DNA of 64,000 nt from positions 23,997 through 87,996 of the forward strand of contig CAZAAL010000003.1 of assembly GCA_964483315.1 (NCBI GenBank), in the 5' to 3' direction. Shown here piece after piece: positions 1 through 64,000 of this stretch. The notes under the pieces were generated by a model, which saw only the letters and a list, made by a program, of their open reading frames with translations, had not been told where the DNA came from and ran no database searches. The translations under genes and the position numbers were made by a program. Source of the stretch: an uncultured Candidatus Saccharibacteria bacterium (GTDB lineage: Bacteria > Patescibacteriota > Saccharimonadia > Saccharimonadales > UBA10212). Each line of letters begins with the position of its first letter. Position 1 is the stretch's first letter.

Positions 1-369
1 GTTTTAGATGCAATAAAAACAGCTGAACATAAAACAAAACAAAACAAAAATGGGACGTTAGCTCTATGTTTTAATTATGGCGGTCAACAAGAAATTGTAG
101 ATGCCGTAAAAGGAATGCTTGAAGACCGAGTTAATCCGGATGCGATTACACCGGCCTTGGTAGATCAGTACGTATATCACCCCGAGCTTCCTGAAGTCGA
201 TTTAATAATCAGAACATCAAACGAACAAAGGTTAAGCGGTTTTATGATGTGGCGTTCAAGTTATAGTGAGCTTTATTTTAGTAGTAAGTATTGGCCAGAT
301 TTTACTATTGAAGATACGAACAAAGCACTTTTAGATTATCAAAATCGCCAAAGGCGATACGGAAAATAA
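1..369 (+). CDS. uppS: Undecaprenyl (isoprenyl) diphosphate synthase, C-terminal part; 5' end lies outside the window
   Basis: Frame 1 is open from base 1. The C-terminal block DLIIRTSNEQRLSGFMMWRSSYSELYF...WPDF matches the conserved cis-prenyltransferase (UppS) C-terminus. Confidence 0.85.
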   Translation, partial: VLDAIKTAEHKTKQNKNGTLALCFNYGGQQEIVDAVKGMLEDRVNPDAITPALVDQYVYHPELPEVDLIIRTSNEQRLSGFMMWRSSYSELYFSSKYWPDFTIEDTNKALLDYQNRQRRYGK

Positions 370-395
370 AAACAAGGGTAGCTGTGTTAAAATAA

Positions 396-1589
396 GTGTC
401 GATGAGTGTAGCTTTAGCAATTTTAGGTTACTTGCTTTTTGTCGGCTTAATTTTGATCCATGAGTGGGGTCATTACAAGGCTGCAAAAAGGGCTGGTGTT
501 AAGGTTGAAGAGTTTGGCTTGGGCTTTCCGCCCAGGGCCTACGGCAAAAAACAAAAAGATGGAATGATACTGAGCATAAACTGGTTACCATTAGGCGGAT
601 TTGTTAAGTTGAAGGGTGAGCATGATATGGATAAAGGAAAAGGTTCATATGGCTCAACAAGCTTAAAAAACAAGGTAAAAATTTTACTTGCAGGTGTAAC
701 CATGAATTTTATCACCGCAATTGCAATCTTTACTTTACTGGCACTGATTGGCATGCCAAAGGTGGTTGAGAATCAATTTAAGGTTGCTAGCGATACAAAA
801 ACCATAAATCAAAATGTAGCCGCTGGCTTTGTTGATGAAGGGTCGCCCGCCAAGCAGGCTGGCTTAGAAAACAGGGATATCATCCTTTCTATCAAGCCAG
901 CTACCTGCATAGGTGAATCTGCAGAATGCTTAAATAAAATAACCTCAGCCGAAAGTTTGAGGCAGACAACTCAAAAACTTGCGGGGCAAGAGGTAATAAT
1001 TGCTGTCAAACAAAATGGGAACCAAACAGAGCTAAAAACGACCCTCAGAACCACCCAAGAAGTTGAATCTAGCAAAAACAGTTCAAACCCAGTTGGCTAT
1101 CTTGGTATTGTGCCGGTTGAGCTAGCGCAATATCAATCAACCTGGAGTGCACCAGTTACCGCAGTTGGCTTTACTACTCAGCTTACATGGTTAACACTTA
1201 AGGGTATAAGCTCGGCCTTATCAGGGCTAGGAAAAACCATAGCAGGCTTAGTTACTTTTAATAATCAAGCTCGTACAAATGGCCAAACTCAAGCTACCGA
1301 GCAAACTGGTGGGATCGTAGCCATTACCAGAATAATATGGGACAGTGGCTCGCTTGGTGTAGCATTTATGCTTATGATAATCGGAGTATTGTCACTAAGC
1401 TTGGCAGTAATAAATCTTTTACCGATTCCTGCACTAGATGGGGGTAGACTTGCAGTAACCTTGATGTTTAGATGGATAAAAAAGCCCTTAACTCCGGCTC
1501 TGGAGGAGCGTATTCATGGCACTGGCATGGCGGTTCTATTGACTTTATTTGTACTAATTACAATCGTAGATGTCAGACGATTCTATTAA
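396..1589 (+). CDS. rseP: RIP (site-2) zinc metalloprotease, RseP/M50 family
   Basis: HEWGH (HExxH) lies in the first TM helix. There is a central PDZ-like segment and a C-terminal LPIPALDGG motif. It follows uppS, as in many bacteria. Confidence 0.85.
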   Translation: MSMSVALAILGYLLFVGLILIHEWGHYKAAKRAGVKVEEFGLGFPPRAYGKKQKDGMILSINWLPLGGFVKLKGEHDMDKGKGSYGSTSLKNKVKILLAGVTMNFITAIAIFTLLALIGMPKVVENQFKVASDTKTINQNVAAGFVDEGSPAKQAGLENRDIILSIKPATCIGESAECLNKITSAESLRQTTQKLAGQEVIIAVKQNGNQTELKTTLRTTQEVESSKNSSNPVGYLGIVPVELAQYQSTWSAPVTAVGFTTQLTWLTLKGISSALSGLGKTIAGLVTFNNQARTNGQTQATEQTGGIVAITRIIWDSGSLGVAFMLMIIGVLSLSLAVINLLPIPALDGGRLAVTLMFRWIKKPLTPALEERIHGTGMAVLLTLFVLITIVDVRRFY

Positions 1590-2373
1590 AGCTGCAAAGC
1601 CAGCCCAAGAACCAAAAATAGCAAAAAAGCCACTTAAAGTCGACTTTGGTAACCCAGTTAAGGTCATATTACTTACCTTAGCAATCTTCTTATCAACCCA
1701 GCTTATATCTGCATTGATTATCGGCATAGTGTCGGTAATTGTTAACGGTAACTCAAGTGTTGAAAATTTATTTGAGGGCTCAGTACTATTAAACTTTATA
1801 TTTATACTACTAACTGAAGCGCTGACGTTTTTATTTGTATTTAAACTGATTGGCGGCTTGAAGTCACAACTTAAAAAAATTGGGTTAATCAGTCCACAGT
1901 GGCGAGATTTAGGCTATGCCTCAGTTGGTTTTATTGGATACTACGCAATATTATTAGTTGTTTCAATAATTGTATATACTCTAATTCCATCGATAGACAC
2001 TGATCAAAAGCAAGATTTGGGTTTTGAAGATCTAAAAAACAACCTAGAGCTTGTAATTGCGTTTTTTAGTCTTGTAATCCTGCCACCGTTAGGTGAAGAA
2101 ATATTGATGAGGGGCTATTTGTTTAGTGGTCTTAGATACAGATTAAAATTCTGGGTATCAGCATTAATTGTAAGTGTTCTTTTTGCTATTGCTCATTTGC
2201 AATTAGGCGGTTCAGAAGCACCTCTATGGGCTGCCGCAATAAACACTTTTGTACTATCTATGGTTTTGGTGTTTGTGCGTGAAAAATCGGGCAGTTTATG
2301 GCCGGCAATCTATATTCATATGTTAAATAATCTTGTAGCGTTCATTTACCTGTTTAAAGACAACATCTTTTAG
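1570..2373 (+). CDS. CPBP family intramembrane glutamic endopeptidase (CAAX protease-like)
   Basis: Polytopic membrane protein with EEILMRGY (EExxxR), FAIAH and HMLNN motifs typical of the CPBP/Abi family. Confidence 0.75.
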   Translation: MSDDSIKAAKPAQEPKIAKKPLKVDFGNPVKVILLTLAIFLSTQLISALIIGIVSVIVNGNSSVENLFEGSVLLNFIFILLTEALTFLFVFKLIGGLKSQLKKIGLISPQWRDLGYASVGFIGYYAILLVVSIIVYTLIPSIDTDQKQDLGFEDLKNNLELVIAFFSLVILPPLGEEILMRGYLFSGLRYRLKFWVSALIVSVLFAIAHLQLGGSEAPLWAAAINTFVLSMVLVFVREKSGSLWPAIYIHMLNNLVAFIYLFKDNIF

Positions 2374-2393
2374 ATTAAAATACTTAAGTAGCT

Positions 2394-3650
2394 ATGAGAA
2401 GAACTCAAATTTTTTTAAAGTCCAGGCATCAGTTTCCGGCTGATGAACAGAGTAAAAATGCCCAGTTGTTAATTAAAGCAGGCTATATTCACAAAGATTC
2501 AGCCGGCGTGTATGCTTATCTGCCACTAGGTCTGATGGTCATTGAGAATATTATACAAATCGTTCGGGAAGAGATGGCGGGTATCGGATCAAGCGAACTG
2601 CTCATGACCACTCTTCAGCGTAAAGAATTATGGGAAAGAACTAATCGTTGGTCGGACAGTGCAGTAGACGTGTGGTTTAAATCAAAACTTAAAAATGACA
2701 CAGAGGTGGGGTTGGCTTGGTCGCATGAGGAGCCAATAACTGAGATGATGCTGGAATTTATTGCGAGCTACCGTGATTTGCCAAAATATGTTTATCAATT
2801 CCAAACTAAACTACGTAACGAAACTCGAGCCAAAAGCGGAGTAATGCGTGCTAGGGAATTTTTAATGAAAGACCTATATTCCTATTCGGCATCAGATCAA
2901 GACCGCCAAAAGTTTTACGACGATGTAACCCAATCCTACATGAGGGTGTATCAACGACTCGGGCTTGGCGAGATAACTTATCTTACCTACGCCTCTGGAG
3001 GGGCATTTACCCAGTTCAGTCACGAGTTTCAAACACTTTGCTCGTCAGGTGAGGATAATATCTATCTAGATAAAGATAAAAAAATCGCCATTAACGATGA
3101 GGTGTTTTCCGATGAAGTTGTTGAGCAACTTGGCCTAAACAAAGATAATTTAAAGCTTGTTAAAGCGGCTGAGGTTGGTAATATATTCAACTTCGGTACC
3201 CAAAAAGCCGAGGAGTTAGGATTATATTTCACAGATGAAGATGGTCAAAACAAACCAGTGTACATTGGCTCTTATGGAATTGGTGTAAGTCGGCTTATGG
3301 GTGTTATGACCGAATGCTTTGCTGATGATAAGGGCTTAGTCTGGCCAGAGGCAGTGGCGCCATTTAAGGTTTATCTAGCTAGGCTTTCAACTGATGAAAA
3401 AGTTGTTAAAACAGCAGATGAAATTTATAACAAGTTGACAGCAAAAGGCGTTAGTGTAATATATGATGACCGAGAGGCAAGAGCTGGCGAAATCTTAACA
3501 GATGCCGAGCTGATGGGCATGCCTTATAGAGTAGTTGTGAGTGAACGTACCACAGACAGCGGACTTCACGAGCTAAAGAATCGCTCTAATGGTGATCAAA
3601 AAAACATTTCAGTCGACGAACTTATAAATATTGTAGCCAAAACCGAATAG
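2394..3650 (+). CDS. proS: Proline--tRNA ligase, short form without an INS editing domain
   Basis: Class II aaRS motifs. The N-terminus (QLLIKAGYI...GVYAYLPLG) and C-terminal anticodon-binding domain are typical of ProRS. At 418 aa there is no room for the bacterial insertion domain. Confidence 0.85.
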   Translation: MRRTQIFLKSRHQFPADEQSKNAQLLIKAGYIHKDSAGVYAYLPLGLMVIENIIQIVREEMAGIGSSELLMTTLQRKELWERTNRWSDSAVDVWFKSKLKNDTEVGLAWSHEEPITEMMLEFIASYRDLPKYVYQFQTKLRNETRAKSGVMRAREFLMKDLYSYSASDQDRQKFYDDVTQSYMRVYQRLGLGEITYLTYASGGAFTQFSHEFQTLCSSGEDNIYLDKDKKIAINDEVFSDEVVEQLGLNKDNLKLVKAAEVGNIFNFGTQKAEELGLYFTDEDGQNKPVYIGSYGIGVSRLMGVMTECFADDKGLVWPEAVAPFKVYLARLSTDEKVVKTADEIYNKLTAKGVSVIYDDREARAGEILTDAELMGMPYRVVVSERTTDSGLHELKNRSNGDQKNISVDELINIVAKTE

Positions 3651-3727
3651 GCTTGATAAAATCATTTAAATACGAATTTGTAGGGATGTTTATTTAAGGA
3701 GTAAATACACCAAGCGGACTTAATATT

Positions 3728-4186
3728 ATGAAAAAACAATTCCATTTAACACAAGCAGGTATTGATGAGCTAAAGTTAGAGCATGAGAACTTAATTGCTC
3801 AGCGCAGTCCGTTAGCGGATAGAATTAAACAGGCTCGAGAACTTGGTGATTTAAGTGAAAATGCCGAATATCAAACTGCAAGGGAAGAACAAGGAAAGCT
3901 CGAAAGTCGCATTAGTGAAATTGAGCATATACTCCAAAACGTGGAGGTAATCAAAAAACCAAAAGGAACGGTTATGGTTCAACTTGGCTCTACGGTCAAG
4001 CTATCGGGTAACGGATCACAAAAAGTATTCCAAGTAGTTGGTACTGTTGAAGCCGATCCACTAAACGGAAAAATCAGCGACGAATCACCCATCGGTCAAG
4101 CATTAATGGGTAAATCAGTTGGCGATAAGGTTGAGATTGTAACCCCAGTAGATACGGCTGTCTACAAAGTCGCTAACATATCTTAA
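3728..4186 (+). CDS. greA: Transcription elongation factor GreA
   Basis: N-terminal coiled coil with the acidic tip (ELGDLSENAEYQTAREEQ) and a C-terminal FKBP-like domain (SDESPIGQALMGKSVGD). Confidence 0.9.
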   Translation: MKKQFHLTQAGIDELKLEHENLIAQRSPLADRIKQARELGDLSENAEYQTAREEQGKLESRISEIEHILQNVEVIKKPKGTVMVQLGSTVKLSGNGSQKVFQVVGTVEADPLNGKISDESPIGQALMGKSVGDKVEIVTPVDTAVYKVANIS

Positions 4187-4228
4187 AATTGCTAGCGATA
4201 ACAGCTCAAAACATGTAAGCTAATTATT

Positions 4229-5752
4229 ATGAATTGGCTAAATAAAATTGTCGATCAAATAATTGCTAGTAGCGAAGGTGGTGAGATTATTGTGTCTTCT
4301 GGCGTGTCGCCATCAGGCAAGTATCATCTTGGAACCTTACGTGAAGTTCTTACAGCCGAGGTAGTTGTTAGAGAACTAAAACATCGCAAGAAAAAAGCTA
4401 AACACATACACTTTGTTGATGATCTAGACGGTTTAAGAAAAATACCAATAGGGCTGCCTGAAGATTTCTCTCAATACCTAGGTCAGTCACTGTGCTTAGT
4501 ACCATCACCAGTTATTGGCTTTCATTCTTATGCTGAATATTTTTTGAGCGATCTGGTTGGTGCATGCAAGACTTTAAATCTTAAAATGGACATTCAAAAG
4601 TCACATGTTCGTTACAGGGAAGGCTTTTTTACTCCAGCGATTGAATCAGCGCTTAACAACATTACATCAATCAGGAATATTCTTGAAAACGTATCTGGCC
4701 ATAAGTTGGGCGATGAGTGGTCTCCGATCCAAATTAATGAAGACGGCTACTTAAAAAAGCGTCAATTTGTCAGCCTGGATCCAAAGTCAAAAACCCTTGT
4801 CTATAAAGATAAATCGGGTAAAAAGCAAAAGATCGATTATTCAAATGGTATGGTAAAACTTGATTGGCGAATTGATTGGCCGGCTAGATGGTGGTTACTT
4901 GGAGTGAATGCTGAGCCATTTGGACGCGATCATGCATCGGCTGGTGGGAGCTATGATACCGGTGCCCAAATTGTAAAAAATATTTTTGGCACACAGCCAC
5001 CTATACCGGTTGCTTATGATTTTATAAACAAGACTGGCGACACTAAAAAAATGAGCAAGAGTGCCGGTGACACCGTAAATCTGGCTGAATTACTTGAAAT
5101 ACTACCACCAGAAGTCGTATGGTTTTTTGTAATTAGGTATGAACCGAGTAAATTACTTTATTTTGACCAAAATGAAGGGGTAGTTAGATTAATTGATGAA
5201 TATGCTGAACTACTAGCAAAAGTTGATAAAAATGAATCAGAAAGGCAGCTGATAAGACTTTGCAGTGAAGGACTTAAGTCGACTATTAGCCAAGTGCCAT
5301 TTTCGTTATTAGTATCTAGCTATCAGGCAGCCTTAAAAGATAAAGACCAAACGATTAACATAATATCGAGAACCGAACATTCAAAAAATATTGACAAAGA
5401 GACAATACACAGAGAGCTAGATTTTATAGATAACTGGCTAAAGAGCTGGGCTCCAGAGGATGTTAAATTTGAACTACGCCAAAATGTAAACCATGCCGAA
5501 TTTACTGAGCAACAACGATCATATTTTATGAAACTGGCATATAAGATTGAAAATGCTCCAAAAGATGCTGATGGCGAATGGTTCCATAAGGTCATATATG
5601 AATTTAAAGAGTCAGGCGAAGTAATCGCCGACGATCTATTCAAACCACTTTATAAGCTATTGATTGGTAAAACTTCTGGCCCAAGGGCTGGTTGGTTTCT
5701 GTCAATCTTACCGAGGGACTGGCTTGTTAAGCGTCTAATGCTTGAAGTCTAA
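4229..5752 (+). CDS. lysK: Lysine--tRNA ligase, class I type
   Basis: Class I signature HLGT (HIGH-like, SGKYHLGTLRE) and KMSKS (KKMSKSAGD). Length and layout match class I LysRS rather than class II LysS. Confidence 0.8.
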   Translation: MNWLNKIVDQIIASSEGGEIIVSSGVSPSGKYHLGTLREVLTAEVVVRELKHRKKKAKHIHFVDDLDGLRKIPIGLPEDFSQYLGQSLCLVPSPVIGFHSYAEYFLSDLVGACKTLNLKMDIQKSHVRYREGFFTPAIESALNNITSIRNILENVSGHKLGDEWSPIQINEDGYLKKRQFVSLDPKSKTLVYKDKSGKKQKIDYSNGMVKLDWRIDWPARWWLLGVNAEPFGRDHASAGGSYDTGAQIVKNIFGTQPPIPVAYDFINKTGDTKKMSKSAGDTVNLAELLEILPPEVVWFFVIRYEPSKLLYFDQNEGVVRLIDEYAELLAKVDKNESERQLIRLCSEGLKSTISQVPFSLLVSSYQAALKDKDQTINIISRTEHSKNIDKETIHRELDFIDNWLKSWAPEDVKFELRQNVNHAEFTEQQRSYFMKLAYKIENAPKDADGEWFHKVIYEFKESGEVIADDLFKPLYKLLIGKTSGPRAGWFLSILPRDWLVKRLMLEV

Positions 5753-7391
5753 GCTCGAGCCCTCCAATATTTTTAGCGAAGTAGCTATCATGCGAAATAT
5801 AAATGATGGCTCCATTGTATTTTGTTAAGGCTTGCTCCAACTCTTCAATACTTGGTAAATCCAGGTGGTTAGTTGGTTCGTCTAGAATTAGTATATTTGG
5901 CTTGGTGCTTAGCATTCGAATTATCTGCAATCTAGCTTTTTGCCCACCACTTAAATCGGATACTTTTTTGCGTCCATCTGATATTGGGTCAAATAGGTAG
6001 TCAGACATTAGCCTTTTTACTTCTTGGGAGTTTATAGCTTGCTTGGCAGATTCGAGAGTTTTTTCAAGCGCCTGTTCAAGAGTTAAATGGAGTAGGTTGT
6101 CGCTAATCTCTTGCTCATAAACAGAAAGTCTTAACTTTTTATTCAATTTTATTTGACCAGCTAAAAGAGTTTTTGGTTGGTGGTTGTTGTATACGGAATC
6201 AATTGCTCTGACCAAAGTGGTTTTACCAACACCGTTTCGGCCAATTATATGTAGCCTATCAAAATGCCCAAGGCTAAATGAAGTTGGGGCAAAGAGCGGT
6301 TTTGTATAGCCAAGGCTAACCGACTCAAGTTTTACCAGTTCGGATTTTTGTTCGTCTAAACTATTGTGGGCAAGCTTTATATTTTTTGCTTTATATTTAT
6401 GATAAGACTGGCTGATTTTGGGGTTTAGGTTTTCTGAAGATTCTTGGTCAATCCAAAAACTTGGCTTGGGATTTTCGGCTTCAACCTTAACTAACTGTTT
6501 TTCGAGCCTTTCTTTAAGAACAATCCATGGGTTTTTTGAGGCCCCACCACGATATCCAGGCGCTTTAGCTTTGGCATATTCAATCCTGTCTTTAAGGTTC
6601 AGAATAGTTTTTTGAGCAATCTCAAAATTTTGTAAATCTGAACTGGTTTTTTGAGTATTTTGCATCAAGTATTCATCGTAGCCACCTTTATATGAAAAGG
6701 CTTTTTTATCCTTTAGCTCGATTATTCTATCAACCTGTTTTAACACATCGCGGTCATGGCTAATGACGATTACGCCAAAATCTACCTCATTTAACCATTT
6801 AATAAAGGCAGATTTTGCAATAAAATCCATATGATTGGTCGGCTCATCGATTAAGGCTATATCTGGCTTTGAAAGTTGAACTCTAACCAGTTCAGCAAAT
6901 CTTTTCTGACCACCACTAAGATTTTTAAAAGGTTTGTATGCCATTGACTCTGGTATCTGGTAATCATTAAGTAACTGAATTGTATTTTGCTCTACATTAA
7001 AATAATCCAGTCTGTTAAATTCCTCCAAAGCATCACTATACTGGTGGATTAGGTGCATCTTGGAGTTCATTTTGTTTGGGTAGGTATCGATTATAGTTTT
7101 TAGTTCGCTGTAGCGGGGTAGTCCGCTTGATATATATTCCACTACGCTTAGCTTTGTTTGGCTTGGGCTAAATTCTTGCTGGGTGCTAATTAAAATTGCT
7201 GATTTTTTTATATCGATAAGCCCATCGTATTCGGTATCGCTACCGTTAATCATTCTAAAAAGGGTGGTTTTACCGCAACCATTACGACCGATAAGTGCAA
7301 CTCGTTCTTTTTCATGCAATGAAAACTCTAAATTTTCTAGCAAGGGCTCGCTACCCATAATCTTTTGCCTGATTAGAACATTAATCAACAT
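5727..7391 (-). CDS. ABC-F family ATPase with two ABC cassettes and no TM domain (Uup/EttA-like)
   Basis: Two Walker A sites (GRNGCGKTT, GRNGVGKTT), two LSGGQK signatures and two DEPTNH(M/L)D Walker B/D-loops, joined by a charged linker. Confidence 0.8.
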   Translation of the reverse strand: MLINVLIRQKIMGSEPLLENLEFSLHEKERVALIGRNGCGKTTLFRMINGSDTEYDGLIDIKKSAILISTQQEFSPSQTKLSVVEYISSGLPRYSELKTIIDTYPNKMNSKMHLIHQYSDALEEFNRLDYFNVEQNTIQLLNDYQIPESMAYKPFKNLSGGQKRFAELVRVQLSKPDIALIDEPTNHMDFIAKSAFIKWLNEVDFGVIVISHDRDVLKQVDRIIELKDKKAFSYKGGYDEYLMQNTQKTSSDLQNFEIAQKTILNLKDRIEYAKAKAPGYRGGASKNPWIVLKERLEKQLVKVEAENPKPSFWIDQESSENLNPKISQSYHKYKAKNIKLAHNSLDEQKSELVKLESVSLGYTKPLFAPTSFSLGHFDRLHIIGRNGVGKTTLVRAIDSVYNNHQPKTLLAGQIKLNKKLRLSVYEQEISDNLLHLTLEQALEKTLESAKQAINSQEVKRLMSDYLFDPISDGRKKVSDLSGGQKARLQIIRMLSTKPNILILDEPTNHLDLPSIEELEQALTKYNGAIIYISHDSYFAKNIGGLELRLQALDA

Positions 7392-7420
7392 AGGTTATAT
7401 CTTACCACTGTTGCTGTATA

Positions 7421-8131
7421 ATGTGGGTAAAGGGTATAGATGTGATTGAGGTAAAAAATTTAACAAAAATTTATGGCAAAGGCGAAAATCAGTTCAAAGC
7501 ATTGGATGCTGTAAATTTTCGGGTTGATTTAGGCCCGACGGTTGCGATTATTGGCAAAAGTGGTAGCGGAAAAAGTACATTGATGCATTTAATGAGTGGG
7601 CTCGATAAAGCCGATAGTGGTCAAGTCATAGTAGCCGGACAAGATATTCAAAAAATGAGCCAAAAGGAAGCTGATAGGTTTCGAGCTACAGACATGAGCT
7701 TTATTTTTCAGTCTTTTTTTGTTGAGGCAAATCAAACATGTTTTCAGAATGTGAGCCTTCCGCTTGAGATCGCGGACGTCCCGCGTACCGTGCGAGCTAA
7801 AATGATAACTACCGCGCTTGATAAAGTGGAACTGTCCGATAAAATACACGAGCCGTCAGTAAATTTAAGTGGCGGTCAAAAGCAACGCCTAGCAATCGCA
7901 CGTGCAATCGTAGCTAGTCCAAAAATTATTTTTGCCGATGAGCCGACCGGTAATCTAGATAGCTTAACCGGTGAAAAGGTCATGGATTTATTATTCGGCA
8001 TAAGTAAAAATCAGGGAACAACTTTATTTATCGTTACACATGATGAGGACTTGGCAAAAAAATGCCAAGTTCAAATAAAGCTGCACGATGGCAAGGTAGT
8101 TGATGTTAAAACAAAGGCTAAAAACCGATGA
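7421..8131 (+). CDS. ABC transporter ATP-binding protein, MacB/LolD-like
   Basis: GKSGSGKST Walker A, LSGGQKQR signature and FADEPTGNLD Walker B. The start could instead be GTG 7442. Confidence 0.85.
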   Translation: MWVKGIDVIEVKNLTKIYGKGENQFKALDAVNFRVDLGPTVAIIGKSGSGKSTLMHLMSGLDKADSGQVIVAGQDIQKMSQKEADRFRATDMSFIFQSFFVEANQTCFQNVSLPLEIADVPRTVRAKMITTALDKVELSDKIHEPSVNLSGGQKQRLAIARAIVASPKIIFADEPTGNLDSLTGEKVMDLLFGISKNQGTTLFIVTHDEDLAKKCQVQIKLHDGKVVDVKTKAKNR

Positions 8132-9513
8132 AAAGTTTTGATATTGCTCGTCGAAGCGGAAGAAGCTTGCGTGCAGCCAAGCTTCGCACTATTTTGACGG
8201 CACTGGCTATAGCAGTTGGTGGCTTTACACTTGTTTTAACGCTTGCAGCCAGTAACGGCCTAAGAAACTATACCGATAAACTCATTAGTTCTAACTACGA
8301 TCCAGCAGAGTTATTTGTTGGCCGAGACCCTGAAGTTTCAAATAATGGCACGCCATCAGATACACCAAAAGAATATGACGAATCTGTCTCCTCACTTGAT
8401 ATTGGTGGTGGTGCCTCAGGTAGTCTGCAGATAAAAAGGGTAACGGCTGATGATGTTGAACAACTAAAAAAACTTGAATATGTTGAAAATGTCCGCGAGA
8501 GTTACCAGATAAATGTTCGCTATGTAACCCGTGATGGCCAAAAAAAATACACAGCCAGTGCCGAAGCATATAATCCAGCTCAAAAACCAGAAATTAAAGC
8601 CGGAGACTTGCCAGAAACAGGTGATATCTCGCAGGGTAAAGTATTGCTACCAGATAACTATTTGAGCGTTCTGGGTTTTAATAGTCCAGATGAAGCAATC
8701 GGACAACAAATTAGGATCACTGTTCAAAGGCCTTTTTCAGTATCAACACTCCAACAACTACTATCGACTAATCAAAGTTTAGATAGCATCGACCCCAATG
8801 ATGTAAAACCAGAAGAAAAAACCTATAGCTTCGAAGTAGTTGGTGTAACCAAAAAACCAGCGACAAGTCTCAGTTTTGGTGTGTCTCCAATTTTACTGTC
8901 GCAAACAGACGCTAAAAGTTTATATGATATTACAACCCAAGGCACCGCCGATTATGAAAAATACCTGTTTGTTTATGTAAGGGTCAAAGATGGCACCCAG
9001 CAGGCAAATATTGATTCGGCCAAATCCAATTTAATAGCCAAGGGCTACTATGTGCAAAGCACAAAAGATGTTCAGCAGGCAATCAACCAATTTGTAAACA
9101 TTTTAACAATTATGGTGGGAGTTTTTGGTTTGATAACAATCATTGCGTCTGTTTTTGGAATAATCAATACCCAGTACATTAGCGTTCTTGAAAGAACTAG
9201 AGAAATTGGTCTAATGAAGGCGTTGGGTATGCGCAGAAAAGATATTAATAAATTGTTTATTTTTGAAGCAGCTTGGATTGGGCTAATGGGCGGAATAATT
9301 GGATCTATCATAGGTATCTTACTGGGGATTGGTCTTAATCCGTTAATAACCAAACAGCTTGAGCTTGGTGAAGGCGAAAGCCTTTTAGTCTTTAAGCCGG
9401 TCCAGGTTCTTTTATTAATTTTATTCTTAATGCTTGTGGCAACACTCGCAGGGCTACTGCCAGCCCGTAAAGCTAGCAAGCTTGATCCGATAACTGCACT
9501 AAGGACAGAATAA
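8128..9513 (+). CDS. ABC transporter permease, FtsX/MacB-type, with a large extracytoplasmic domain
   Basis: N-terminal TM helix, about 270 aa of extracytoplasmic domain, then a C-terminal FtsX-like 3-TM bundle ending LPARKASKLDPITALR. ATGA overlap with the upstream ATPase gene. Confidence 0.8.
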   Translation: MKSFDIARRSGRSLRAAKLRTILTALAIAVGGFTLVLTLAASNGLRNYTDKLISSNYDPAELFVGRDPEVSNNGTPSDTPKEYDESVSSLDIGGGASGSLQIKRVTADDVEQLKKLEYVENVRESYQINVRYVTRDGQKKYTASAEAYNPAQKPEIKAGDLPETGDISQGKVLLPDNYLSVLGFNSPDEAIGQQIRITVQRPFSVSTLQQLLSTNQSLDSIDPNDVKPEEKTYSFEVVGVTKKPATSLSFGVSPILLSQTDAKSLYDITTQGTADYEKYLFVYVRVKDGTQQANIDSAKSNLIAKGYYVQSTKDVQQAINQFVNILTIMVGVFGLITIIASVFGIINTQYISVLERTREIGLMKALGMRRKDINKLFIFEAAWIGLMGGIIGSIIGILLGIGLNPLITKQLELGEGESLLVFKPVQVLLLILFLMLVATLAGLLPARKASKLDPITALRTE

Positions 9514-11282
9514 TGATTGCTAAAAAAATATTATTGAGTTTTTTTGTTCTTTTTGCAGGATTTATATATTTTCTTTCGCCGGCTGTCTATGCAGATGTTA
9601 ATGACTTTGTAATTACGGATTTTTCGGCGGACTATTATTTATCAAAAGATAACCCACATGGTTCATTGAACGTTAATGAACTTATATGGGTCAACTTTTC
9701 TGATAACAATCATGGTATATTACGGGCTATACCAGACGTATATAATGGCCACAACCTTAATGTTGAGGTCCTTAAAGTTACAGACCAAAATGGTAAAATT
9801 ATTCCTTATACGACCTATAAATCAAACGATAACCTAGTTTTAAAAATTGGAGACCCAGACAAAACTGTAACTGGCTTGAATGGATATAAAATTGACTATA
9901 GCTTAGTGGGGCCGATTAGTTTTTATGGTGATCATGATGAGTTTTTTTGGGATGTAAATGGCGACCAGTGGCTACAGCCCGCTAAAAAAGTCACGGCTCG
10001 TATTCATGTTCCGCAGTCGCTGAACAACCAATTATTACCTGCCCAAAAATGCTTTGCCGGAGTTTATGGGCAGTCAACTTATCCATGTACTATAGATAGG
10101 TCCAACCAAGCTGACGGGGCAACAACAATTACGGCTGTAACCGATAACTTAGAGCAATACGAAACGCTCAGTTTTGTAATTGCCTTTAAAGCCAACACGT
10201 TTGCGCCGTATACCTGGAAAGATGAGCTGTTAGAACACAAAAGGGATCTTATATTTGCACTTGCTTCACTGATTTTAGCTAGTTTTGCTTCAGTAATTTG
10301 GTGGCGTAATGGCAAAGACTACAAGGGTAGGGGAGTTTTAATCGCAGAATATAAACCTCCAAAGGGTGTAGATCCGCTAAGAGCAGGTATGTTGCAAGAT
10401 TATAGGTTGGATGGTCGCGACGTTACAGCCGAAATTATTAATCTGGCTGTAAAAAAGTACATCACCATAAACGAAGAACTTCAAAAAAAGGCTATATTTT
10501 TTAATTCAAAAAAGTATAGTTTAGAGCTAAAAATCACTGATACATCTAAGTTAAGCGAATATGAGGATCGATTAATCAGGGCGTTATTTAGCACTTTTAG
10601 TGTTGGGAGCAAGTTGGAGCTTGGCGAATACAACCCAGAACTCTCAAAAGCTGTAGTAAAAATTAGTGACGATTTAGGTGCAACAATGGCTAGTGAGGGA
10701 TATTATGAAAAAAATCCTAAAAAATTTGTTGGCGGCAAGATGGGGGGATTAGTATTTTTATCAATTGTTCTTACATTTTTAGCATTTTTCTTAAGTGCCC
10801 CGATTGGCGGATTTATTGGTTTGATCAGTATTTTAGTCATATCAATGCTTATAACTCTTATGCCTAGGCGCTCACGTTTGGGCGTATCAGCCCATGAAAG
10901 TCTAAAGGGTTTAAAGTACTACATTGAAGTTGCCGAAAAAGATAGGATTAGAAAACTGCAGTCAGCCGGAGCAAAGTATGCCAAATCCGCTCATGAGCCA
11001 ACTAAGACGGTCGAGTTATTCGAAAAACTTTTGCCGTACGCCATAATATTTGGGGTTGAACGATCATGGGCAAAACAATTTAAAGATATATATACAACTC
11101 AACCCGAGTGGTATCAGGGTAATATGGGCACCTTTAACTCCGTTATTCTAACTAATCACATACTTTCCAGTACCTCAGCTGTTAACTCCTCATTTGCTAG
11201 TCCTTCAAGTAGCGGAGGCTCTGGATTTTCGGGTGGAGGCGCTGGCGGAGGCGGCGGAGGCGGAGGCGGTGGTGGCTGGTAA
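9513..11282 (+). CDS. DUF2207-like membrane protein with a C-terminal poly-Gly tail
   Basis: Signal/TM N-terminus, extracytoplasmic beta-rich domain, several TM helices, and a tail SSGGSGFSGGGAGGGGGGGGGGGW as seen in DUF2207 proteins. Start overlaps the stop of the permease gene. Confidence 0.65.
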   Translation: MIAKKILLSFFVLFAGFIYFLSPAVYADVNDFVITDFSADYYLSKDNPHGSLNVNELIWVNFSDNNHGILRAIPDVYNGHNLNVEVLKVTDQNGKIIPYTTYKSNDNLVLKIGDPDKTVTGLNGYKIDYSLVGPISFYGDHDEFFWDVNGDQWLQPAKKVTARIHVPQSLNNQLLPAQKCFAGVYGQSTYPCTIDRSNQADGATTITAVTDNLEQYETLSFVIAFKANTFAPYTWKDELLEHKRDLIFALASLILASFASVIWWRNGKDYKGRGVLIAEYKPPKGVDPLRAGMLQDYRLDGRDVTAEIINLAVKKYITINEELQKKAIFFNSKKYSLELKITDTSKLSEYEDRLIRALFSTFSVGSKLELGEYNPELSKAVVKISDDLGATMASEGYYEKNPKKFVGGKMGGLVFLSIVLTFLAFFLSAPIGGFIGLISILVISMLITLMPRRSRLGVSAHESLKGLKYYIEVAEKDRIRKLQSAGAKYAKSAHEPTKTVELFEKLLPYAIIFGVERSWAKQFKDIYTTQPEWYQGNMGTFNSVILTNHILSSTSAVNSSFASPSSSGGSGFSGGGAGGGGGGGGGGGW

Positions 11283-11294
11283 GCCAAAAAAGTT

Positions 11295-11789
11295 ATGAAA
11301 AGAATCAAAAAAACTGACAAGCAATATTTAAGAACCATTATCTTTGGGGTAGAGGACAGTCTAGTCTCAACTACTGGATTAATCGCAGGCATCGGTGTTG
11401 GTTCGGATAACAAAAAATTTGTTTTACTGGCAGGCACGGTGGCTATTTTTATTGAAGCAATATCAATGGGGGCAGGTGAATACATTAGTGATGACGGTGT
11501 AAATGACGACAAAAAACACCATATTCCCATAATTAGCGGTGTACTGATGTTTTTATCATATATGCTTGCTGGGCTGTTACCGCTGGCACCAATTGTCCTT
11601 GCCTCTTACCCAGAATCATTAGTTTATGGCGTGATAATTGCATTCACAGGCTTATTTTTACTAGGCTGGGCCAAGGGTAAGATCCTAGGAACATCACCAA
11701 TCAAAAGTGGGCTTAAAGTACTAGCAATCGGGGGGATAGCGACTCTAGCCGGTATAACAATCGGTAGTATGTTTGAGGTAAACGGCTAA
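11295..11789 (+). CDS. VIT1/CCC1 family (iron/manganese) transporter-like membrane protein
   Basis: FGVEDSLVSTTGLIAGIG and IEAISMGAGEY blocks resemble the VIT family. Four to five TM helices. Confidence 0.65.
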   Translation: MKRIKKTDKQYLRTIIFGVEDSLVSTTGLIAGIGVGSDNKKFVLLAGTVAIFIEAISMGAGEYISDDGVNDDKKHHIPIISGVLMFLSYMLAGLLPLAPIVLASYPESLVYGVIIAFTGLFLLGWAKGKILGTSPIKSGLKVLAIGGIATLAGITIGSMFEVNG

Positions 11790-12172
11790 TGTTTAGGGTT
11801 ACTCAAGAACAGTTTGAAGACCTGGTCGAACATGGCATAAATTCAATTCCAAAAACATTCAGGGATAAGATTGACAATATTGCATTCGTAACTCAGGATG
11901 AACCGACTACTGAACAGAGAAGAGAGCTTGGCTTAAGATGCGATCAAACACTATTTGGGCTGTATGAAGGCGTTCCACTGCCTCAGCGCATGGGTGCAAT
12001 GAAAATAGTTCCTGACAAAATAACGATTTTTAAGCATCCAATTGAGTCGTATAGTCGCACTTTTTTAGATGTTAAAAAACAAGTTGTTCACACAGTTTGG
12101 CATGAGGTAGCCCATTATTTTGGGCTTGATCATGACAGAATACACGAGATTGAGCGTAAAAATAATTTATAA
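11789..12172 (+). CDS. Small zinc metallopeptidase-like protein (minigluzincin/DUF1025-like)
   Basis: C-terminal HEVAHYFG (HExxH) and LFGLYEG motifs typical of this small family. Confidence 0.6.
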   Translation: MFRVTQEQFEDLVEHGINSIPKTFRDKIDNIAFVTQDEPTTEQRRELGLRCDQTLFGLYEGVPLPQRMGAMKIVPDKITIFKHPIESYSRTFLDVKKQVVHTVWHEVAHYFGLDHDRIHEIERKNNL

Positions 12173-12177
12173 AAAAA

Positions 12178-12203
12178 CCGCCCGGAGGTAGGGCGGTTTT
12201 TTT
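12178..12203. terminator. Bidirectional rho-independent terminator between convergent genes
   Basis: CCGCCC-ggaggta-GGGCGG hairpin flanked by A7 upstream and T7 downstream. Confidence 0.7.
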
Positions 12204-12234
12204 AAGGTATGGCTTTATTTACGGTTTAAATTTA

Positions 12235-12696
12235 CTAAAATGGACCGTGACCTCCACGGGGTCCACCATGACCCTCTATCTTTGGCATAACCTCATCTAG
12301 GTTAATGCCGTTTTCATCGGCCCATTTCTTGAATTCATCACGAACTGCTTCACGCTGTTCGCGGTTTTCGGCCCTTTGATCTTGCCGATTCTTACGCATT
12401 TCTTCCAGCTTTGCAATCAACTTGGTCTTTTGATCTTCAGTTATTTTTCCGTTTTTAACAGCTTGATTTAACTTTTCTTCAAGTCGTTGTTTATGATCCG
12501 CTTGATGCTCAGCACGTTGCTCATTAAATACTTTTTGAACCTCATCTTTATTTAGGTTAAACTTTTCAGCAATTTTATCGACAACCGGTGGGTACTTTTC
12601 ATCGGCTGAATCAGCCAACGCAAGTCCGCTTAGCGCTCCAGCTCCAACTACTCCTGCAGTAACCGCTAGGGCTACAAAACTTTTGTTTACTTTCAT
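12235..12696 (-). CDS. Secreted charged helical protein with a CpxP/Spy-like LTxxQ-type motif
   Basis: Signal peptide (MKVNKSFVALAVTAGVVGAGALSGLALA). Lys/Glu/Gln-rich helices and an ITEDQKTKL motif. Divergent from the two-component operon. Confidence 0.5.
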   Translation of the reverse strand: MKVNKSFVALAVTAGVVGAGALSGLALADSADEKYPPVVDKIAEKFNLNKDEVQKVFNEQRAEHQADHKQRLEEKLNQAVKNGKITEDQKTKLIAKLEEMRKNRQDQRAENREQREAVRDEFKKWADENGINLDEVMPKIEGHGGPRGGHGPF

Positions 12697-12743
12697 ATAT
12701 TTGCGCTCCTTTCCAAGACGCTAAGTAAATCTTAAGCGCATAA

Positions 12744-12761
12744 ACTGAAACTTTACTGAAA
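12744..12761. promoter_or_regulatory. Direct repeat ACTGAAA-N4-ACTGAAA (11-bp register), a candidate OmpR-family response-regulator site
   Basis: Exact 7-mer repeated at 12744 and 12755 in the divergent intergenic region. An inverted TTTCAG lies at 12787-12792. Confidence 0.35.
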
Positions 12762-12816
12762 GTTTTAAAAAAGTTTCTCAGAATATTTTCAGGGAGGGGC
12801 TGTTAAAATTAAACTA

Positions 12817-13503
12817 GTGAGAATTTTAGTTGTTGAAGATGAATACAAAATTGGCCAGGCTCTAAAAAAGGGTCTTAGCCAGGAAGGCTATGCAGTTGAC
12901 CTAGAATCCGATGGTGATAGTGGGCTTCAATCCGCAACAACAGGCCACTATGATCTGTTAATCCTCGACAGAATGTTGCCCGGGCAGTTTGATGGAGTCC
13001 AGATTGCCCGATCTATGCGCGCAAGTAATATCGATGTACCTATACTAATGCTTACAGCTAAGGATGCGATATCTGATAGAGTCGAAGGGCTAGATTCAGG
13101 CGCTAATGATTACCTTGTAAAACCATTTGCGTTTGATGAATTGTTAGCAAGGGTAAGGGCTTTACTTAGAAAAACAACACCACATAAAACAAGTAACATA
13201 AAGTATGCCGATCTTACCCTAGACACAAAAAACAAAGTTGCTGTTCGTGGGGGTAAAACGATTGATTTAACCGCTAAAGAATATGCGCTTTTGAGCTATT
13301 TTATGCATAATCCGGAGATGGTTATTAGTAAAGATCAGCTTATCGAACATGTTTGGGATTTTGATGCCGATATACTACCAAATAATGTCGAGGCGTATGT
13401 TGGATATTTACGCTCTAAAATTGAGCAACCATTTAAAGATTCGCCAAAACTGATTCACACCCGGAGAGGCTTTGGTTATATGTTTAGTTTGGAGAATCGT
13501 TAA
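12817..13503 (+). CDS. OmpR/PhoB-family response regulator
   Basis: Receiver domain (ILVVEDE, LLILDRMLPG, MLTAK, YLVKPF) plus a winged-helix output domain (LTAKEYALLSYF...RRGFGY). GTG start. Confidence 0.9.
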   Translation: MRILVVEDEYKIGQALKKGLSQEGYAVDLESDGDSGLQSATTGHYDLLILDRMLPGQFDGVQIARSMRASNIDVPILMLTAKDAISDRVEGLDSGANDYLVKPFAFDELLARVRALLRKTTPHKTSNIKYADLTLDTKNKVAVRGGKTIDLTAKEYALLSYFMHNPEMVISKDQLIEHVWDFDADILPNNVEAYVGYLRSKIEQPFKDSPKLIHTRRGFGYMFSLENR

Positions 13504-14529
13504 GTGTTTAATGATGCTGCTAAAAAGCTTGCACTTATATATGTTTGTGCATTAATGCTTGTCAGTATGACTGCCAGTTTTGCGATGTATAGAATGGCAG
13601 ATAGTCAATTCGAACGAGGACTAAGACGTCAGCAGGAATCAATTGTAAACCGTCAAGCTCCTCGTAATTTGCTACTTAACGAGCTCGATAGATTGCGAAC
13701 TCAATATCAAAATGAAGCTCGAGCCGGTTTGCTTAGGGGGCTTTTACTTTTTAATCTAAGCGTACTGATAGGTGGTGCATATCTTAGCTATGTCTCGGCA
13801 AAGTTTACCCTTAGACCAATCAAAGAGGCAATGGAAGCTCAAAGTCGCTTTACCGCAGATGCTAGTCACGAACTAAGAACGCCTCTAAGCGCTATGAAAA
13901 GCGAGATCGAAGTAACTCTAAGGTCAAAAAACCTTAGTACTGCCGAAGCCAAGGAGGTCTTAAAAAGTAATTTAGAAGAAGTAAATAATCTAGAACAACT
14001 AACCTCGGGTCTTTTAACTTTAGCAAGAGCGCCCGAACAAAACATTAAGCTTACAAAAACTGACTTAGCAAATGTATTTTCATCTGTAAAAAGACAATCA
14101 ATTAAAAGCGCAAAAAACAAGCAGATTAAATTAAGAATTGAAAAACCAGTTTCAATATTTGTCGTGGCGCACGAGCCTACTCTGGTTAGCTTAATATTAA
14201 TTTTGGTAGATAATGCAATTAAATATAGTGAGCCAACTAAAATTATTGACGTAGGATTTGTAAGTTCAAAAGATATCACACAGATCTTTGTAAAAGACCA
14301 AGGGGTTGGTATAAGGCTGGCTGATCAGCAAAAAATATTTCAAAGATTTTATCGAGCGGATGCTTCAAGGACAAAATCAAAACAGGTCGGTGGCTATGGG
14401 CTTGGGTTAGCGATTGCGCAGACAATAGCAACTCAACATCACACAAAAATTCTGTTGGATTCTGAGTATAAAAAGGGCAGTGAGTTTAGCTTTGTTCTAA
14501 AAAATTGGTCAAAGGATGATAAAATATAG
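13504..14529 (+). CDS. Sensor histidine kinase (HisKA + HATPase_c)
   Basis: Two TM helices. H-box FTADASHELRTPL, N-box LVDNAIKYS, G1 DQGVGI and G2 GGYGLGLAIA. GTG start directly after the regulator stop. Confidence 0.85.
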   Translation: MFNDAAKKLALIYVCALMLVSMTASFAMYRMADSQFERGLRRQQESIVNRQAPRNLLLNELDRLRTQYQNEARAGLLRGLLLFNLSVLIGGAYLSYVSAKFTLRPIKEAMEAQSRFTADASHELRTPLSAMKSEIEVTLRSKNLSTAEAKEVLKSNLEEVNNLEQLTSGLLTLARAPEQNIKLTKTDLANVFSSVKRQSIKSAKNKQIKLRIEKPVSIFVVAHEPTLVSLILILVDNAIKYSEPTKIIDVGFVSSKDITQIFVKDQGVGIRLADQQKIFQRFYRADASRTKSKQVGGYGLGLAIAQTIATQHHTKILLDSEYKKGSEFSFVLKNWSKDDKI

Positions 14530-14536
14530 CCTAACT

Positions 14537-15022
14537 ATGGCAAAGACTACGGCACATAAACGTAAAAAAAAGGCTTCAGTAAAAGCAAAAAGTAAGCCCG
14601 CTGTTAGCAAGCCCATTCATCAAGAGGCAGCTAATGAAGTTCAGTCAGTTGAACAAGCTGATTTAAAAACCGAAAGAACTTGGGTTGATGCAATAATTAT
14701 TTTTGTATTTGTTGGATTAGCTCTTGTAGTGGCGTTTATGGCCACCAATAACAATGATGGTTATCAGCTTGATGACAACCAAAAATCTGGCGGTGACAGC
14801 CAGGGCATAGGTATAGGAGTGGATTCAGACAGTGATCTTGGTCAACTTGGCCAATCAAGCGGCGCAAGTCCTGGGCAGACTCAGGGGGATTCGAGTTCAA
14901 ATCCTCAAAATCCGGCTGGCTACAACCAAGGCTCTTCAGGTGAGTTCCAGAACACCGTAGATAAATGCTCATATCAGCAATTTGAACAATCGCCTCTAAG
15001 CCCAGAGTGTATCAACCGCTAG
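14537..15022 (+). CDS. Hypothetical single-pass membrane protein with a Gly/Ser/Gln-rich ectodomain
   Basis: Basic N-terminus, one TM helix, a low-complexity region, and two C-terminal Cys. An alternative start at 14516 would overlap the kinase gene. Confidence 0.45.
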   Translation: MAKTTAHKRKKKASVKAKSKPAVSKPIHQEAANEVQSVEQADLKTERTWVDAIIIFVFVGLALVVAFMATNNNDGYQLDDNQKSGGDSQGIGIGVDSDSDLGQLGQSSGASPGQTQGDSSSNPQNPAGYNQGSSGEFQNTVDKCSYQQFEQSPLSPECINR

Positions 15023-15083
15023 TGTTGTTAGGTTGCTAAAGATAGGATAGAATTAGATTAAATTAATTGGCGAGGAATAAGAC

Positions 15084-15914
15084 GTGTCAAAATTGACTGC
15101 TAAATTACCATTTTCAAAGAAATCTAAAACATCAAAAATTACATTTGCTAGTTTAAAAAAGTACAATCTTGTTGCTGCTGGACTACATTTTATACAAGGC
15201 GTATTGGTGCTTGTGCTAGCGGATCCAAATAAGGGCATCCAACCAGTCACAACAAATTACTTAACTACAGACACATTAGCGACTGAGGCTACGGGGTCAC
15301 CTGTTTTAGTCCAGGGATCGACATTGCTCTTTGATGTTAACCTTGCATATTTAGTAGCTGCTTTCTTTTTTATGAGTGCGATAGCTCATGTTGTTGTTGC
15401 GTTTTGGTATCGAAAACGCTATGAAGCTGATCTTAAGATTGGTGTAAATAAGGCTAGATGGGTTGAATATTCAATCAGTGCTAGCACTATGATGATTGCG
15501 ATTAGCTTACTTTCAGGCATTTTTGACTTATCAACACTATTAATGATTTTTGCCCTAACAGCAATAATGAACATCATGGGCCTTTCAATGGAATTGTTCA
15601 ATCGTGGCGCAAAACAGCCAAACTGGTTTAGTTATTGGGTTGGAGTTCTAGCCGGGATAATTCCTTGGGTAGTTTTTGCCATCTATGTATGGGGTGCTTC
15701 GGTTTACGGTAGTGGAGTTCCAACCTTTGTTTATTGGATATACCTAAGCATATTCTTATTCTTTAATTGTTTTGCGGTAAACATGTGGCTTCAATACAAA
15801 AAAGTGGGTAAATGGTCAGACTATCTGTATGGCGAGAGAACTTATATAATCCTTAGTTTAGTTGCTAAATCAGCACTTGCGTGGCAGGTCTTCGCCGGGA
15901 CTCTCCGCCCTTAA
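15084..15914 (+). CDS. Heliorhodopsin
   Basis: Seven TM helices. Blocks RWVEYSISAS (TM3 Glu), GIIPWVVF, FLFFNCFAV and GERTYIILSLVAKSALAWQVFAGTL (TM7 Lys) closely match heliorhodopsin 48C12 as I recall it. GTG start with a GAGGA SD 8 nt upstream. Confidence 0.85.
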   Translation: MSKLTAKLPFSKKSKTSKITFASLKKYNLVAAGLHFIQGVLVLVLADPNKGIQPVTTNYLTTDTLATEATGSPVLVQGSTLLFDVNLAYLVAAFFFMSAIAHVVVAFWYRKRYEADLKIGVNKARWVEYSISASTMMIAISLLSGIFDLSTLLMIFALTAIMNIMGLSMELFNRGAKQPNWFSYWVGVLAGIIPWVVFAIYVWGASVYGSGVPTFVYWIYLSIFLFFNCFAVNMWLQYKKVGKWSDYLYGERTYIILSLVAKSALAWQVFAGTLRP

Positions 15915-15920
15915 TTAATA

Positions 15921-16628
15921 ATGAAGATACACAGGTTTTACGTTGGTGGACTACACGATAAGCGTGGGCCAGTTGAGCTTAGGCAACATATTTGGGTTCA
16001 TGATCCACACCTTTTGAACCAGTGGCTTAGGGTTTTAAGGTTAAGGTTGGGCGATCAAATTGAGTTGTTCGATGACAGCACTAAAACCGTACTTTATAAG
16101 ATAGACAAAATCGAGGAACTTTCTGTAGGGCTAAAATTAGTTACTGAGCTTCAGCCTACAATTCCCAAAAAACATATATATCTACTTTGGTCATTATTAA
16201 AAAAAGACAATAATGACCTAGTTTTGCAAAAATGTACAGAGCTTGGAGTCAAAAACTTCGTGCCAATTATAAGCCAAAGGACTGAAAAAACTGGTTTTGA
16301 TATAGATAGGGCAAGACGAATACTTATTGAAGCGTCAGAACAGTGTGGTCGGAGTGATATACCACACGTTCGGGAGCCGATTTTATTAACCGAAGCCCTA
16401 GATGAATATGCAAAATCAATCGATATTTACGTTGCCGACATGGCTGGTCAAGAGCAGATTTCACCTAGTGATTCAGTTGGCGTTTTAGTTGGGCCAGAAG
16501 GTGGATGGACTGATCAGGAAAAATCAGAATTTACGGCCAAAGGTATAAAACAACTAAGTATTCATGAGTTTACGCTTAGAGCCGAAACGGCTACTATAGC
16601 TGTAGTTTCAAAGATTATTTCGACATGA
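15921..16628 (+). CDS. rsmE: 16S rRNA (uracil1498-N3)-methyltransferase RsmE
   Basis: N-terminal HRFYV and PUA-like domain. SPOUT C-terminal domain with the GPEGGWT motif. Confidence 0.8.
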   Translation: MKIHRFYVGGLHDKRGPVELRQHIWVHDPHLLNQWLRVLRLRLGDQIELFDDSTKTVLYKIDKIEELSVGLKLVTELQPTIPKKHIYLLWSLLKKDNNDLVLQKCTELGVKNFVPIISQRTEKTGFDIDRARRILIEASEQCGRSDIPHVREPILLTEALDEYAKSIDIYVADMAGQEQISPSDSVGVLVGPEGGWTDQEKSEFTAKGIKQLSIHEFTLRAETATIAVVSKIIST

Positions 16629-17191
16629 TAAACACCATTGCACTAAATAACTTTCAAAATCTTGACGATCAAGAAAAAAGAAAAAACTTTGAGATATTTT
16701 TAGAAGCCAACAACTTCAGCAAACTATCAAATAATGAATATTCATTCAGTGGTCGCATCGGTCAATTTGACTTTGTACTTCGGCAAGGTCAAGATTTCTT
16801 TGGCAATAGCGAGCTTGCATTTATTATCGACGATATAAAGTTACCTCACGTTATTTTAAATTCAAAAAATAACAAGCTACAAAACATGGAGCATATGTCG
16901 TACAAGTATCTTGAGCTCGAGCTAGAAGGTAGCTTAAAAGATCAGTACACTATTTTATTAAATCGTGACAAAAATATTGAGGTATATGACTATATTAGCC
17001 CTGATACAATACAGATTCTACTTGATGATCCAATTTATGACGTGGAAACCTTTGGCACTAGAATCGCTTTTTTGTATGATGACTTGATTATTGAAAATAA
17101 CACAAAACTTTCAAAGATGTTCGATACCGCCGAAAAATTCATAGTACAGTTACTACAACAACATAATCCTAAGTATAAGCTGGTAGAATAA
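16625..17191 (+). CDS. Hypothetical protein
   Basis: 188-aa ORF with an ATGA overlap to rsmE. I recognise no motif. Confidence 0.45.
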   Translation: MINTIALNNFQNLDDQEKRKNFEIFLEANNFSKLSNNEYSFSGRIGQFDFVLRQGQDFFGNSELAFIIDDIKLPHVILNSKNNKLQNMEHMSYKYLELELEGSLKDQYTILLNRDKNIEVYDYISPDTIQILLDDPIYDVETFGTRIAFLYDDLIIENNTKLSKMFDTAEKFIVQLLQQHNPKYKLVE

Positions 17192-17198
17192 AGCACAA

Positions 17199-17969
17199 AT
17201 GGCATACGAACGAAGTCCGGCTTATAGGCCGGGACAAAAAGAACCGTATAAGCTCAGCCGGAGCCGGATTGAGAATTTTATTAGATGTCAACGTTGTTTT
17301 TGGCTGGCGCAAAGATTAAAAATCGACCAGCCTAGCTCACCACCATTTTTAATAAACTCGGCCGTCGATGAACTTCTTAAAACTGAGTTTGATACTTATC
17401 GGAACAAAGACGAACAACATCCTTGGCAAATTGAGTTTAAAGTCGACGCTAAGCCATTCAAGCACGCCAATCTTGATAGATGGCGGCATACTTTTACGGG
17501 CGTCCAACATCTGCACGATCCAACAAATTTGCTAATTTTTGGTGGGGTTGACGATGTGTGGGTTAACTCAAAAGACGAGCTAGTTGTAGTTGATTACAAA
17601 GCCACAGCCAAAAAAGATGAAATTACAAACTTAGGTCCGCAGGGCGGTTGGCACGATGCTTATCGAAGGCAAATGGAGGTTTACCAATGGCTCTTAAGGG
17701 GCGAAGGTCATAAGGTCAGCGACACAGGCTATTTTGTATATGCAAACGGCATTGCCACGGCTGATGGTTTTTTTAATAAAGTCGAGTTTAGGACAAACGT
17801 TTTTCCATACAAGGGCAGCGATAAATGGGTAGAACCCACACTAAAAGAAATTAAGAAAGTTCTTGAAAGTGATGAAATGCCCAAAGAATCGGCTGATTGC
17901 GAATTTTGTGCCTATGCCAAAAAGCGCACTCAATTGACGATTGATGCAATTAAAAACAAATCAAAATAA
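17199..17969 (+). CDS. PD-(D/E)XK nuclease superfamily protein, Cas4/AddB-like, with a 4-Cys cluster
   Basis: N-terminal CxxC (RCQRCFW), a core VVDYKAT (D-x-K) motif with QMEVYQW, and C-terminal CEFCAY. This pattern is typical of Cas4-like Fe-S nucleases. Confidence 0.6.
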   Translation: MAYERSPAYRPGQKEPYKLSRSRIENFIRCQRCFWLAQRLKIDQPSSPPFLINSAVDELLKTEFDTYRNKDEQHPWQIEFKVDAKPFKHANLDRWRHTFTGVQHLHDPTNLLIFGGVDDVWVNSKDELVVVDYKATAKKDEITNLGPQGGWHDAYRRQMEVYQWLLRGEGHKVSDTGYFVYANGIATADGFFNKVEFRTNVFPYKGSDKWVEPTLKEIKKVLESDEMPKESADCEFCAYAKKRTQLTIDAIKNKSK

Positions 17970-17984
17970 GAGTATAATAAAAGT

Positions 17985-19229
17985 ATGCTTGATATTCGGT
18001 TTATTCGGGAGAACCCAGAACTAGTAAAAGAAAAATCAGAACAAAAAGGCTACAAGGTTGATATCGACTCATTGCTTAAAGTTGATGAGGATCGAAAATC
18101 GTTAATTGCTCAAGTTGAAGAGCTTAGAGCCAAGCGCAACGAAATATCGGATTCGATGAAAGGCGGTAATCCGTCGGATGACTTAGTTGAGCAGGGTAAG
18201 CAAATTAAAGTTGAACTTGCTCATCGTGAAGAGCTTTTAACAAAAACCAATGATGAATTTAATAGCTTGCTAAGCCAGGTTCCGAACATACATTCTGACG
18301 ACGTACCAATTGGTAGCGAAAACGATTCAGCTGAAATTAGTAAATTCGGCCAACAAGAGGTTGGCGCAAAGGATCATTTAGACTTAGCGGTTGAAAGAGA
18401 TTGGGTAGACTTTGAGCGTGGTGCCAAAGTTGCCGGATCAAAATTTTACTTTTTAAAGAATGACCTAGCTAGATTGGAGCTGGCCCTAATCCAATACGGC
18501 CTAGATTTATTGATTGAAAAAGGCTTTAACTACCTAACTGTTCCGCATATGGTAAATACAAATACGGCATTGGGCGCAGGTTTTGCTCCCAAAAATAGCG
18601 ATGCAAGCAATGAATATTATATTGAGGGCGAGGACTTAACATTAATTGGCACCTCAGAAGCTCCCTTAACCGGATACCATGCCGGCGAGGTTTTAGATGC
18701 CACCAAAATGCCACTTATGTACGTGGGTTACAGCCCTTGCTACCGAAAAGAAGCAGGAACTTACGGAAAGCACACAAGGGGATTATTTAGAGTCCACCAA
18801 TTTAATAAGTTAGAAATGTATGCTTTTTGCCTACCCGAGCAAAGCAAAGAGGTGCATGAAAAAATTAGATCAATAGAGGAAGAAATCTGGCAAAAACTGG
18901 GCATCCCATATAGGGTCGTAAACATTGCTTCAGGCGATCTTGGGGCACCAGCAGCTAAGAAATATGATATTGAATATTGGTCTAAAGTGGATGGGCAATA
19001 CCGCGAGCTAACCAGTTGCTCAAACTGCACCGATTACCAAACCCGGAGCCTAAATATTAGAGTAAAAACCGCTGACGGAAAGATTGAATTTGCGCATTCG
19101 CTCAACGGCACAGCAATTGCAACCACTAGAGCACTTATAGCGATTATCGAGAACTATCAAACTGCCGACGGAAAAGTAATGGTTCCGGAGGTATTGAAAA
19201 GTTATTTAGGCGGTAAGGAGGCAATATAA
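17985..19229 (+). CDS. serS: Serine--tRNA ligase
   Basis: N-terminal coiled-coil arm and class II motifs (FRVHQF, GTAIATTRALIAIIENYQ). Confidence 0.92.
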   Translation: MLDIRFIRENPELVKEKSEQKGYKVDIDSLLKVDEDRKSLIAQVEELRAKRNEISDSMKGGNPSDDLVEQGKQIKVELAHREELLTKTNDEFNSLLSQVPNIHSDDVPIGSENDSAEISKFGQQEVGAKDHLDLAVERDWVDFERGAKVAGSKFYFLKNDLARLELALIQYGLDLLIEKGFNYLTVPHMVNTNTALGAGFAPKNSDASNEYYIEGEDLTLIGTSEAPLTGYHAGEVLDATKMPLMYVGYSPCYRKEAGTYGKHTRGLFRVHQFNKLEMYAFCLPEQSKEVHEKIRSIEEEIWQKLGIPYRVVNIASGDLGAPAAKKYDIEYWSKVDGQYRELTSCSNCTDYQTRSLNIRVKTADGKIEFAHSLNGTAIATTRALIAIIENYQTADGKVMVPEVLKSYLGGKEAI

Positions 19230-19230
19230 A

Positions 19231-19596
19231 ATGCTAAAAACCGATATTAGCGGCGTACATTTTAAAACGGACGCCGATATTAAAAAACATGTCCAAAAAA
19301 AGATAGGCAGATTAGATAGATTATTGCCAAAAAGCGCCCGAGACTCGGCCCAGGCCGAGGTTAAACTATTAAAAGCCGCTAAAAAGACTAAAGAGCAGTA
19401 TAGTTGCGAAGTCGTTTTAAAACTACCAAATGATAATATAACTGTTCATGAGGGTGCACAGAATATTTTTGCAGCCGTTGATTTAGTCGAATCTAAACTC
19501 AAAGTTCAACTAAAAAAATATAAAGACAAACAAACAATTAGTCGGCGCAGACCAAGAATCCGAGGAGTTTTTAAGCGTTTTAATCCGCGGGGATAA
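19231..19596 (+). CDS. hpf: Ribosome hibernation promoting factor / RaiA family, short form
   Basis: Sequence pattern typical of the sigma-54 modulation/HPF family (IKKHVQKKIGRLDRLL...AAVDLVESKLKVQLKKYK). Good SD (AAGGAGG). Confidence 0.75.
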   Translation: MLKTDISGVHFKTDADIKKHVQKKIGRLDRLLPKSARDSAQAEVKLLKAAKKTKEQYSCEVVLKLPNDNITVHEGAQNIFAAVDLVESKLKVQLKKYKDKQTISRRRPRIRGVFKRFNPRG

Positions 19597-19690
19597 ATGC
19601 TGTTATTTTAACCGTCGCATAAAACCCCAGTTATGCGGTACAATATATTTTGACATTGCACTAATTTAGTTAGCGATTAATGGGAGATAA

Positions 19691-22300
19691 ATGAAAAAAG
19701 TTCTTAAAAAAGTGCTTGGCGACCCTCAGGCGCGTACGATAAAGCGTTTAAAAAAGCGTGTCAAAGAAGTTAACAAGCTCAGTGAAGTATATGCTAGTAA
19801 AACCGATAAACAGCTTAAGGCTACAACCGAAGAGCTTAAAGCAAGGTTGAAAAAAGGTGAATCATTAGACAAACTTTTGCCTGATGCATTTGCGCTTGTT
19901 CGAGAAACTGCGTCCAGAACACTTAATCAGCGACATTTTGACGTGCAGTTAATTGGTGGCATGGTTCTGCACGAGGGTAATGTATCCGAAATGAAAACCG
20001 GTGAAGGTAAAACCCTGGTTGCAACATTGCCAGTATATCTAAATGCACTCGAAGAAAAGGGTGTGCACGTAGTTACCGTAAACGATTATCTGGCAAGGCG
20101 TGACGCCGGATGGATGGGTCAGATATATGACTTTTTGGGGCTTAGCGTCGGGGTAATAATGCCCGATGAGTCTTACATTTACGACTCTGAATATTATGAT
20201 GATAGTCATTTTGATAAAAGGATGAGTCGCTTAAGACCCTGCACAAGGCAGGAGGCTTATCAGGCAGACATTACTTATGGCACCAATAACGAATTTGGTT
20301 TTGATTACTTAAGGGATAATATGGTTCGTGAAACAGACCAGCTCCGTCAACGCGAGCTCAACTACGCTATTGTTGACGAAGTCGATTCAATTTTAATTGA
20401 CGAAGCTAGGACTCCATTGATTATTAGCGCTCCAGCTACTGCCAGCGGTGCGGCATATCAACAATTTGCAAAAATCATTCGACAGCTAAAAAAAGATGAA
20501 CACTATACAGTTGATGAAAAACACCGAACAACATTTTTAACAGAAGCTGGGGTCGATCAGGTTGAAAAAATACTTGGCATCTCTAATCTATACGGCACTG
20601 AGAACATTAGGAGTCTTTACCATCTTGAACAGGCCCTAAAAGCTCAGGCCCTATTTTTGCGCGATAAAAATTATGTTGTAACAAAAGAAGGCGAAGTAGT
20701 TATTGTTGATGACTTTACCGGCCGACTTTTAAGAGGTCGTCGTTATAACGAAGGTCTTCACCAAGCTATCGAAGCTAAAGAGGGTGTTGAGATTCAAGAA
20801 GAATCAATGACACTGGCTACTATCAGCTTCCAAAATCTTTTTAGGTTATATAAAAAATTGGCTGGTATGACTGGTACAGCAATGACCGAAAGTGAAGAGT
20901 TTCACCAAATCTACAAACTTGATGTTGTGGAGGTTCCGTCTAATCGCAAATTTATACGTGACGATAAATCAGATAGAATCTATAAAACTGAAGCTGGTAA
21001 AATAAAAGCCATTGTACGCGAAGTTCGAGAAATGCAAGAAAAGGGCCAGCCGGTTCTAATTGGAACGGTTAGTGTTGAAAAGAACGAAGTCATTAGTGAT
21101 GCGCTCAAAAAGGCCGGAGTAAAACATGAGGTATTAAACGCTAAAAACAACGAGCGTGAAGCAATTATTGTATCCAAGGCAGGCGAAAAAGGTGCTGTTA
21201 CACTTGCGACAAACATTGCCGGGCGTGGTACAGATATTATTTTAGGCGAAGGCGTTAAAGAACTCGGTGGCTTATTCGTGCTTGGTAGCGAACGTCATGA
21301 GTCGCGCCGAATTGATAACCAGCTTAGAGGTCGTGCCGGTAGGCAAGGTGATCCAGGTGCATCACAGTTTTATGTAAGCTGTGAAGATGAGCTTATGCGG
21401 GTGTTTGGTGGTGAGCGAATAAGTAAAATTATGGATAGGTTAAAAGTTGCCGAAGATGAACCAATCGAAAATCGAGTTATATCAAAAAGTCTAGAAGGCG
21501 CACAAAAGAAGGTTGAAGGCTTTAACTACGATACCCGCAAAAACGTCGTTAAATACGACGATGTAATGAACAGGCACCGCAAGGCAATTTATACGATGCG
21601 CCGTGAGATTCTTAACCAAGGTGATATTAGCCCCAGAATAAAGTTAATGATCGAACAAGAGGCAGAATTTTGGGCAGATCATCCAGAGTCAACCAGCGAA
21701 GATTACGAACGAATGCTATCTGACATTTTTCCGTTTGATGACGAGCAAATGGACAAACTGTTTGACACCGAGGCTTCAAAATTCAAATCAGTCTTGACTA
21801 AGATGTCCTTGGATACATATAAAGATCGTGAATCGGCATTTAGCTCTGAAATTATGCGCAAAGTTGAGCGTGATATATATCTGCAAGTACTAGATCAGTT
21901 ATGGATGCAACACCTCGAAAACATGGATCACTTACGTCAAGGCATTCACTGGATTAGTGTCGGTCAGCGTGACCCATTGGTAGAATACCGCAAGCAAGGT
22001 CAAAGACTGTTTGATACTATGCAATTAGATCTAAGACATCAAATAGTAAGTAATATCTACCGGGCACAACCGATTGACGAAGCTAGTCTGGCTAGGGCAG
22101 TGGAAACAGAACTAACAAGAGCCGCCAGGTCGTCGGTTGATAATGCTGATCAAATTACCAAAGCAGACGAATTTAACGAAGAAGATTTTAAACCAAAAAA
22201 ATCCGAGCTTGATGAAAAACGAAAACACACCGAAGCACGTAAAAAAGCCCGGAAAGCAGAGCGTCAACGCAAAAAAACAGCTAAAAAAAGGAAAAAGTAA
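19691..22300 (+). CDS. secA: Preprotein translocase ATPase SecA
   Basis: DEAD-like motor motifs (MKTGEGKTL, VDEVDSILIDEARTPLIIS, TNIAGRGTDI) and helical scaffold/wing domains. Lys-rich C-terminal tail. Confidence 0.95.
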   Translation: MKKVLKKVLGDPQARTIKRLKKRVKEVNKLSEVYASKTDKQLKATTEELKARLKKGESLDKLLPDAFALVRETASRTLNQRHFDVQLIGGMVLHEGNVSEMKTGEGKTLVATLPVYLNALEEKGVHVVTVNDYLARRDAGWMGQIYDFLGLSVGVIMPDESYIYDSEYYDDSHFDKRMSRLRPCTRQEAYQADITYGTNNEFGFDYLRDNMVRETDQLRQRELNYAIVDEVDSILIDEARTPLIISAPATASGAAYQQFAKIIRQLKKDEHYTVDEKHRTTFLTEAGVDQVEKILGISNLYGTENIRSLYHLEQALKAQALFLRDKNYVVTKEGEVVIVDDFTGRLLRGRRYNEGLHQAIEAKEGVEIQEESMTLATISFQNLFRLYKKLAGMTGTAMTESEEFHQIYKLDVVEVPSNRKFIRDDKSDRIYKTEAGKIKAIVREVREMQEKGQPVLIGTVSVEKNEVISDALKKAGVKHEVLNAKNNEREAIIVSKAGEKGAVTLATNIAGRGTDIILGEGVKELGGLFVLGSERHESRRIDNQLRGRAGRQGDPGASQFYVSCEDELMRVFGGERISKIMDRLKVAEDEPIENRVISKSLEGAQKKVEGFNYDTRKNVVKYDDVMNRHRKAIYTMRREILNQGDISPRIKLMIEQEAEFWADHPESTSEDYERMLSDIFPFDDEQMDKLFDTEASKFKSVLTKMSLDTYKDRESAFSSEIMRKVERDIYLQVLDQLWMQHLENMDHLRQGIHWISVGQRDPLVEYRKQGQRLFDTMQLDLRHQIVSNIYRAQPIDEASLARAVETELTRAARSSVDNADQITKADEFNEEDFKPKKSELDEKRKHTEARKKARKAERQRKKTAKKRKK

Positions 22301-22305
22301 TAAGT

Positions 22306-23589
22306 ATGCGTCGTCATAGCGTTGAAGAAGTTGAGCTTGCTAGTGGCGCCAAAGGTTTGCTGATTCATGTTCCAGGGTCACCGGTTTTTAACTACGAAAT
22401 TAATTTCAGGGCTGGGGAGTATTTAATTGATGATCCAAAAAAATACGAAACGGCACACCTACTAGAACATCTTATACTTGGAGCTAACAAAAAATACCCC
22501 GATGCTAAAAAGTTTAGCGCAGAAATACATAAAAATGGCGCAATGACCAATGCCTATACTGGTTATTACAATGTTGGGTACTACGGCGAGACTGCTGATT
22601 TTGAGTGGCAACGCCTACTTAAATTACAAATTATGTCCCTGACTCAACCACTATTTTTAAAGAAAGAGTTCGAGGCCGAATGGGGCAATATTCAAGACGA
22701 GATGATCGCTGGTCATAATAATCATTTTAGGCACCTTTCTCTTAAGATGGCTCAATCACTTGGATTCAAATACCCTACATACAAAGAACGTGCCGAGTTG
22801 ATGAAAAATGTTCAGCTAAGTGATTTAGTTGAGCACTATCAAAACACCCACACTCTAAAGAATATGAGGTTTATGATTACTGGAAATCTTAGAGGTCGAA
22901 AAGCAAAAATAGTTAATATCCTAGAGTCCATAAAATTACCAGAAGGGGGTAGATTAGATTTATCCATTGAAAAAGCTGTTAATGTTGTCAGGCCTATTTT
23001 TATTGAGAACGAGACTATTGATAACATATACTTTGGGATAAGTAGTTTTCGTAATTCAATGACTGACACAAAAGAGGACATGGCTATGATGCTGAACCGG
23101 ATACTACTAACCGATACTCTTCACTCAAAAATATTTGGAACTGCTCGCGAAAAGGGACTAGTTTATTCACTACACTCATCGCACCATCGTTCTAGTGAGT
23201 TAACTGAGTGGTGGCTTTCTACTCAAGTTTTACCCGAGAACGCCCCCGCACTTTGCGATATCATAATAAAAGAACTAGAAAAATTACGGTCAGGCAATAT
23301 CAAAGAAAATGAAATTAATGGATCAAAAAAATATGCTCTTGGCACCTATCAAAGATCTATGCAAACTGTAAGTAGCATTGCCGGGAGTTACTCAAGATAC
23401 TTCTTTGATGAAGAGATTGAAGAGTTGGACAAAGTACCATCTTTAATCAAATCGATTACCAAGCAAGACATGGCAAGGGTGATGGATTCAATGTTTAACG
23501 AGAAGATACATTGTGTTGGTGTTCTTGGTGGAAAAAATCCAAAGATTTCCAACGATTTAGATAAAAAACTCTCCGTATTGTGGGGTTAA
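22306..23589 (+). CDS. M16 family (pitrilysin/insulinase-like) zinc peptidase
   Basis: Inverted zinc motif HLLEH (HxxEH) near the N-terminus. About 430 aa with a two-lobe architecture. Confidence 0.7.
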   Translation: MRRHSVEEVELASGAKGLLIHVPGSPVFNYEINFRAGEYLIDDPKKYETAHLLEHLILGANKKYPDAKKFSAEIHKNGAMTNAYTGYYNVGYYGETADFEWQRLLKLQIMSLTQPLFLKKEFEAEWGNIQDEMIAGHNNHFRHLSLKMAQSLGFKYPTYKERAELMKNVQLSDLVEHYQNTHTLKNMRFMITGNLRGRKAKIVNILESIKLPEGGRLDLSIEKAVNVVRPIFIENETIDNIYFGISSFRNSMTDTKEDMAMMLNRILLTDTLHSKIFGTAREKGLVYSLHSSHHRSSELTEWWLSTQVLPENAPALCDIIIKELEKLRSGNIKENEINGSKKYALGTYQRSMQTVSSIAGSYSRYFFDEEIEELDKVPSLIKSITKQDMARVMDSMFNEKIHCVGVLGGKNPKISNDLDKKLSVLWG

Positions 23590-23590
23590 T

Positions 23591-24685
23591 ATGGATCAAA
23601 TGAGCCAAAAAGTAATGAACCTTCAAAATGAGGTCGATCAAGCATATAAAAAACTTGGCTATGATAAATTGATAGTTTCGATTGCTGAGCGTGAACAGCA
23701 AATGGCAAGCCCAGATTTTTGGAATAAGAATACAGACTCAGCAATTTTTGCTAAAAAGCTTGGTGAGGATAAAAATAAAGTCGATCCCTGGCTTGACTTA
23801 AAAAATAATTTAGCCGAGCTTATTGAACTTAATGATCTTAATGACAAACATCTGCAAGATGAGATAAATGAACAGTACGAATCATATCTAAAAATTTTTA
23901 ATGAGCTAAAAGAGGATTTAAAACTATCAGGTCTATATGACAACCACTCGGCAATTTTAAGTATTTTTGCCGGAGCAGGCGGCACTGACGCTCAAGATTG
24001 GGCACAAATGCTACTTAGAATGTACAGCCGATTTTTTGAGAACAAAGGTTGGGAGGTAAAAACAATTAATCAATCTGCGGGCGACGAAGCTGGCTTAAAA
24101 AGTATCACAATTGATATTGATAAATCTTATGCCTACGGCAACTTAAAAAGCGAAAATGGAGTACATAGATTAGTAAGGCTTAGCCCATTCAATGCTGATA
24201 ATCTACGCCAAACAAGTTTTGCGAGAGTTGAAGTTATACCAAAGATAGAGGAGCCGTCCGAAGTCCCGATTAACGATAAAGATATCAAATTTGATGTATT
24301 TAGGGCCGGTGGTCATGGCGGTCAAAGCGTAAATACAACGGATAGCGCAGTCAGGGTAACTCACATACCAACTGGTGTGGTCGTGTCAATCCAAAACGAG
24401 CGTAGCCAACTTCAAAACAAAGAAACAGCAATGACTATTTTACGATCAAAGCTCGCACAACTTCAGATTGAACAACATAAAGACAAACTAAGCGAGATAA
24501 AAGGGCCTAACGAGCAAGCTGCTTGGGGTAACCAAATCAGAAACTACGTACTCCATCCTTACAAGCAGGTTAAGGACTTAAGAACCGGCTATGAAACCTC
24601 TGATCCCGACAAAGTTCTGGATGGTCAAATCGAGCCACTTATTAGCAGTTATCTTGATTGGTCTTTATCAGACTCAAGTAGCTAA
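23591..24685 (+). CDS. prfB: Peptide chain release factor 2, encoded as one uninterrupted ORF
   Basis: SPF tripeptide (RLSPFNA) and GGQ (GGHGGQSVNTTDSAVR). No in-frame TGA or +1 frameshift site near the N-terminus. Confidence 0.9.
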   Translation: MDQMSQKVMNLQNEVDQAYKKLGYDKLIVSIAEREQQMASPDFWNKNTDSAIFAKKLGEDKNKVDPWLDLKNNLAELIELNDLNDKHLQDEINEQYESYLKIFNELKEDLKLSGLYDNHSAILSIFAGAGGTDAQDWAQMLLRMYSRFFENKGWEVKTINQSAGDEAGLKSITIDIDKSYAYGNLKSENGVHRLVRLSPFNADNLRQTSFARVEVIPKIEEPSEVPINDKDIKFDVFRAGGHGGQSVNTTDSAVRVTHIPTGVVVSIQNERSQLQNKETAMTILRSKLAQLQIEQHKDKLSEIKGPNEQAAWGNQIRNYVLHPYKQVKDLRTGYETSDPDKVLDGQIEPLISSYLDWSLSDSSS

Positions 24686-24699
24686 TGTTATAATAATAC

Positions 24700-25389
24700 T
24701 TGATGATTTTACTCGATCGCGTCACTAAGACGTACGACCGTCGCGGTACAGCACTAGAACGAGTCAGTTTACACGTTGAGCCAAAAGAGTTTGTAATAAT
24801 TGTAGGCTCAAGCGGTGCTGGCAAGAGCACTCTACTTAAGTTACTAACGCGCGAAGAAAAGCCAACTTCCGGAAAAATTATAGTTGGCGGTATTGATTAT
24901 GAGCGCTTAAAAGACCGTGATGTTCCTTATCTCAGACGCAAGATAGGTGTAGTTTTTCAAGATTTTAAACTACTACAAAATAAGACTGTATTCGAAAATG
25001 TGGCTTTTGCTCTTGAAATTGTCGGGCATTCTAACCGTGAAATAAAGCATACTGTTCCAAAGGTTTTAGATATAGTCGGTCTTAAGGGCAAAGAAGATAG
25101 CTACCCAATGGAGCTATCTGGTGGTGAGCGCCAACGTGTAGCCATTGCCCGGGCAATTGTTAGACAGCCTAAAATTCTAATCGCCGATGAGCCTACCGGT
25201 AATCTTGATCCAAAACACGCCTGGGATGTTGTAAGGGTACTTGAAAAAATTAATCGTTTTGGCACAACTGTACTTCTAACTACTCACAATCAAGAGATAG
25301 TCAACTCCCTTAAACGAAGAGTTGTAACAATTAAAGACGGGCATGTTGTAAGTGATAAAGCAAGTAGCGGCTATAAGCCGTCGAGTTAA
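24700..25389 (+). CDS. ftsE: Cell-division ABC ATPase FtsE
   Basis: GSSGAGKST, LSGGERQR and ADEPTGNLD motifs. Followed by ftsX. Confidence 0.85.
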   Translation: MMILLDRVTKTYDRRGTALERVSLHVEPKEFVIIVGSSGAGKSTLLKLLTREEKPTSGKIIVGGIDYERLKDRDVPYLRRKIGVVFQDFKLLQNKTVFENVAFALEIVGHSNREIKHTVPKVLDIVGLKGKEDSYPMELSGGERQRVAIARAIVRQPKILIADEPTGNLDPKHAWDVVRVLEKINRFGTTVLLTTHNQEIVNSLKRRVVTIKDGHVVSDKASSGYKPSS

Positions 25390-25404
25390 CGGCAGGTAGT
25401 ACAT

Positions 25405-26343
25405 ATGAACCACAGACTTATTACTTTTGGAAGACTAGTAAATAGCGGTATTCAGAATTTTATTCGAAATGCTTGGCTGAGCGTTGCCGCTACGGCTGTA
25501 ATGGTAGTTGCCTTGACCATTATTTTATTTGGGGTAGTAATTAATCTTACAAGCAATAATGCGATTGCTGAGCTTTCAAAAAACCTTAAAGCTTCAATAT
25601 ATTTAAAGGATGATGCGCCAAACGAATCAATCCAACTGCTCGGGGACACTTTAAGGCAAACTGATTTTGTAAAAGAAGTTGACTTCATATCTAAATCCGA
25701 GGCACAATCCAAGTTTACTCAGAGCTTTGAAAACGAAGACCAGCTACTAGAAGGTTTGGCCTTGGCTGGTGGTGATACTCTTCCTGCCTCATACGAGGTA
25801 AGCGTTAGTGACCTAAATAGGCTAAAGGACGTAGAGCAAATCACTTCCCAGGAGAGGTTTAAGACAGTAATTGATAGCGTGTCGCTTGGTAAAACTGATG
25901 CTCGTAAAACTATCGACAGAGCTGCCGCGGCTCAAAGATATATTGTTGTAGCAAGCATCATCTCGGCTTCGGTCTTTGCTGCAGTTAGCGTTCTAATTAT
26001 CTTTAACACGATTAGAATGGCAATCTTTACGCGCGGAGAAGAGATCAGGATAATGAAACTGATTGGTGCAACACCTAATTACATTAGGGCTCCATTTTTA
26101 GTAGAGGCCAGTATTTATGGCATTATTGCAGGTGTAATTGCGAATACTGCTGTTTACTCAGTTGTCTTAAGTCTTGGGTCAAAGGTTCAAAATCAGGCAG
26201 AATTTGCTGTTACTTATGCCTATATGACTCAAACTTCAACGGTATTAAAATTCTTATTTGGGGCAATCTTAGCTGGCGTTGTAGTCGGAATGTTCTCAAG
26301 CTTTTTAGCAATGGCCAAACATCTGAAGCTTAAACACTGGTAA
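25405..26343 (+). CDS. ftsX: Cell-division ABC permease-like protein FtsX
   Basis: TM1, an extracytoplasmic domain of about 100 aa, then three C-terminal TM helices (FtsX fold). Directly downstream of ftsE. Confidence 0.8.
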   Translation: MNHRLITFGRLVNSGIQNFIRNAWLSVAATAVMVVALTIILFGVVINLTSNNAIAELSKNLKASIYLKDDAPNESIQLLGDTLRQTDFVKEVDFISKSEAQSKFTQSFENEDQLLEGLALAGGDTLPASYEVSVSDLNRLKDVEQITSQERFKTVIDSVSLGKTDARKTIDRAAAAQRYIVVASIISASVFAAVSVLIIFNTIRMAIFTRGEEIRIMKLIGATPNYIRAPFLVEASIYGIIAGVIANTAVYSVVLSLGSKVQNQAEFAVTYAYMTQTSTVLKFLFGAILAGVVVGMFSSFLAMAKHLKLKHW

Positions 26344-26358
26344 ATTTTAAACAATAAC

Positions 26359-26387
26359 TTGAATTTTTAGCATAAGGGGTGTATAAT
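26359..26387 (+). promoter_or_regulatory. Sigma-70-type promoter TTGAAT-N17-TATAAT
   Basis: -35 at 26359-26364 and -10 at 26382-26387. This places the TSS downstream of the ATGs at 26379 and 26391, which favours the 26424 start for the next gene. Confidence 0.5.
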
Positions 26388-26423
26388 AATATGTATATAA
26401 AACGCGGTAGCGAAAAGATAAAT

Positions 26424-27533
26424 ATGAAAAAAAACAAACAGATTTCAATAAGGTACATATTGCTTGCCGTTGTTGCTTTTTCAGTATTAGCAATATCGCC
26501 ATTTATTAATCGACCACAAACTACATCGGCTGCTTCGACTTCGGAGCTTCAGGCTCAAGCAAAGGCTCTTCAGGCTCAAATTAACGCAAATAATGCTAAA
26601 GTCGCAGAACTTAAAAAACAAGCAGCAACACTTGAAAACAAGTTAGCAGAGATTAATGCACAAATCGGTCAAATAAACGCACAAATCCAATTAACTAGCG
26701 TTAAGATTGCTGAACTTGAAGAAAAGTTAAAGCAAACTCAAGCCGAGCTAGATCGGCAAAAGTCTTTACTAAAAGCCAGCATGCGCATACTTTATAAAAA
26801 ACAGGGTGCTTCTACCGTAGAGCTTCTGGCGGGTAGTGATACATTTTCAGATTTTTTTAATGAGCAAGAATATCTAGATAGGATTAAAGATTCTATCCAA
26901 GACTCAGCTAAAAAAGTGATAGAGCTTAAAGAACAGATTGAAAAGCAAAAAACCCAACAACAACAACTTCTTGAAGCTCAGCAAGGCCAAAAACAACAAT
27001 TGGCCTCAAAGCAAAATGAGCAGCAAGCACTACTTGATGCTACAAATGGCCAAGCACAAAATTATGCAGCAGCAGCCGAAGATTTGCGTCGCCAGCAGGC
27101 TGCTATCAATGCCCAATTAGCGGTTACCGGCAACGTTGACTACACAGCTACAAGTTCCTATCCATGGGCTGGTTACGAGCCATGGAGTTTTGATGGCTGT
27201 ACGGTTGACCCATGGGGCATGTGTGTAAGGCAATGTGTTAGTTATACTGCATGGAAGGTTGCCCAAAGTGGCAGGAATATGCCGTATTGGGGTGGCTTTG
27301 GTAATGCTAATCAATGGGATGATAACGCTCGAGTAGCTGGTATCCCAGTAGATTACAGCCCAAGAGCTGGTGATGTTGCTGTATCCAATGCAGGGTATTA
27401 TGGTCACGTAATGTATGTTGAATATGTACTACCAGATGGCCGAATTCATGTCAGCCAGTACAACTATGAGCTAAGAGGTTTATATAGCGAAATGACAATC
27501 AATCCTGGTAGTTTAGTATTTATTCATTTCTAA
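26424..27533 (+). CDS. Secreted coiled-coil + CHAP-domain peptidoglycan hydrolase (PcsB-like architecture)
   Basis: Signal/TM (ILLAVVAFSVLAISPF), about 230 aa of Ala/Gln/Lys/Leu-rich coiled coil, and a C-terminal CHAP domain (QCVSYTAWKV ... GHVMYVE). Confidence 0.75.
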   Translation: MKKNKQISIRYILLAVVAFSVLAISPFINRPQTTSAASTSELQAQAKALQAQINANNAKVAELKKQAATLENKLAEINAQIGQINAQIQLTSVKIAELEEKLKQTQAELDRQKSLLKASMRILYKKQGASTVELLAGSDTFSDFFNEQEYLDRIKDSIQDSAKKVIELKEQIEKQKTQQQQLLEAQQGQKQQLASKQNEQQALLDATNGQAQNYAAAAEDLRRQQAAINAQLAVTGNVDYTATSSYPWAGYEPWSFDGCTVDPWGMCVRQCVSYTAWKVAQSGRNMPYWGGFGNANQWDDNARVAGIPVDYSPRAGDVAVSNAGYYGHVMYVEYVLPDGRIHVSQYNYELRGLYSEMTINPGSLVFIHF

Positions 27534-27576
27534 GTTAAAATATAAGCTAGTTATAAATTAACCCTGGGGGAATCAG

Positions 27577-28809
27577 TTGCAGTCAACAGAAGAGCCTGTT
27601 AAAAACGTTAGTAAAATTAAAAAATACGTTCAGTGGCCACGAACTTTTTTGATTGTTGGCGGTGCTGTATTAATTTTTGGCCTTGGTTATGGTCTTGGTG
27701 ATGGTCGGATTAGCTTAAATGGCATAAGCCCCAATCAGGCAAATCAAAATCTGCCAACTAGTTTAGACTATAGCTCTGTTGAAGAGGTGTATAAAGCACT
27801 AAAACGAAACTTCGACGGCGAGCTAACCAACGAACAGCTACTAGAGGGCATGAAACGTGGACTAGCAGAATCAACAGGTGATCCATATACCGAATTTTTT
27901 AACCCAGAAGAGGCTGAAGAGTTCCAGGGCGATCTAGACGGTTCATTTGAGGGCATAGGTGCAGAGCTTGGAAAAGAAGAAAACTCAATAATCGTTATTT
28001 CACCAATAGATGGTTATCCTGCCCAAAAAGCTGGGTTAAAGCCAAAAGACGTAATTTTAAAAATTGACGGTGAGCCAGCAACTGATATCAGTATCTCAGA
28101 AGCGGTTAAGAAAATCCGTGGTCCTAAAGGCACAAAGGTTACTTTAACGGTTGTGCGAGACGGTAAACCTTTTGATCTAGAAATAACCCGTGAAAAAATT
28201 GATATACCAAGCGTCGAATATAAACTAGAAGGTAATGTAGGTTACATTAAAGTAACCAGATTTGGCGACGATACCGTCAAGCTTGTCCGCGAAGCGTCAA
28301 CTAGTTTAAAAAATCAAGGCGCCAAAGGTATTGTCCTCGACTTAAGATCAAACCCTGGGGGGTATTTAAATGGTGCAGTTGATATATCAAGCATATGGCT
28401 AGAAAAGGGTGATAAAGTTGTTGAAGAGAAAAGAGGCGGCGAGGTCCTACGAACCCATTACGCAACAGGTAATAACTCGCTGCTAGGTGTTCCAACCGTT
28501 GTGCTAATAAATGGTGGTAGCGCCAGCGCCAGCGAAATTGTTGCAGGTGCTCTGCGTGATAACAAATCTGCAACTTTAGTTGGCGAAAAAACCTACGGAA
28601 AAGGCAGTGTTCAGCAAATCGAAAACCTAAAAAACGGCTCTGCGCTAAAAGTTACAATTGCCCGATGGTTTACTCCGGCTGGTGTAAACATAGATAAAGA
28701 GGGAATAAAGCCCGATGTTGAGGTAGTTTATAGCCTTGATGATGCTAACGCTGGTAAAGATCCCCAAAAAGATAAAGCATTTGAACTAATTAGGCAAAAA
28801 ATACAATAG
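27577..28809 (+). CDS. S41 family C-terminal processing peptidase (Ctp/Prc-like)
   Basis: N-terminal TM helix and a PDZ domain. Catalytic blocks GGSASASEIVAGAL and TYGKGSVQ (Ser/Lys dyad). TTG start with a GGGGGA SD. Confidence 0.85.
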   Translation: MQSTEEPVKNVSKIKKYVQWPRTFLIVGGAVLIFGLGYGLGDGRISLNGISPNQANQNLPTSLDYSSVEEVYKALKRNFDGELTNEQLLEGMKRGLAESTGDPYTEFFNPEEAEEFQGDLDGSFEGIGAELGKEENSIIVISPIDGYPAQKAGLKPKDVILKIDGEPATDISISEAVKKIRGPKGTKVTLTVVRDGKPFDLEITREKIDIPSVEYKLEGNVGYIKVTRFGDDTVKLVREASTSLKNQGAKGIVLDLRSNPGGYLNGAVDISSIWLEKGDKVVEEKRGGEVLRTHYATGNNSLLGVPTVVLINGGSASASEIVAGALRDNKSATLVGEKTYGKGSVQQIENLKNGSALKVTIARWFTPAGVNIDKEGIKPDVEVVYSLDDANAGKDPQKDKAFELIRQKIQ

Positions 28810-28870
28810 ATTTTTCTTGCTAAATGCTCAAGTTTTAATGTAGTATCTAGCTAACAAACAGGAGAGGCAT

Positions 28871-30490
28871 ATGGCTGATACACAGCCTGATACAAAATTT
28901 GTTTTTGTAACAGGCGGCGTCCTCTCGGGCGTCGGCAAGGGTATCACCGCCGCTTCAATTGGCACAATCTTACGGGCCCGAGGCTTGAAAGTAAATATTC
29001 AAAAGTGTGATCCATATCTTAATGTAGACGCTGGTACACTAAATCCGGCTGAGCACGGGGAGTGTTTTGTAACAGCCGATGGCGCGGAATGCGATTTGGA
29101 TTTAGGGCACTATGAGCGATTTTTAGATATCGAGCTAACTCGCGATAGCAGTTTTATGAGCGGCCAAGTCCTAGGACAAGTAATAGCCGACGAACGGGCT
29201 GGTAAGTATCTTGGTAAAACCGTTCAAATAATACCTCACGTGACATCTGCAATTAAGACTAAAATTAAACAAACTGGCAAAGGCTTTGATGTGCATATTG
29301 TGGAGATTGGTGGCACAGTTGGTGATTACGAAAGTCTTAGCTTTATCGAGGCTATTCGCGAGCTTGGGATGGAACTTGGCCCAAAAAATTCTAGTTTTGT
29401 CCACGTAGTTTATCTGCCATATTTAGGAGCTAGTGGTGAGGTGAAGACAAAGCCAGCTCAAAATGCGGTACGTGAACTTAGAGCTCTTGGTATTGTCCCA
29501 GATGTTGTTGTGGCTCGCAGTGAACTAGCATATGACAATGGCCCAATAATCTCAAAGCTTAGTATGTTTAGCGGGGTAGCTAAGGAGGGAATAGTGCTAA
29601 TGCCGAATGCTAAATCGATTTATGAGGTACCTCTAACATTAAAAAAATCTAACATCGATGACGTGCTTATAAGCAAAATGGACATTAAGGCAAAAAAAGC
29701 CGATCTCAGCCAATGGCAAGCAATGGTCAAGGGGTTGCTAAAAGACTATAAAAAAACAATTGTAGTGGGCGTGGTGGCTAAATACCTGAATAATCAAGAT
29801 ACGTATATGTCGGTATTCGAAGCATTAAGGGCATCGGCCCTTGCCAGTAAGGTGAATGTAAAAATTGAATGGATTGATGCCGAAGCTATTGAAAAATCGC
29901 CAGCAAAATTAGCTAGCTCTCTAGGAAAGGTTGATGGCATCTTAGTACCTGGTGGGTTTGGTAAGCGTGGGGTAGAAGGCAAGATTGCGTCAGCAGTGTA
30001 TGCTCTGGATAGGCAAATACCTTATCTGGGGCTATGCCTTGGATTACAGGTTGCAATAATTGCCTCAGCACGTCGTTCTGGGTTGGTCGATGCCAATTCT
30101 ACCGAATTTAATCATAAAACCAAACATCCGGTAGTTAGTACAATGGCCGAACAGATTGGAAAAGAAAACACCGGTGGTTCAATGCGTCTTGGCGACTGGC
30201 CCTGCCAAATTGCCAAAGGGACATTAGCCTACAAACTGTACCAAAACGATATAATTTATGAACGTCACAGGCATAGATATGAGGCCAACAACAGCTATAA
30301 ACAGTATTATTCGGCTTGGGGTATTAAAGCTAGTGGACTATCGCCCGATGGTGAGTTGGTTGAAATAATCGAAGCCAGTAATCACCCATATTTTATTGCC
30401 GTTCAGTCTCACCCCGAATTTGATTCACGCCCAGCAAAACCACACCCATTATTTAATGGTTTCATCCGCGAACTTGCAAAACGGGCTTAA
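28871..30490 (+). CDS. pyrG: CTP synthase
   Basis: N-terminal synthetase block FVTGGVLSGVGKGITAAS. C-terminal glutaminase with GLCLGLQ (Cys nucleophile) and HPEF. Confidence 0.95.
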   Translation: MADTQPDTKFVFVTGGVLSGVGKGITAASIGTILRARGLKVNIQKCDPYLNVDAGTLNPAEHGECFVTADGAECDLDLGHYERFLDIELTRDSSFMSGQVLGQVIADERAGKYLGKTVQIIPHVTSAIKTKIKQTGKGFDVHIVEIGGTVGDYESLSFIEAIRELGMELGPKNSSFVHVVYLPYLGASGEVKTKPAQNAVRELRALGIVPDVVVARSELAYDNGPIISKLSMFSGVAKEGIVLMPNAKSIYEVPLTLKKSNIDDVLISKMDIKAKKADLSQWQAMVKGLLKDYKKTIVVGVVAKYLNNQDTYMSVFEALRASALASKVNVKIEWIDAEAIEKSPAKLASSLGKVDGILVPGGFGKRGVEGKIASAVYALDRQIPYLGLCLGLQVAIIASARRSGLVDANSTEFNHKTKHPVVSTMAEQIGKENTGGSMRLGDWPCQIAKGTLAYKLYQNDIIYERHRHRYEANNSYKQYYSAWGIKASGLSPDGELVEIIEASNHPYFIAVQSHPEFDSRPAKPHPLFNGFIRELAKRA

Positions 30491-30509
30491 CTAGATTAGC
30501 ATTAGCTAT

Positions 30510-31064
30510 ATGGACGAACAAAATAACACACCCCCACAACAAACACCTCCGCCACAAGAACCAGTGGTCGAGAATCAAAATTCATCAAATTTGGAACAGC
30601 AGGATACAGTACCAGCTACCGAACCATCGCCAACAGTCGCTGATACTCCAAGCGATCAATCAGTTGCCACTGCACCGGCTCCAGCATCAAGTGGCACAAA
30701 AAAAGTCTTACTTGTAGAAGACGACAACAATTTAGCCGATGTTTATACCACAAGACTACAGGCAGAAGGGTTTGATGTTAAAAGAGTTCCAAATGGCGAA
30801 GATGCACTTGCGTCCGCCCTCGAATATAAACCAGACTTAATACTCCTTGACGTTATGATGCCAAAAGTTAGTGGTTTTGACGTACTAGATATTTTAAGAA
30901 ATACCCCAGAAACAGCTAAAGTAAAGATTGTTATGTTAACGGCTCTTGGGCAAGATTCTGATCAACAAAGGGCAAAAGACCTAGGTGTTGATGATTACCT
31001 AGTTAAATCGCAAGTAGTAATTGCCGACGTAGTCGACAAAATCAAATTCCACCTCGGTATGTAG
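30510..31064 (+). CDS. Single-domain response regulator with a Pro/Gln-rich N-terminal extension
   Basis: About 65 aa of low-complexity N-terminus, then a canonical receiver (LLVEDD, LILLDVMMP, MLTA, YLVKS). Confidence 0.8.
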   Translation: MDEQNNTPPQQTPPPQEPVVENQNSSNLEQQDTVPATEPSPTVADTPSDQSVATAPAPASSGTKKVLLVEDDNNLADVYTTRLQAEGFDVKRVPNGEDALASALEYKPDLILLDVMMPKVSGFDVLDILRNTPETAKVKIVMLTALGQDSDQQRAKDLGVDDYLVKSQVVIADVVDKIKFHLGM

Positions 31065-31067
31065 AAA

Positions 31068-31096
31068 TTGATTATTTTGATGTTTTGTGCTATAAT
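31068..31096 (+). promoter_or_regulatory. Sigma-70-type promoter TTGATT-N17-TATAAT
   Basis: -35 at 31068-31073 and -10 at 31091-31096. The -10 sits in the loop of a 9-bp inverted repeat TTTTGTGCT/AGCACAAAA (31083-31114). Confidence 0.4.
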
Positions 31097-31119
31097 TAGA
31101 TTATAAGCACAAAATAAAC

Positions 31120-31761
31120 ATGTCTGAACTTTTAACATATCCTCAAACACCATTTGAGATAGATCAACCTACAATCGAAAACGGCGAGCTGTCCAAAGCT
31201 TTTAATTTGGTTGTCAACGCCAGACCGATTAATGATATTGATTTTAACAATGCACCATTTAAAAACTATGCTGATAATCGTAACTTTGATTGGGATGTTG
31301 TTAGTGTTTCAGATGTAGAGGGATTCTTGGGCAAACTGCACACAATTAATACTGACGATTTAATAGACTCTGCAGAATTAATTGGTGTATTGGACGGGGG
31401 TGAGAAACTAATTGAAGTCAATACTGACAATATAGTTTGCCTTGCTGGAATGAATGGATTTTTTGGTAGAGCACGCGGAATCGAAAAAGATTTTAGGCTA
31501 GATTTGGATCAGCACACTAGAGTCTCGGGTAGACTTAGGCATAGCCTAAAGGTTGCCATGATGTATGCTGGTGCACCAACTGAGCCCCCTTTGCCATACT
31601 GTCTACGAGCATACATCCAGCCAAATGGTGAAGTTATTATAGATAATGAATCAGGAGATTCTCATCGTATTCTGGCTCAAATGTTAAGAGGTTACCCAAA
31701 AATAGCAACCGAAAAACTTAAAATATACAGGATAAATCAGAACTTATTTGTAAGAGACTAG
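31120..31761 (+). CDS. Hypothetical protein with a weak ParB/sulfiredoxin-like DGxHR-type motif
   Basis: 213-aa ORF. The only recognisable element is VIIDNESGDSHRILAQML, which resembles the (h)3-D-G-x-H-R-x-x-A motif of ParB-like nuclease domains. No SD. Confidence 0.4.
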   Translation: MSELLTYPQTPFEIDQPTIENGELSKAFNLVVNARPINDIDFNNAPFKNYADNRNFDWDVVSVSDVEGFLGKLHTINTDDLIDSAELIGVLDGGEKLIEVNTDNIVCLAGMNGFFGRARGIEKDFRLDLDQHTRVSGRLRHSLKVAMMYAGAPTEPPLPYCLRAYIQPNGEVIIDNESGDSHRILAQMLRGYPKIATEKLKIYRINQNLFVRD

Positions 31762-31766
31762 AATTT

Positions 31767-32039
31767 TTACTCTACGGTTACTTCGACGCGGGGGACTGTG
31801 CGTCCACTAAATCTTTTTACCCTGCGAGGTACAAATTTAACAATGCCATCACGGCTAGCGTGAATAGTAAAATCTCGGCCCATAAGCGTACCAACGCCTG
31901 GGCGTTTTGTCATGCCGACTTGGCGGACGATAATATCACCAGTTTTAACTTTTTGGCCACCCCAAACCTTAATACCCAGGCGCTGACCTGGACTATCATG
32001 TACGTTCTTACTTGAGCCACCGGCTTTGATCTTACTCAT
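31767..32039 (-). CDS. rpmA: 50S ribosomal protein L27
   Basis: N-terminus AGGSSKNVHDSPGQRLGIKVWGGQKV and overall sequence are typical of L27. Confidence 0.92.
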   Translation of the reverse strand: MSKIKAGGSSKNVHDSPGQRLGIKVWGGQKVKTGDIIVRQVGMTKRPGVGTLMGRDFTIHASRDGIVKFVPRRVKRFSGRTVPRVEVTVE

Positions 32040-32043
32040 TTAT

Positions 32044-33216
32044 CTATCTCTTGGTTAATACAATTATTTTTCTAGCCACAGCCTGATCGGGTCGATAATA
32101 AACCATCTCCTCGGGACTTGCATGGGCAAAACTCATAAGATTGTACCCCAAATCTGTTATTTGGTCAATAACAGGTAGATTAATAAACGAATCACTGTGG
32201 CTCCAGCAGGGAACAGCTAAACAGATGTTTTTTATGTCATGAGAGTAGGCATTTTTTAAAAACCCTTCAATTATCGGGTTTACCTCCTTAATTGCTTTAT
32301 TTATCGATTCAAGGTCTGATCTACCTCTTAAAACAGGGCCCAAATAGGCCTCTGAAGCTACAAAATCAGAGCTTAATAAATTCCCATTTTGGGCATCTAT
32401 CTGTTTAAGCTCATAGTTTTGCGTAACCGAGTATTTTGGGTGAGATTTTAACCATTTTAGGTTTTGATCGCTATAATCAATCATTTTTTGGCTTATATCA
32501 GAGCCGATTGCTTTATAGCCCATAAGCATAGCCTCTTGCAAAACAACGCCTGTACCGCAAAACGGATCGTAAATACTTTCAACCAACTTATTTTGAGCCG
32601 TACATAAATTTATTAGAATCTGGGCTAATTTAGGCGGTAACATGCCAACCACGCTATCCCGTTTAGGGCGTTGCCTGTCCCTTATAGAGTAATCATCGAT
32701 ATCTTGTACAAAAATCGTTTGGGCAATATATGTTTTTTGGCCATCGCTAATCACAATAAGTTCCCAGCCATTTTTATAAGTTAGCTTGTTATGTAGCACT
32801 TGCGCGCTGTTAAGTTCGCTTGATTTGTTTGGAATAATTCTAACTGACCGCCCACTTGGCTTAAGTGATTTTTTTATTTTTAACGCTGTTTTATTAATTG
32901 AATCAGGAGTCATATTTATGCCATAAACACTTAGGCCAAGCGTAAATTTACCTGGTTCAAGATTCTCAACATGGATGGGCACATTTTTAATTAAAAATTT
33001 TTCAATTTTGATCCAATTTGCATGGTCTAGTTCTGCCAAGATATTAGCAGTTTTTAAAGTACCACCCAATCGACTAAATGGAATATTATTTGCGGGTAAA
33101 GTAGATATGGCATGCTCCCCCCACGGGATAATAAAATCTGCACCAAATAAACTTTCGAGCTCTGCCAAAGAAAGTTTGGGCTGTCTGCCTAAGATAAATA
33201 AACTACGATACTGCAT
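32044..33216 (-). CDS. SAM-dependent methyltransferase, THUMP/UPF0020-like (putative RNA guanine-N2 methyltransferase)
   Basis: SAM motif I (DPFCGTGVVLQEA) followed by IGSDIS. N-terminal domain of about 180 aa. The exact substrate is not inferable. Confidence 0.55.
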   Translation of the reverse strand: MQYRSLFILGRQPKLSLAELESLFGADFIIPWGEHAISTLPANNIPFSRLGGTLKTANILAELDHANWIKIEKFLIKNVPIHVENLEPGKFTLGLSVYGINMTPDSINKTALKIKKSLKPSGRSVRIIPNKSSELNSAQVLHNKLTYKNGWELIVISDGQKTYIAQTIFVQDIDDYSIRDRQRPKRDSVVGMLPPKLAQILINLCTAQNKLVESIYDPFCGTGVVLQEAMLMGYKAIGSDISQKMIDYSDQNLKWLKSHPKYSVTQNYELKQIDAQNGNLLSSDFVASEAYLGPVLRGRSDLESINKAIKEVNPIIEGFLKNAYSHDIKNICLAVPCWSHSDSFINLPVIDQITDLGYNLMSFAHASPEEMVYYRPDQAVARKIIVLTKR

Positions 33217-33269
33217 TGACTCTAGTATAACGCTTAATTAACTGAAGACAGCAGAGTATAATACTCCTT

Positions 33270-34334
33270 GTGAACGACGAGGTAAAAAAACCACGACTCA
33301 AAGATTGGCGATTTATTGCAACGGCTGTTACATTTATTGCCTTTATTGGACTAGTAATTGCACTTCGTGATGAAATTAAGGAAGTCTATTCAACTATTGG
33401 ACAGATTAATTACTGGTTTTTATTGTTAATGATTCCTGTGCAGCTAATCAACTATAGTTCTTACGCCAAGTTGTACCAACACTTTTTTAGAGTACTCGGT
33501 AAAAAAATCAAATTTTGGCCGTTGACTAAAGTAACTCTTGAATTAAATTTTGTAAACAATGTATTCCCGAGTGGTGGGGTAAGTGGAATTTCATACTTCA
33601 GCCTAAGGATGCGTAATTTTGGCGTAACCAGCCCACAAGGCACTTTGGCGCAATTCATGAAGTTTATGCTTTTGTTTGTAAGTTTTCAGGCCGTATTGTT
33701 TTTTGGCTTGATAGCTCTTGCTACAAGAGGCAAAGCCAATGACTTAACTCTTTTGGCAGCCGGATCAATGGCTACTCTTTTATTAGTTGGCACAATTTTT
33801 GTTGCGTATCTTGTGGGCAAAAAGTCGAGGATTAACGCTTTCGTTAGTCCATTTACAAGATCAATTAACCGGGCAGTATCGTTTGTCAAACGCGAAAAAG
33901 TAAAAAAGGACGTTATTGAAAAAGACAAACTAGAAAAAGCATTATCAGAACTTCACGAAAACTATCTGATTATTAAAAATAATTGGCGGAGCATGCGTTG
34001 GCCATTATTCTATGCACTTACAGCTAACATTACTGAGGTTTTAGCAGTGTATGTAGTCTATTTAGCCTATGGCGAAGCGGTAAACATTGGCGCCGTAATT
34101 ATTGCATATGCGGTAGCAAATTTTGCGGGGGCTATATCAGTACTACCTGGTGGGGTCGGTATATTTGAGGCTCTAATGACAACAGTGTTAATTGCTTCGG
34201 GTGTTCCTGCTTCGATTAGTATTCCGGTTACCATTACATATAGAGTTGTAAATTCCGCCCTGCAACTACCAATTGGATACTTCTTCTACCATAAAGCTCT
34301 GCCAGAGGTCGGTAATTACAAAAATGAACAGTGA
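33270..34334 (+). CDS. UPF0104 / lysylphosphatidylglycerol-synthase-TM-region-like (flippase-like) membrane protein
   Basis: About 8 TM helices and a C-terminal LPGGVGIFEA motif typical of this family. GTG start. Confidence 0.6.
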   Translation: MNDEVKKPRLKDWRFIATAVTFIAFIGLVIALRDEIKEVYSTIGQINYWFLLLMIPVQLINYSSYAKLYQHFFRVLGKKIKFWPLTKVTLELNFVNNVFPSGGVSGISYFSLRMRNFGVTSPQGTLAQFMKFMLLFVSFQAVLFFGLIALATRGKANDLTLLAAGSMATLLLVGTIFVAYLVGKKSRINAFVSPFTRSINRAVSFVKREKVKKDVIEKDKLEKALSELHENYLIIKNNWRSMRWPLFYALTANITEVLAVYVVYLAYGEAVNIGAVIIAYAVANFAGAISVLPGGVGIFEALMTTVLIASGVPASISIPVTITYRVVNSALQLPIGYFFYHKALPEVGNYKNEQ

Positions 34335-35445
34335 TGCGCCTTTTACTCCGAGTGAATTTGTAGCTGGATTCAATCAGCTAATTGAGTATAATCTACCATC
34401 TGTTGTTATTGAGGGTGAGGTTCTTGAGTTTAGGGTCTCAAAAAATAGGTGGATTTATTTTAATATTGCCGATAGTCAGTCATCAGTAGCCTGTTTTGGC
34501 ACGTTCTTCCAAATTAAATCACCAATCGAAGAAGGCATGATGATCCGTTTGATAGCTGTACCTAGGCTACATAACAAGTTTGGTTTTAGTTTAAATGTGC
34601 TATCGATCATGCCAGTTGGTGAGGGTGCCTTAAAACGTTCTGCCGAAATTTTAAAAGCTAAACTAACGGCCGAGGGCTTATTTGATCCAGAACGTAAACG
34701 TAATTTGCCATTTGCACCGCAAAGGGTAGGCTTAATAACATCCGAAAACTCAGCCGCATACCATGACTTTATCAAGATATTAAATGAACGGTGGGCGGGT
34801 ACAGAAGTGTTGTTGTCTGACGTTCTGGTACAGGGCGAAAAGTCCGTAGCTAGTATTGTGGGCGCAATAAAGGCTCAAAATGAATCCCCGCGTCCACCCG
34901 AGGTTATAGTTATCACAAGAGGCGGTGGGAGCGCCGAAGATTTAATGGCATTTAACGATGAGCAAGTGGTAAGAGCAGTCGCCGGTAGTCGCGTACCAAC
35001 ATTGGTTGCAATTGGGCACGAAGTTGATATCTCGCTAGCCGAACTTACTGCTGACGTTCGGGCGTCTACACCTTCAAACGCCGTTTCACTTTTAGTCCCA
35101 GATAAAATTAATGAACAACAAAAGCTCAGTGTACTACTCAGGCAACTCAAACAAAACCTGGAGGATTCGCTTATCATAGAACAGTCGGCCCTAGTTCAAG
35201 CAAGAAAGGATTTATTTAGTTCTACTACAAATTTACTAACCCAAATGCTGAGCGAGCTTAAACAGTATAAAATGTTGGTTATGGCTTTAAACCCAACAAA
35301 TGTCTTAAAACGCGGCTATTCAATTTTATTATCTGATCAGGGAACAATAAAATCGATAAAAGCAGTTGACGTTGGTCAAGATATAACTAACGTGGTGTCA
35401 GATGGTAAAATAATCTCAACAGTAAAATCTCTTAAATTAAAGTAA
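34324..35445 (+). CDS. xseA: Exodeoxyribonuclease VII large subunit
   Basis: N-terminal OB fold (VVIEGEVLEFRVSKNRWIYFNI) and catalytic block GLITSENSAAYHDF...ITRGGGSAEDL. I chose ATG 34324 rather than the upstream ATG of the tracked ORF (34273), which overlaps the previous gene. Confidence 0.85.
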   Translation: MNSDAPFTPSEFVAGFNQLIEYNLPSVVIEGEVLEFRVSKNRWIYFNIADSQSSVACFGTFFQIKSPIEEGMMIRLIAVPRLHNKFGFSLNVLSIMPVGEGALKRSAEILKAKLTAEGLFDPERKRNLPFAPQRVGLITSENSAAYHDFIKILNERWAGTEVLLSDVLVQGEKSVASIVGAIKAQNESPRPPEVIVITRGGGSAEDLMAFNDEQVVRAVAGSRVPTLVAIGHEVDISLAELTADVRASTPSNAVSLLVPDKINEQQKLSVLLRQLKQNLEDSLIIEQSALVQARKDLFSSTTNLLTQMLSELKQYKMLVMALNPTNVLKRGYSILLSDQGTIKSIKAVDVGQDITNVVSDGKIISTVKSLKLK

Positions 35446-35456
35446 GGCTAATAACT

Positions 35457-35654
35457 ATGTCAACTTCTAAATCAACCAAAAGCTATGCGAAGCTCAACAA
35501 GGAGCTAGACCTAGTTTTAAACAAATTTGAATCGGAAGATTTAGATATTGACTCAGCAATTGAGCTGTACGAACAGGCCAATAAGCTTATCCAACAAATG
35601 CAGATACATTTAGATAAAGCTAAAAATAAGATCAACAAACTCAAGGCAGTTTAG
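35457..35654 (+). CDS. xseB: Exodeoxyribonuclease VII small subunit
   Basis: 65-aa helical protein directly after xseA. The ELDLVLNKFESEDLDIDSAIELYEQ pattern is typical of XseB. Confidence 0.75.
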   Translation: MSTSKSTKSYAKLNKELDLVLNKFESEDLDIDSAIELYEQANKLIQQMQIHLDKAKNKINKLKAV

Positions 35655-35655
35655 T

Positions 35656-36165
35656 ATGAATTTGGCATTGTTAATTGTTGCAATAATCATACTTTGCTTT
35701 GGATTTGTGCTGGCGTTCGGAGCACCATACGTACCAACCTTAAAAAAACAACGTATCCAAGCATTAAAGCTGCTTGACTTAAGCAAAGGCCAGGTCTTAT
35801 ACGAGCTAGGCTCGGGGGATGGCTCAATGTTAATTGAAGCTTCTAAGCAAGGCATTACGGCGATTGGTTACGAACTCAATCCGTTTTTATATTTACTTTC
35901 TAAGCTACGGTTAGTAAGGCACAAAAATGCTCATGTTAAGTTTGGTAATTATTGGCAAACAAATTTAAGCCAAGCAGATGGTATATACGTTTTTTTGATT
36001 GATAACTATATGAAGAGGCTCGAATCAAAATTATTAAACGAATCAAAAGATGGGCTAAAGCTGGTTAGCTATACTTTCGAACTACCTAATACCAAGCCTA
36101 AATTAAGCGATGGCCCAATGCACCTTTACATCTTTAACAAAACTAGACAAAAACAGGCTAAATAG
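35656..36165 (+). CDS. Class I SAM-dependent methyltransferase with an N-terminal TM helix
   Basis: Motif I LYELGSGDGSM and an acidic residue in post-I (GYELN). Confidence 0.6.
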   Translation: MNLALLIVAIIILCFGFVLAFGAPYVPTLKKQRIQALKLLDLSKGQVLYELGSGDGSMLIEASKQGITAIGYELNPFLYLLSKLRLVRHKNAHVKFGNYWQTNLSQADGIYVFLIDNYMKRLESKLLNESKDGLKLVSYTFELPNTKPKLSDGPMHLYIFNKTRQKQAK

Positions 36166-36182
36166 TTTAACATTAGCAGTAT

Positions 36183-36851
36183 ATGAATTCAAAAAGCCAA
36201 ACTGGTTCTGTACTAACTGTTATATTGTTGGCTGTTATATCTTTGGCGCTTCTTGGCTCACTAATTTTTGGCGGTTGGGCATACGGCGAAAGATCAACAT
36301 ATAAAGAAAAATCCGATCAAAAATCAGCTCAAGCGGTTGCATCAGCTGAGGCCGAACAAAAAGCCAAGCTAGCCAAAGAGTTTGCCGAGCAAGAAAAAAA
36401 CCCCTTAAAATCGTATACGGGGCCAGAAACTTATGGTAGTGTTAGCTTTAGCTACCCTAAAACTTGGAGTGCATACATTGATGAATCTGGTAAAGGATCT
36501 TCATCGCTGTTTGGATACATTCATCCAAACTTTGTCCCAAATCTAACTGACACCTCGTTTGCACTAAGATTCGAAATAGTAAATACCTCATATGATCAAG
36601 TCGTAAAATCTTTTGATAGTTCAGTAAAGTCCGGAAAAGTAACAGCAGTAGCTTATGTCCCTAAAAAGCTGGAGGGCAACAAAGCAGTTCAACCAGGTTT
36701 AAGATTTGATGGCGAAATTATCACAAAAAAACAAGGTTCTATGGTTGTAATCAAACTGCGTGATAAAACCCTAAAAGTCTGGACAGAATCAAACGACTTT
36801 AAAACAGATTTTGATAGCATCATCTTGCCATCGCTTACTTTTATTCCTTAA
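36183..36851 (+). CDS. Hypothetical membrane-anchored extracytoplasmic protein
   Basis: N-terminal TM helix (VLTVILLAVISLALLGSLIFGGW) followed by a domain of about 190 aa. No recognisable motif. Confidence 0.45.
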   Translation: MNSKSQTGSVLTVILLAVISLALLGSLIFGGWAYGERSTYKEKSDQKSAQAVASAEAEQKAKLAKEFAEQEKNPLKSYTGPETYGSVSFSYPKTWSAYIDESGKGSSSLFGYIHPNFVPNLTDTSFALRFEIVNTSYDQVVKSFDSSVKSGKVTAVAYVPKKLEGNKAVQPGLRFDGEIITKKQGSMVVIKLRDKTLKVWTESNDFKTDFDSIILPSLTFIP

Positions 36852-36933
36852 AATAACAATATTTTACAACGCCAATAGCAAATACATTTGTGTATAATTT
36901 AAACCAGTATTTCGTTGGAGGGTAACAATATAG

Positions 36934-37650
36934 ATGCGTCGTGGCCAATTATTAAATGGCGATAGCGAAACCGAGCTCATGCTGTCGGCTATTGCTCATG
37001 ACTTATCATTACCACTACTACAAATTAAAGCCAAAGCCGAACTCGGCAAGTTCAACAACAAAACCTCAGAGGAATTTAAACTACTTACTCAGTCTGGGTT
37101 AAAGCTCATTGATAGTTATTTAATTGCGCTTGAATTTCGACAAAGCGCTAATCAGCTTGTGCTCGAGCCCGTATCCATTGGTTCGGTTTTAGCGGATTCA
37201 GCCCACGAGTTAAGTAAACTCGCTGAATATTACAAAACTAAAATAGAAATTAATATTACGGGGCGAGCCAGACCAATTCTTACTAACAAAGCAAGTTTAC
37301 AATCTGCTTTTTATTGTTTAGGCGCCAGCTTAATAAAAAGTCAGGCCGATTCTGAGTCTAAAAATAACGTTTTAGTACTGTCAGCTTATAAAAATAAACA
37401 GGACAGTATAACAGCTGGTATTTATGCAAATATCTTAGGCTTAACAGATAAAGAGTTGTACAATTCCAGAAAATTAGCCGGTAAGGCTAAACAGCCATTT
37501 AGCGCATTATCATCAAGTAGTGGTGGTGGAATTTTAATTGCCGACATGTTGTTGACGACTTTATACCAGCCGCTTCGGGCATCAAAATTCAAACATCTAT
37601 CTGGCTTTTCGACACAGTTCCCAATATCCAAGCAGTTAAGGCTGGTTTAA
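36934..37650 (+). CDS. Soluble histidine-kinase-like protein with an H-box but a degenerate ATP-binding domain
   Basis: H-box-like SAIAHDLSLPL. The downstream region lacks a recognisable N-box Asn and DxGxG. Only a G-rich SSSGGGILIA element remains. Confidence 0.5.
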   Translation: MRRGQLLNGDSETELMLSAIAHDLSLPLLQIKAKAELGKFNNKTSEEFKLLTQSGLKLIDSYLIALEFRQSANQLVLEPVSIGSVLADSAHELSKLAEYYKTKIEINITGRARPILTNKASLQSAFYCLGASLIKSQADSESKNNVLVLSAYKNKQDSITAGIYANILGLTDKELYNSRKLAGKAKQPFSALSSSSGGGILIADMLLTTLYQPLRASKFKHLSGFSTQFPISKQLRLV

Positions 37651-37651
37651 A

Positions 37652-38038
37652 ATGGCTCACATTTTATTAATAGAGCCAGATATGTTACTGGCAAATAGCA
37701 TTAGGCAGTATCTTAAGTCACTAGGTCATAGTTTGCAGTGGCGTTCGTCAGCCCAGTCAGCAATCAATGGAGCAGACGAGACGCTGCCAGACATTGTAAT
37801 TTTAGAACTCCAGCTACCTGGTCATAGTGGCATAGAATTTTTATACGAATTTAAGTCTTACCCTGAGTGGCAGGCAGTGCCAGTGATTATCTTAAGCACG
37901 CTTGATGAAAGCGAAATTGCTTGCTCAAGTATTTTACTTGGTCCACTCGATGTGGTGTCGTATCATCACAAACATTACACGAGCCTGCAACAAATTGCAG
38001 ACGCAGTCGATCAAGCTTTAGCCGTTGCTCAAAAATGA
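37652..38038 (+). CDS. Receiver-domain-like protein with Glu at the predicted phospho-acceptor position
   Basis: CheY-like pattern (ILLIEPD ... DIVILELQLPG ... VIILST ... K), but the beta3 position usually held by Asp reads Glu (ILELQLPG). Confidence 0.6.
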   Translation: MAHILLIEPDMLLANSIRQYLKSLGHSLQWRSSAQSAINGADETLPDIVILELQLPGHSGIEFLYEFKSYPEWQAVPVIILSTLDESEIACSSILLGPLDVVSYHHKHYTSLQQIADAVDQALAVAQK

Positions 38039-38715
38039 ATCAGGTAGCTACAAAAGGGGTAGTAATAGCACGTACTAATTTTGGCGAGGCCGATAGAATC
38101 TTAACTATCATTACGCCAGACCACGGTGTTATTAGCGTAATTGCCAAAGGAGTTCGTAAGCAAAAAAGTAAACTAGCGGGTGGTATCGAACTTTTTAGCG
38201 AATCAGACATTACCTATATAAAAGGGAGGGGTGAAATAAGTACTTTAATTTCAACTAGACTTATAAAACACTATTCAAAAATTACCTCTGAGGTAAATCG
38301 CACATTGCTTGGTTATGAGTTTTTAAAACAAACGAAAGCAATTAGCTCCGAACACTGCGAGCCTGACCATTATGATCTTGTTGCAACCTCGCTTAAATGG
38401 CTTAATAAAACAAAAATTCCAATTAATGTTACTGAACTTTGGTTTTTTGCTCGGCTTTTATGGCTAGATGGACGGATGCCCAATCTAACTAGCGATAAGT
38501 ATGGTAAAAATTTAAGTGCAGGCAATGCCTATAATTTTAACTACGAATCAATGTGCTTTGAGCCAAGCGAGTCAGGCAAGTTAAATGCTAGCCATATAAA
38601 ACTTTTAAGACTTTCCGTAGCAAAAACCCCAAGCGTACTATCAAAAGTGATTGTTGACGAAACTCGGCTAAACCAAACCCTAGGATTGATAAAATCGATA
38701 TTTAGCTACAAGTAA
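38035..38715 (+). CDS. recO: DNA repair protein RecO
   Basis: N-terminal OB fold (KGVVIARTNFGEADRILTIITPDHGVISVIAKGVRK). ATGA overlap with the preceding gene. The upstream part of tracked ORF 37921 overlaps the receiver gene and was dropped. Confidence 0.75.
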   Translation: MNQVATKGVVIARTNFGEADRILTIITPDHGVISVIAKGVRKQKSKLAGGIELFSESDITYIKGRGEISTLISTRLIKHYSKITSEVNRTLLGYEFLKQTKAISSEHCEPDHYDLVATSLKWLNKTKIPINVTELWFFARLLWLDGRMPNLTSDKYGKNLSAGNAYNFNYESMCFEPSESGKLNASHIKLLRLSVAKTPSVLSKVIVDETRLNQTLGLIKSIFSYK

Positions 38716-38770
38716 TAAGTCATAATCTACAAACCAATCTATACGAAGGGCTTCACTTTAGCTATAATCT

Positions 38771-40147
38771 ATGCAAATGGTTAAGCTTGATGAAATCGTT
38801 TCTTTGGCTAAGCGCAGAGGATTTATTTACCAGGGCAGTGAGGTCTATGGTGGACTAGCAGGAACCTGGGACTATGGACCGCTTGGGGTAGCCCTTAAAA
38901 AGAATATAACCGATCTGTGGTGGAAAAAATTCGTCGAAGAACGTGACGATATGTATGGCGTTGACTCGGCAATTTTAATGAACCAAAAAGTATGGCAAGC
39001 AAGTGGTCACGCTAACGGCTTTAACGACCCAATGGTTGAATGCAGTAACTGCAAAGCCAGATTAAGGTCCGATCATGTAGTTGATGGCAAATGTTCAGTC
39101 TGTGGCAAAGAGGGAACGCTAGGCGAGCCCAGACAGTTTAACATGATGTTTCGTACAATTGTTGGTCCAGCTTCAAGAGAAGACCTAGATTATGATCACC
39201 GACCAGACGGCTCGATTGTTGCTAACATGACTGCAAATTTGAATAACAAACCAGAAGTGGTTAAAGTACAAAATAGTGGCTTAACCTATCTTCGTCCCGA
39301 AACGGCGCAAGGTATTTTTACTAATTTTAAAAATGTCGTCGATAGTTTTTATCCGGACATTCCATTTGGGATCGCCCAAATTGGCAAAGCTTTCCGTAAC
39401 GAAATTAGCCCAAGGGATTTTGTGTTCAGGAGTCGTGAGTTTGAGCAGATGGAAGTTGAATATTTTATACCCGAAAAAGATTGGGAACAGATGTTTGAAG
39501 GCTGGGTTATGGGCATCGAAAAATTTTTAGAAGAACTAGGCCTGCCAGCAGACAAAATCCACAAACTTGAAGTGCCCGAAAACGATAGGGCGCACTATAG
39601 TAAACGAACTATCGACTTTGAGTTTGATTTTCCACATGGCCGTGATGAACTTTTAGGCTTAGCATATCGCACCAATTTCGACCTTATGAATATTCAAAAT
39701 GCTTCTGGGAGGAGCATGGAATACCGCCCTAAAGATGGTAGCGAGCCATTTGTACCCCATGTAATTGAACCAAGCTTCGGGGTTGAAAGAATGATTATGG
39801 CTGTGCTTAGTTCGGCTTATACAGAAGATGAGGTGAGTGGTGAAAAGCGAGTATTCTTAAAACTGCCATTCGAGCTAGCGCCAATAAAATACGCCGTCAG
39901 TCCGCTATTAAAAAATAAACCCGAGCTGGTTGAAAAAGCCAAAGAGGTTTATTCTGCGCTTAAAAAACAACACGGCAATGTTATGTGGGATGACAACGGC
40001 AATATTGGTAAACGCTACCGTAGGCAAGATGAAATTGGCACACCCTACTGTGTAACAATCGACTTTCAAACTCTTGAGGATGATACTGTGACAGTCCGCG
40101 ATCGCGACACCACGACCCAAACCCGCCAAAAAATTTCCGAGTTCTAA
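38771..40147 (+). CDS. glyQS: Glycine--tRNA ligase, dimeric (alpha2) type
   Basis: AKRRGFIYQGSEVYGGLAGTWDYGPLG N-terminus, class II motifs (FRNEISPR, FEQMEVEYF) and a C-terminal anticodon-binding domain. The start could be ATG 38777. Confidence 0.9.
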   Translation: MQMVKLDEIVSLAKRRGFIYQGSEVYGGLAGTWDYGPLGVALKKNITDLWWKKFVEERDDMYGVDSAILMNQKVWQASGHANGFNDPMVECSNCKARLRSDHVVDGKCSVCGKEGTLGEPRQFNMMFRTIVGPASREDLDYDHRPDGSIVANMTANLNNKPEVVKVQNSGLTYLRPETAQGIFTNFKNVVDSFYPDIPFGIAQIGKAFRNEISPRDFVFRSREFEQMEVEYFIPEKDWEQMFEGWVMGIEKFLEELGLPADKIHKLEVPENDRAHYSKRTIDFEFDFPHGRDELLGLAYRTNFDLMNIQNASGRSMEYRPKDGSEPFVPHVIEPSFGVERMIMAVLSSAYTEDEVSGEKRVFLKLPFELAPIKYAVSPLLKNKPELVEKAKEVYSALKKQHGNVMWDDNGNIGKRYRRQDEIGTPYCVTIDFQTLEDDTVTVRDRDTTTQTRQKISEF

Positions 40148-40252
40148 CAACATCCTTGCTACTGAGTAGGGTCAATTACCTGCATAAATTTCAAGGGATT
40201 GGCTTATTGAAGTTGAGTAAGTAAAACTGTAAGCAACTTTATTGATTAATGC

Positions 40253-40642
40253 CTAACAAAGCTTTTCTAATTTTGGGACTTTTGCAAAAAGTATAGCCCC
40301 GTCAAGACCTGTACCGACGGGAGCATTTTGAATTTGTGGCTCTGCACAACCAGCCTGAGCGACTGTAAGCCAATGGTTTCTAAACTGCCTACTAAGTTGA
40401 CCAACAGATTTTATTGCATTGTCTTTTTCGACAATACTGACCATCTCTTTAGTGGCAATTGTACCAACCGACTCGCCCAGTCTCATCAAAGCAACCTGCT
40501 CAATAGCAGTACCTACATGCGAATAAATAATGCCCGGGTGAGTAAGTAGCCTGGTTCTTAAAGTATCTAAATCTGCTTCGGACTCACCCAAAAACCGCCC
40601 ACCCTCAAAATATATGCCTATTGGTCGAAAATCTCCCGACAT
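40253..40642 (-). CDS. Hypothetical protein
   Basis: 129-aa ORF, the only minus-strand gene in this stretch. No motif recognised. Confidence 0.4.
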   Translation of the reverse strand: MSGDFRPIGIYFEGGRFLGESEADLDTLRTRLLTHPGIIYSHVGTAIEQVALMRLGESVGTIATKEMVSIVEKDNAIKSVGQLSRQFRNHWLTVAQAGCAEPQIQNAPVGTGLDGAILFAKVPKLEKLC

Positions 40643-40688
40643 ATTCTAATTATAAATTAAAAAATAAAAATCAGAGTAAAATATACTA

Positions 40689-40904
40689 ATGACGCAGTTA
40701 CTTGAAAGGCCTCCAATTACAAACACCGAAAAACCAGAACCGGAATTTATTCATTTTCATCAAACTCCGTCTAAGGCTGAGTTAGCGCCACAGCCTGCCG
40801 TGCAATTCATAACAGGTAAACTTGCTAGGACGATAATTTTGCAGGTAAAGGCCGAACGGATTGCTAGGGATTTTATGGACGGTAAATTTGGGCGGATAAC
40901 CTAA
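40689..40904 (+). CDS. Hypothetical small protein
   Basis: 71-aa ORF, first gene of a tightly packed three-gene unit. No motif recognised. Confidence 0.35.
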   Translation: MTQLLERPPITNTEKPEPEFIHFHQTPSKAELAPQPAVQFITGKLARTIILQVKAERIARDFMDGKFGRIT

Positions 40905-40905
40905 G

Positions 40906-41409
40906 ATGCAAAAAGTCGTAGTAAATGACAAAATGCAGTCAAATTATGCCTACGTTCTAACCGAACTGGCAGGTAAAAATTTTGACCCAGAGTTTAAGAC
41001 TGAGCTAACTCCAAAACAAATGCTTGAGTTAGGCGTTTTTGGTGGTGTTTATATGCGTGATTGTCGGGATGAGTTCCCAGATGATTGGTTCAATAATGCG
41101 AGATTTAGCCCACATAAGGCGGATGCTAAGTACAATTTTTTTGAGGTCATTGCCAGTCAGCCATTAAATGAGTGGCAACGCAAAGGATGGATTAATGAGG
41201 AAGATCCTCGGGGTTGGTTTCAGTGGTATTGCCGATATTATATGGGCCGAAGAATAAAAGATGAGGACGCGAGGCAAATTAAACGCTGGAAGGCAATAAA
41301 AAGACATGTTAGCCAAATAAATGCTAACTGTCATCCGGGTGATTTAACGTGCAGGCGCCGACAGCGCCAAGCATTATTGCACTGGGCGTACGATAGCCGG
41401 AAAATATAA
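40906..41409 (+). CDS. Conserved-looking hypothetical protein (Trp/Arg-rich PRGWFQWYCRYYMGRR motif)
   Basis: 167-aa ORF starting 2 nt after the upstream stop. Strongly patterned aromatic/basic motifs suggest a real folded domain, but I cannot name the family. Confidence 0.5.
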   Translation: MQKVVVNDKMQSNYAYVLTELAGKNFDPEFKTELTPKQMLELGVFGGVYMRDCRDEFPDDWFNNARFSPHKADAKYNFFEVIASQPLNEWQRKGWINEEDPRGWFQWYCRYYMGRRIKDEDARQIKRWKAIKRHVSQINANCHPGDLTCRRRQRQALLHWAYDSRKI

Positions 41410-41411
41410 TC

Positions 41412-41714
41412 ATGGAAGAAATAGGGCATACACCAGTCGAAGAACGTGTTTCATTAGGTAAAGGAATGACTAAGGTTGTACTTAAATCATATTTTCGAGC
41501 TGTCCCCGTTCCAGAAAACTCTGATCTTTCCTTAACTATTGCACGTATAGCTGGTCAAAGTCTATCGGTTGAAGGGAAAAAGTTTGGGCGCGGTGATGCA
41601 ATGCGAAAGGAAGCTAAAAAGCATTATGCTAAACGTAATAAAAGATCAAAAAGAATGACAGACGAAGAGATGTATGGGTTAACTGATAATCAATCGACTG
41701 AACAGGACTATTAA
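41412..41714 (+). CDS. Hypothetical protein with a basic C-terminal half
   Basis: 100-aa ORF starting 3 nt after the upstream stop. No motif recognised. Confidence 0.4.
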   Translation: MEEIGHTPVEERVSLGKGMTKVVLKSYFRAVPVPENSDLSLTIARIAGQSLSVEGKKFGRGDAMRKEAKKHYAKRNKRSKRMTDEEMYGLTDNQSTEQDY

Positions 41715-41760
41715 ATGTCGCTATGCCAAGTGATTTTCGATAAAGAGTATAATAAAAGGT

Positions 41761-42285
41761 ATGCTACTAAAAACACTATTGATTGTCATTGTGGTTGCGG
41801 CAGTTACAAGCGCCGGAACTTACTTTTTATTAGAAAATAAAGACGATAATTCAAGTAATAATACCGATACAACGACAGGTCAAAGTAGCAGTAAAACACA
41901 AACCACAGATAACAACGTGGCAGATTATTCAAATAAAGGATTGAGCGAATTTCCAAAAACCGCTTTAAAAGATTCGAGCATTACATATCTAAATCTTTCA
42001 GGCAATAATCTAACTGGCGCACTACCATCAGAGATTGGTAGATTAACCAATCTAGAGGTACTTATAGTTAGCAATAATCAAATGACGGGCATACCGGCCG
42101 AAATAGGTAAATTAACTAAGCTAAAGACGCTAGATTATTCAAATAATAAAATTACTGGTTTGCCACTTGAGCTGGGTAACTTAAAACAGCTCGAAACATT
42201 TAATCTAAGCGGTAATCCAAACGTAAGTCAGTACGACTTAAATAAATTAAAAGCCAACCTTCCCAATACAAATATTATTTTATAA
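41761..42285 (+). CDS. Membrane-anchored leucine-rich repeat (LRR) protein
   Basis: N-terminal TM helix, Ser/Thr/Asn-rich linker, then about 5 tandem 23-24-aa LRRs (LxxLxLSxNxLTGxLPxEIGxLTxL). Confidence 0.75.
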   Translation: MLLKTLLIVIVVAAVTSAGTYFLLENKDDNSSNNTDTTTGQSSSKTQTTDNNVADYSNKGLSEFPKTALKDSSITYLNLSGNNLTGALPSEIGRLTNLEVLIVSNNQMTGIPAEIGKLTKLKTLDYSNNKITGLPLELGNLKQLETFNLSGNPNVSQYDLNKLKANLPNTNIIL

Positions 42286-42287
42286 AA

Positions 42288-42509
42288 ATGCAGTTTGAGG
42301 TAATTGTAAAAACTGGTAGTAAACACGGCCCTTTAGTTGAGGCTAATGCTGACGGTAGTATGAAAGTTTATTTAAGAGAGCAAGCTCTTGAGGGCAAAGC
42401 AAACGCCAAATTAATCGAGATGATAGCTAAGCATTTTGATGTATCAAAATCACGTGTAAAAATAATTAAAGGTCTATCGTCAAAATACAAACTAATTAGA
42501 ATCGAGTAA
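42288..42509 (+). CDS. DUF167 (YggU-like) family protein
   Basis: 73 aa with an EGKANAKLIEMIAKHF...VKIIKGLSSKYKLI pattern typical of DUF167. Confidence 0.65.
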   Translation: MQFEVIVKTGSKHGPLVEANADGSMKVYLREQALEGKANAKLIEMIAKHFDVSKSRVKIIKGLSSKYKLIRIE

Positions 42510-42529
42510 ATTCTGATAATATAAAGCCA

Positions 42530-43060
42530 ATGAGAATTTTAAAAAAGAAAAAGCCAAACTATGCCTTTATAGATAATCAAAACCTCAACATGGGAGTCCA
42601 AAAGGCCGGTTTTAAGATGAACTGGCGTAAATTCCGAGAATTTTTACGCGAAAAATACGATGTTGAAAAAGCCTACATGTTTATTGGTTATATGCAGGAT
42701 AACGAGGAGCTGTATAAACAAATGCACGACCTAGGCTTTTTGGTAGTGCTCAAACCTACGGTTGGGATGTTTAACGAATCAGACAATAAGCCAACAGATC
42801 AAAAACAAGCTATTAAAGGCAATGTTGATGCTGACTTAGTTTTATATGCAATAAAAGAGATGCCAAATTATGAAAAGGCAGTTATTGTGTCGGGAGATGG
42901 CGATTTTTATGGCTTAATAGAATATTTAGCATCAAAGCAAAAACTCAAAAAAATACTCGTTCCAAATCGCCAATATTCGAGCTTATTAAAACAGTTCGAT
43001 AAGTATGTAGTTCGACTCGACAACTATCGCCGAGAGCTCCGATACTATACTAAAAAGTAA
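42530..43060 (+). CDS. NYN domain (LabA/DUF88-like) putative ribonuclease
   Basis: N-terminal FIDNQNL and C-terminal VSGDGDF acidic motifs characteristic of NYN/PIN-like nucleases. Confidence 0.7.
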   Translation: MRILKKKKPNYAFIDNQNLNMGVQKAGFKMNWRKFREFLREKYDVEKAYMFIGYMQDNEELYKQMHDLGFLVVLKPTVGMFNESDNKPTDQKQAIKGNVDADLVLYAIKEMPNYEKAVIVSGDGDFYGLIEYLASKQKLKKILVPNRQYSSLLKQFDKYVVRLDNYRRELRYYTKK

Positions 43061-43084
43061 CCTGCTTAAGGTACAATTAAGCTA

Positions 43085-44353
43085 ATGTATAAACAAGAAG
43101 ATTTTGGGGAGGATTTTTTGTGGGGTGCCTCAACTGCCAGTCACCAGGTTGAAGGACATACCCATAATCAGTGGACGGTTTGGGAAGCCGTTAACAGTGT
43201 TGATTTAGCAAAAAACGCCAAGCAAAGAATCGGTTGGGTGCCATCTTGGACTAAGATTGATCACCAAGCCAAAGATCCAGATAATTACGTTAGTGGGGCT
43301 GGGGTAGATCACTATAACAGATACCAGGAAGATTTTGATCTTATTAAGGAGCTAAACTTAAAGGCATTTAGATTTGGGGTAGAGTGGTCACGAATCGAAC
43401 CAGAGCCTGGGCACTTTGACCAATCAGCAATCAAGCATTATCAAAAGTACATTAATGAACTTAAAAACCGAAAGATTATACCAATAATTAACCTGTGGCA
43501 CTGGACAATGCCTATTTGGTTTACCGAATTAGATGGGTTCGAAAAGTCATCAAATATAAAATATTTTGAAGAGTTTGTAGATGTAATCTATGAACCAATC
43601 ATTTCAAAGTGCAAGTGGGTGATAATTTTAAATGAGCCGAACATTTATAGTTTTATGTCATATTTTAGTGGCGAATGGCCACCCAACAACAAATCTATGC
43701 TAAAAACCTATAATGTTTATAAAAACTTACTTAAAACTCATAAAAGGGTTTATAAAAACTTAAAGCAAAAAAACCCTAGGCTAAAGGTTGGATCTTGCCC
43801 GCAACTGGTAAGTAACGTACCTAAAAATCCAAAAAAACTAACTCACAAAATAGGCGCTGGCTTGGCTGATTACATCAATAATTGGTACTGGCAAAACAGG
43901 GTAAAAAACTACCAGGACTACATTGGTTTTAACAATTATTTTAAAAATTATGTAAATGGGATTGGTTTAAATGCGATAGATAATCCTAATAAGCCACTGA
44001 ACGATCTAGGATGGTATATGGAGCCAAAGGCGGTTGGCGAGATAGCGCTGAAAATTGCCAAAAAATATCCTGGATTTCCGATAATAATTACCGAAAACGG
44101 GGTCGCAGATAGCCAAGACGATTTTAGGCAATGGTGGCTAGAGCAAACAATGCAAGCAATTGCTGAAGCTAAAAAAGATGGAGCAAATATTGTAGGCTAT
44201 ATGCACTGGAGCTTACTAGATAATTTTGAATGGGCTTACGGATGGTGGCCTAAATTTGGATTAATTGAAGTTGATAGACACAACGACATGAAACGTACAA
44301 TTAGGCCAAGCGCTAAATGGTGGGCTAACGAGCTAAAAAAACTCCAAAAATAA
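43085..44353 (+). CDS. Glycoside hydrolase family 1 beta-glucosidase/galactosidase
   Basis: FLWGASTASHQVEG N-terminus, acid/base LNEPN, nucleophile ITENG, and C-terminal HWSLLDNFEW. Confidence 0.88.
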   Translation: MYKQEDFGEDFLWGASTASHQVEGHTHNQWTVWEAVNSVDLAKNAKQRIGWVPSWTKIDHQAKDPDNYVSGAGVDHYNRYQEDFDLIKELNLKAFRFGVEWSRIEPEPGHFDQSAIKHYQKYINELKNRKIIPIINLWHWTMPIWFTELDGFEKSSNIKYFEEFVDVIYEPIISKCKWVIILNEPNIYSFMSYFSGEWPPNNKSMLKTYNVYKNLLKTHKRVYKNLKQKNPRLKVGSCPQLVSNVPKNPKKLTHKIGAGLADYINNWYWQNRVKNYQDYIGFNNYFKNYVNGIGLNAIDNPNKPLNDLGWYMEPKAVGEIALKIAKKYPGFPIIITENGVADSQDDFRQWWLEQTMQAIAEAKKDGANIVGYMHWSLLDNFEWAYGWWPKFGLIEVDRHNDMKRTIRPSAKWWANELKKLQK

Positions 44354-44362
44354 AACATATCA

Positions 44363-44391
44363 TTGACATTTAATACAACTTATGCTAATAT
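44363..44391 (+). promoter_or_regulatory. Sigma-70-type promoter TTGACA-N17-TAATAT
   Basis: -35 at 44363-44368 and -10 at 44386-44391. The predicted TSS coincides with ATG 44398, so the mRNA may be leaderless. Confidence 0.5.
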
Positions 44392-44397
44392 GTATGC

Positions 44398-44784
44398 ATG
44401 AGCGAAAAACAAAATTCCCCAGAAAAAAAACCAAAAAAAATTACAGTTAAATATATTGGTCAGCGTGCGCTGATTGCGGCTGGCACTGTCGGCGCTACAG
44501 TAGCTTTGATGGGTGCTAATCAAGGGGAACAAGCAGATCCCGTAGTAATTAATAAGGCACACAAAGTTTATTCTGCAAAGGCGGGAGATACTGAATGGTC
44601 AATAGGCTCTAGGGCTTATCCAGAGATGAATGAGCTCGAGGCGCAACAGTTAGTTGACGCTCAAAATCCAAATGAAAATCACCTTGTGCAACCTGGCCAA
44701 AAGTTTGAGTTTGGAACAGACGCTGAAATAGGGAAAGTAGTTGATCCGTCAAAGGAACACCTAGGTAGCGGTGCAGAGGGTTAA
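44398..44784 (+). CDS. Membrane-anchored LysM-like domain protein
   Basis: Basic N-terminus, TM helix, then YSAKAGDTEWSIGSRAY...LVQPGQKFEF, which resembles a LysM repeat. Confidence 0.55.
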   Translation: MSEKQNSPEKKPKKITVKYIGQRALIAAGTVGATVALMGANQGEQADPVVINKAHKVYSAKAGDTEWSIGSRAYPEMNELEAQQLVDAQNPNENHLVQPGQKFEFGTDAEIGKVVDPSKEHLGSGAEG

Positions 44785-44836
44785 GCCTCCACCATATATT
44801 GTGTATAAATCCTGATAAGAGAAAAACTGTGGATAA

Positions 44837-44862
44837 GTAGCCGTGCAAACGGCTACTTTTTT
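44837..44862 (+). terminator. Rho-independent terminator
   Basis: GTAGCCG-tgcaaa-CGGCTAC hairpin followed by T6. Confidence 0.6.
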
Positions 44863-44873
44863 ATAAAAAAGAC

Positions 44874-44902
44874 TTGCAGTGGGTACGCGTGGGTAGTATA
44901 TT
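44874..44902 (+). promoter_or_regulatory. Putative dcw-cluster promoter TTGCAG-N17-TATATT
   Basis: -35 at 44874-44879 and -10 at 44897-44902, about 80 nt upstream of the mraZ ATG. Overlaps the GTGGGT repeat array. Confidence 0.5.
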
Positions 44903-44926
44903 CATGTCAGTGGGTCAAAGTGGGTA
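44879..44926 (+). promoter_or_regulatory. Four direct GTGGGT(A/C) boxes, a candidate MraZ operator
   Basis: GTGGGTA at 44879, 44889 and 44920, and GTGGGTC at 44910. Start-to-start spacing is 10, 21 and 10 bp, all on the same helical face. Confidence 0.55.
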
Positions 44927-44980
44927 GTCAAAGTACAAGACTAACCACCAAAAAACAAAAACCACTAGCAGATCAAAAAT

Positions 44981-45340
44981 ATGGCTACCGTAGACTACTT
45001 TGAACGAAGGCTTGACGAAAAAAGGCGGTTAACCATACCGGCCGAGTTAAGAGCCGAGTTTAGTAGCGGATGGGTAGTCACAAAAGGGTTTAAAAATTAT
45101 CTGCATCTGTATCCCAAAGCTATCTGGGACGAGCAGGTCGAGCCGAAACTTCAAGGCAGTATCCTTGATGAAGAAACGGCAGACCTTAACGTTAAGTTTA
45201 GGATGGGAAAGACAGAGGGTGAGCTCGATCAAAAGCAAGGTCGAATAACCTTAGAACAACATCTACTTGATTACGCGGGTATTGGACGCGAAGTCATGGC
45301 AGTCAGGGCAGGACGCTACTGGCGAGTTGTTGGTAGATAA
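44981..45340 (+). CDS. mraZ: Division/cell-wall cluster transcriptional regulator MraZ (short form)
   Basis: Two SpoVT/AbrB-like half-domains with LDEKRRLTIP (DxxxR) and LDQKQGRITL. First gene of the dcw cluster, upstream of rsmH. Confidence 0.75.
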   Translation: MATVDYFERRLDEKRRLTIPAELRAEFSSGWVVTKGFKNYLHLYPKAIWDEQVEPKLQGSILDEETADLNVKFRMGKTEGELDQKQGRITLEQHLLDYAGIGREVMAVRAGRYWRVVGR

Positions 45341-45410
45341 GTCGAGCCAGGGCACTTTAAAAATTTAGCTTAGTAATTATTAATTACTATTTTTCTAGGT
45401 CAGCTATTTG

Positions 45411-45621
45411 GCAGTCAGCCGGTGGCCAAGGGCACCATCGTTATCAAGACCCTTGCACCTTCTCACATATAACACCTCCCAAAACTCCACCTCACATTAA
45501 AAAGTCTCTCACGAAACTTTTCGGCTGAAGCAAGCAGGATTGACGCAGTAGTGCGTAGCCCTGTCTATCGTGCCTCAGCCAAACAAAAACAAAAACAACA
45601 CAAAAACAAAACGCTGACTGC
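45411..45621 (+). ncRNA. Candidate structured RNA element in the mraZ-rsmH spacer (unassigned)
   Basis: Closing helix GCAGTCAGC (45411-45419) / GCTGACTGC (45613-45621), extendable to 12 bp with a G-U that is valid only on the + strand. Internal hairpins ACGCA-gtag-TGCGT (45543-45556) and GGCTGAAGC/GCCTCAGCC (45523-45580). No credible ORF. Confidence 0.3.
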
Positions 45622-45697
45622 TAATTAGGTGACCTTGAAAACAAAAACAAAAAAGCCAAAAGGGCATAACCCCGATGGCACAAGAAAAACACGCGAG

Positions 45698-46597
45698 ATG
45701 TATAGCCAAAACAAAAACAAAAAACATATTCCAGTTCTAAGTGACGCAGTCTTACAATATCTTCAACCAAAAGAGGGTGAATCATACCTAGACCTAACGG
45801 CAGGGTATGGTGGACACGCAGAACTAATTCTGGAACGCACCTTACAGCCAAATATGGCAACTCTTGTAGATCGCGATCAAAATGCAACCATGCATTTAAG
45901 TGAGCGTTTCGGCGAGGGTGAAGGACCAAAAATAGTCAAAAAAGACTATTTTACTGCGTCCAAAGAGCTATTAGCCGAAGCCAAGCAGTTTGATATGATT
46001 TTGGCAGATATCGGCGTGTCGTCACCGCACCTTGACATGGTAAGTAGAGGTTTTTCGTTTACAGGCGAAGGCCCGCTAGACATGCGAATGGATCAAAGCC
46101 AGCACCTTACAGCTGAAATTATAGTAAATGAATACAGCGAACAGGAGTTGGCGGATACTATAAGCAAATATGGCGAGGAACCAGCCGGAAAGGCTATTGC
46201 TAGGCTCATTTGCCAAAACAGGCCAATAAAAACAACAACCGAACTTGCACAAGTCGTTGCCCGCGCTTACAAAACTAAGTATAAGGGGCATAGTAAGGTA
46301 AATCCCGCGACTAAGACCTTCCAGGCACTTAGGATTGCCGTAAACGATGAGCTAGCACAACTAGAACAAAGTTTGGGGCTTTGGGCAGACTTATTAGCCC
46401 CTAGCGGGCGCCTGGCAGTTATAACTTTTCATAGTCTTGAAGATAGGATAGTCAAAAGATTTTTGAAAGAGAACAGTCAAGGCTTAGACGATAAGCTGAC
46501 GCTATTAACCAAAAAACCCGTTACAGCGTCACAACAAGAAATTGATTTTAATCCGCGGGCTCGAAGCGCTAAGCTAAGATCCGCATGTAAAAAATAA
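45698..46597 (+). CDS. rsmH: 16S rRNA (cytosine1402-N4)-methyltransferase RsmH
   Basis: HIPVL N-terminal motif, DLTAGYGGH SAM site, DIGVSSPHLD and TFHSLEDRIVK blocks. The ATG 45698 start is preferred. The GTG 45629 extension would add a Lys/Thr-rich tail encoded by the CA-rich tract. Confidence 0.88.
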   Translation: MYSQNKNKKHIPVLSDAVLQYLQPKEGESYLDLTAGYGGHAELILERTLQPNMATLVDRDQNATMHLSERFGEGEGPKIVKKDYFTASKELLAEAKQFDMILADIGVSSPHLDMVSRGFSFTGEGPLDMRMDQSQHLTAEIIVNEYSEQELADTISKYGEEPAGKAIARLICQNRPIKTTTELAQVVARAYKTKYKGHSKVNPATKTFQALRIAVNDELAQLEQSLGLWADLLAPSGRLAVITFHSLEDRIVKRFLKENSQGLDDKLTLLTKKPVTASQQEIDFNPRARSAKLRSACKK

Positions 46598-46726
46598 AAA
46601 CAAAAACAAAAATAGGAAGGGAAAGCTCATGCCAATACAAGTAAAAAGCACTTCACGCGCATACAAAGTTCAAGTCCGAGTACTTTAGCTAGTAAATTTT
46701 CGTGAAATTGCAATTTTTAGAAAACC

Positions 46727-46755
46727 TCGATTAGGGAGTAATGCTCCCTAATCGA
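46727..46755. repeat. Perfect 12-bp inverted repeat (hairpin) in the rsmH-ftsL spacer
   Basis: TCGATTAGGGAG-taatg-CTCCCTAATCGA. It is not followed by a T-run on either strand. Confidence 0.6.
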
Positions 46756-46815
46756 CCAAAAAAACAAAACAAAAATAAAAACGTTCTCGCACTAAGGTAA
46801 AAACAAAAAATTCAT

Positions 46816-47163
46816 ATGACCTATTCATCATCAGTTTCCGTTAGTCGTCGGCAATATATGCGTCGAGGGCAAAACAGTGTTACGCTTAGTCAAAAAACCA
46901 AAGCACTCGGACCAGTCAGCAATGCTGTTATACTGATTGTGCTTGCTTGTTTAATCGGGCTTTTATATCTTACTCAGGTTACAAAAACCAATAGCTACGG
47001 ATATAAAATCAATGCCCTGGAGCAAGAAAAAACTGCACTAGAAGAGCAAAAGACCAATCTAGAAGTAACTGCAGCCAGACTGCAATCACTTGATCGGGTT
47101 AAAAATAGTGAAGTTGCTAAAAAACTAGTTCAAGTAAGCCCAACCTCAACAGTAAATAACTAG
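46816..47163 (+). CDS. ftsL: FtsL-like cell-division protein
   Basis: 115 aa with one TM helix followed by a coiled coil (INALEQEKTALEEQKTNLEV). Positioned between rsmH and ftsI. Confidence 0.5.
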   Translation: MTYSSSVSVSRRQYMRRGQNSVTLSQKTKALGPVSNAVILIVLACLIGLLYLTQVTKTNSYGYKINALEQEKTALEEQKTNLEVTAARLQSLDRVKNSEVAKKLVQVSPTSTVNN

Positions 47164-47195
47164 TAGAATGAAAAAAGTTCCACCAAGGGGGCAGT

Positions 47196-48932
47196 GTGCC
47201 CAGATTTAGTTCGAATAGTCGCGTCCAATTATGGTATGTGGCTTTAATAGTTATAGGAGCTGTCTTTATTGGCCGGCTTTTTTACTTACAAATTATTAAA
47301 CACGATTTTTATAAAACCCAAGCCAAATCGGGGCAACTAAAGGAATATGTAGTCGAGGCAAAGCGTGGTGTAATCGAAGCTCACGATGGCACGACAGTTG
47401 TACCGGTGGTCTTGAACGAAAGTCTTTATACCTTATTTGCCGACCCAAAATATATTAAAGATCCTCAGAATGTAGCCAAAGAGCTCGCAAATATTACAAA
47501 AGGCGATGCTAAGCAGTACGAATCTGCAATCAAAAAACAAGATACTCGTTACGTAGTCTTGGCCAAAAAGCTAGACAAAAAGGTTAAAGAGCAAATTGAA
47601 AAACTTGATTTTAAAGGGGTTGGTTTACGTGAGGTAAGTTATCGAACGTATCCACAGGGCAACCTAATGGCTCAGGTGCTTGGTTTTGTTGATGATGAAG
47701 GAAACGGGCGCTATGGAGTAGAAGAGGCTTTAAATGAGTCTCTGAAGGGCAAAGACGGGCTACTAAAAGCCATTACTGATGCTAGTGGGGTGCCCCTAGT
47801 ATCTAATACTGACAATATTCAGATTAGCCCCGAGCAAGGAAAACGCGTTGTATTGACACTAGATGTTGCTATGCAAAAACAACTCGAGGACATACTAAAA
47901 CAGGGGCTTGATAATGCAAAAAGCAATTCCGGCAGTGCTTTGATTATGAACGCCAATACCGGCGAAATAAAAGCGGTGGCAAACTTTCCCACTTATAGTC
48001 CAGCAGACTTCGATAAAAGTAACGACGCAAGCGCTTTTAACAATAACGCCTTTAGTTCGCCCTTGGAGCCTGGGTCAGTTATGAAGCCACTAACACTGGC
48101 TGCTGCTCTTGATCAAGGGGTCGTTGCGCCAGAATCGAGCTACTATGATCCTGGTTTTGTCAGAATTGGTGATGCGGTTGTTACAAATGTTGAAGAGGTA
48201 GCCGGAGCTGGTACTCGAAGCATGAGGGATATTCTGCAAAAATCTCTTAATACCGGGGCAACCTACCTATTGCAGCAAATGGGCGGTGGTGAGCTAAACG
48301 AAAAAGGCCGAACTGCGTGGTATGGTTACATGCACGACAGGTACAAATTTGGTCAAAAAACAGGTGTTGAGGTCTACGAAACTGAAGGAGTAACTCCTGA
48401 TCCCAAAAATGGTGACGGTTTAAATATCCGCTTCGCAAACTCAGCTTTTGGCCAAGGCATGAGTGCTACGCCCCTGCAGCTGGCAGCTGCACTTAGTTCG
48501 GTAGTAAACGGTGGTACTTATTACAAGCCAACACTGATTGATAAATACATAGATGAAAACGGACAAGAGCAGGATGTTGGACCAAAAATTGTTCGGGCAA
48601 ACGTTGTTAGCTCGCAAGTTTCAACTACTATTCGTGACTTCATGAAATACGTGGTCGACAACAATAATCGTCCAGCTGTGCGTGATGGCTATGTAGTTGG
48701 CGGTAAAACGGGTACAGCTCAAATTGCTAAATCAGGCGGTGGGTACTATGATGATCGTTATAACGGAATGTATATCGGCTTTGTTGGTGGTGATAAACCA
48801 GAGTATGTCGTGGTTGTACGAGTTAATGAACCGAAGATTGCCGGCTACGCAGGAGCAAGGGCTGCCGGTCCAATATTTGCTTCTATCACCAATATGCTGA
48901 TTGATAGTTTTAACGTTGGTGGCGCCAGATAA
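47196..48932 (+). CDS. ftsI: Class B penicillin-binding protein (FtsI/PBP2-type transpeptidase)
   Basis: N-terminal TM helix and PBP dimerisation domain. Transpeptidase motifs SVMK (SxxK), SLN (SxN) and KTGT. GTG start with an AAGGGGG SD. Confidence 0.85.
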   Translation: MPRFSSNSRVQLWYVALIVIGAVFIGRLFYLQIIKHDFYKTQAKSGQLKEYVVEAKRGVIEAHDGTTVVPVVLNESLYTLFADPKYIKDPQNVAKELANITKGDAKQYESAIKKQDTRYVVLAKKLDKKVKEQIEKLDFKGVGLREVSYRTYPQGNLMAQVLGFVDDEGNGRYGVEEALNESLKGKDGLLKAITDASGVPLVSNTDNIQISPEQGKRVVLTLDVAMQKQLEDILKQGLDNAKSNSGSALIMNANTGEIKAVANFPTYSPADFDKSNDASAFNNNAFSSPLEPGSVMKPLTLAAALDQGVVAPESSYYDPGFVRIGDAVVTNVEEVAGAGTRSMRDILQKSLNTGATYLLQQMGGGELNEKGRTAWYGYMHDRYKFGQKTGVEVYETEGVTPDPKNGDGLNIRFANSAFGQGMSATPLQLAAALSSVVNGGTYYKPTLIDKYIDENGQEQDVGPKIVRANVVSSQVSTTIRDFMKYVVDNNNRPAVRDGYVVGGKTGTAQIAKSGGGYYDDRYNGMYIGFVGGDKPEYVVVVRVNEPKIAGYAGARAAGPIFASITNMLIDSFNVGGAR

Positions 48933-48980
48933 ATAAAATGGTATAATATAGCACCAGATACAGGAAAATAAACATATATC

Positions 48981-50021
48981 ATGACTTCTTTACAAATTAC
49001 CGCCGAGGCTCAGGATTTAGTACAAATATTTGCCCTTGGTTTTTTTGGATTCATCATCAGTATGGCACTGACGCCCTTATACACGACAGCAGCCTATAAG
49101 TACAAATGGTGGAAAACCGCCCGAACAACAGCCGTGACCGGTGAAACAGCCAAAGTTTACCGTAAGTTACATGCCAAAAAACACGATCGTAATATTCCAA
49201 CAATGGCCGGTATTATTTTTGTTACAGCTGTTACTCTGGTTACAATAACTGGTAATCTTAGTCGCTCTGAAACGTGGTTGCCCCTAGCAGCTATGGTTGG
49301 TGCAGGCACTATTGGACTAGTGGATGATGTTCTCAATATACGTAGTTTAGGCAAGGGCATCGCTGGAATGCAAGCCAAAATAAAAGCCCTTTTACTAGTT
49401 GCCGTGGCTACAATTGGTGGTTGGTGGTTCTTTGCCAAACTTGGTGTTGATAGTATTCATATCCCATTTTATGGCGATTTAGGCATAGGTTGGCTAATTG
49501 TGCCACTGTTTGTACTTGTAGTATTTGCCACAGCCAATGCCGTAAACATCACAGATGGGTTAGACGGATTAGCCGGGGGTCTATCAGCAATAGCCTTTGG
49601 TGCGTATGCAATCATAGCCTTTTTGGAGCAAAAATACGGAGTAGCCGGGTTCTGTCTTACAATGACTGGAGCTTTACTTAGCTACACTTGGTTCAATATT
49701 TTTCCAGCAAGATTTTTTATGGGTGATGTTGGTAGTTTCGCCATAGGTACGGCGCTCGGAGTGGTAGCTATGCTAACCGACACAGTTTTATTGTTGCCAG
49801 TAATAGGTGTGATTTTTGTAGCCGAAGCTGGCTCGAGTCTTATCCAGATAATGTCCAAAAAACTGCGTGGTGGCAAAAGAATATTCAAAGTAGCGCCACT
49901 TCATCATCATTTTGAGGCTATTGGTTGGCCAGAGACTAAAGTTACTATGCGTTTTTGGGTGATTGGCCAAGTAGCTGCCTTTATGGGCGTGATATTATTT
50001 ATACTTGGCGGATACGTTTAA
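48981..50021 (+). CDS. mraY: Phospho-N-acetylmuramoyl-pentapeptide transferase
   Basis: Ten-TM protein with NAVNITDGLDGLA, MGDVGS and APLHHHFE motifs. Confidence 0.92.
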   Translation: MTSLQITAEAQDLVQIFALGFFGFIISMALTPLYTTAAYKYKWWKTARTTAVTGETAKVYRKLHAKKHDRNIPTMAGIIFVTAVTLVTITGNLSRSETWLPLAAMVGAGTIGLVDDVLNIRSLGKGIAGMQAKIKALLLVAVATIGGWWFFAKLGVDSIHIPFYGDLGIGWLIVPLFVLVVFATANAVNITDGLDGLAGGLSAIAFGAYAIIAFLEQKYGVAGFCLTMTGALLSYTWFNIFPARFFMGDVGSFAIGTALGVVAMLTDTVLLLPVIGVIFVAEAGSSLIQIMSKKLRGGKRIFKVAPLHHHFEAIGWPETKVTMRFWVIGQVAAFMGVILFILGGYV

Positions 50022-50040
50022 AAATAAAAAAGGAAAATTA

Positions 50041-51312
50041 ATGCGACCAAGACGTCGACCATCTGTCTTAAAAAAAAGCCAGCAGGGTAGTGGTGTTGCA
50101 ATTAGGCGACATCGTCCAGATTACGTATTGGTCATAGTTGTCGCCTTGTTACTAACTATCGGTGTGGTTGTGATTTATTCAATTAGCCCAGGGCTGGCGG
50201 CGATTCGTAATGTTGACGAAAATTACTATGTGTCAAAACAGTTATTGGCTATAGGTCTGGGCATAGTAAGTTTTATTGTGGCGTCGATTATCCCACTTGA
50301 ATGGTGGAAGAAATCAGTTAAACCATTAATCATCTTAGCTATAATTGGGTCAATAGTTGCCTTAATAACCCCCTTAAATGATGTATATCAGGCTCATCGT
50401 TGGATTAGGTTTGGTGGGTTATCTTTTCAAGTAGCAGAATTAATAAAGCTTACCCTAATAATTTGGGGAGCCTTATTTTTATCGATTCAATGGAATAATG
50501 GCTTAATTAACGACTTCAAAAAAACCCTTAGACCTCTCCTGATAGTGATGGGACTATTGTTGATTGTAGTTGCTGGGCTTCAAAGTGATCTTGGCTCGGC
50601 TGGTGTAATGGTAGTGATTTTGTTTGCTATGGCATACACAGTTGGTGTTGATATGCATAAGTTTCTTTTGATTGGGTTGGGAATCGTGCTGGTGGTTTCG
50701 GTATTTGTGCTAACGAGTGAATATAGACGTGATAGATTTAGCACATATTTAAACCCTCAAGCTGATTGTCAGAGTGCCGGCTATCAAGCTTGCCAAGCCT
50801 TAATCGCTGTTGGTAGCGGAGGAATTACAGGACTTGGTTTGGGCCAAAGTGTACAAGCCTATGGATATTTACCCGAAGCTTCAAACGATTCAATATTTGC
50901 AATACTGGCTGAAAAATTTGGCTTTATTGGGGTAAGTATTGTTATCGGGCTTTATGGAATCCTGATAACCAGGCTTAAAAAAATTATTGAACGAACAGCT
51001 GATCAGTTTTACAGACTAATAGTAGTAGGCGTGTTGGCGTGGGTATCAACACAGGCAATAATAAATATTGGTGCTATGATTGGGTTACTCCCCTTAAAAG
51101 GTATTACACTACCATTTATAAGTTATGGTGGAACCAGTCTGTTGTTCGCAACGGGGGCGCTTGGACTAGTTTTTCATATTTCAAGGTATACTAGCTATAG
51201 TGAAATTGAACCAAAAGCCGATGAAAAACTCCAACAACCCAACCATAATCCTAACGGGCGGAGGCTCGGGCGGTCATATAACCCCCATATTGTCAGTCGC
51301 CCGCGAGATTAA
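50041..51312 (+). CDS. ftsW: SEDS family peptidoglycan polymerase FtsW/RodA
   Basis: Polytopic protein with QPSE-like (FQVAELIK), LPEASNDSIFA and LPFISYGGTS motifs. ATG 50041 was chosen for its AAGGAAA SD. ATG 50005 is possible. Confidence 0.85.
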   Translation: MRPRRRPSVLKKSQQGSGVAIRRHRPDYVLVIVVALLLTIGVVVIYSISPGLAAIRNVDENYYVSKQLLAIGLGIVSFIVASIIPLEWWKKSVKPLIILAIIGSIVALITPLNDVYQAHRWIRFGGLSFQVAELIKLTLIIWGALFLSIQWNNGLINDFKKTLRPLLIVMGLLLIVVAGLQSDLGSAGVMVVILFAMAYTVGVDMHKFLLIGLGIVLVVSVFVLTSEYRRDRFSTYLNPQADCQSAGYQACQALIAVGSGGITGLGLGQSVQAYGYLPEASNDSIFAILAEKFGFIGVSIVIGLYGILITRLKKIIERTADQFYRLIVVGVLAWVSTQAIINIGAMIGLLPLKGITLPFISYGGTSLLFATGALGLVFHISRYTSYSEIEPKADEKLQQPNHNPNGRRLGRSYNPHIVSRPRD

Positions 51313-52399
51313 ACGCCTTAAACCCCAATCTAAACTAATTTATATTGGGCAAAAAGGCGATGAGCTAGCCGATATAGTTCTGGACGACGGTACTATTGAT
51401 TTGATAGTCAAAATACGAGCAGGCAAGTGGCGTCGGTATCATGGCGAATCATTTTGGCAACATTTAAGTGATATAAAAACTGTCTTACTCAACCTGAGGG
51501 ATTTAATATACATGGTTATCGGCGTTTTTCAGGCCCATAGAGTGCTTTTTAAGCATAAACCCGATAGTTTGTTTGTAAAGGGTGGGTATGTTGGTCTGCC
51601 GGTCGGTATATCGGCCAAAATTCGTGGCGTGCCTTTTATGACACATGATTCGGATGTAATACCAGGGCTGACAAATAGAATAATTGGTCGTTGGGCAGAA
51701 CTACACGCCGTGGGCATGCCTAGCCAGCAATATGGCTACCCAAAATCTAAAACTGTTTATACGGGTATACCAATTTCAAGTCAATTTAGTTTTGTTGATG
51801 AGTCGACTAAATCAGATTACAAAAAACTGGTTGGACTACCCCAAAAATCAAAGGTAATTTTCACGGTTGGCGGTGGACTAGGTGCAACACGCTTAAATCA
51901 GGCGATACTTGAAATAGCCCCAAGATTACTTAAAGAATATCAAGGCTTGTACTTGGTGAACATTGTTGGTCGGGCCAATATCGACCAACTTAATGTAGCC
52001 TATCAATCGGCACTAGGGCCAGGCCAACTCAGCAGAGTTAAGAATATTGATTTTACAAACGAGCTTTACTTATACAGTGGTTGTGCCGACATTGTAGTTA
52101 TGCGAGCTGGGGCAACCAACATGGCCGAAATGGCTATGCAAGGTAAAGCTTGTATTTTAGTTCCCAACCCACTGTTAACAGGCGGTCACCAGATAAAAAA
52201 TGCTAACACTTGGCAAACTGCTCAGGCAGCAAAGATTTTTAATGAAACTGAACCATCTGCAAAGTTACTGGAAGTCGTAGAACACTTACTTAATCACCCT
52301 AAATCAATTAGCTTGCTCGAATCTAAAATTCAACAGTTTGCTAAAAGTAACTCAGCCGAGTTAATCGCCAAAAAACTAATCGATATTGCTGGCAGGTAA
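51221..52399 (+). CDS. murG: UDP-N-acetylglucosamine--N-acetylmuramyl-(pentapeptide) pyrophosphoryl-undecaprenol N-acetylglucosamine transferase
   Basis: N-terminal G-loop ILTGGGSGGHITP and a C-terminal GT-B domain (MRAGATNMAEM). The start (51221 or 51200) lies inside the 3' end of ftsW. Confidence 0.85.
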   Translation: MKNSNNPTIILTGGGSGGHITPILSVAREIKRLKPQSKLIYIGQKGDELADIVLDDGTIDLIVKIRAGKWRRYHGESFWQHLSDIKTVLLNLRDLIYMVIGVFQAHRVLFKHKPDSLFVKGGYVGLPVGISAKIRGVPFMTHDSDVIPGLTNRIIGRWAELHAVGMPSQQYGYPKSKTVYTGIPISSQFSFVDESTKSDYKKLVGLPQKSKVIFTVGGGLGATRLNQAILEIAPRLLKEYQGLYLVNIVGRANIDQLNVAYQSALGPGQLSRVKNIDFTNELYLYSGCADIVVMRAGATNMAEMAMQGKACILVPNPLLTGGHQIKNANTWQTAQAAKIFNETEPSAKLLEVVEHLLNHPKSISLLESKIQQFAKSNSAELIAKKLIDIAGR

Positions 52400-52401
52400 G
52401 T

Positions 52402-53244
52402 ATGGCGCTATTTAAAAAACGACAAAAATCAGAAAGATCAGCTAGCGAGAAGCCTAGGAGTATGCAAACACAACAGTACTACAAGGGCAAAACACAACCA
52501 AAACCACAAATAGATAACAAGAAAAAATCACCATGGCTACTTTATGTAACACTAATTTGTATATTTTTAGGCTTTATATATAGCGTTGTGATAAGCCCTG
52601 ACGCCTCACTAAGTGTTAACTCCGAGGTTTATCGAGCAAAATCAGCATATCTTAACAAAGTAAATCAGCTATTGGCAGAACCGTTAAATCGCAATAAGCT
52701 GACAATCAACACTAAACAGATTGAGCAAGCATTAAAAGTCGAATTTCCGGAGATAACTAGTACCAGTTTTAGTATCCCACTTATTGGCCAAACTCCATCT
52801 GTTGGCATCAAAGTCGTAGATCCTGTACTGGTTTTAAATAATGGTTCCGATAAATTCATAATTGATAAGCAGGGAAGAGCAGTTGTAAAAAATCCAACAC
52901 AAGACGTATCTGGACTAGTAAAGCTAACCGACCAGTCGGGATTCGAGGTAAAGTTAGGGCAACAAGTTCTGACAACCGAAGAGGTATCGTTTATCAGCTA
53001 TCTTAACAAACAAGCCAAACAAAAGAGTCTAGACATTAAAGAGTTTGTTCTACCATCAGCAACTCCAGCTGAACTGTATATGTATCAAAATAATAAATCT
53101 TACTTTGTAAAGTTTTTTATGGGTGGATCGGCCGATATTCAACTAGGTAGCTATCTGGCCATAGAGCCCGAGCTTAAAGCTCAATCAATAGCACCAGAGC
53201 AGTATGTTGATGTCAGGGTAGAGGAAAGAGTTTTTGTAAAGTAA
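52402..53244 (+). CDS. ftsQ: FtsQ/DivIB-like cell-division protein
   Basis: Basic N-terminus, a single TM helix, and an extracytoplasmic POTRA-like plus beta domain. Located after murG. Confidence 0.5.
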   Translation: MALFKKRQKSERSASEKPRSMQTQQYYKGKTQPKPQIDNKKKSPWLLYVTLICIFLGFIYSVVISPDASLSVNSEVYRAKSAYLNKVNQLLAEPLNRNKLTINTKQIEQALKVEFPEITSTSFSIPLIGQTPSVGIKVVDPVLVLNNGSDKFIIDKQGRAVVKNPTQDVSGLVKLTDQSGFEVKLGQQVLTTEEVSFISYLNKQAKQKSLDIKEFVLPSATPAELYMYQNNKSYFVKFFMGGSADIQLGSYLAIEPELKAQSIAPEQYVDVRVEERVFVK

Positions 53245-53405
53245 GCTTAGTGGATTTTAAATCTATTTAACTTAGTAGGCTCATACAATTTACTGTTTGG
53301 CGAACCAGCTCATGTTTAAAGCCCCACTCTCCCCCTTCAAGTTCGTATTTTGTTCGACTACTGAAAAAAACAAAAAAACTATATAAATATATATTAGGGC
53401 AGTGA

Positions 53406-53558
53406 TGTCAAATATTGTCAAAATTTTAATAAATAAAGGGTAGCGGGGCAAAAAACATATAATGAGTGGAAACGACGCAAAATGCAAATGCTTGAACATA
53501 TGGCTGTGGAAAAGTCAAACAATGTCAAAAATAGTACAACTAGCTGACGTGGGTCAAA
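53406..53558. repeat. Five (T/A/G)GTCAAA motifs, two pairs in a 10-bp register
   Basis: TGTCAAA at 53406 and 53416. AGTCAAA at 53513 and TGTCAAA at 53523. GGTCAAA at 53552, within GTGGGTCAAA. All lie in a 550-bp AT-rich non-coding gap. Confidence 0.4.
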
Positions 53559-53794
53559 CTGGATAGTAATGAATAATAAAACAACTGCAGGGGTAAATAT
53601 TTAATAAATATTAGACTATTAGCGCAAGTTACTTCCCTAGGGATAGGTATAGATAATCATCTGTATATAGCATATATAGAGTCGCAAAATATACATTGTG
53701 CGACGTAATGTATATATATGGATTTGGTATTCTCCTCCACGTCTTTAATCCCTATTTTTTAATCCAACTACAAATTTTTTATTACAATTTATAT

Positions 53795-56425
53795 TTATCT
53801 TAGCTTCACTATCGTTTCGTCTGACAATGTGCTTTTGTCTTCCTCGATTGGCCGACTTACATTATGTTCGCTTTTTGTTTGGTTCGTAGAATTTTTATTT
53901 TTTTTACGTCGAGCACGGCGTCGTTTTGGTTTTGGGGGTTCATTATTTGGATTTTGTATAGTTTGAGGGCCGCTTTTAGCATCTACATTACCTAGCGCAA
54001 CCTTAATAACTGCCCCAGGTAAGGTTTTTAATGATTTACTAACTTTGTTGTTTGTTTTAGTTTCATTTGCTGGAGCTTTAGGCTGTTGTGGCTGTTTTTT
54101 TACGGTCGATTCCGGCAGGGTGGCTTTTTTAACAAGCTCTTCAACTACAAGCCTATCTTTAGCATATCTTTGTCTTGAGTTTTCGATAATTTGAGCAGTA
54201 AAATCAACGCCAACCTCGGGTATGTTTAGAGTTTTTGCGGAGAAAGCATGGGCTTTTTCACCAGCTATGGTCATACTGGTTACAAAACTTCGATTATGCA
54301 TCTGAATTAAATCGGCTGATTCAAATTGAGGTGCAAAATACTTTTCAAGTAGTGGCGAATCATCTGGGCTTATTCTAAAACATACAATTGTTCCTACGTT
54401 GCCAAAAACTGCATCACGTACTGGCTGGCTCATCTGTGATATATATTGATTAGCGACAGTTAAGTTAAGGGCATATTTTCGGGCTTCGCTTAAAATAACT
54501 GCAAACGAATCAGTCGCAAAGTTCTGGAACTCATCAACATAAAGGTAAAATGGCCGTCGGTCTTGTTCTGGTAGGTTGGCTCTGCTCATGGCCGAAAGTT
54601 GAATCTTGGTAACCATCATTGCGCCAAGAATTGCTGCATTGTCCTCGCCCATTAAACCACGACTAAGGTTTACAATTAAGATCTTACCTTCATCCATTAT
54701 GTTACGGATATTAAAACTACCCTTTGGTTGACCTATAATGTTTCTGATCATTGGGTTAGCAGTAAAGGCGCCTACTTTGTTTAGTACTGGTGCAACAGCT
54801 TCTGACGCGAACTTTTCGTTCCAGCTTGCAAACTCATTGACCCAAAAGTTTTTTACAACCGGATCGTCAATATAACTGATAACGTGTTCTCTGAACTTCT
54901 TTTCGGTGAGCATGCGGGTTATATCAAGCATTGTCGAATCAGGGTAGTCTAGCAATGCTAACAGCGTGTAGCGCAGAATATACTCTAGTCTTGGTCCCCA
55001 GCTATCAAACATCCTTTTTAGAACACCAACTAGCTCTGAGCTAATATGACCTTTAAGGGTGGGGTCGTTAATCTCAAGTGGGTTAAAGCCAATCGGATAA
55101 TTTGTATCCGCAGGGTTAAAATAAACAACATCATCAATTCGTCGTTCTGGTATAAAACTTAATATGTGTTGGGCATAATCACCATGAGGATCAATCACCG
55201 CAAAGCCCTGGTCATAAAAGATGTCAGATAGTGTTAAAAGCTCTAATGCCCCTGATTTTCCGGTGCCAGTTTGACCCAAAATGTAAATGTGCCTGCCACG
55301 ATCACGCCTAGGGATTCCAAACACAGAATTATCGCCTCTGAAGTTTGTTACCCCAAACAAACTAAGCTCTTTATCTGAATAATTTTGCTGAATAGGCAGA
55401 TTTGCTGGTGGTTCGGCCGTTTTAGTTGTCGCCCAAACAATATTTGGGGTCTCAACAGATGTATGTGGTAAATGAAAAAGGCTAGCTAACTCTTCAATGT
55501 TCAAAATAAATCCGCTGTCTATAAAGTGCCTAGTTTGATATTCAATTTGCTTGTCACGGTTAAAGCTACCCTCTTTGGCTATGAAGCCGTTTAAGTTTGT
55601 GCTGTTAAACTGCTTAAATGCACCAACCATTGCCTGGATCCTTAGACGAGCAATATGCTGATCGTGACCAGCATACAACATTCGAATTTTGACTTGATAA
55701 CCAAGCTTGTTACTCTTCTCTTCTATGGCTGAGATTCTTGATTTATCACGTTCAGATATCTCTGGTTTAGTGGAGCCACCCTCTCCAGCTTCTGGGGGCT
55801 TTACCAGCGCCATAAAAATCTGAGCTGTATATGACAGCGTAGCGCTCCCTACCCCGTCGCCAAAAACTCCCCCACCATTTTTAATTTTGTTTACCATTTT
55901 TGCACCACGCTTGTGCCAGTTATCATCAATAGGACGTGCCAGGATTTGGATCCACACCTCCTCATCCTCTTGATCTAGCTTTGCAAGTGTAGCTGTAATT
56001 GCCGCTAGAGGGTCGACTTCAAAGCTGGGAAATGTCTTTATAGGCAGTGTCTCATTATCGGTTAGCCCTAGCTCGGCTGAATAGACAACACTTTGGCCTA
56101 GACGACGGCTGGCATAATCTTGCTCTTGCTCATGAATTTGAACTGTTGGGTACTGTGCGTATATCTGTCCCTCGACAAACGCTTGGAGCTGTTTCGGCAC
56201 CCAGATGTAAAAACGAATTCTTTGACCGATTGCCGCAATTTCAAGGCTAAAATGCTCTTGCAGGTGCCCGCTTAGTTTAATTTCGCCTTTGGTTTTTAAG
56301 ATACCATGTAAGGCAGCAAGCATTTGTTCAGCGGCTAGCTCTTTTTTGTCATTGGTGCGAGGAATCTCAAGCATTAAAAGACAATGCTCAATGGTCTTCT
56401 TTGATTGTTTGTTTCCTCTTGCCAT
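53795..56425 (-). CDS. VirD4/TraD/TraG-like (type IV coupling protein-like) P-loop ATPase without an N-terminal TM anchor
   Basis: Walker A GQTGTGKSG and Walker B FYLYVDEFQNF, with a context typical of TraD/VirD4/HerA-FtsK ATPases. About 370 aa of unassigned N-terminal domain. Lys/Arg-rich C-terminal tail (PPKPKRRRARRKKNK). Confidence 0.7.
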   Translation of the reverse strand: MARGNKQSKKTIEHCLLMLEIPRTNDKKELAAEQMLAALHGILKTKGEIKLSGHLQEHFSLEIAAIGQRIRFYIWVPKQLQAFVEGQIYAQYPTVQIHEQEQDYASRRLGQSVVYSAELGLTDNETLPIKTFPSFEVDPLAAITATLAKLDQEDEEVWIQILARPIDDNWHKRGAKMVNKIKNGGGVFGDGVGSATLSYTAQIFMALVKPPEAGEGGSTKPEISERDKSRISAIEEKSNKLGYQVKIRMLYAGHDQHIARLRIQAMVGAFKQFNSTNLNGFIAKEGSFNRDKQIEYQTRHFIDSGFILNIEELASLFHLPHTSVETPNIVWATTKTAEPPANLPIQQNYSDKELSLFGVTNFRGDNSVFGIPRRDRGRHIYILGQTGTGKSGALELLTLSDIFYDQGFAVIDPHGDYAQHILSFIPERRIDDVVYFNPADTNYPIGFNPLEINDPTLKGHISSELVGVLKRMFDSWGPRLEYILRYTLLALLDYPDSTMLDITRMLTEKKFREHVISYIDDPVVKNFWVNEFASWNEKFASEAVAPVLNKVGAFTANPMIRNIIGQPKGSFNIRNIMDEGKILIVNLSRGLMGEDNAAILGAMMVTKIQLSAMSRANLPEQDRRPFYLYVDEFQNFATDSFAVILSEARKYALNLTVANQYISQMSQPVRDAVFGNVGTIVCFRISPDDSPLLEKYFAPQFESADLIQMHNRSFVTSMTIAGEKAHAFSAKTLNIPEVGVDFTAQIIENSRQRYAKDRLVVEELVKKATLPESTVKKQPQQPKAPANETKTNNKVSKSLKTLPGAVIKVALGNVDAKSGPQTIQNPNNEPPKPKRRRARRKKNKNSTNQTKSEHNVSRPIEEDKSTLSDETIVKLR

Positions 56426-56501
56426 TACAAAAAACCTTATAGCCTCCTAGCCATAACTATTATACTTCAAAAATGAGCTTTATAGGTATAAAACTAAGAG
56501 C

Positions 56502-57533
56502 TTAAGCTAAAGTATAAGTAGCTTTTGCAACTCGCTTAAATTCAGGTTTGCCCTGAAGGTTCAATAGGATGGTTGTCTCTTTAACTTGCCTGGTTTTTAG
56601 GACGCGTTTAACAATTTCATCACGGTGCAGTGGCCCACCTTCTTTTTTTAGAACCTCTGTAATAACATCGGATACTGTTCCTTTTTTGTATCCCCACTCT
56701 TTTAGAGCGTATATACCACGACCGATCAAAACAAAACGGCCATCTTTAATTAACTCATTGTGAATCGCCTGGGTAGTAACATCCTTACGCTTAAACTCGC
56801 TATCTTTAATAGTGTCGGCTATTTCGCTAAAGTGCATTGGTTTACCGTTTTCGTAAAGTACAACGTAGATTTTGTCACGGATATTTTTAGGGTTAACCAT
56901 TGGCCACTTTACTAGCCCCCATCGTCCATTTAGGGTAGCTAAACTCTTTGAGATGCTCGCCAAAGCTCTTACGTGAGTTGGGTCTTTGTGATCAGATTTT
57001 TCAGTAATGGTCTCAATAGGTGCAGGTTCACCAATCGATTTAATTGTGTCAATTATGTGATTAACGTTATCGCGGATTACTTTTTCGCTATGTTCAGCTG
57101 ATAGCCCAAGGCTATGGAAAAAATGGTCATTATCTTCGATAACAGCAATGTTTGGTGATAGTTTCCCCAAGAAAGCTACTCTAGATTGGTCAACCTTTGA
57201 GTTTTCTTCGGTAAGCTTATGCGACAAATCGCTAACCCGGGCTACTTTGCCCATTTCGCCTAGCTCTTTAACCATGCGGTTCTGAACGTCTTGAATATGT
57301 GGCAAATTATCAGCGCTGTTGCGCAAACGGGTTACGACGACCTTTTCAAGTTGACGAACACGCTCACGTGTTATGCCTAGCAATTCCCCGATTTGCTCAA
57401 GGGTCTCTTTTCTGTCGAATAAACCAAAGCGTCGGGCAACAATTTCTCGTTCCCTTTCACGCTCAATTGTCGCCAAAATGTCATTGACGATTGATTCAGT
57501 ATCTAGCTTGGGTTGTACGCTCACTTCATCCAT
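56502..57533 (-). CDS. Sigma-70 region-4-like HTH protein with two C-terminal HARE-HTH-like winged helices
   Basis: N-terminal EIVARRFGL...TLEQIGELLGITRERVRQLE (sigma r4 pattern). C-terminal modules MHFSEIADTI...GRGIYALKEW and PLHRDEIVKRVL...ATYTL resemble the RpoE-delta/HARE-HTH fold. Confidence 0.65.
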   Translation of the reverse strand: MDEVSVQPKLDTESIVNDILATIEREREREIVARRFGLFDRKETLEQIGELLGITRERVRQLEKVVVTRLRNSADNLPHIQDVQNRMVKELGEMGKVARVSDLSHKLTEENSKVDQSRVAFLGKLSPNIAVIEDNDHFFHSLGLSAEHSEKVIRDNVNHIIDTIKSIGEPAPIETITEKSDHKDPTHVRALASISKSLATLNGRWGLVKWPMVNPKNIRDKIYVVLYENGKPMHFSEIADTIKDSEFKRKDVTTQAIHNELIKDGRFVLIGRGIYALKEWGYKKGTVSDVITEVLKKEGGPLHRDEIVKRVLKTRQVKETTILLNLQGKPEFKRVAKATYTLA

Positions 57534-57588
57534 AAAATTATTTATAACGCTTTCTGTTTTGCTACAGAACAGCCTCCATTTAGTTATA

Positions 57589-57616
57589 ATTATAACACAA
57601 TCTGATGGTTAGTCAA
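57589..57616 (-). promoter_or_regulatory. Strong sigma-70-type promoter TTGACT-N16-TATAAT with an extended -10 (TGtTATAAT)
   Basis: Minus strand reads TTGACTaaccatcagattgTGtTATAAT. It lies about 55 nt upstream of the ATG at 57533. Confidence 0.55.
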
Positions 57617-57801
57617 ATACACTTTTGTATATTTTTTAACAGATTCAGATTACTAAACTTAGCTTTACCCTCTTAAATTAGAACGTAATAACTACTAAAA
57701 ATAATTATACCACTAAATAGACTATTTGGCACAATACGGTTATGTAAATATTACATAGAAATATAATCGCAATCTGGGCAAATTGTGGATAAACATGTAA
57801 A

Positions 57802-60090
57802 TTATTTTTTAGTAGACCGTTTTTTGGTTCGTTTTCGACTTACGCTATTTTTTAACAACTCACTGGCCGTTTTTTCATCTAACTGTTCTGGGTCGGTATC
57901 TTTTTTAATTCTGGCGTTTTTAGTACCATCGGTTATATAGGGGCCGAAAGGTCCCCTAATAATCTTAATTGCACCGAAGTCTTTAATCACCTTGTTAGCT
58001 GTTTCCTTTTGTTTATTGAGGATTAGCTCTTTTGCGGTTGCTTCATTAATTGTTAGTGGGTCGTGGCCATTGATATTAACAAAAAGCCTTCCAACTTGCA
58101 CATAGGGGCCATAGCGTCCAATATTGGCCATTATTGGTTCGCCCTCGCTTGTTTTACCTACTTCTCGTGGTAATTTGAACATCTCAAGCGCTTGTTCAAA
58201 GCTAACTGTCTCTATTGTCGTACCTTCTGGCAGGGGCGCAAATTTAGGTTTTTCTTCATCGGTAGCTTCGCCTAACTGCAACATGGGTCCGTAACGACCA
58301 TAGCGTGCAGTAATCGGTTTGGATGACTTTGGATCGATACCTAAATCCCTGGCCCGAGTAGTCTCTTTTCGGCTAATATCCGCAGACTTTTCAATTAACG
58401 GTTCAAAATCTTTATAAAAGGCTTGAATCATATCTTGCCACTTCAGCTTGCCTTCGGCGATATCATCTAACTCGGCCTCTGCTTTAGCTGTAAAGTCATA
58501 ATCAACAATTTCGCCAAAATGCTTAACTAAAAAGTCTGTTACTATTTCGGCAAGATGGGTTGGTAGCAATTTTGAGCGATCGGCCCCATACTTTTCTTCC
58601 GATTCTATAGTTTTGACCGATCCATCAACTAGTTCTAGTGTAACTGCTTTGCGTAAATCACCTTCAAAATCAACTTTTTCAATGTAGCCTCTATCCTGAA
58701 TTACGCTTATAGTAGGTGCATAGGTGCTTGGTCGGCCAATTCCTAGGTCCTCAAGCTTTTTGACTAGGCTTGCTTCCGAGTACCTTGCTGGTGCCTTAGA
58801 AAAAGTCTCACTAGCTTTTAATGATGAGTAGTTTAATTTTTGGCCAACTTTAGTTGCGGGCAGAATAACATCATCTTTGTTGCCACCATAAACCTTAAAG
58901 TAACCATCAAAAACCAATACTTCACCTTTGATTAAAAAGTTTTCGCTACGACCCGACACGGACACAGATATCTCAGTTTTTTCGATTTTAGCACTGGCCA
59001 TTTGGCTAGCCACCGTTCGTTGCCAGATAAGCGTGTACAGCTTTTGCTGTTGTGGGTCGTTGCCAGCTATGGTTTGATCGATGTTTGTTGGTCTTATTGC
59101 CTCATGAGCCTCTTGTGCCGAACTATTTTTAGTAGAGTATTGCCTAGCATTAACATAGTTTGGACCATATTTTGATGTGGTGTATTTTTTTGCCTGATCA
59201 ATAGCGATTTGCGAAAGAGCTGTACTGTCGGTGCGCATATAGGTTATATGACCGTTTTCGTATAACCGCTGAGCAAGTGTCATTGTTTGTCGGACGCTGT
59301 AACCTAAACGTCTGGCTGCCTCTTGTTGCAGGGTGCTAGTTGTGAACGGTGCACTGGGGCTTCTGGTAGCTGGTTTTTGTTGAATATCGGCGACTGAAAA
59401 ATTGGCATTTATACAATCTTCTAAAAACTTGTGAGCGTCTCCTTTGGAGTTAAATTTTTTATTTAATTCGGCCTTAACTTCAGAGCCGTCAATATCAAAT
59501 TCTGCCGTAACCTTATAAGTAGATACAGGTTCGAAATTTTGGATTTCGCGTTCTCGTTCAACGATCAACCTGACAGCTACACTCTGTACTCTCCCAGCAC
59601 TTAATCCTTTTTGGATTTTTTTCCATAAAACTGGACTTAGCTCATAACCAACCAATCTGTCTAAAACTCGTCTAGCTTGTTGTGCATCGACCAGCTGTAA
59701 GTCAATAGTCCGCGGGCTGTCCATAGCGCTGATTATTGCCGGCTTGGTGATTTCGTGAAACACAATTCGTTTAGTTGTTTTGGTATCAAGCTCCAAAGCT
59801 TGAGCTAGGTGCCAAGCGATAGCTTCGCCTTCGCGGTCTTCGTCGCTAGCTAGCCAGACTACCGAACCTTTAACTGCTTTTTTTAAATCAGATATAACCT
59901 TCTTCTTATCATCACTAATTTCATATGTTGGCTCAAAACCATTAGCCTTGTCTACGCCAAGACCTTTTTTTGGTAAATCCCTGATATGGCCAAAACTACT
60001 CATAACCGAATATCCCTCACCCAGATATTTCTCGATTGTTTTGGCTTTAGCGGGGCTTTCTACGATAACAATATTTTTGCTTGTTGACAT
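57802..60090 (-). CDS. topA: DNA topoisomerase I
   Basis: TOPRIM (IVESPAKAKTI, ASDEDREGEAIAW) and catalytic Tyr region (ITYMRTDS). C-terminal Cys-less Topo_C repeats (GRYGPMLQLG, GRYGPYVQVG, GPFGPYITDG). Confidence 0.93.
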   Translation of the reverse strand: MSTSKNIVIVESPAKAKTIEKYLGEGYSVMSSFGHIRDLPKKGLGVDKANGFEPTYEISDDKKKVISDLKKAVKGSVVWLASDEDREGEAIAWHLAQALELDTKTTKRIVFHEITKPAIISAMDSPRTIDLQLVDAQQARRVLDRLVGYELSPVLWKKIQKGLSAGRVQSVAVRLIVEREREIQNFEPVSTYKVTAEFDIDGSEVKAELNKKFNSKGDAHKFLEDCINANFSVADIQQKPATRSPSAPFTTSTLQQEAARRLGYSVRQTMTLAQRLYENGHITYMRTDSTALSQIAIDQAKKYTTSKYGPNYVNARQYSTKNSSAQEAHEAIRPTNIDQTIAGNDPQQQKLYTLIWQRTVASQMASAKIEKTEISVSVSGRSENFLIKGEVLVFDGYFKVYGGNKDDVILPATKVGQKLNYSSLKASETFSKAPARYSEASLVKKLEDLGIGRPSTYAPTISVIQDRGYIEKVDFEGDLRKAVTLELVDGSVKTIESEEKYGADRSKLLPTHLAEIVTDFLVKHFGEIVDYDFTAKAEAELDDIAEGKLKWQDMIQAFYKDFEPLIEKSADISRKETTRARDLGIDPKSSKPITARYGRYGPMLQLGEATDEEKPKFAPLPEGTTIETVSFEQALEMFKLPREVGKTSEGEPIMANIGRYGPYVQVGRLFVNINGHDPLTINEATAKELILNKQKETANKVIKDFGAIKIIRGPFGPYITDGTKNARIKKDTDPEQLDEKTASELLKNSVSRKRTKKRSTKK

Positions 60091-60122
60091 ATAATCTAAG
60101 TTTTTAGTTTAACGCCCAATTA

Positions 60123-60983
60123 CTAAAATGCAACCCATAGCCCATTGCCAAGTGGCTTTATTAGACCTTTTATTTCAAGCAAAGTCAGATTGTAAGCTAG
60201 CTCGTTTGCCTTAATGTTTAAAGTGCTAGCCATATCATATTCACTGTTTTTACCGTTAGCAATATTATTCATTATCTCAATTTGAATTTCCGATAAATCT
60301 GAAGTGTTTTTCTCTGTGGATTTCGAGTTTTCTTGTAGGCCAATAGCTTCAAGAATGTCCGTATATGAGCTAACAAGCCCTGCCCCATTTTTTAAAAGTT
60401 GGTTAGTGCCCTGGCTAGCATTACTATAGATACTACCAGGTACGGATAAGACCGGTATTCCTAAATCCAAGGCGAACTCCGCGGTATGCAAACTACCGCT
60501 ACCAATTGTTGCCTCTGTTATGACAACAGCATGTGATAAACCAGCAATAATACGATTACGCGCAACAAAGGCGTGCTTAAAGTTTAAAGTTTCTTGATCT
60601 GGTGGAAACTCACTTATTAAACTCCCCCCACTACTTAAGATCGATTCTGCAATACCATAATGGGACTTAGGATAAATTTTATTGATACTAGATGGTAAAA
60701 CTGCAACCGTGCAACCGTTAGAACTAACTGTTGTCTGGTGTGCTATACTATCGATCCCAAGAGCTAAGCCACTGATAATTACTACTCCACGCTTGGCTAG
60801 TTGGCTTGCCAGATCTTTTGTAACTGCTTGGCCATATGCTGTTGGCTTGCGTGTTCCGATAATTGCAACTCGCGGTTTACTTAGCCATTGACTTGGTTTA
60901 GCCCCTCGAACATAAATTTGTTTTGGCATAGGCCGAACATTAGTTAAGGTATCGGGATATTTATTTGGTTTAAGCGTTAGCAT
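60123..60983 (-). CDS. dprA: DNA-processing protein DprA (Smf)
   Basis: Rossmann-like DprA core (VAIIGTRKPTAYG, ISGLALGIDSIAH, VVITEATIGSGSLHTA) and a C-terminal winged-helix-like tail. Confidence 0.85.
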   Translation of the reverse strand: MLTLKPNKYPDTLTNVRPMPKQIYVRGAKPSQWLSKPRVAIIGTRKPTAYGQAVTKDLASQLAKRGVVIISGLALGIDSIAHQTTVSSNGCTVAVLPSSINKIYPKSHYGIAESILSSGGSLISEFPPDQETLNFKHAFVARNRIIAGLSHAVVITEATIGSGSLHTAEFALDLGIPVLSVPGSIYSNASQGTNQLLKNGAGLVSSYTDILEAIGLQENSKSTEKNTSDLSEIQIEIMNNIANGKNSEYDMASTLNIKANELAYNLTLLEIKGLIKPLGNGLWVAF

Positions 60984-61014
60984 ATTGACACAACAATAAA
61001 ATTATTAAATACTA

Positions 61015-61043
61015 TTGACATAAAACAACTTTTTTGCTAAAAT
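61015..61043 (+). promoter_or_regulatory. Consensus sigma-70-type promoter TTGACA-N17-TAAAAT
   Basis: -35 at 61015-61020 and -10 at 61038-61043. A second ATTGACA lies 30 bp upstream (60984-60990). Confidence 0.5.
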
Positions 61044-61049
61044 TGCAAC

Positions 61050-61470
61050 CTGTAAGTACTCGTTGTAGTTCTTACGCACCTTATACCCCCAATTTCTAAT
61101 CCGTTCTTACACTAGAACGAATTAGCATATTAGATTGTTTTAGAGTGAGTCACGCTTTCGTTGTTACCCTCCACGAAAATCCGTGCGCTTTGGCACTTGT
61201 GCCTTTGCCACTCTAAAACATACTAATCCCTTTAACTCTCCTCCAGGTTTTTCCCTGGAGTACCCAACTCAATGTGGGGCGGTATGTCTGCCTATGGTGG
61301 ATGTTCTCGCACTAAACTTTGGCTATTATCTAACAAGATAACAATCAGCGTTTAGTGCGAGACGGCTCTCATGCACTCGCTGAATGAGGCTATCGAGACG
61401 CTTTACCGAGGTGGGTTGAAGGGTGTAATGAGCTCCGGCGGTGCCCACCCCCTCCGGAGCTCTTTACATT
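61050..61470 (+). ncRNA. Candidate structured non-coding RNA or long 5' leader (family unassigned; strand uncertain)
   Basis: No ORF of 60 aa or more. Visibly GC-richer than the flanks. Nested helices at 61052-56/61071-75, 61083-90/61277-85, 61096-61107/61114-25, 61129-47/61209-27 (19 bp with a 2x2 internal loop), 61192-95/61200-03 (CUUG loop), 61241-47/61254-60, 61305-17/61350-62 (13 bp) and 61326-31/61336-41. Terminal hairpin 61430-38/61454-62 is followed by TTTACATTT. Confidence 0.4.
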
Positions 61471-61505
61471 TAATGGGAATTAATCTAAAGATTAAATAAA
61501 CAATT

Positions 61506-62261
61506 ATGGATCAATCAGACTTTAGACAATTTATCCACGACAGTGCTTTGATATATGAAAAACCGTCGCTAGATTATTACAACGAGCTAAAATGGTTGCC
61601 TTTTAAAGATAGGCTAAGAAGGCTCTGGCGCTATAAGCTGATAGGTGGGTTTTGCGTGTTCGAGATGGGAATGTCGGTAGACTCTGACGAGTACCTAGGC
61701 AATGGTGGCGAGCACGTTGTCTACTTTTCTCAAGACAAAGCCAAAAAAATCGTCTGGACTTCATTGTCAAAAGATCGTACACAGCTTGAAGGTCAGCTGA
61801 GCCATTTTAATCATCAGGAGCAGATTGGGCGAACATATATGGGTAAACATTGGATACCGACAAGCTATGAAGTCAAAAATGTATTATTCGGTAAAAGTGC
61901 GATTGTTAGCGAACAACCTAAGCTAGAACATGGTTGGACATTTGATAATACAGATTGGCTCTTGGATTTTGCTAAAGAGATTAACTCGCCAAAGTTAAAC
62001 CATGCTATAAGATCGTTTTCGGCGTCAGCTCGGCGACTTAATGCTAATACCGGGCTATATCCCGATATTTTAGGTCCGAACAACTTAACGATATTTTTTG
62101 AAGATCATGAAGGCTCGCCGCCTTTCGGGCTAGCTATACTTGATACGATTTTGGTTGATCAAGCAAAACAACAGGAACCATCCTTAGAAGATTGTAATAT
62201 CACAAGAGGAGAGCTTATCGACAGGAAACTACGTGAGCTTGAACTCTATGCTTCCGACTAG
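61506..62261 (+). CDS. Hypothetical protein with protein-kinase-like motifs
   Basis: LGNGGEHVVY (Gly-rich loop-like), AKKIV (Lys), YPDILGPNN (D-x4-N catalytic-loop-like) and ILDT (metal-binding Asp-like). No SD upstream. Confidence 0.45.
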   Translation: MDQSDFRQFIHDSALIYEKPSLDYYNELKWLPFKDRLRRLWRYKLIGGFCVFEMGMSVDSDEYLGNGGEHVVYFSQDKAKKIVWTSLSKDRTQLEGQLSHFNHQEQIGRTYMGKHWIPTSYEVKNVLFGKSAIVSEQPKLEHGWTFDNTDWLLDFAKEINSPKLNHAIRSFSASARRLNANTGLYPDILGPNNLTIFFEDHEGSPPFGLAILDTILVDQAKQQEPSLEDCNITRGELIDRKLRELELYASD

Positions 62262-62268
62262 CCAAATA

Positions 62269-62910
62269 TTACAAGACTGCTCGGGTGTCGTGAGGCAAAC
62301 TGCCACCGCTAAAAATAAATTCTGTAGTGATCGCTGAAGCTTCGCGCAAAATATCGCCGACAGCCTTAAGCTCATTTTTAGAAAACTCTTTTAAAACGTA
62401 GCTTTCTGGCTTGGCTTTTTTTGCAATATCTGAGCCGATACCAACCCTTAGGCGCCCAAAATCTTCACCAATATGTTCGATTAAAGATTTTACGCCGTTA
62501 TGCCCTGCAGACTCACCACCAACACGCATCCGAATTTGGCCAAACTCAATTGCTAGTTCGTCATATATCACCAAAGTTTGCTCATTATATAAGTCGTAAT
62601 ATTCTTGAACTGCTCGAACAGCCTGCCCGCTTAAGTTCATTTGTGTTAATGGTTTGATTAAAATTACCCGATTGCCAGATAGGTTATCAATTGTAACCTG
62701 GCATTTTAGATCCTTATTTTCCTTAAACCCGGGCATTTCATTACGTTCAGCAAAATCATCAACTGCCATAAAACCGATGTTATGACGGGTCTTTTGATAT
62801 TTTTTGCCAAAGTTACCAAGCCCCACGATTAAGAATGTTTTTTGCGAACCAATATTATACAGGGGCTGAGTTGTTGAATAGGTTTGACGTTGTCTTTGAA
62901 GTAATCCCAT
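62269..62910 (-). CDS. pth: Peptidyl-tRNA hydrolase
   Basis: FLIVGLGNFGKKYQKTRHNIGF N-terminus and GHNGVKS block typical of Pth. Confidence 0.9.
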   Translation of the reverse strand: MGLLQRQRQTYSTTQPLYNIGSQKTFLIVGLGNFGKKYQKTRHNIGFMAVDDFAERNEMPGFKENKDLKCQVTIDNLSGNRVILIKPLTQMNLSGQAVRAVQEYYDLYNEQTLVIYDELAIEFGQIRMRVGGESAGHNGVKSLIEHIGEDFGRLRVGIGSDIAKKAKPESYVLKEFSKNELKAVGDILREASAITTEFIFSGGSLPHDTRAVL

Positions 62911-62919
62911 TGGTCTTAA

Positions 62920-64000
62920 TTATACTTTGATTAGTTGATCATGTCCTGGACCAACGCCAATGTATTTTACTGGTTTGTTGAGGTATTTGTGAATATAATC
63001 GATAAATGCTTGAGCTTGTTCTGGTAGCTCATTGAGCTTACCTGAGTTGGAAAAATCAAAATCTTTATCCCAAGTAGCCAGCTCTTTATAGACCGGTTGG
63101 CAGTTTTTAAGAGTATATTTTGAATTTGGAACATATTCGTATGTATCTTTTGTGGCAGTATCTTTATAGTTCACAGCTACCAACGTTGATTTTCCGAGAC
63201 GAGTTAAGTGATCAAGCTTGGTGATCGCAAGTTCTGTTACGCCACATAACCTAATGGCGGTAGCTATCTCAACAAGATCTAAGTAACCTACACGTCTTGG
63301 TCTGCCTGTTGTTGATCCAAATTCACTATCAACTTTGCCCTTCTCGCCTCTTACTTGTGCAACAAAATCGGCGTTTTTATCTTCCTTTATCTCAGTAATA
63401 AAGTCATACTCGGTACCACCCACTCGCGATTTGATAGCCTTAAAGACCCCAATAACCTTGCCTATTTGGGTATAATTTACGCCCAGTCCCTCTAAAACAC
63501 CACCTGTGCCACTATGGGATGAGCTAGTATAAGGGTAAAAAGGACCTTCGATGCCAAGTCCAATTGATTGAGCCCCTTCGGCTAAAACATGATTACCTTC
63601 AGCTAATTTTTGCTGGATTAAAAGTTGAGTATCCCCTGCAAAGGTAAGTATTTGCTTGCTTTTATCAAACCATTTTTGTGCAAGATCATTTATATCGCCC
63701 TGACTTGTGACTTTTTGATTTTGCAAACTTTTAATTTGATTTACCTCGTTGAGCCCTCGTACTACATGATCTATCGATAGTTTTTGATTCGCTAAATCTT
63801 CAACCTTAAGTCCTTGACGACCATACTTGTCGGCTGCAGTTTGAGCGATACCATTTTTTGTTGAACCCTGTTTGCCTACCGATTGCTCTCTTAGTACATC
63901 CAACTCAATATGGTGTGGCAATATAAGGTTTGCTTGAGAACTTATTACCAAATTTTTTGGCGAAACAATGACCCCAGAATTTGCAACATGTTCAATTTCT
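62920..64000 (-). CDS. purA: Adenylosuccinate synthetase; 5' end lies outside the window
   Basis: Blocks GSTKNGIAQTAADKYGR, EGAQSIGLGIEGPFYPYTSSS, GSTTGRPRRVGYLDL and TKLDHL match PurA. The reading frame stays open upstream of the tracked TTG (63951) to the window edge. Confidence 0.88.
   Translation of the reverse strand, partial: EIEHVANSGVIVSPKNLVISSQANLILPHHIELDVLREQSVGKQGSTKNGIAQTAADKYGRQGLKVEDLANQKLSIDHVVRGLNEVNQIKSLQNQKVTSQGDINDLAQKWFDKSKQILTFAGDTQLLIQQKLAEGNHVLAEGAQSIGLGIEGPFYPYTSSSHSGTGGVLEGLGVNYTQIGKVIGVFKAIKSRVGGTEYDFITEIKEDKNADFVAQVRGEKGKVDSEFGSTTGRPRRVGYLDLVEIATAIRLCGVTELAITKLDHLTRLGKSTLVAVNYKDTATKDTYEYVPNSKYTLKNCQPVYKELATWDKDFDFSNSGKLNELPEQAQAFIDYIHKYLNKPVKYIGVGPGHDQLIKV

Follow-up and report, generated by a model that had tools for sequence, protein, structure and literature searches.

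The window, by which we mean the whole 64-kb stretch of DNA analysed, contains a heliorhodopsin (HeR) gene within a run of genes on the forward strand (Table 1). The genome is streamlined, with a coding fraction of 0.93, and from 12.8 to 31.8 kb the window is almost wholly co-directional with minimal gaps. Upstream of HeR are a two-component system (TCS), consisting of a response regulator (RR) and a histidine kinase (HK), and a gene for a low-complexity membrane protein; rsmE lies downstream. This is the arrangement that a sequence-only reading of the window had described, and the Pfam assignments of the neighbours agreed with it. The same reading gave an open reading frame of 276 aa, which we found at exactly those coordinates on the + strand, and quoted the motifs GLHFIQ, AIAHVV, RWVEYS, and SLVAKSALAWQ, all of which are present in the translation. 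Scans of the 64-kb window for tRNAs and Rfam families yielded zero matches.

Table 1. Features of the HeR locus, in window coordinates. TaHeR and 48C12 are heliorhodopsins of solved structure; residue counts refer to an alignment of 120 HeR homologues.
Feature	Position	Strand	Basis or remark
Small secreted coiled-coil protein, divergent from RR	12235..12696	-	Family matches weak, below threshold
OmpR-type response regulator (RR)	12817-13503	+	Pfam
HisKA/HATPase histidine kinase (HK), GTG start, 341 aa	13504-14529	+	Pfam
Orphan 168-aa single-pass membrane protein, low-complexity	14516..15022	+	Overlaps HK stop by 14 nt
Weak sigma-70-like match, TTGTTA-17-TAGAAT, 9/12	15025..15053	+	In the 61-nt gap 5' of HeR
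Shine-Dalgarno sequence, GAGGA	15072..15076	+	7 nt 5' of the HeR GTG; read from sequence
HeR CDS, 276 aa, GTG start, TAA stop	15084..15914	+	ORF listing, Pfam, NCBIfam
H35 codon (TM1)	15186..15188	+	H23 in both TaHeR and 48C12; His in 112/120
H102 codon (TM2)	15387..15389	+	TaHeR H82, 48C12 H80; His in 118/120
E128 codon, predicted Schiff-base counterion (TM3, RWVEYS)	15465..15467	+	TaHeR E108, 48C12 E107; Glu in 120/120
Segment with lateral-fenestration (carotenoid-binding-site) residues Y184, V188, G191, F227, N228, A231	15633..15776	+	Alignment
S258 codon, Ser of SxxxK motif	15855..15857	+	TaHeR S234, 48C12 S237; Ser in 116/120
K262 codon, predicted retinal Schiff-base Lys (TM7, SLVAK)	15867..15869	+	TaHeR K238, 48C12 K241; Lys in 120/120
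RsmE 16S rRNA methyltransferase, syntenic housekeeping neighbour	15921..16628	+	PF04452; 6 nt 3' of HeR

The product of the HeR gene is a genuine member of the heliorhodopsin family. It matched the Pfam profile PF18761 (Heliorhodopsin) along its entire length (positions 1-242 of 242, 294.6 bits, E 6.3e-88, cutoff 26.7), as it did the NCBIfam equivalog NF038020, "heliorhodopsin HeR" (positions 1-244 of 244, 297.8 bits, cutoff 100). Among solved structures, it matched TaHeR (6is6, E 7e-70) and 48C12 (6su3, E 3.7e-51). An AlphaFold (AF2) model of the protein (pLDDT 91.4, pTM 0.84) has seven long helices and a beta-hairpin between TM1 and TM2, with strands at residues 52-62 and 75-86. When the model was compared with the PDB by Foldseek, its ten best matches were all heliorhodopsins (TMt 0.84-0.90), and superposition on TaHeR 6is6 gave a TM-score of 0.90 and an rmsd of 2.1 Å. 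Type-1 rhodopsins, on the other hand, reached a TMq of only 0.51-0.62 at 8-15% identity. The family assignment made in the sequence-only reading is thus borne out by both full-length profile matches and by the fold. With respect to topology, the first 27 residues include 8 Lys/Arg and zero Asp/Glu, which agrees with a cytoplasmic N terminus, and the loops at 106-137 and 233-254 are rich in Lys/Arg, consistent with an N-in orientation, both as judged by the positive-inside rule alone.

The GTG start is supported by the Shine-Dalgarno sequence in front of it and by the N-terminal lengths of HeR homologues, which resemble that of the window HeR. Sigma-70-like sites occur in the region at chance level (18 observed vs 19.4 ± 4.6 in shuffles), and we therefore treat the match preceding HeR as no more than a possible promoter and base operon boundaries on spacing only.

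The window HeR is 51% identical to TaHeR over 250 aligned residues and 45% identical to 48C12. Alignment to both proteins placed the TM3 Glu, the TM7 Lys, and the His residues of TM1 and TM2 in register, as had been proposed from the motifs. The surroundings of the TM3 Glu are similarly constrained: W126 and Y129 are invariant among the 120 homologues, and the group R125, W126, E128, and Y129 is invariant or nearly so. In TM7, the protein has the SxxxK motif of HeRs rather than the DxxxK of type-1 rhodopsins (PMC9166423). On the basis of these residues, the window HeR is predicted to bind a chromophore. All-trans-retinal would be attached covalently through a protonated Schiff base at K262, E128 would serve as its counterion, and H35, H102, and S258 would line a polar cavity.

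We also inspected the residues that delimit a lateral fenestration in other HeRs. The six residues in Table 1 map to F162/C166/G169/F206/N207/A210 of 48C12 and to Y164/C168/G171/F203/N204/A207 of TaHeR, and G191 and F227 are invariant among the 120 homologues. Published criteria for a fenestration call for an aromatic pair opposed at 48C12 positions 162/206, Gly at 169, and non-bulky residues at 166/210 (10.1101/2025.11.27.691015). At the sequence level, the window HeR has Y184/F227 as the aromatic pair, G191 as the Gly, and V188 and A231 at the non-bulky positions. A lateral opening between helices is accordingly predicted to be retained, and it is the most likely route by which the chromophore would enter from outside.

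TaHeR, from Thermoplasmatales archaeon SG8-52-1 (6is6, 7u55, 7clj), is the best solved relative. Its H23, H82, E108, S234, and K238 all have identical counterparts in the window HeR, as do the fenestration residues Y164, G171, F203, N204, and A207. Its host has also been described as having no retinal pathway, and it binds external retinal rapidly (PMC9296517). The two proteins differ in that TaHeR is archaeal and the window HeR is from Patescibacteria, known from sequence and a model. The window HeR also has an N-terminal tail that is ∼12 residues longer and more basic, a TM1-TM2 hairpin loop that is ∼8 residues longer, a TM5-TM6 loop that is longer by 4-5, and Val188 in place of Cys168. The founding heliorhodopsin, 48C12 (6su3, 6su4, 6uh3, 9ljj), likewise has its H23, H80, E107, S237, and K241 in register and shares identical RWVEYS and SLVAKSALAWQ blocks (TM-score to the model 0.84-0.86). 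However, it is more distant than TaHeR, its loops differ, and it has Cys166 where the window HeR has Val.

The nearest relatives of the HeR come from metagenome-assembled genomes (MAGs) of Saccharibacteria, which are 60-72% identical in HeR, have ∼10 kb of synteny in common with the window, and encode a SecA that is ∼70% identical. Dozens of Saccharibacteria MAGs carry HeRs in this range, several of them already labelled "heliorhodopsin HeR", and in the nearest species-level relatives the identity is 70-72%. By this sequence comparison, the host is a Saccharibacteria-type (Patescibacteria/CPR) genome. Saccharibacteria have been described as putatively episymbiotic (PMC9296517). HeRs have been reported as restricted to monoderms (PMC8612252), and the window encodes peptidoglycan-synthesis (dcw) genes and, within its 64 kb, no recognisable outer-membrane or LPS genes. 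Published Saccharimonadia HeRs belong to the same family and host class and have the same SLVAK motif: 98 HeRs were found in CPR genomes, 80 of the 98 in Saccharimonadia, with SLVAK being common (Chiriac 2022, Microbiome, PMC9166423).

Downstream of HeR, the order HeR-RsmE-PD-(D/E)XK-SerRS-HPF-SecA is kept in close relatives. HeR in this lineage has a fixed, vertically inherited position among housekeeping genes, with no conserved partner gene alongside. A census of the genes immediately beside Patescibacteria-type HeRs (113 neighbours) showed no dominant Pfam family, the largest having 4 members. Since CPR HeRs, which are documented as having no conserved neighbouring gene, offer no such landmark, gene context alone will not reveal the partner. 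DUF378 was matched by two neighbours in this census. In four relatives (L009, L011, L012, L017), a 588-aa protein lies directly 5' of HeR; we rejected it as a counterpart of the window's 589-aa DUF2207 protein (BLASTP E 5.4).

The sequence-only reading had seen no carotenoid cleavage or synthesis gene in the window, and a Pfam scan agreed. No BCD/Blh, RPE65, SQS_PSY, lycopene cyclase, CrtI-type amino oxidase, or polyprenyl synthase was found in the 64 kb, and neither was a type-1 rhodopsin (Bac_rhodopsin), including the SacRs of this phylum. Of the window's 63 non-nested ORFs of 90 aa or more, the scan took in 60, leaving out SerRS, SecA, and a 90-aa ORF at 31767-32039 (-); SerRS and SecA carry Pfam annotations on an identical strain locus (L081). 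The window thus does not hold a self-sufficient photosystem, that is, an opsin with a blh/crt cluster. Around related HeRs, we found no retinal or carotenoid families in six full loci, ten recurring clusters, or the top 25 families of the 113 neighbours. Rhodopsin-bearing Saccharibacteria have been described as lacking blh, with hosts as the proposed source of retinal, and HeRs of other organisms that have no retinal pathway bind external retinal fast via an opening in the apoprotein (Jaffe 2022, PMC9296517). Because the pathway is missing both from the window and from the published genomes of rhodopsin-bearing Saccharibacteria, retinal is most likely taken from outside, either from a host or from the community. 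The SacRs offer a parallel from the same host phylum in having no blh and depending on retinal from co-occurring organisms, e.g. Actinobacteria (Jaffe 2022, ISME J, PMC9296517). Unlike the window protein, which is a HeR, SacRs are type-1 outward proton pumps with a DTS motif and the opposite membrane orientation.

An identical HeR protein was found on contigs from six sequencing runs, which differ at seven synonymous sites or fewer. The zero count of non-synonymous changes is partly built in, as these contigs were retrieved by exact protein identity. RsmE was not selected by identity, and at similar divergence it has 19 synonymous and 0 non-synonymous changes among the strains. The HeR gene is intact and maintained. 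The strain variants keep the 168-aa protein at this length, and of the codon changes in its gene 5 are synonymous and 3 non-synonymous.

Upstream of HeR, the sensor part of HK is minimal: TM1 and TM2 are joined by a loop of ∼50 aa, HisKA follows, and there is no HAMP or PAS; NCBIfam equivalog scores for both RR and HK were all under their cutoffs. The 168-aa protein has a K-rich N terminus, one TM segment near residues 59-77, and an exterior part rich in G/S/Q/D. Pfam gave no family above its cutoff and NCBIfam none at all, and BLASTP of the protein against all neighbour proteins of other HeRs gave no counterpart (nothing under E 0.1). Two candidates were rejected as counterparts: the ∼170-aa protein that recurs upstream (cluster c5, 8 loci) is an unrelated soluble protein, and a small protein (c43) has two predicted TM segments, is likewise unrelated, and is probably of the DUF378 family. 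On the other side of the TCS, the small coiled-coil protein divergent from RR is likely a regulatory target or accessory of the TCS.

We compared the HeR neighbourhoods of 80 genome loci by tblastn and ORF clustering, along with those of six more close relatives with Pfam-annotated contexts. A TCS was found within 10 kb of HeR in about 8 of the 80 loci and adjacent to it in one. That one, L032, is from a Patescibacteria MAG whose HeR is 55% identical, and it is the only other place where we saw RR-HK-HeR. There, HeR begins 10 nt past the HK stop, a homologue of the small coiled-coil protein holds the same divergent position upstream of RR, the downstream gene differs, and the 168-aa protein is absent. 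Around 15 close relatives with HeRs of 59-72% identity (L001, L002, L004, L006, L009, L011, L012, L013, L017, L122-L127) share the chromosomal backbone and have no TCS upstream of HeR. The slot that holds the TCS in the window is usually taken by MsrA, sortase, or other genes in relatives. At least 11 close relatives (L001, L002, L004, L006, L013, L023, L123-L127) have MsrA (PF01625) no more than a few genes away from HeR, mostly one or two genes upstream. Conversely, L107 contains an orthologous RR-HK pair (RR 60% and HK 42% identity) without a HeR and followed by an FtsX-type ABC transporter. It was the sole full-length RR-HK orthologue obtained from metagenome contigs with the kinase as query, the other 34 loci being generic histidine kinases and uninformative. 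HisKA, furthermore, is not in the top 25 families of the 113 immediate HeR neighbours. As close relatives fill the slot differently, the HeR unit does not include the TCS as a conserved element, and we rejected the TCS as a conserved HeR partner; it is a lineage-specific occupant of the slot upstream of HeR. Its recurrence in L032 weighs against calling it purely incidental.

These data bear on several explanations for the gene. One is that HeR is a decaying or non-functional relic, a chromophore-free apoprotein in a host unable to make retinal. The missing retinal pathway in the 64 kb and the reductive evolution of CPR genomes would fit this, but the reading frame is intact with a good ribosome-binding site, the functional residues are all conserved across 120 homologues, and HeR is kept at the same locus in many Saccharibacteria species. 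The strain differences, in RsmE as in HeR, are synonymous only, and a useless gene is unlikely to persist at such a coding fraction. We disfavour this explanation and regard it as extremely improbable. A second explanation is that HeR provides the light input to the adjacent TCS, with RR, HK, the 168-aa protein, and HeR co-transcribed. Light-activated HeR would contact HK in the membrane, directly or via the 168-aa protein, and set RR phosphorylation, in a loose parallel to the pair of sensory rhodopsin II and HtrII. The four genes are on one strand, with RR and HK abutting, HK overlapping the 168-aa ORF, and a short gap before HeR. No terminator-like site exceeding 3 G-C pairs was found on the + strand between them, and the kinase has a minimal sensor. 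In L032, the order small divergent protein, RR, HK, HeR recurs. Two-component domains have also been reported as statistically over-represented near HeRs, Patescibacteria included (Bulzu 2021, mSphere, PMC8612252), and the window resembles those cases in having HisKA/HATPase and Response_reg/Trans_reg_C genes near HeR in a putatively monoderm-type organism. However, co-orientation carries little information in a region that is nearly all co-directional with minimal gaps, and HeR-HK adjacency is rare in the sampled clade, being limited to the window and L032. HeR and the HK/RR pair do not co-localise consistently across related genomes: the closest syntenic relatives have no TCS upstream of HeR, eleven close-relative loci have MsrA nearby, the orthologous pair of L107 exists without HeR, and HisKA is not a frequent neighbour. 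Neither L032 nor any other HeR locus has the 168-aa protein. This comparative evidence argues against a conserved HeR-TCS link, and we consider it unlikely that HeR serves the adjacent TCS. It is a little less probable still that RR-HK-(168-aa)-HeR is a true phototransduction operon in which retinal-loaded HeR gates HK, so that the output would report light and retinal supply as a proxy for host contact. If true, a HeR would for the first time have a defined signalling partner, and a CPR epibiont a described sensory pathway. Such a link would bear on the physiological role of heliorhodopsins, and the window and L032, as two loci with HeR after a minimal TCS, are reasonable places for testing the tie between HeRs and histidine kinases put forward by Bulzu et al. 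2021.

A third explanation, which narrows the sensory role to one case, places HeR in a light-triggered response to oxidative damage: light sensed by HeR would raise the level or the activity of repair enzymes, methionine sulfoxide reductase among them. The proximity of MsrA to HeR in close relatives is consistent with it, and the same role has been proposed by Bulzu 2021 and Chiriac 2022, the latter discussing a sensory or oxidative-stress role for CPR HeRs (PMC9166423), with CPR included in the proposal. Yet the 64-kb window contains zero MsrA, its usual slot being taken by the two-component module. The adjacency may also reflect common descent, because it is confined to one related clade with long synteny, and the putative HeR-MsrA link is one of genomic adjacency. 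Our estimate is that this explanation has a small but appreciable chance of being right. Lastly, HeR could be a light-driven or light-gated proton transporter of the V2HeR3 kind, or a two-chromophore harvester with a scavenged xanthophyll antenna. The intact fenestration motif is compatible with an antenna, and CPR bacteria are short of ways to make a proton gradient (PMC9296517). A viral HeR has been described as transporting protons (PMC9448325), and a preprint argues that most HeRs bind exogenous xanthophylls (10.1101/2025.11.27.691015). The basis of that preprint, however, is structure, docking, and sequence statistics and not measured energy transfer in a prokaryotic HeR, and it places the ion-transporting viral subfamily wholly inside the group of HeRs that lack the fenestration motif (10.1101/2025.11.27.691015). 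The window HeR has this motif and is closest to TaHeR and 48C12, and proton pumping in Saccharibacteria has been assigned to separate type-1 rhodopsins. In Pushkarev 2018 and Shihoya 2019, neither TaHeR nor 48C12 reportedly showed ion transport. A transporting or harvesting HeR is, in our judgement, very improbable here.

Taken together, the family assignment, the residues in register, the intact gene, and its conserved position make it very probable that the gene encodes a canonical and functional HeR: a non-pumping light sensor with a slow photocycle and scavenged retinal, encoded at a fixed locus without a conserved partner gene. A sensory or regulatory role is more likely, by analogy with characterised HeRs. 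By the same analogy with prokaryotic members, the window HeR most likely does not pump ions, and its likelier role is that of a slow-photocycle light sensor that alters the activity of a partner protein through direct contact. The HeRs measured to date absorb at ∼530-556 nm (PMC7807009). In the literature searched, no CPR HeR turned up that had been characterised by experiment. The analogy is drawn from HeRs of Actinobacteria and Firmicutes. AbHeR binds and regulates glutamine synthetase (GS), TfHeR a photolyase, and OcHeR the OmrDE ABC exporter, making light-dependent binding and modulation of a partner the best-supported prokaryotic mode within the family (PMC9529153, PMC9769723, PMC11109279). 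The window differs in that genes for GS, photolyase, or a heterodimeric ABC exporter are not adjacent to HeR; the nearby ABC transporter (7421-9513, 5.5 kb from HeR) is of the MacB/FtsX type. The ten neighbour groups described by Cho et al. 2024 do not include RsmE, the TCS, or the 168-aa ORF.

The reading of the HeR gene from its letters is therefore supported, and the finding is correct but ordinary, because the HeRs of this group, their borrowed retinal, and their occasional proximity to signalling genes have all been published. HeRs in Saccharibacteria, scavenging of host retinal, and HeR-histidine-kinase proximity are already known, and the gene amounts to a correct annotation of something that standard pipelines already name. 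What the window adds is another Saccharibacteria lineage that keeps HeR at a conserved position despite extreme genome reduction and with no visible retinal pathway, which lends support to published proposals that the chromophore of these bacteria has to come from other organisms.

The open reading frame called a heliorhodopsin (HeR) gene in the sequence-only reading was recovered at exactly the same coordinates in our ORF listing, and all four motif blocks named there (GLHFIQ, AIAHVV, RWVEYS, and SLVAKSALAWQ) were found in its translation. The product scores 294.6 bits with the Pfam profile PF18761 (Heliorhodopsin; gathering cutoff 26.7) and aligns over the whole profile (1-242 of 242). The NCBIfam equivalog NF038020, "heliorhodopsin HeR", gives 297.8 bits (cutoff 100), and hence NCBI's standard pipeline would name the gene without further analysis. 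The best matches of solved structure were TaHeR from a Thermoplasmatales archaeon (6is6, E 7e-70) and 48C12 (6su3, E 3.7e-51), which are 51% and 45% identical to the window HeR by MAFFT alignment, respectively. Upon this alignment, H35, H102, E128, S258, and K262 fall on H23, H82, E108, S234, and K238 of TaHeR and on H23, H80, E107, S237, and K241 of 48C12, which places the TM7 Lys and TM3 Glu in register as proposed. K262, E128, W126, and Y129 are invariant in the 120 closest database homologs, and H35 and H102 are kept in 112 and 118 of them. An AlphaFold2 model built with 48 homologs (mean pLDDT 91.4, pTM 0.84) has seven long helices and the TM1-TM2 beta-hairpin typical of the family. When compared with the PDB by Foldseek, its best 10 matches were all heliorhodopsins (TaHeR TM-score 0.90, rmsd 2.1 Å); type-1 rhodopsins reached only TMq 0.51-0.62 at 8-15% identity. 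Residues 1-27 include eight Lys/Arg and no acidic residues, and by the positive-inside rule alone the protein would fit a cytoplasmic N-terminus and inverted topology. The GTG start is well supported, with a Shine-Dalgarno sequence 7 nt before it and N-termini of similar length in homologs.

We carried out a Pfam scan of 60 of the 63 non-nested window ORFs of at least 90 aa, leaving out SerRS, SecA, and a 90-aa ORF at 31767-32039 (-); for SerRS and SecA, Pfam annotations are available from the identical strain locus L081. The 60 scanned ORFs gave no match to BCD/Blh, RPE65, SQS_PSY, lycopene cyclase, CrtI-type oxidase, polyprenyl synthase, or type-1 rhodopsin, and the earlier remark that no carotenoid or retinal gene lies nearby thus holds within the 64-kb window. 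Rhodopsin-bearing Saccharibacteria genomes (79-98% complete) yielded no blh, their type-1 rhodopsins rapidly took up added retinal, and Actinobacteria hosts have been proposed as its source (Jaffe et al. 2022, PMC9296517); an outside origin of retinal is an idea already in print. In the same paper, HeRs from other organisms without a retinal pathway are described as rapidly binding retinal supplied externally, by way of a lateral opening (fenestration) in the apoprotein. A 2025 preprint (10.1101/2025.11.27.691015) assigns this fenestration to two aromatic residues facing each other, one glycine, and several small residues (162, 166, 169, 206, 207, and 210 in 48C12). The window HeR has Y184, V188, G191, F227, N228, and A231 at these positions, of which five are the same as in TaHeR and position 188 is a conservative Cys-to-Val change; G191 and F227 are invariant in 120 homologs. 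Judging by the alignment, the fenestration-forming residues are retained.

The analysis directly shows the family of the protein, the register of its key residues, its fold and conservation, the synteny of its gene, and the lack of retinal genes in the window, and the interpretation given in the sequence-only reading is supported. The best-supported account is a canonical heliorhodopsin in which K262 would bind all-trans-retinal scavenged from outside and E128 would be the counterion, and we infer that it acts as a slow-photocycle sensor or regulator, like characterized prokaryotic HeRs, rather than as a pump. Proton transport, described for one viral HeR (PMC9448325), is unlikely here: the window HeR has the fenestration motif, which is missing from the viral subfamily that transports ions (preprint 10.1101/2025.11.27.691015). 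It is also unlikely that the protein is a relic apoprotein, since it is conserved and maintained in a genome that is 93% coding. Between the window and its strain variants, HeR carries at most seven substitutions, all of them synonymous. This count is partly built in, as the variant contigs were found by searching for the exact protein; the neighboring RsmE, to which that selection does not apply, shows 19 synonymous and 0 non-synonymous changes. An oxidative-stress connection is suggested by MsrA (PF01625): at least 11 close relatives (L001, L002, L004, L006, L013, L023, and L123-L127) have it no more than a few genes away from HeR, but it is absent from the 64-kb window.

Every element of this finding has direct precedent. 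A survey of 1326 CPR genomes gave 115 rhodopsins, 98 of them heliorhodopsins and 80 of those in Saccharimonadia, listed SLVAK among the commonest TM7 motifs, and discussed a sensory or oxidative-stress role (Chiriac et al. 2022, PMC9166423). Two-component domains have been reported as statistically over-represented near HeRs, Patescibacteria included (Bulzu et al. 2021, PMC8612252). The feature is therefore already known: the gene was correctly recognized as belonging to a well-described family whose occurrence in this lineage has been catalogued, and both the chromophore-supply question and a possible two-component link have been raised in print. Known HeR-regulated partners are glutamine synthetase (PMC9529153), photolyase (PMC9769723), and an ABC exporter (PMC11109279). 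We found no report of an experimentally characterized CPR heliorhodopsin in the literature searched.

Features of the HeR neighborhood and related genes in the window
Feature	Position	Strand	Remarks
MacB-type ABC transporter	7421-9513		3.3 kb upstream of the TCS
DUF2207 membrane protein	9513-11282		Gly/Ser-rich tail
DUF2207 tail	11200-11282	+	13-glycine run, then Trp
Poly-proline ORF	11156-11530	-	antisense of DUF2207 tail
Small secreted coiled-coil protein	12235-12696	-	signal peptide; divergent from RR
OmpR-type response regulator (RR)	12817-13503	+	abuts HK
Histidine kinase (HK)	13504-14529	+	overlaps 168-aa ORF
168-aa single-pass low-complexity protein	14516-15022	+	61-nt gap to HeR
Shine-Dalgarno GAGGA	15072-15076	+	7 nt 5′ of HeR GTG
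HeR	15084-15914	+	GTG start, TAA stop, 276 aa
RsmE	15921-16628	+	6-nt gap from HeR
188-aa ORF	16625-17191	+	overlaps RsmE stop by 4 nt
Receiver-domain protein	30510-31064	+	184 aa, no output domain
Receiver-domain protein	37652-38038	+	128 aa, no output domain

The flanking genes are as first described, with two-component system (TCS) genes and a low-complexity membrane protein 5′ of HeR and rsmE 3′ of it. This block was recovered on independent assemblies from six sequencing runs and is therefore not an assembly artifact. No + strand terminator-like site with more than three G-C pairs was found between RR, HK, the 168-aa ORF, HeR, and RsmE. Neither Pfam nor NCBIfam gave a family for the 168-aa protein. 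Public gene calls start HK at an internal ATG (320 aa; stretch concerned 13504-13567), removing its first TM helix; since the orthologs in L032, a Patescibacteria MAG (325 aa), and in the metagenomic locus L107 (336 aa) retain this helix, the GTG at 13504 (341 aa), directly next to the RR stop, is the better start.

One observation would favor a functional unit of HeR and the adjacent kinase: in L032, a HeR of 55% identity follows the same order of small divergent protein, RR, and HK, with 10 nt between the HK stop and the HeR start and a different downstream gene. The comparative evidence nevertheless argues against a conserved HeR-TCS unit. The window's backbone (GreA, LysRS, MacB-type ABC, Zincin_1, HeR, an optional TrmA-like or HAD gene, RsmE, PD-(D/E)XK, SerRS, HPF, and SecA) recurs without a TCS in about 15 of the nearest HeR relatives; the commonest occupant 5′ of HeR in close relatives is MsrA, sometimes with a sortase, where the window instead holds the small secreted protein, RR, HK, and the 168-aa ORF, the last without a counterpart beside any other HeR examined. 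L107 holds the only full-length RR-HK ortholog recovered from metagenomes (60% and 42% identical, respectively) and has no HeR, an FtsX-type ABC transporter being next instead. In a Pfam census of 113 immediate neighbors of Patescibacteria-type HeRs, no family occurred more than four times and HisKA lay outside the top 25. Because the TCS-HeR pairing occurs twice in ∼90 loci, too few to tell from chance, and co-orientation means little in a genome with an unbroken series of genes on one strand over nearly 19 kb, we keep the kinase reading as an improbable rival. The RR-HK-HeR order common to the window and L032 is the only residual novelty and offers a concrete construct for the published HeR-kinase hypothesis (Bulzu et al. 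2021, PMC8612252).

Two further receiver-domain genes lie in the window, with no histidine kinase beside them among the ORFs scanned; RR genes are therefore fairly common for a genome of this size, and any given gene is more likely to lie next to one incidentally. In L107 (5318-9314), the genes after RR-HK encode an FtsX/MacB-type permease and an ABC ATPase, which recalls the layout of Bce-type TCS/ABC modules. As ABC transporter genes lie near the TCS in both L107 and the window, the TCS may be tied to a transporter or envelope stress rather than to HeR.

The great majority of the closest HeR relatives (60-72% identity) belong to Candidatus Saccharibacteria/Saccharimonadales MAGs, followed at greater distance by Berkelbacteria, Dojkabacteria, and Kerfeldbacteria, then Chloroflexi, Actinomycetota, and Methanomassiliicoccales. 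The ∼10 kb gene order 3′ of HeR (RsmE, PD-(D/E)XK nuclease, SerRS, HPF, SecA) is common to Saccharibacteria contigs, whose SecA is ∼70% identical to that of the window. Together with the 93% coding density in the ORF set used and a content of housekeeping genes, a dcw cluster, a VirD4-like coupling protein, and DprA, this makes the assignment to a Saccharibacteria-type reduced genome sound.

Several minor features were observed around HeR genes. A more distant Saccharibacteria clade has, at eight loci (L035, L036, L038, L039, L040, L042, L045, and L046; e.g. L036:9385-9921), a soluble protein of 160-178 aa without a Pfam family that is encoded directly 5′ of HeR and in the same direction, 47-71 nt away, and preceded by a staphylococcal-nuclease homolog; common descent of the gene order may be all that this reflects. 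In one close relative (70% identity), the corresponding syntenic slot contains tandem HeR genes of 267 and 306 aa (L122:5001-6784; GCA_964590725.1, CAZPWF010000003.1), followed by TrmA-like, RsmE, and PD-(D/E)XK genes. The small secreted coiled-coil proteins of the window and L032 (7727-8254 (-)), each with a signal peptide and both divergent from RR, have the motif KFNLNKDEVQ in common and only sub-threshold family matches, including LiaX (E 0.0035); the protein evolves fast between strains (3 synonymous, 5 non-synonymous changes). The poly-proline ORF is almost certainly spurious. Lastly, the 188-aa ORF, for which neither Pfam nor NCBIfam gave a family, shows presence/absence polymorphism: it occurs in the window and L083 and is missing from the strain variants L081, L082, L085, and L086, where PD-(D/E)XK directly follows RsmE.

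Follow-up and report, generated by a model that had tools for sequence, protein, structure and literature searches.

A conserved structured RNA gene between pth and dprA in Saccharibacteria looks like an undescribed large noncoding RNA

The window analyzed here is a 64-kb stretch of DNA from an uncultured Saccharibacteria bacterium, and next to dprA it contains an interval (60984-61505) whose longest ORF is at most 52 aa. The first-pass annotation of this DNA had noted the lack of any ORF of 60 aa or more, which holds, and had described the interval as richer in G+C than its surroundings; the excess exists but is modest (0.455 to 0.465, versus 0.33 to 0.41 in the nearest flanks), and the G+C of the interval resembles that of many coding stretches. 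Sequence comparison places here, at 61044-61472 on the + strand, a predicted stand-alone structured ncRNA gene of ~420 bases with its own promoter and terminator, present in one copy in the window. The promoter that had been proposed at 61015-61043 (+) is borne out as a near-consensus, extended -10 element of the sigma-70 type (TTGACA-N17-TGcTAAAAT; scan score 11 of 12, TG extension present), from which transcription would start near 61049-61051. Its -35 box lies ~31 nt from the dprA start codon. At the other end, the GC-rich terminal hairpin seen earlier is present (61430-41/61451-63, +), with an invariant loop, TGCCCACCC (61442-50), and a T-rich tail to 61472; hairpin and tail together are probably an intrinsic terminator. 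The downstream ORF (61506-62261) starts 43 nt past this hairpin. It had been called kinase-like, a label we could not support, as the ORF has no Pfam match and no homologue but itself among 5.8 billion proteins.

Homologues of the RNA occur throughout the Saccharibacteria sampled. We picked nine Saccharibacteria dprA loci through DprA alone, blind to the RNA, and all nine carry an RNA of 293 to 495 nt between pth and dprA-topA; homologues upstream of dprA were retrieved by nhmmer with E values of 1e-24 to 1e-114. The homologous dprA-flanking regions that the first-pass annotation had thought worth collecting from relatives thus exist, and their order is fixed as pth, variable ORFs, RNA, dprA, and topA in at least about 130 loci, with conserved spacing between RNA and dprA. 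Among the matches listed, 119 of 120 metagenome contigs with the D...E2 motif (blocks defined below) held up along the entire RNA. Small ORFs that vary and the genes topA, dprA, pth, and purA/der make up the neighborhood of the RNA. In 27 of 88 loci, fewer than 150 nt separate the RNA terminator from the stop codon of the convergent pth, and among the matches listed ~12 loci keep the RNA yet are missing dprA. A search of 50,697 phage records found no copy, and only one IMG/VR contig carries the RNA; the single-block pattern GGTGGGTTGAAGGGTRT was too unspecific for this purpose, with eight of nine viral-contig matches due to chance. The copy on that IMG/VR "viral" contig (L020) sits beside genes for RecT, a PD-(D/E)XK-FtsK fusion, and two DNA methylases.

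Comparison across these loci also settles the strand, which had been left open. Of 99 homologous loci, 86 have the promoter motif upstream of the RNA (85 including the TG extension), and the motif also aligns in homologues A1 and A2; a T-rich tail follows the terminal hairpin in 113 of 114 loci; and the helix cells of the RNA alignment hold 363 G·U pairs versus 57 A·C pairs. Because the promoter and T tail are conserved and G·U so exceeds A·C, we assign the RNA to the + strand. ORFs inside the homologues are short (longest per homologue: median, 40 aa; range, 11 to 89), and indels of arbitrary length separate the conserved blocks, for which reasons we count the RNA as noncoding.

The RNA is predicted to fold far more stably than expected from its composition. 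The 431-nt stretch reaches -158.9 kcal/mol, versus -107.5 ± 6.0 kcal/mol for dinucleotide shuffles (z = -8.6), and z is below -3 in all 81 homologues (median, -6.8); the minus strand of the stretch has a z of -7.95. Structural counts given here refer to a MAFFT alignment of 79 distinct homologous sequences, in which our proposed 60-pair model has 91.1% of cells paired, versus 39 to 56% when slid along the alignment. Compensatory changes occur in 37 of its pairs, and its covariation score is 0.326 versus 0.04 to 0.09, with none of 500 shuffles scoring as high. In the RNAalifold consensus, compensatory changes are seen at 24 of 37 pairs. The first-pass annotation had suggested examining its helices for covariation, and in this alignment the main helices do covary.

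Covariation backs a predicted scaffold composed of hairpin H1, helix H4 with the D hairpin, helix H6, and the terminal hairpin, all on the + strand. H1 (stem 61051-57/61070-76, present in the MFE fold) changes on both sides in five of seven pairs; its pairing is under-counted at 75% because MAFFT shifts type 2 sequences (e.g., L022) by one column, and by eye TGTAAGT/ACTTACG alternates with GATTGGTT/AACCAAG. Inside H4 (61129-46/61210-27) lie the D hairpin and another, variable hairpin (~61183-61209); 96.9% of the cells of the 15 H4 pairs are paired, and 11 pairs show compensatory changes, for example where GATTGTTTTAGAGCG/CGCTCTAAAACAA alternates with GGTTATATACACGG/CTGTGTATATATAC. The D hairpin consists of a stem at 61156-60/61174-78 and a 13-nt loop, TTGTTACCCTCCA, at 61161-73, whose 5' half varies among sequences (UUGUU versus UAACU). 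H6 (61274-78/61402-06) is 88.6% paired, its central pair being UA in 32 sequences, CG in 24, and UG in 9, and in the terminal hairpin all 12 pairs show compensatory changes with 95.7% of cells paired.

Other parts of the fold vary. Hairpin H3 (61095-61125, +; supported by the MFE fold and the homologue alignment) ranges from a 5-bp CTAAC/GTTAG stem with a 4-nt loop up to long insertions and is absent in L028. The variable 3' domain (61237-61408, +) comprises H5 (61241-60), H6, and a long hairpin (61305-62), and the stretch from block E2 through block F, flanking blocks included, measures 73 to 196 nt in 14 folded homologues. The fold drawn earlier from the window alone agrees with the sequence in its 5' hairpin, its hairpins at 61096-61125 and 61241-60, and its helix 61129-47/61209-27 with two inner hairpins. 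Its long-range helix 61083-90/61277-85, by comparison, lies outside the MFE fold and is unconserved in homologues, and its 13-bp helix 61305-17/61350-62 is present but not general, being an insertion that occurs in the window and, reduced, in the nearest relative.

On this scaffold sit near-invariant, mostly C-rich segments (block B, the D loop, E2, and the terminal loop) and one invariant G-rich segment, block F. These blocks are located in loops and junctions, and several loops each contain at least a dozen invariant nucleotides. Block B (CACCTTATACCCCCA; 61077-61091, +) is near-invariant, C-rich, and either single-stranded or paired with F; its ACCTT and CCCC are invariant in the 79 sequences, as is TACCCTCCAC of the D loop. 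The invariant block E2 (CCCTTTAAC; 61228-61236, +) is complementary to GTTGAAGGG of block F, and RNAalifold pairs the two in 79 of 79 sequences, the sole variation being U·G (67) to U-A (12). Block F itself, (A/G)GGTGGGTTGAAGGG (61409-61423, +), is the only conserved G-rich strand, with a near-invariant core, GGTGGGTT(G/A)AAGGG. The terminal loop complements its 5' half and E2 its 3' half, while the whole of F can alternatively pair with B (98.7% pairable, without covariation). The complementarity of GGTGGG to CCCACC in the last loop that the first-pass annotation had pointed out is real, and both elements are invariant. Because every partner is invariant, covariation cannot choose among F:E2, F:loop, and F:B. 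A pseudoknot using all 7 bp of F:loop would appear sterically strained, since its paired segment would leave no free loop residue before the 3' strand of the hairpin. A mutual-information scan of the homologue alignment was dominated by the split between two sequence types and assigned neither B nor the D loop a partner; its one hint was a possible link of D-loop column 271 to H4 pair 219:398.

The D loop has one candidate mRNA target in the window. Its 13 nt are the perfect complement of TGGAGGGTAACAA (36916-36928, +), in the ribosome-binding region 5 nt upstream of the ATG of a histidine-kinase-like gene (36934-37650) that is followed by a response regulator gene. The predicted duplex (-24.1 kcal/mol) is the best non-self pairing of the D loop in the window (mean, -5.7; standard deviation, 2.8; 12,794 tiles). 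By a rough estimate, chance alone would place a 13-mer match within 64 kb with a probability of ~6e-3; the site includes a GGAGG Shine-Dalgarno core, which is enriched at start sites anyway, and Shine-Dalgarno use in this genome is low (11 of 61 genes). The homologous gene also has 13 nt of perfect complementarity to the D loop in L146, which is on the same contig as RNA locus L010, and in L147, in shifted registers and with the surrounding UTR unconserved; the site in L150 is weaker (GUGGAGG plus GUAA, 7 + 4 nt), and L148 and L149 have no such site at this gene. The D loop is invariant class-wide, with the complementary site seen only in a close clade (the window, L146, L147, and more weakly L150), and these three to four positive genomes are mutually related rather than independent events. 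D-loop-complementary sites showed no enrichment over 0.96 Mb of related loci (16 found versus ~29 expected), and the complement of block B gave only chance-level matches in the window.

We compared the RNA with catalogued families. Rfam 15 returned nothing at the gathering score over the whole window, and at E ≤ 10 only chance-level miRNA and snoRNA matches in 60900-61600; L001/L002 yielded no family at the gathering score, and 10 homologous loci, scanned at E ≤ 10, gave scattered chance matches and no family. The covariance-model scan of both strands that had been recommended earlier therefore places neither the window nor the 10 homologues in a family. ARAGORN found no tRNA or tmRNA in the window. 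RNase P RNA models (RF00010/RF00011) gave no match at E ≤ 10 in 11 representatives, where scores below ~12 to 15 bits are unlisted. The P4 strands GGAAAGUCC and ACAGAA..GGCUUA are the universal, catalytic core of RNase P RNA, and they are absent from the invariant blocks on either strand. For tmRNA, which joins a tRNA-like domain with a CCA end to a tag reading frame, there was no match to the RF00023 clan and, on either strand, no 5' GGGG/3' CCA acceptor stem or T arm (GGUUCGAnUCC); we rejected this candidate, the 3' end of the RNA being a terminator hairpin with a conserved loop. 6S RNA is a rod of ~180 to 200 nt whose large central bubble imitates an open promoter, and it was rejected on length (293 to 495 nt here), on the multibranched consensus fold, and on the lack of an RF00013 match. 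In SRP RNA, helix 8 bears a GNRA loop and its internal loops are conserved (GGAA...AGCAGC); no Rfam SRP model matched and the helix-8 GGAA/AGCAGC motif is absent from the conserved blocks, so it too was set aside. Riboswitches, T-boxes, and attenuators, which sit in the 5' UTR of a conserved gene and control it through an expression platform, were rejected because the downstream gene is an orphan or absent and no Rfam riboswitch reached threshold; a single c-di-GMP-I-UAU match (27.5 bits) fell in one homologous locus, on the minus strand as stored. Guide RNAs of mobile systems (IscB/TnpB omega RNA/HEARO, retron msr-msd, tracrRNA, and IS110 bridge RNA) were rejected for want of an adjoining cognate protein gene, and HEARO had no Rfam match in the window. 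We found no account of the RNA in full-text literature, including PMC8172020, PMC13011429, PMC11109978, PMC5737381, PMC10633639, PMC8830319, and the TM7x transcriptome preprint. The first-pass proposal of a structured + strand RNA of ~430 nt with its own promoter and terminal hairpin and outside the common families is supported by homologues, covariation, and Rfam alike, and with a conserved, covarying fold and no catalogued family, this looks like an undescribed large ncRNA of the Saccharibacteria (TM7), a largely uncultured group with reduced genomes.

Our tentative preference is for a trans-acting folded RNA whose C-rich loops would pair with G-rich partners, among them Shine-Dalgarno regions. 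The RNA would work in trans as a folded molecule, with the scaffold displaying the invariant C-rich loops to those partners. Within the molecule, F would pair either with B or with E2, in the latter case perhaps also forming a pseudoknot with the terminal loop. The D loop, UUGUUACCCUCCA, with its anti-Shine-Dalgarno core CCUCC, would pair with the Shine-Dalgarno regions of a few mRNAs and control the translation or stability of these targets, the operon at 36934 being the first candidate. Action in trans rather than in cis is suggested by the terminators that abut pth (27 of 88 loci), the orphan downstream ORF, and the loci without dprA. The C-rich loops of Staphylococcus RNAIII and of RsaE/RoxS base-pair with Shine-Dalgarno regions of target mRNAs. 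Like RNAIII (RF00503) and RsaE/RoxS, the Saccharibacteria RNA is a stand-alone, presumably strongly transcribed, multi-hairpin molecule of several hundred nucleotides that ends in a terminator hairpin and carries conserved, unpaired C-rich loop motifs, and its D loop (CCUCC) is complementary to a Shine-Dalgarno region, that of gene 36934. Unlike them, it has neither sequence nor covariance-model similarity to these RNAs and encodes no peptide, is conserved across a whole class rather than a genus, has invariant junctions, possible long-range or pseudoknot pairing, and one candidate target, and belongs to a host that uses few Shine-Dalgarno sites. We infer by analogy that the resemblance is functional and not one of homology.

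Several of these features are also compatible with a housekeeping RNP or tertiary-structure RNA akin to OLE or raiA, be it a scaffold for proteins, a ribozyme, or an RNA that self-assembles. The invariant blocks would then bind proteins or make up a tertiary core, and the mRNA complementarity would be a coincidence or side function; we regard this as quite possible, though short of probable. OLE and raiA motif RNAs are large, lineage-restricted, highly conserved bacterial ncRNAs, and the RNA described here resembles them in its length of several hundred nucleotides, its restriction to one lineage and near-universality within the part sampled here, its invariant junction and loop nucleotides on a covarying scaffold, and its stable housekeeping neighborhood. 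The class-wide presence at one fixed locus, the strong, close-to-consensus promoter, and the placement of invariant nucleotides in loops and junctions while helices covary and the periphery ranges from 73 to 196 nt all fit such a role. The three mutually exclusive invariant partners of F fit as well, whether as a switch between conformations, as a core with a pseudoknot, or as kissing between molecules (GGGUGGG with CCCACCC). An architecture of this kind, in its size, its invariant junctions, its possible pseudoknot, and its variable peripheral helices, is more typical of RNP or ribozyme RNAs than of base-pairing regulators. Against it, there is no linked partner protein gene, such as the oapA of OLE; the neighbors are ordinary housekeeping genes, and the ORFs between RNA and pth vary. 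The RNA matches no known ribozyme or RNP family, including the Rfam models of OLE, raiA, ROOL, GOLLD, and HEARO, its host lineage (Saccharibacteria/CPR) differs from that of OLE and raiA, and no test result points to a specific activity.

We consider it very improbable that the RNA is a strongly diverged RNase P RNA, tmRNA, SRP RNA, or 6S RNA lying below Rfam thresholds. Size, own promoter and terminator, single copy, conserved blocks, and possible pseudoknots do recall RNase P RNA and tmRNA, and the G-rich block GGGUGGGUUGAAGGGUG superficially recalls what we take to be the J11/12 region, AGGGUGAAAGGGUG, of E. coli M1. With RNase P RNA (RF00010/RF00011, and the CPR forms in PMC8172020) it shares size, single copy, its own promoter, conserved single-stranded blocks, variable helices, and long-range pairing; it differs in lacking the P4 sequences on both strands and in an order of conserved blocks that does not fit. 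CPR RNase P RNAs are known to escape default thresholds, 10 of 35 circular CPR genomes having no match in the survey of Lui et al. (2021; PMC8172020), and one Nanosynbacter genome annotation lists only two ncRNAs (PMC8830319). All the diverged CPR RNase P RNAs in that survey nevertheless remained detectable with RF00010 at low score (PMC8172020), whereas the window region and 10 homologues gave no match at E ≤ 10 and ARAGORN came back empty. The P4, acceptor stem/T arm, and SRP helix-8 signatures are missing from the invariant blocks on either strand, and the branched fold is unlike the 6S rod with its central bubble.

A cis-acting element, whether a long 5' leader or riboswitch that terminates conditionally ahead of the downstream ORF or a regulator of dprA-topA that works by antisense or through a divergent promoter, is very improbable and largely refuted by the comparative sequence data. 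The short distances to the downstream ORF and from the -35 box to dprA, the conserved RNA-dprA spacing, and a GGTGGG/CCCACC pairing that could look like an anti-terminator would lend it some appeal, but the downstream ORF is an unconserved orphan, the convergent pth stop lies within 150 nt in 27 of 88 loci, ~12 loci among the matches listed keep the RNA without dprA, and the terminal-hairpin loop and T tail are constitutive. The conditional terminator or anti-terminator suggested by the first-pass annotation is likewise unsupported, since many loci have no same-strand gene after the RNA. A DNA-level or mobile-element feature (attachment site, integrative-element end, or replication structure) or a small-protein gene is extremely unlikely and contradicted by the data: both strands fold well and L020 lies beside RecT and methylase genes on a "viral" contig, but the RNA has a fixed chromosomal place among housekeeping genes in at least about 130 loci, is single-copy in the window, occurs in none of 50,697 phage records and on one IMG/VR contig only, bears the marks of a transcribed strand (G·U far above A·C, directional promoter and terminator), and has short ORFs with arbitrary-length indels between its conserved blocks.

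Taken together, we hold with middling confidence that this is an undescribed class of large, intricately folded ncRNA, near-universal in Saccharibacteria, with a switchable or pseudoknotted core of C-rich loops and one G-rich strand and with a lineage-specific core function. Saccharibacteria genomes are small (~0.7 to 1 Mb; contigs of 669 kb to 1.24 Mb), and an RNA kept in the same place in every lineage sampled, with invariant loops, in genomes so stripped very likely has an important role. That function could be global control of the minority of mRNAs led by Shine-Dalgarno sequences in a largely leaderless translation system; alternatively, it could be an RNP or ribozyme activity without a known parallel. 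Few members of the CPR can be cultivated and manipulated genetically, and Saccharibacteria belong to these (PMC10633639). A 2022 transcriptome preprint reported no validated small RNAs in TM7x; should that still be so, Saccharibacteria would here have their first group-specific conserved RNA of a regulatory or structural kind. The RNA would be one more large bacterial ncRNA on a list that is still short, and the alignment and motif let annotators mark its gene in thousands of metagenome-assembled genomes.

The candidate RNA beside dprA (61044-61472, plus strand) is almost certainly a genuine Saccharibacteria gene for a conserved, structured RNA transcribed from its own promoter. It lies in a gap (60984-61505) flanked by dprA (60123-60983, minus strand; Pfam DNA_processg_A match at 1e-65) and a 251-aa ORF (61506-62261, plus strand), and the gap is free of sizeable ORFs (longest, ≤52 aa), as the first-pass annotation had stated. 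The G+C excess that it described is present but only modest, and its "kinase-like" label for the downstream ORF is not supported: this protein has no Pfam match, and its sole match among 5.8 billion proteins is itself. Where this ORF sits, between pth and the RNA, other genomes have different small ORFs or none. A promoter scan recovered the putative promoter proposed earlier on the plus strand, TTGACA-N17-TGcTAAAAT at 61015-61043 (11/12, with TG extension). A second promoter-like site (TTGACA-N17-AATACT, 60985-61013, plus strand) touches the dprA start codon; TGTCAAT, its reverse complement, immediately precedes the dprA ATG (start at 60983). Because this second site abuts the dprA start, the promoters of dprA and the RNA must lie back-to-back or overlap.

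The 431 nt downstream of the promoter fold at -158.9 kcal/mol, versus -107.5 ± 6.0 in shuffles that preserve dinucleotides (z = -8.6). Folding is also strong on the reverse strand (z = -7.95), and all 81 extracted homologues have folding z < -3 (median, -6.8). The promoter motif occurs in 86 of the 99 loci having enough upstream sequence, and 85 of these 86 have the TG extension. In 113/114 loci the terminal hairpin is succeeded by a T-rich tail, and helix cells hold 363 G·U versus 57 A·C, which would read G·U on the opposite strand. These features assign the RNA to the plus strand, settling a question that had been left open. Since the longest plus-strand ORFs in homologues are short (median, 40 aa; range, 11 to 89) and indels between conserved blocks are of arbitrary length, the RNA is unlikely to be protein-coding.

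Homologous regions flanking dprA, which it had been suggested to seek in relatives, do contain the RNA. The window itself comes from a Saccharibacterium. Among GTDB species representatives, the DprA loci nearest to its own belong to two Saccharimonadales/Saccharibacteria MAGs (46% and 38% aa identity); upstream of dprA, on the corresponding strand, both carry a match to the window RNA that includes the promoter (nhmmer E = 4e-26 and 4e-24). With seven more loci picked through DprA homologues alone (L009, L010, L012, L142-L145), the RNA is present in 9/9 loci selected via DprA only, in the shared gene order pth - (variable small ORFs) - RNA - dprA - topA. A single scan for the motif CCCTCCAC-N36-66-ACTAANCCCTTTAAC in metagenome contigs yielded at least 120 of them, most from soil and rhizosphere; among the matches listed, a six-sequence HMM matches 119 of 120 of these contigs, mostly across the full RNA length, and tblastn finds the same neighbors throughout. 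In about 12 metagenome loci topA directly adjoins the RNA and tblastn detects no dprA (L075, L082, L102, L103, L125, L128, L131, L135, L137, L099, L111, and L032), and the competence gene has therefore apparently been lost there. The window holds one copy of the RNA. None was found in phage genomes; the sole IMG/VR contig with the RNA, L020 (IMGVR_UViG_3300049064_000004, 1-8444; RNA at 7972-8370, plus strand), lacks pth, dprA, and topA and encodes RecT, a PD-(D/E)XK-FtsK fusion, and C5 and N6 DNA methyltransferases upstream of the RNA. It may represent a prophage or integrative element inserted beside the RNA gene.

A MAFFT alignment (A3) of 79 non-identical full-length sequences (293 to 495 nt) is a pattern of near-invariant blocks interspersed with variable helices. 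On the plus strand of the window these are a 5′ hairpin, H1 (61051-57/61070-76); block B (61077-91, CACCUUAUACCCCCA); an optional hairpin, H3 (61095-125); a long helix, H4 (61129-46/61210-27), enclosing a second hairpin and the D hairpin with its loop UUGUUACCCUCCA (61161-73); block E2 (61228-36, CCCUUUAAC); a variable domain with H5, H6, and lineage-specific insertions (61237-61408; 73 to 196 nt, E2 through F counted); block F (61409-23, GGUGGGUUGAAGGG); and a terminal hairpin (61430-63) with an invariant 9-nt loop, UGCCCACCC, and a T tract. The helices named in the first-pass annotation are found in the sequence, and its complementarity between GGTGGG and CCCACC recurs as F GGGUGG with the terminal loop CCCACC(C) (93.5% of cells paired). 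RNAalifold on this alignment predicts H4, E2:F, and the terminal hairpin, 37 pairs in total (24 with compensatory changes). In a 60-pair model of the 79 sequences, 91.1% of cells are paired, versus 39 to 56% with the 3′ partners slid 1 to 3 columns, with both-side changes in 37 pairs and a covariation score of 0.326 versus 0.04 to 0.09 for the slid versions; 0/500 shuffles equal these values. Compensatory changes fall in H4 (11/15 pairs), the terminal hairpin (12/12), and H6 (4/5).

F is the sole conserved G-rich strand and has three invariant complementary partners: E2, the terminal loop, and B. F:E2 can form 9 bp and is paired in 79/79 sequences, with U·G changed to U-A in 12; F:B, the arrangement seen in the single-sequence MFE fold (10 pairs, 98.7% of cells paired), is mutually exclusive with both others. 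Covariation cannot choose among these pairings because every partner is invariant, and the core may be pseudoknotted, adopt two alternative global folds, or make intermolecular contacts. A3 columns 271/273 (window 61163/61164, 5′ half of the D loop) vary jointly with H4 pair 219:398 (window 61141:61215): G accompanies U-A, A accompanies A-U, and U or A accompanies G-C. This could reflect a base triple or tertiary contact or, equally, the shared ancestry of subgroups.

We tentatively prefer a mechanism in which a trans-acting RNA would offer invariant C-rich loops to G-rich partners, Shine-Dalgarno regions included; the molecule is nearly as likely to be a housekeeping RNP or a tertiary-structure RNA. 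Trans-acting pairing has one candidate target. A D-loop complement at 36916-36928 (TGGAGGGTAACAA) lies 5 nt upstream of the ATG of gene 36934-37650 (238 aa, no Pfam match; one homologue is a HAMP-domain histidine kinase per NCBI), which is followed by a response regulator and then recO. The predicted duplex, -24.1 kcal/mol, is the best non-self site of 12,794 window tiles (mean, -5.7; SD, 2.8). Homologues P0125 (56% identity; L146, on a contig shared with RNA locus L010) and P0126 (58%; L147) have 13-nt complementarity at the RBS (GAGGGTAACAACT and GTGGAGGGTAACA, respectively) in shifted registers, the remaining UTR differing, and P0124 (65%; L150) has GTGGAGG + GTAA; P0182 (38%; L148) and P0128 (44%; L149) have no D-loop complementarity there. 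The L149 RBS region (about 585-600, GTGGGGGTATG) includes GGGGGTAT, a complement of AUACCCCC in block B, which may be chance. This putative pairing is a suggestive lead, not proof, because the positive genomes are interrelated, the site has an ordinary GGAGG core, and the loop is conserved far beyond the range of the site. Shine-Dalgarno motifs are scarce among window ORFs (GGAG/GAGG/AGGA at -20 to -4 in 11/61 genes), and many genes have a TATAAT-like box ending 5 to 10 nt before the start codon (e.g., 17985, 33270, 62269-62910), which suggests widespread leaderless mRNAs in this genome.

Known identities fared poorly. As previously surmised, no common family emerged: the 64-kb window has no Rfam family at gathering score and no tRNA or tmRNA by ARAGORN, the region around the RNA gave only chance miRNA/snoRNA-type matches in Rfam 15 at E ≤ 10, and no family recurred across the window and 10 homologues at that threshold. 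The invariant blocks lack the P4 strands of RNase P RNA, the acceptor and T arm of tmRNA, and the helix-8 motif of SRP RNA; the fold is branched, not a rod like 6S RNA. Diverged RNase P RNAs are reported from CPR genomes (Lui et al., PMC8172020), but they retain the conserved core and could be detected by RF00010. A leader was rejected: the downstream window ORF has no homologue, ORFs between the RNA and pth vary between loci, and a convergent pth stop codon lies ≤150 nt from the RNA 3′ end in 27/88 loci. H4 has GUUUUAGAG/CUCUAAAAC (61137-61145 and 61213-61221), bases with which the Cas9 repeat:anti-repeat duplex also opens, a likeness that we take as coincidence because the second sequence type has unrelated covarying bases and no cas gene is nearby. 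We found no description of the RNA in searchable literature, and no Rfam 15 family includes it; we regard it as a new class of RNA in Saccharibacteria. It does not depend on dprA, since it persists where that gene is missing; some Saccharibacteria lineages seem to have lost this competence gene yet retained the RNA.
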